From positions 1 through 5,063 of IMG/VR virus record IMGVR_UViG_3300020041_000182: a DNA stretch of 5,063 nucleotides; one strand, written 5' to 3'. Position numbers and translations under genes: made by a program. Positions 1-5,063 of the stretch are shown here, piece after piece. The notes beneath the pieces were generated by a model that worked only from the letters and a program-made list of their open reading frames with translations, searched no databases and was not told the origin of the DNA. Position 1 is the first letter of the stretch. The number at the start of each line of letters is the position of its first letter. The stretch comes from a virus.

Positions 1-121
1 ACCCTACACCGCTTTTTGACTGGTATTACTCTGATTCCGAGTTCCTTTCACGATATGTCCGTGATTCTTGGTTGTCTTTCGGCTCGGATGTTATGCTTCC
101 TGATGACTTTGAAAATGCCGA
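1..121. repeat. Terminal direct repeat, left copy; identical to 4943..5063 (circular assembly overlap)
   Basis: Base-by-base comparison shows 121/121 identity between the two window ends. The repeat lies inside a coding frame that stays open across the junction. Confidence 0.95.
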
Positions 122-515
122 GTTCGTCACCGATATTTCTGTGCGGAATCTGCACCCCGTAGAGGATATTGCATCCCCTTACAGCGAAGTCGTTTTCGCA
201 AACGTCTCTGCGCGTAAGGATTGCGCTCCCTATAGCTTCGATAAATCTCTTGAATATGTTGCTTCTCATTATGGCGCTTACGTTCCCTATATTCTCCGTG
301 ATGAGCGTCTTATCGCTATTTGCCGCGATGCTGCTCGTGAAAAGTTCGGTTTGGATATTGGATTCTCTGTCTATTTCCATGACCAGGCGCTTGATGAATT
401 CGAAGAGCTTCCCGACGATTCTTACTCCCCGTGGTCAGAGGATGCAGAGTTTGAAGAAATAGATATTCTTAAAGGAAAGGAGTCTCGAACATATGCGGAT
501 TTTGGTAGTCGGTAA
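1..515 (+). CDS. Rep, C-terminal part (same gene as 4315..5063, wrapped); ends in an acidic tail
   Basis: Codon phase starting at position 3 is continuous with 4315..4942, and the stop is TAA at 513..515. The translation ...WLSFGSDVMLPDDFENAE... matches the end of the window. The C-terminal roughly 30 residues are D/E-rich (381..470). Confidence 0.8.
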   Translation, partial: PTPLFDWYYSDSEFLSRYVRDSWLSFGSDVMLPDDFENAEFVTDISVRNLHPVEDIASPYSEVVFANVSARKDCAPYSFDKSLEYVASHYGAYVPYILRDERLIAICRDAAREKFGLDIGFSVYFHDQALDEFEELPDDSYSPWSEDAEFEEIDILKGKESRTYADFGSR

Positions 516-735
516 ATCCCGCCGCGCTGGTAAGTCCAAATCTGGCAAAGACTATGATTTTACTACCATTATGGCCGAGTTTGACATGCGTGCGAACGAT
601 GATAACGCGGGCGTTTCGGTTGATAGAATTAACGTTTCTGCCACTATGATGCCTTATGCGCTGGTAGAAGTTGGTGCTACATACGATCTCGATTTCGATC
701 GTAACGGGTACCTCCTTGGTATCGAAAAACTGTAA
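493..735 (+). CDS. Gene-V-like ssDNA-binding protein (80 aa)
   Basis: ATG lies 10 nt after the SD AAGGAG (477..482) and overlaps the Rep 3' end. The size and position directly after Rep match inovirus gV. The segment AGKSKSGKDYDF resembles the DNA-binding wing of M13 gVp (SGVSRQGKPYSL) and Pf3 SSB (GTSAKGNPYTF). The segment VGATYDLDF...GYLLGI resembles PGLYTVHLSSF...GSLMI. Confidence 0.6.
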   Translation: MRILVVGKSRRAGKSKSGKDYDFTTIMAEFDMRANDDNAGVSVDRINVSATMMPYALVEVGATYDLDFDRNGYLLGIEKL

Positions 736-762
736 CAACACCATATCTCTTTCAATCTCTCT

Positions 763-778
763 GGCCGCTTCTGCGGCC
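763..778 (+). promoter_or_regulatory. 6-bp GC stem-loop GGCCGC-TTCT-GCGGCC, 3 nt upstream of the tRNA 5' end
   Basis: The inverted repeat is perfect and read directly. No T-tract follows, so it is not a classical terminator. It could be a processing or stability element. Confidence 0.4.
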
Positions 779-781
779 TAT

Positions 782-856
782 GGCGGGGTGGTGCAATTGG
801 TAGCACGCCACACTCTGAATGTGGAACTGCTGGTTCGAGTCCAGACCCCGCAACCA
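782..856 (+). tRNA. tRNA-Gln (anticodon CUG at 815..817), 75 nt with encoded CCA
   Basis: Hand-folded cloverleaf. The acceptor is GGCGGGG/CCCCGCA (6 WC pairs plus a G1.A72 mismatch) and U8 is present. The D stem is GTGC/GCAC with loop AATTGGTA (A14, G18G19, A21). The anticodon stem is CCACA/TGTGG with loop CTCTGAA (U33, CUG, A37). There is a 4-nt variable loop. The T stem is GCTGG/CCAGA (4 WC pairs plus G.A) with the canonical loop TTCGAGT. The discriminator is A, followed by CCA at 854..856. Confidence 0.75.
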
Positions 857-914
857 CTGTCGTGACTGACCTCCGACAGGAAAAACGCTTTTGCCGTGAT
901 AGGGGGTGTGCGAA

Positions 915-2090
915 TTGAAGATAAAGCAGCGGTGCTTGTTGAATCGGTTCGCCGCCCTTGTTGCGGCTCTGATGCTTTGTGCGTCTCTGTGTGTGCCTTG
1001 TTTCGCGTCTAATAATGCCAGCTCGAAAAAGTGGGTTGTTGCTGCTGAATCTCAGATGTCTAATGAACAGGGCACAATGTCTCGGTATCTTAAGTTGACT
1101 CCCTATGTCGGCGGTAGTATTTATGCTGCTACTTTTGGCACTACTGGTTCTCCTTCTACTTCTGTTCCTAACACTTCGGATTCTTCGACTACTTCTGATT
1201 TTTATTGGGTGAATCCTTATAATTACCCTGATTGGTGGCGTTCTTCTATTCCCCTTGGTAATTATAGTTATGTTCAGTTCGATAAGGTTCGTGTTATTTC
1301 TTATTATGTTGATGGTCTTTCCTCCAGTAATCCTTCCTATGTTTCTTTCGTCCCTCTTAACACTGCTTATTCCCTCGATTTTTCAGCCGATTATAGAGTT
1401 GCTTTAGACAAAAACCAAGATTTTTCGCTTTCTGCTGCTTCTGCTTTTTATCCCATTTCTGCTACTTTTTATTATACTCGCAATGGTTCTTCGTCGTCTG
1501 TTAGCACTGCGGCGGTTAGCGCGTCTATCTTTTCTGTTCCCCTTAGTTCTTCGTCTCCTTCTGTTTTCAATTTGTCTCTCGGTACTCAGGTTGTCCCTAC
1601 TACTGTTCCTTTTGCTTCTTCTTCTGTCCCTCTTCCGTTTTCCGGGATTTATTGGGGGACTATTCCTGCTTTTGCGAACATTTCTTCTGATTCTCTTGTG
1701 TGGGCTGTTCTTCCTCGTAACTATGTGTATGACCCTCATTCTTTTGACCTGCGTGTTTCTGCAGAAATTTCTTTTTGGGTCGATGCTAATAAGCTTCCTG
1801 CTGGTCTTCAAGTTGGCGACGAATTCCCCGCGGATACCGATGCTTTTGACAAATTGCGCGATGAGTTGTTAGACCAGTTCCCGGAAGCTGCTGATAATAT
1901 TGAGAACGGAAAAGCTACTATTCAGGGTTGGAATGACACTGAAACGGTTGACACTGATGTTGCATCGACTTCTATTTCGGCTCTTAACGCCTTGTTTCAG
2001 AATCTCGGCGGGTTCCTCTTTATAGTTTCTCTCATGGTCTTCGGCGCCGTTGTGCTCCGTATGTTGATTCGAAAGGCGGTTGACGGATGA
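915..2090 (+). CDS. pIII-like minor coat / adsorption protein: signal peptide, Ser/Thr-rich linkers, C-terminal membrane anchor
   Basis: The ORF is open from GTG 906. TTG 915 is preferred because it sits 8 nt after the SD AGGGGG (901..906). The N terminus MKIKQRCLLNRFAALVAALMLCASLCVPCFA looks like a signal peptide. There are S/T-rich tracts, and the C-terminal TM is GGFLFIVSLMVFGAVVLRMLIRK. This architecture matches filamentous-phage pIII; I recognised no sequence homology. Confidence 0.6.
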   Translation: MKIKQRCLLNRFAALVAALMLCASLCVPCFASNNASSKKWVVAAESQMSNEQGTMSRYLKLTPYVGGSIYAATFGTTGSPSTSVPNTSDSSTTSDFYWVNPYNYPDWWRSSIPLGNYSYVQFDKVRVISYYVDGLSSSNPSYVSFVPLNTAYSLDFSADYRVALDKNQDFSLSAASAFYPISATFYYTRNGSSSSVSTAAVSASIFSVPLSSSSPSVFNLSLGTQVVPTTVPFASSSVPLPFSGIYWGTIPAFANISSDSLVWAVLPRNYVYDPHSFDLRVSAEISFWVDANKLPAGLQVGDEFPADTDAFDKLRDELLDQFPEAADNIENGKATIQGWNDTETVDTDVASTSISALNALFQNLGGFLFIVSLMVFGAVVLRMLIRKAVDG

Positions 2091-2218
2091 CTTTTCTTGA
2101 CTTCTTCAAACAGGTCTTCGGCCTGCTTGGTTCCGGTGGCGCTCTCGTTATCGCCGTTGTCGTTTTCCTCGTTGCTCTCGGTATCTATAAGTTCGTAAAG
2201 GATTGGTTGCCATGGTAG
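2087..2218 (+). CDS. 43-aa single-TM coat-like protein (candidate major or minor coat)
   Basis: ATG overlaps the upstream stop (ATGA), and the SD AAAGG lies 10 nt upstream. The product is MTFLDFFKQVFGLLGSGGALVIAVVVFLVALGIYKFVKDWLPW. It has an acidic N terminus, a TM helix and a basic C terminus (GIYKFVK), similar to fd IGIKLFKKF and Pf1 GLIYSMLRK. Confidence 0.55.
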   Translation: MTFLDFFKQVFGLLGSGGALVIAVVVFLVALGIYKFVKDWLPW

Positions 2219-2379
2219 ACTTTGTTTCGACGCTTGGCGTTGTTACCTCATTTGTTGCGAACGTGCTGAATCTCTCTTTCTTCGGCTTCGGTACCTTTGG
2301 CAACTTCGTTCTTGTCTGTCTCCTGCTTTCGCTTGTTGGCTTTGTTCTCCGTGGTCTTTGGGATGGGGGTGAAAAATAA
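2212..2379 (+). CDS. 55-aa hydrophobic membrane protein (minor coat-like)
   Basis: ATG overlaps the upstream TAG (ATGGTAG), and the SD AAAGGA lies 9 nt upstream. The product is MVDFVSTLGVVTSFVANVLNLSFFGFGTFGNFVLVCLLLSLVGFVLRGLWDGGEK. The stop overlaps the next start (TAATG). Confidence 0.5.
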   Translation: MVDFVSTLGVVTSFVANVLNLSFFGFGTFGNFVLVCLLLSLVGFVLRGLWDGGEK

Positions 2380-3008
2380 TGGAAGTCCCTACTATTATTA
2401 AAACTTGGGTTGATTCTGACGGCGTCACCGTCTATACCGTGCAGTATAAAGATGGTAGCACTTGCGATATGACTGTCCAGCAGTATGACTATCTCAAGGC
2501 ATCCGCGCAGGCTGTCAAAGACCTCGATGCTCAGGCGGCCGCGGGTGAAGGGCAGACGCAGTCTGCAGATCACACGCAGGACGCCGCCGCAGGAGAACCG
2601 GCTCGGAATATCACCGAAAGTCCTGACCTCCGTGTTGGCTATGTGCCACAGGAAGAAGAATTACCTTTCGAGGGGAGTTTGACCGCTTATGATGACGCCG
2701 CAGCAGATACTCCTGCTTTGTATGCTAATCTCCCTGACGTCTCAAATAGTTTCACTGCTATTATGGATTGGTTCGGAGATACGTTTTTCATCGAACGCAC
2801 TGAGACGGTTCATAAGTCCGGCTATACGTCTGAAAGGTATTCCTATAATAGTTCGTCTCAACTCATTCAGCTCCCCTATGAGGAAGATTCCACTACCACT
2901 TCTCAGGTTCTCAACCCGCAAGCTGTCTTTTCTGCTCTTCTTGTTGTCCTTGTCTTTGTCACTACTGTTACATGGATTAAAAACGCGATTTGGGGGCGCA
3001 TGAGCTGA
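2379..3008 (+). CDS. 209-aa acidic protein with a C-terminal TM anchor and no signal peptide; function unknown
   Basis: The ORF is in the supplied track, and the SD GGGGG lies 9 nt upstream. The N-terminal roughly 50 aa look beta-rich, followed by an Ala/Gln/Asp linker. The C-terminal TM is AVFSALLVVLVFVTTVTWIKNAIWGR. Confidence 0.6.
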   Translation: MEVPTIIKTWVDSDGVTVYTVQYKDGSTCDMTVQQYDYLKASAQAVKDLDAQAAAGEGQTQSADHTQDAAAGEPARNITESPDLRVGYVPQEEELPFEGSLTAYDDAAADTPALYANLPDVSNSFTAIMDWFGDTFFIERTETVHKSGYTSERYSYNSSSQLIQLPYEEDSTTTSQVLNPQAVFSALLVVLVFVTTVTWIKNAIWGRMS

Positions 3009-3121
3009 TGACTATTTTACCTTTGCAGTATTGCTTCGGCATCTTCTCTGTCCCCGAGATTGGCTACTTCATTGTTTTTGCTGCTGTCTTCTCTATGTTG
3101 GTTCTCCTGCTCCGTCCGTGA
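3008..3121 (+). CDS. 37-aa hydrophobic protein (pVII/pIX-like minor coat candidate)
   Basis: ATG overlaps the upstream TGA (TGATG), and the SD GGGGG lies 11 nt upstream. The product is MTILPLQYCFGIFSVPEIGYFIVFAAVFSMLVLLLRP. Confidence 0.45.
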   Translation: MTILPLQYCFGIFSVPEIGYFIVFAAVFSMLVLLLRP

Positions 3122-3220
3122 CAGGTGTCCCATAAAAAATTTATGAAAGGATGATGACTTCAGACTGCTGCCTCCATTATTGCCACGCTGCTTTCTCAGG
3201 TCGGCGAGTTCTTCACATCC

Positions 3221-3349
3221 ATGATTACTTGGATGGGTCAGCTTCTGGACTTCTATGAGTCCCAGCCGATTCTCCTTGTCTTCGTGATCCTCGCTATCGC
3301 GGGCATTGTGCTCCGTGTTCTGCGCCGCTGGATTCCCGGTCGCTCCTAA
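3221..3349 (+). CDS. Coat-like single-TM protein. The minimal ORF from the first ATG is 42 aa, but the same frame is open and protein-like from 3158. Candidate major coat protein
   Basis: The product is MITWMGQLLDFYESQPILLVFVILAIAGIVLRVLRRWIPGRS, with an acidic N terminus, a TM helix and four Arg in the C-terminal tail (Pf3-coat-like layout). A strong terminator hairpin follows directly. There is no SD before ATG 3221. The only SD-like element (AAAGGA, 3146..3151) lies upstream of the extended frame. Confidence 0.5.
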   Translation: MITWMGQLLDFYESQPILLVFVILAIAGIVLRVLRRWIPGRS

Positions 3350-3356
3350 ACACTGA

Positions 3357-3404
3357 GAGAAAACGCCGCCGACCATTTTATGGTCGGCGCCGTTTTCTCG
3401 TTTT
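3357..3404 (+). terminator. Long hairpin plus T-tract: intrinsic terminator after the coat-like gene
   Basis: GAGAAAACGCCGCCGACCA (3357..3375) pairs with TGGTCGGCGCCGTTTTCTC (3381..3399): 19 bp with one C.C mismatch and a 5-nt loop. GTTTT follows. Confidence 0.6.
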
Positions 3405-4046
3405 ATGAAAGGATTATATGCTATGCTTTATGGTCTTCTTGTCTTTCTCATTTGCTGGCTTTTTGTATATATCGATAACTATTGCAAAAACCCCTACAAA
3501 TTGGAAGCTGTTGTTGGTTCAAAAGGCTCTGGCAAATCTCTGTATATGTCTCGCGTGGCTGATCGCTGGCTTCGTTCTAATAAGGGGCTTATCTATTCTA
3601 ATATGGGTATCGGTTATGAGTTAGAGGACGAATACTGGAAACAGACCTTTCTTCCTGATTCTCTCATCCTCATTGATGAGATCGGCGTGCTCCACTCTAA
3701 CCGTGACTTCAAATCTATGCCCCGTGAAGCTGTCGAGTTCTTCAAGATGCAGCGTAAATATCACCTGACGATTATTGTATCGTCTCAGACCATGGACTTT
3801 GACAAAAAGATTCGTGACCTCTGCGACCGCATCTACCTTTGTAACCGTATTGGCTGGTTTTGCCGTCTCACTCCCTATCGCTCCTGCATTGCTATGGAAC
3901 ATCGCCCCGAGGGCGGCCAAGAGCTGGTCAACACGGTGCGCAAAGCGGGTCGGGCAAGGTGGTATACCATCCCCAAGTCCGTGAAGCAGGTAAGTGCTTT
4001 AGAATACGATACAGAGCAGGTTATCAGCAAGACCCCTTCGAAGTAA
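3405..4046 (+). CDS. Zot/pI-like P-loop assembly (morphogenesis) ATPase, 213 aa, with an N-terminal TM segment
   Basis: Walker A is GSKGSGKS (3516..3539) and Walker B is LILIDE (3663..3680). The spacing and size fit the Zot family (PF05707-type) as recalled. The N-terminal LYAMLYGLLVFLICWLFVYI is hydrophobic. The start may be the in-frame ATG at 3423, which lies 9 nt after the SD AAAGGA (3408..3413), rather than 3405. Confidence 0.75.
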   Translation: MKGLYAMLYGLLVFLICWLFVYIDNYCKNPYKLEAVVGSKGSGKSLYMSRVADRWLRSNKGLIYSNMGIGYELEDEYWKQTFLPDSLILIDEIGVLHSNRDFKSMPREAVEFFKMQRKYHLTIIVSSQTMDFDKKIRDLCDRIYLCNRIGWFCRLTPYRSCIAMEHRPEGGQELVNTVRKAGRARWYTIPKSVKQVSALEYDTEQVISKTPSK

Positions 4047-4082
4047 AAAAAAACCCTCGTAGATCTACGAGGGTTTTTTTTT
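4045..4082. terminator. Perfect 38-nt palindrome A9-CCCTCGTAGATCTACGAGGG-T9; bidirectional intrinsic terminator
   Basis: Read directly. An 8-bp GC-rich stem (4054..4061 with 4066..4073) has a GATC loop and is flanked by nine A and nine T. It begins at the last bases of the Zot-like stop codon. Confidence 0.7.
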
Positions 4083-4141
4083 GCCGGAGCAGCTGCCACG
4101 TTTAGTCACGCGATAGCGTCTCCACCGCGTCCCCCGTCCCC

Positions 4142-4238
4142 GCAAGAGCAAAGCTCTTGCCCTTCTAAAACAGACTGGCAGAGGCTCCCGTTGCGCTGGC
4201 GATCGCCAGCCTGTCGGGGTGCCTGTAATACCCCGACA
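4142..4238 (+). promoter_or_regulatory. Cluster of three inverted repeats in the main non-coding region; candidate replication origin or packaging region
   Basis: The first is GCAAGAGC-AAA-GCTCTTGC (4142..4160). The second is the 16-nt palindrome GCTGGCGATCGCCAGC (4195..4210). The third is TGTCGGGGT-GCCTGTAAT-ACCCCGACA (4212..4238, 9-bp stem, 9-nt loop). The cluster lies just upstream of the rep promoter. Confidence 0.4.
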
Positions 4239-4254
4239 CAATAGAAAAAAAGCC

Positions 4255-4283
4255 TTGACAATAGCCCCGCTCCGTGGTAGCAT
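4255..4283 (+). promoter_or_regulatory. Sigma70-type promoter for rep: -35 TTGACA, 17-nt spacer, extended -10 TGgTAGCAT
   Basis: The consensus -35 is at 4255..4260 and TG at 4275..4276. The -10 TAGCAT is at 4278..4283, with an A-rich tract (4242..4250) upstream. The rep SD and ATG lie about 20-30 nt downstream. Confidence 0.55.
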
Positions 4284-4314
4284 AGCATTAGAGATTGAAA
4301 GGGGAGTATGTGCT

Positions 4315-5063
4315 ATGTCAACTTACGTTATTCGTTTGGACTATGCAACATTTGCGTTTCTGCGCGATTCTGTCAACCTTGGAAAAATTCAGCAGTGCCT
4401 TTCCGGTGGTGCTGACCTTGGATTCCGTCAGTTCGGCAACTCGATAAACTCCCCTCTTCAATCCCCCTATGGATTGTATTATAAGCCTGAATCCGGTTCA
4501 ACCGAGAATCCGCATATTTTACAGGTTTCCGGCGTTGGCTGTGAGCATTTCCGCGAAACTCTGCCTTGTTTAGCCAAGGTCATGCGCGACGCTGGAGAAC
4601 AGGCTCATTTTCGCCGTATTGACCTTTGTTTCGATGTGATTATGAAACGCTCCGCATGGCGCTCTTATCTTGCTAAGTGTTTCGCTTATTCCATGGAAAA
4701 TCAACGTCAGCGTAAGAAGTTTCTGTTGCAAGGTTCCGGCGAGGCTATGACCGTTTATATTGGCTCTCGTAATAGTCCTCGATATTTTCGTGTTTATAAC
4801 AAGTCTTTACAGTGTCCCTCTTATGAGTTCGTTTCTCCGGACGGCACTATTTCTCCTGTTGCGGATGACGAATGCGTCATTCGTTATGAGATTGAATCCT
4901 CTTGGAAAAGTCGCTGGTTGCGTGGTCAAAAGGCTTATTCAGACCCTACACCGCTTTTTGACTGGTATTACTCTGATTCCGAGTTCCTTTCACGATATGT
5001 CCGTGATTCTTGGTTGTCTTTCGGCTCGGATGTTATGCTTCCTGATGACTTTGAAAATGCCGA
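4315..5063 (+). CDS. Rolling-circle replication initiation protein (Rep_trans-like), N-terminal part; continues at 1..515 on the circle for about 380 aa in total
   Basis: ATG at 4315 lies 8 nt downstream of the SD AAAGGGGAG (4298..4306). The frame is open to the window end. Three motifs fit the Rep_trans (PF02486-type) initiators as I remember them: RIDLCFD (4615..4635), YIGSRNSPRYFRVYNK (4756..4803), and a downstream IRYEIE. Confidence 0.8.
   Translation, partial: MSTYVIRLDYATFAFLRDSVNLGKIQQCLSGGADLGFRQFGNSINSPLQSPYGLYYKPESGSTENPHILQVSGVGCEHFRETLPCLAKVMRDAGEQAHFRRIDLCFDVIMKRSAWRSYLAKCFAYSMENQRQRKKFLLQGSGEAMTVYIGSRNSPRYFRVYNKSLQCPSYEFVSPDGTISPVADDECVIRYEIESSWKSRWLRGQKAYSDPTPLFDWYYSDSEFLSRYVRDSWLSFGSDVMLPDDFENA
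4943..5063. repeat. Terminal direct repeat, right copy; identical to 1..121
   Basis: Same comparison as the left copy. The window ends mid-codon within the Rep ORF. Confidence 0.95.

Follow-up and report, generated by a model that had tools for sequence, protein, structure and literature searches.

To our knowledge, every natural initiator tRNA described to date has a CAU anticodon and decodes AUG-type codons, unrelated codons have served as starts in engineered systems only, and a private start tRNA of a phage is undescribed in nature. In phages with recoded stop codons, suppressor tRNAs act at the elongation stage, where they re-read stop codons. In E. coli, tRNAfMet engineered to carry a CUA anticodon is charged by GlnRS and starts translation at UAG, its GAC counterpart is charged by ValRS and starts at GUC, and both are formylated (PMC2268962). 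The determinants of the formyltransferase are an unpaired 1-72 position, A73 and the pairs G2:C71, C3:G70 and G4:C69 (PMC9976931, PMC5389676), and the 1x72 mismatch is a known feature separating initiators from elongators (PMC6265465). Three consecutive G:C pairs are a further initiator hallmark, needed to pass IF3 (PMC5389676), and a purine11:pyrimidine24 pair is also named as an initiator feature (PMC9976931); some natural initiators have U1:A72, and some have fewer than three G:C pairs (PMC5389676, PMC6265465). Quadruplet pairing, in which nucleotide 37 pairs with the mRNA base at -1, is documented for initiator tRNA in the P site (PMC10018350). According to received opinion, minimal ssDNA phages carry no tRNAs (PMC4032129). 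In an ARAGORN survey, each of the three 'Uncultured phage WW-nAnB' genomes of GenBank is listed with one tRNA (Morgado & Vicente 2019, PMC6409571), and a tRNA goes unmentioned in the main text of the WW-nAnB genome description (Cantalupo et al. 2011, PMC3187576).

The window analysed here (the whole 5,063-nt stretch of DNA) contains a circular genome of 4,942 nt, positions 1-121 being identical to positions 4943-5063. The phage is an inovirus of the "WW-nAnB / non-A-non-B hepatitis" clade, and four GenBank entries named 'Inovirus sp.' (MT135292, MT135293, MT135296 and MT135305) share 81-87% nucleotide identity with the window. By its sequence, it has the attributes of inoviruses (Tubulavirales): a small circle, a single coding strand (+ for all genes, and for every feature described below), a Rep_trans initiator, a Zot-like ATPase and small hydrophobic predicted virion proteins. 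The rep gene (Rep_trans family, 380 aa) has its 5' part at 4315..5063 and runs through the circle junction to 515; the best sigma-70-like promoter (TTGACA-17-TAGCAT with TG, 4255..4283) lies upstream of it. The gene of the Zot-like assembly ATPase, an inovirus hallmark, occupies 3423..4046 and is followed by a terminator (4045-4082). Phages of this clade are abundant in human gut, pig gut and sewage. A piece of about 190 nt from the rep region of the sister clade is found between purB and an oadB-like gene in gut contigs of 58-62% GC, and a scan of viral contigs with the sister-clade Rep returned two partial loci only.

ARAGORN detects a single gene in the window, a tRNA-Gln with anticodon CTG located at exactly 782-856 of the + strand (75 nt including an encoded CCA), flanked by the small gene that follows rep and by the adsorption-protein-like gene. 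Rfam family RF00005 aligns end to end with 782-853 at 51.7 bits (gathering score 29; E 2.6e-9), the only non-standard pairs being 1:72 and 49:65. Both searches thus bear out the preliminary description, which had reported from the letters a complete tRNA gene with a CUG anticodon at this place on the coding strand of a minimal inovirus, had pointed to the same two mismatches, and had proposed that ARAGORN be run on the region. Canonical tRNA features (U8, A14, G18G19, U33, A37, the T-loop TTCGAGT and the encoded CCA) can be read directly in the sequence, and the anticodon loop CTCTGAA occupies 813..819, with U33 at 814, the anticodon at 815-817, A37 at 818 and A38 at 819. It had also been held that a tRNA is not a described feature of such phages. 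The gene was in fact already listed for the three WW-nAnB genomes, since the lengths and ARAGORN coordinates in that list (PMC6409571) are also those of our L016, L017 and L018, which carry the same gene in the same clade; what stands of the claim is that the gene appears there as a supplement list entry only, with no analysis of conservation, structure, acceptor stem, coat gene or covariation.

Folded as a single sequence, the tRNA is not unusually stable (z = -1.15), so that folding energy alone is no proof of a tRNA. The comparative data are far more telling. In a set of 38 homologous copies (33 distinct), 91.5% of the cells are paired and both-sided changes occur in 11/21 pairs, including 5/5 pairs of the anticodon stem; none of 500 shuffles reached the observed covariation, and slid controls were 33-53% paired. 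The minimum-energy fold chooses the shifted acceptor register that had been suggested earlier, yet type-B relatives (L012, L015) are unable to form it and the canonical register therefore stands. The G49.A65 mismatch is present in 23 of the 33 distinct sequences. The tRNA also forms an island of conservation, at 0.885 versus 0.71-0.78 in its flanks, and it occupies the same slot in about 45 relatives, which represent about 45 independent assemblies and argue that it is no assembly artefact. The tRNAs of the sister clades reach 31-32 bits only, with a bulged T stem. Judged from this comparison of sequences, the tRNA is conserved, structurally constrained and under selection.

The body of the molecule is of the bacterial tRNA-Gln type. 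A search of a genome collection with a pattern made of the D-arm and the anticodon gave at least 120 loci, and 119 of those listed are cellular tRNA-Gln genes from many phyla; since the best identity among these listed matches is 0.79, no donor can be named. The idea of a eukaryote-like D-arm was ruled out, the same D-arm being common among bacterial tRNA-Gln. Three contigs that share the 5' half of the tRNA were also set aside as apparently unrelated to the phage tRNA system: L184 and L186 are tailed-phage fragments (a Shine-Dalgarno-proximal CTG start was sought in L184 and none was found), and L185 is a 12.8-kb contig with an array of three tRNAs (Pro, Met-CAU, Leu). Regarding tRNA-Gln identity (PMC9976931), C34, U35, G36, A37 and G10 are invariant across the main clade, as in elongator tRNA-Gln, whereas G73, G3:C70 and U38 of the E. 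coli set are replaced by A73, C3:G70 and A38.

The acceptor end is of another kind. In the window it consists of an unpaired G1.A72 followed by G2:C71, C3:G70 and G4:C69, with A73, that is, the complete set of determinants of the initiator formyltransferase. The 1:72 pair, already called unusual in the preliminary description, is open, as G.A or C.A, in all 33 distinct sequences, and acceptor pairs 2-6 are invariant in them while the other stems drift. In the versions with C1, both ends are letter-for-letter identical to E. coli metZ (CGCGGGGTGG...CCCCGCAACCA). Neither G.A nor C.A occurs at 1:72 among the 119 cellular tRNA-Gln genes listed with the same D-arm, and the 62 sampled cellular tRNA-Gln that encode their CCA comprise 60 with U1:A72 or A1:U72 and two with U1.U72. 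The phage tRNA therefore lacks the U1:A72 first pair of elongator tRNA-Gln, which is read by GlnRS, GluRS2 and GatCAB (PMC9976931); the literature on GatCAB and first-pair recognition holds no data on G.A mismatches. Other initiator features are absent. The anticodon is CUG in the window and AGU, UGU or CGU in sister clades, never CAU. At 29:41, 30:40 and 31:39 the window has A29:U41, C30:G40 and A31:U39, other members have AU/GC/GC, GC/CG/GC, GC/CG/UU or GC/GC/CA, and none has all three G:C pairs. Pair 11:24 is an invariant, elongator-like U:A. [quoted passage not shown]

The codon that this tRNA may serve lies about 2.3 kb downstream. A putative major coat gene of 62 codons plus stop (QTAASIIATLLSQVGEFFTSMITWMGQLLDFYESQPILLVFVILAIAGIVLRVLRRWIPGRS) is found at 3161..3349 on the basis of its coding signature and its homology to a paralogue pair of the sister clade. 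The predicted protein, of roughly 6.8 kDa, runs from an acidic N-terminal part through a hydrophobic core to a basic C-terminus, and the gene is followed by a strong intrinsic terminator with 20-nt arms (3357..3399). No usable family was returned when the 62-aa protein and its sister-clade homologues were compared with Pfam and PHROG, the other eight genes being assigned to PHROG families; size, composition and position suggest a coat protein. Its Shine-Dalgarno sequence GAAAGG (3145..3150), delineated as repeat D16 and in a 28-genome alignment, has the same context and spacing as the site of the Zot-like gene (GAAAGG 3407-3412, ATG 3423-3425). However, no AUG, GUG or UUG was found at the ribosome-binding site of the coat gene. 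The frame is closed on its 5' side by two in-frame stops, TGA TGA (3152..3157), directly upstream of CTT CAG, and the overlapping ATGATG (3151-3156) is in a different frame whose ORF is not conserved. The codon standing 10 nt after GAAAGG, at start-codon distance, is CAG (3161..3163), which is complementary to the tRNA anticodon and which we propose as the start codon. This CAG is invariant in all main-clade genomes scored, is the second or third codon after an in-frame TGA, and is the only Shine-Dalgarno-proximal CAG of the genome without a canonical in-frame start upstream.

That translation already covers the region upstream of the first in-frame ATG (3221) is indicated by the segment between CAG and ATG, which measures 54, 57 or 60 nt in 46 genomes. 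Stops are absent from the coat frame in 46/46 genomes and present in 44/46 and 39/46 in the other two frames; variable sites number 7, 4 and 15 at the three codon positions, and synonymous to non-synonymous codon differences amount to 4066:1564, versus 277:4800 and 100:4725 in the other frames. In the sister clade, the region upstream of the internal ATG aligns to the N-terminus of a paralogue with a normal ATG start. A start at the ATG was thus ruled out, as it would leave 18-20 codons with a clear coding signature upstream. From these sequence comparisons, the coat reading frame begins at CAG, where there is no canonical start. Three relatives differ: in L171 an ATG lies in frame two codons upstream of the special codon, and in L176 and L189 a TTG or GTG of the same frame lies within or ahead of the Shine-Dalgarno sequence, so that canonical initiation is possible in these genomes. 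In L203, a stop lies six codons upstream of the special codon, with no ATG, GTG or TTG between them.

The tRNA and the coat start site vary together. Four pairs of anticodon and start-site codon were found, CUG/CAG, AGU/ACU, UGU/ACA and CGU/ACG, and the two members match in all 57 genomes scored automatically; four more were scored by eye. Phages of the AGU and UGU classes are intermingled even where their Rep genes are near-identical, and tRNA and start codon nevertheless always match. Similarly, nucleotide 37 can pair with the mRNA base at -1 in 57/57 genomes, through three types of pair (A:U, G:C and U:A). In the window, the anticodon loop is complementary over 6 nt to mRNA positions 3159-3164 (TTCAGA), a hexamer that has three copies on the + strand and whose occurrence by itself thus carries no meaning. 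CAG, ACU and ACA are each two positions away from AUG, and host tRNAfMet should therefore not read them. No tRNA was found in the outgroup inoviruses L265-L269, whose coat-like genes start with GGAGG plus ATG. As judged from the aligned genomes, anticodon and codon, and nucleotide 37 and mRNA -1, co-vary across clades.

Taken together, these results suggest, with a probability of roughly 0.65, that the gene encodes a genuine tRNA serving the phage as a private, non-AUG initiator tRNA; as the anticodon always matches the coat start codon, the phage probably supplies its own start tRNA. The tRNA would be transcribed within a long rep-to-coat message, and host RNase P and 3' processing enzymes would excise it. 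It would then be charged, presumably with Gln, via U35-G36 of the anticodon, and its acceptor end, mimicking that of the bacterial initiator, would allow the charged tRNA to be formylated and keep it from EF-Tu. In the ribosomal P site it would pair with CAG 3161-3163, at start-codon distance from the coat Shine-Dalgarno sequence, over 4-6 nt, the anticodon being extended by nucleotides 37 and 38 facing mRNA -1 and -2. This extended pairing may compensate for the missing motif of three G:C pairs. Coat-protein synthesis would, as a consequence of such initiation, depend on a tRNA made by the phage. Expression and processing of the tRNA, the amino acid attached, formylation, use in the P site and the identity of the product as major coat protein are all predictions of this scheme. 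An imperfect initiator fits poorly with the very high expression that a coat protein requires. More broadly, we consider it likely that these gut inoviruses possess a natural 'orthogonal' initiation system, in which a virus-encoded formylatable tRNA and the coat start codon form a private lock-and-key pair that has been re-keyed at least three times (CAG, ACU, ACA, ACG). The preliminary description had mentioned a special, non-elongator role as one alternative; of its proposals this comes closest to the evidence, although decoding of the coat start was not foreseen.

The gene could instead encode an ordinary elongator tRNA-Gln(CUG) that tops up the host pool for CAG codons or replaces a host tRNA-Gln destroyed by a defence nuclease. 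The canonical cloverleaf with encoded CCA, the invariance of CUG and A37 in the main clade, and a D-arm and overall body that belong to a widespread bacterial tRNA-Gln class all agree with this, and an anti-defence role is published for the tRNAs of other phages (PMC10264068). Codon usage was the ground on which codon supplementation had first been advanced, and the counts themselves are right: Rep has 8 CAG and 4 CAA, and all nine ORFs together have 36 CAG and 9 CAA (36/45 Gln codons), while GAG and AAG make up only 42% and 50% of their pairs. However, in a phage-to-phage comparison, the CAG share of Gln codons in tRNA(CUG) carriers (0.47-0.81, mean about 0.63) is not above that in sister phages with Thr anticodons (0.58-0.68), and the use of ACU and ACA does not follow the AGU and UGU classes, so that supplementation is not upheld. 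An elongator also leaves unexplained why 1:72, where a mismatch marks initiators and not elongators (PMC6265465), is never paired beside an otherwise frozen acceptor stem, why the CGU class carries U37, a base not carried by elongators, why nucleotide 37 co-varies with mRNA -1, and why a coat gene without a canonical start matches the anticodon in four versions. We regard an elongator role as unlikely.

The position of the gene raises a second alternative, in which the tRNA would be a punctuation mark only, a tRNA-shaped signal where RNase P and 3' nucleases would divide the message for replication from that for structural proteins, with hairpins on either side stabilising the cut ends and with no role for decoding. 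A search for promoters gave no candidate site beside the tRNA, which lies within the rep-to-coat transcription unit and is therefore inferred to be cut out of a polycistronic transcript. Sequence and flank alignments place hairpins on both sides. Upstream, GGCCGC-TTCT-GCGGCC (763..778) ends 3 nt before the tRNA 5' end and lacks a U tract; a GC hairpin is always found 3-4 nt upstream, in at least two unrelated sequence versions, most relatives having a different one (GGAGAGCGG-loop-CCGCTCTC), which is why a scan for the upstream hairpin plus the tRNA start returned only two loci, both already known. Downstream, CTGTCG-11 nt-CGACAG (857..879) directly follows CCA and is replaced by ACGGA..TCCGT in relatives. 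The base at -1 is T (U in the RNA) in all copies. The upstream hairpin may protect the 3' end of the upstream message after RNase P cleavage, and the downstream one may serve tRNA 3' processing or form the 5' end of the downstream message. Moreover, the tRNA marks the border between a variable replication/adsorption half and a conserved morphogenesis half of the genome, with flanks reshuffled around it. Nevertheless, a pure processing signal needs neither a clade-invariant anticodon, nor a match, in four versions, between its anticodon and a codon 2.3 kb distant, nor covariation between nucleotide 37 and mRNA -1, which makes processing quite improbable as the sole function. Processing is probably a consequence of where the tRNA lies and is compatible with its use as an initiator.

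The coat start could also be explained by a programmed +1 frameshift, with initiation at the out-of-frame ATGATG (3151-3156) and a shift at U-CAG promoted by abundant phage tRNA-Gln binding the CAG of the +1 frame. The conservation of ATGATGACTTCAG in the main clade, and first codons (MMTS) resembling the in-frame MITS start of L171, are in keeping with such a shift. The ATGs, however, are only 0-3 nt from the Shine-Dalgarno core and are missing altogether from the UGU and CGU classes; the special codon is offset from a nearby ATG or GTG by 0, 1 or 2 nt (mod 3) depending on the class, so that no single frameshift fits, and pairing of nucleotide 37 with mRNA -1 would be impossible with the P site occupied (as inferred from PMC10018350). 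We hold frameshifting to be very improbable. Finally, although inoviruses with tyrosine recombinases integrate at tRNA 3' ends (PMC8530359) and rep-region pieces of the sister clade are present in bacterial chromosomes, hardly any weight is left for the earlier suggestions of an attP-like site, a homology target at a host tRNA-Gln or a host fragment picked up by imprecise excision, as the window genome has no integrase or recombinase domain, all contigs bearing Rep homologues of its clade measure about 5 kb (a concatemer of 8.9 kb being the longest) and the Rep-bearing contigs of the 64-69% tier are also about one genome long, with no integrated copy, the whole tRNA rather than a 3' half is present at no more than 79% identity to the 119 cellular tRNA-Gln genes listed, the chromosomal remnants hold rep sequence and not the tRNA, and compensatory evolution together with the island of conservation reflects selection on the RNA fold.

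If the phage tRNA is indeed a private initiator, bacterial ribosomes would start efficiently at arbitrary codons given a matching formylated tRNA, and viruses would have a new way to control or insulate the synthesis of structural proteins. The presence of a tRNA in a minimal ssDNA phage would for the first time have a functional explanation, and the system would be a natural test bed for the contributions of the three G:C pairs, formylation and quadruplet pairing to start-site selection. It would also offer ready-made orthogonal pairs of initiator and start codon for synthetic biology, and would mean that gene callers and ORF finders systematically miss genes with private start codons.

Among known systems, bacterial tRNAfMet shares with the phage tRNA the unpaired 1x72, G2:C71, C3:G70, G4:C69 and A73, and nucleotide 37 could, by sequence, pair with mRNA -1 as it does there; the phage tRNA differs from it in its anticodon (CUG, AGU, UGU or CGU instead of CAU), in lacking the three G:C pairs, in its U:A pair at 11:24 and in its tRNA-Gln-type D- and T-arm. 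The tRNAs of large dsDNA phages, which serve codon compensation or evasion of anticodon nucleases (PMC4032129, PMC10264068), are likewise virus-encoded, apparently functional cloverleafs, but they are elongators, usually clustered, in genomes of tens to hundreds of kb; here, a single tRNA resides in a 4.9-kb genome, with no link to codon usage, a link to one start site and an initiator-type acceptor end. The suppressor tRNAs of recoded phages follow the same logic, a phage tRNA making the phage's own structural or late genes readable, except that here the special codon is the start codon. The engineered tRNAfMet mutants of Schulman, RajBhandary and co-workers (PMC2268962), like the phage tRNA, combine a formylation-type acceptor end and a non-CAU anticodon with a matching non-AUG codon that follows a Shine-Dalgarno sequence at the distance of a start codon; their CUA version is charged with Gln by GlnRS and formylated. 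These mutants retain the initiator body in full, with the three G:C pairs and A11:U24, whereas the body of the phage tRNA resembles tRNA-Gln and lacks the three G:C pairs; and they are laboratory constructs, whereas the phage system is natural, virus-encoded and found in four anticodon/codon versions.

The preliminary description had claimed a complete tRNA-Gln(CUG) gene at positions 782-856, and this is borne out: the gene was called by ARAGORN and its full-length Rfam alignment scored 51.7 bits against a threshold of 29, G1.A72 and G49.A65 being the only irregular pairs. The window contains a circular genome of 4,942 nt in terminally redundant form (1-121 are identical to 4943-5063), with 47% GC and a T-rich + strand that carries all the credible genes. 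The tRNA gene follows rep, of the Rep_trans family (4315 through the circle junction to 515), and an 80-aa gene (493-735), and precedes a 394-aa adsorption-protein-like gene (906-2090), several small hydrophobic proteins encoded 3' of it, a 209-aa gene (2379-3008), the putative coat gene (3161-3349) and a Zot-like ATPase (3423-4046). Terminators were located at 3357-3399 and 4045-4082 and a single good promoter at 4255-4283. Several GC-rich palindromes (e.g. 4140-4170 and 4197-4211) lie in the non-coding region 4083-4254, which separates the Zot terminator from the rep promoter and may serve as a replication origin or packaging signal.

Four GenBank 'Inovirus sp.' genomes from pigs share 81-87% identity with the window (megablast), and 37 relatives in IMG/VR encode a Zot 91-97% identical to that of the window. 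Three IMG/VR relatives match the lengths and ARAGORN coordinates of the 'Uncultured phage WW-nAnB' records JN402401, KJ003981 and KJ003982. The 8.9-kb metagenome contig L172 (1-8937) is a 1.8-fold head-to-tail repeat of a genome of about 4.9 kb in which every gene and the tRNA occur twice, that is, an assembly concatemer or replication intermediate and not an integrated form. A sister clade, with genomes of 5.5-6 kb, is defined by Rep homologues at 41-44% identity. A piece of about 190 nt from this clade, comprising 30 nt upstream of rep and the first ~50 rep codons (86-89% nucleotide identity), was found in many large gut bacterial contigs of 58-62% GC and up to 287 kb (L209-L258, L199, L200, L261-L264 at 4686-5510, and L235 at 5968-6142 with an ORF at 5998-6153). 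It lies between purB and an oadB-like gene, no other phage gene being present, and at this locus some contigs carry a 274-aa ORF or Rep residues 1-273. The piece may be what is left of a domesticated or decayed Rep, and may hint at the host.

The tRNA occupies an identical position in every relative whose contig spans the slot. Across 38 aligned copies (33 distinct), 91.5% of cells are paired and 11 of 21 pairs have changed on both sides, including all five of the anticodon stem and four of the T stem, a covariation score reached by none of 500 shuffles. In a 28-genome alignment its conservation is 0.885, against 0.71-0.78 for the flanks and 0.48-0.78 for rep and the adsorption gene; the tRNA is thus an island of conservation inside a variable genome half. 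The hairpin 5' of it differs among relatives and position -1 is T in all. In the window (736-781 and 857-905) and in relatives L001-L043, the tRNA marks the border between modules: no fewer than three unrelated upstream flank types (a GGCCGC hairpin, a GGAGAGCGG hairpin, and AT-rich or terminator-like sequence) and two downstream types are variously paired with tRNA sequence types A and B, which implies recombination at or close to the tRNA ends. The D-loop of the window's tRNA has an extra T (797-798, AATTGG) compared to AAYGG in all other clade members. In L018 (1577-1650), which is JN402401, the original WW-nAnB record, a one-base D-loop deletion and an 8-nt anticodon loop yield the ARAGORN anticodon ACTG and, in a 2019 survey, the call Ser(act) (PMC6409571); since the coat start of L018 is still CAG, this is probably a sequencing error of the 454-based assembly.

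The gene 5' of the strong terminator, whose identity we infer, resembles an inovirus major coat protein in composition. As an ATG-ORF it would span 3221-3349, but the coding signal of this frame extends further 5'. Across 46 genomes, the segment from CAG to this ATG is 54, 57 or 60 nt long and the CAG frame contains no stop codon (the other frames do in 44 and 39 genomes); variable sites number 7, 4 and 15 at codon positions 1, 2 and 3, and synonymous to non-synonymous codon differences 4066:1564, compared to 277:4800 and 100:4725 in the other frames. The frame is closed by TGA TGA at 3152-3157, followed only by CTT and an invariant CAG (3161-3163). This CAG lies 10 nt from GAAAGG, and a near-identical ribosome-binding site precedes the ATG of the Zot-like gene at equal spacing. 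The ATGATG at 3151-3156 adjoins the Shine-Dalgarno sequence, is out of the coat frame and opens no conserved ORF. In the whole genome just two CAG codons follow an SD-like pentamer at 4-11 nt, of which that of the coat gene alone is without an upstream in-frame canonical start. For each of the other eight window genes there is a matching PHROG family, made up of close relatives; none was matched by 3161-3349, consistent with gene callers overlooking it for want of a canonical start. Sister-clade genomes carry tandem coat paralogues (773-970 and 983-1147 in L171; 4128-4313 and 4326-4490 in L176), only the first of which uses a non-AUG codon matched to the tRNA. A normal SD and ATG begin the second, whose sequence aligns with the part of the first that precedes the internal Met, which rules out the internal ATG as the coat start.

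The sister-clade tRNA is homologous (31-32 bits), in the same slot and with the same D-arm and acceptor G2-G6, and its changed anticodon is matched by a changed codon at the start position of the first coat paralogue. Anticodon CUG accompanies GAAAGG(A/G)TGATGACTT-CAG in the window's clade (41 genomes scored); AGU accompanies GAAAGGTGGTATGCTCT-ACT, or AGGAGAGGAGGATGCTGT-ACT in L198 (nine scored including L198, plus L197 by eye); UGU accompanies (G/T)AAAGGTGGTGTTCTC-ACA (five genomes); and CGU accompanies GAAAGGAGTTGATTTA-ACG (two genomes, in one of which, L203, a stop lies six codons upstream of ACG with no ATG, GTG or TTG between). Concordance was 57/57 in the automatic tally, with four more genomes by eye. 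Rep genes that are 93-97% identical accompany both the AGU and the UGU class, so the match is unbroken by recombination. Furthermore, each of the 57 genomes has a nucleotide 37 complementary to mRNA position -1 (A:U, with G:C for the UGU class and U:A for the CGU class). Elongators do not normally carry a pyrimidine at this position. Nucleotide 38 usually pairs with mRNA -2; pairing of nucleotide 37 with -1 has been shown experimentally for initiator tRNA in the P site (PMC10018350). Outgroup inoviruses L265-L269 (Zot 37-41% identical) have no tRNA and begin their tandem coat-like genes with GGAGG and ATG, indicating that tRNA and odd start codon occur together; L265, L268 and L269 have two coat paralogues, both with ATG.

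Regarding the acceptor end, pairs 2-6, A72, A73 and CCA are invariant among homologues that vary freely in the anticodon and T stems. Positions 1 and 72 never pair: most genomes have G1 and six have C1. The C1 versions share their first ten and last eleven nt with E. coli initiator metZ. This end is exactly the published determinant set of methionyl-tRNA formyltransferase, namely unpaired 1-72 with A73, G2:C71, C3:G70 and G4:C69 (PMC9976931; PMC5389676). Among the matches listed, U1:A72 or A1:U72 occurs in 60 of 62 cellular tRNA-Gln with encoded CCA, and G.A or C.A in none. Two tailed-phage fragments, L184 (47-121, - strand) and L186 (2672-2744), carry tRNAs with a common 5' half AGCGGGATGGTGTAA and an unpaired A1.A72, one with anticodon CAU and an initiator-like loop, the other with anticodon CAG and ending in ACCA. 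These may be additional initiator-like tRNAs of phages; no matching CTG start was found in L184.

Taken together, these results suggest, with a probability of about 0.65, that the phage tRNA is an initiator for the coat start codon. No promoter was found near it in the window, so it is presumably excised from the polycistronic rep-to-coat transcript. From the sequence and the known behaviour of engineered initiators, it would then be charged, presumably by the enzyme that reads its anticodon (GlnRS charges an engineered tRNAfMet whose anticodon is CUA, PMC2268962), formylated owing to its acceptor end, excluded from elongation and employed in the P site to begin the coat protein at CAG. One may speculate that coat synthesis thereby comes to depend on, and scale with, phage transcription and processing, or is insulated from host control. 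As caveats, the three G:C pairs needed by canonical initiators are in no member, pair 11:24 is of the elongator type, and in some genomes an ATG, GTG or TTG lies in frame within or close to the coat Shine-Dalgarno sequence. An ordinary elongator, which the tRNA-Gln-like features outside the acceptor end would suit, is nevertheless unlikely: CAG makes up 36 of 45 Gln codons in the window, and the codon supplementation earlier put forward is not supported, since the CAG share is equal in sister phages whose tRNA has another anticodon. A pure processing signal, with the presumed excision on its side and the anticodon-codon concordance against it, is quite improbable. Frameshifting and an att site each retain a very slight chance; integration at the tRNA, also suggested previously, finds no support, as there is no recombinase and contigs of the window's clade are all about genome length. 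A host fragment does not fit the observed conservation and covariation. As to a host origin, the best of 119 cellular tRNA-Gln among the matches listed is 79% identical.

The tRNA is never mentioned in the main text of the 2011 WW-nAnB paper (PMC3187576), and an earlier paper stated that ssDNA phages carry no tRNAs (PMC4032129). A survey of 13,200 viral genomes predicted one in each of JN402401, KJ003981 and KJ003982, its sole comment being that tRNAs occur in some ssDNA viruses (PMC6409571); the bare prediction is thus already published, with nothing on function. Our literature search yielded neither a natural non-AUG initiator tRNA nor an analysed function for any inovirus tRNA. The phage tRNA belongs neither with canonical initiators nor with elongator tRNA-Gln; the system proposed here would work like the engineered anticodon-mutant initiators and, if confirmed, would represent a new kind of virus-host translation device.
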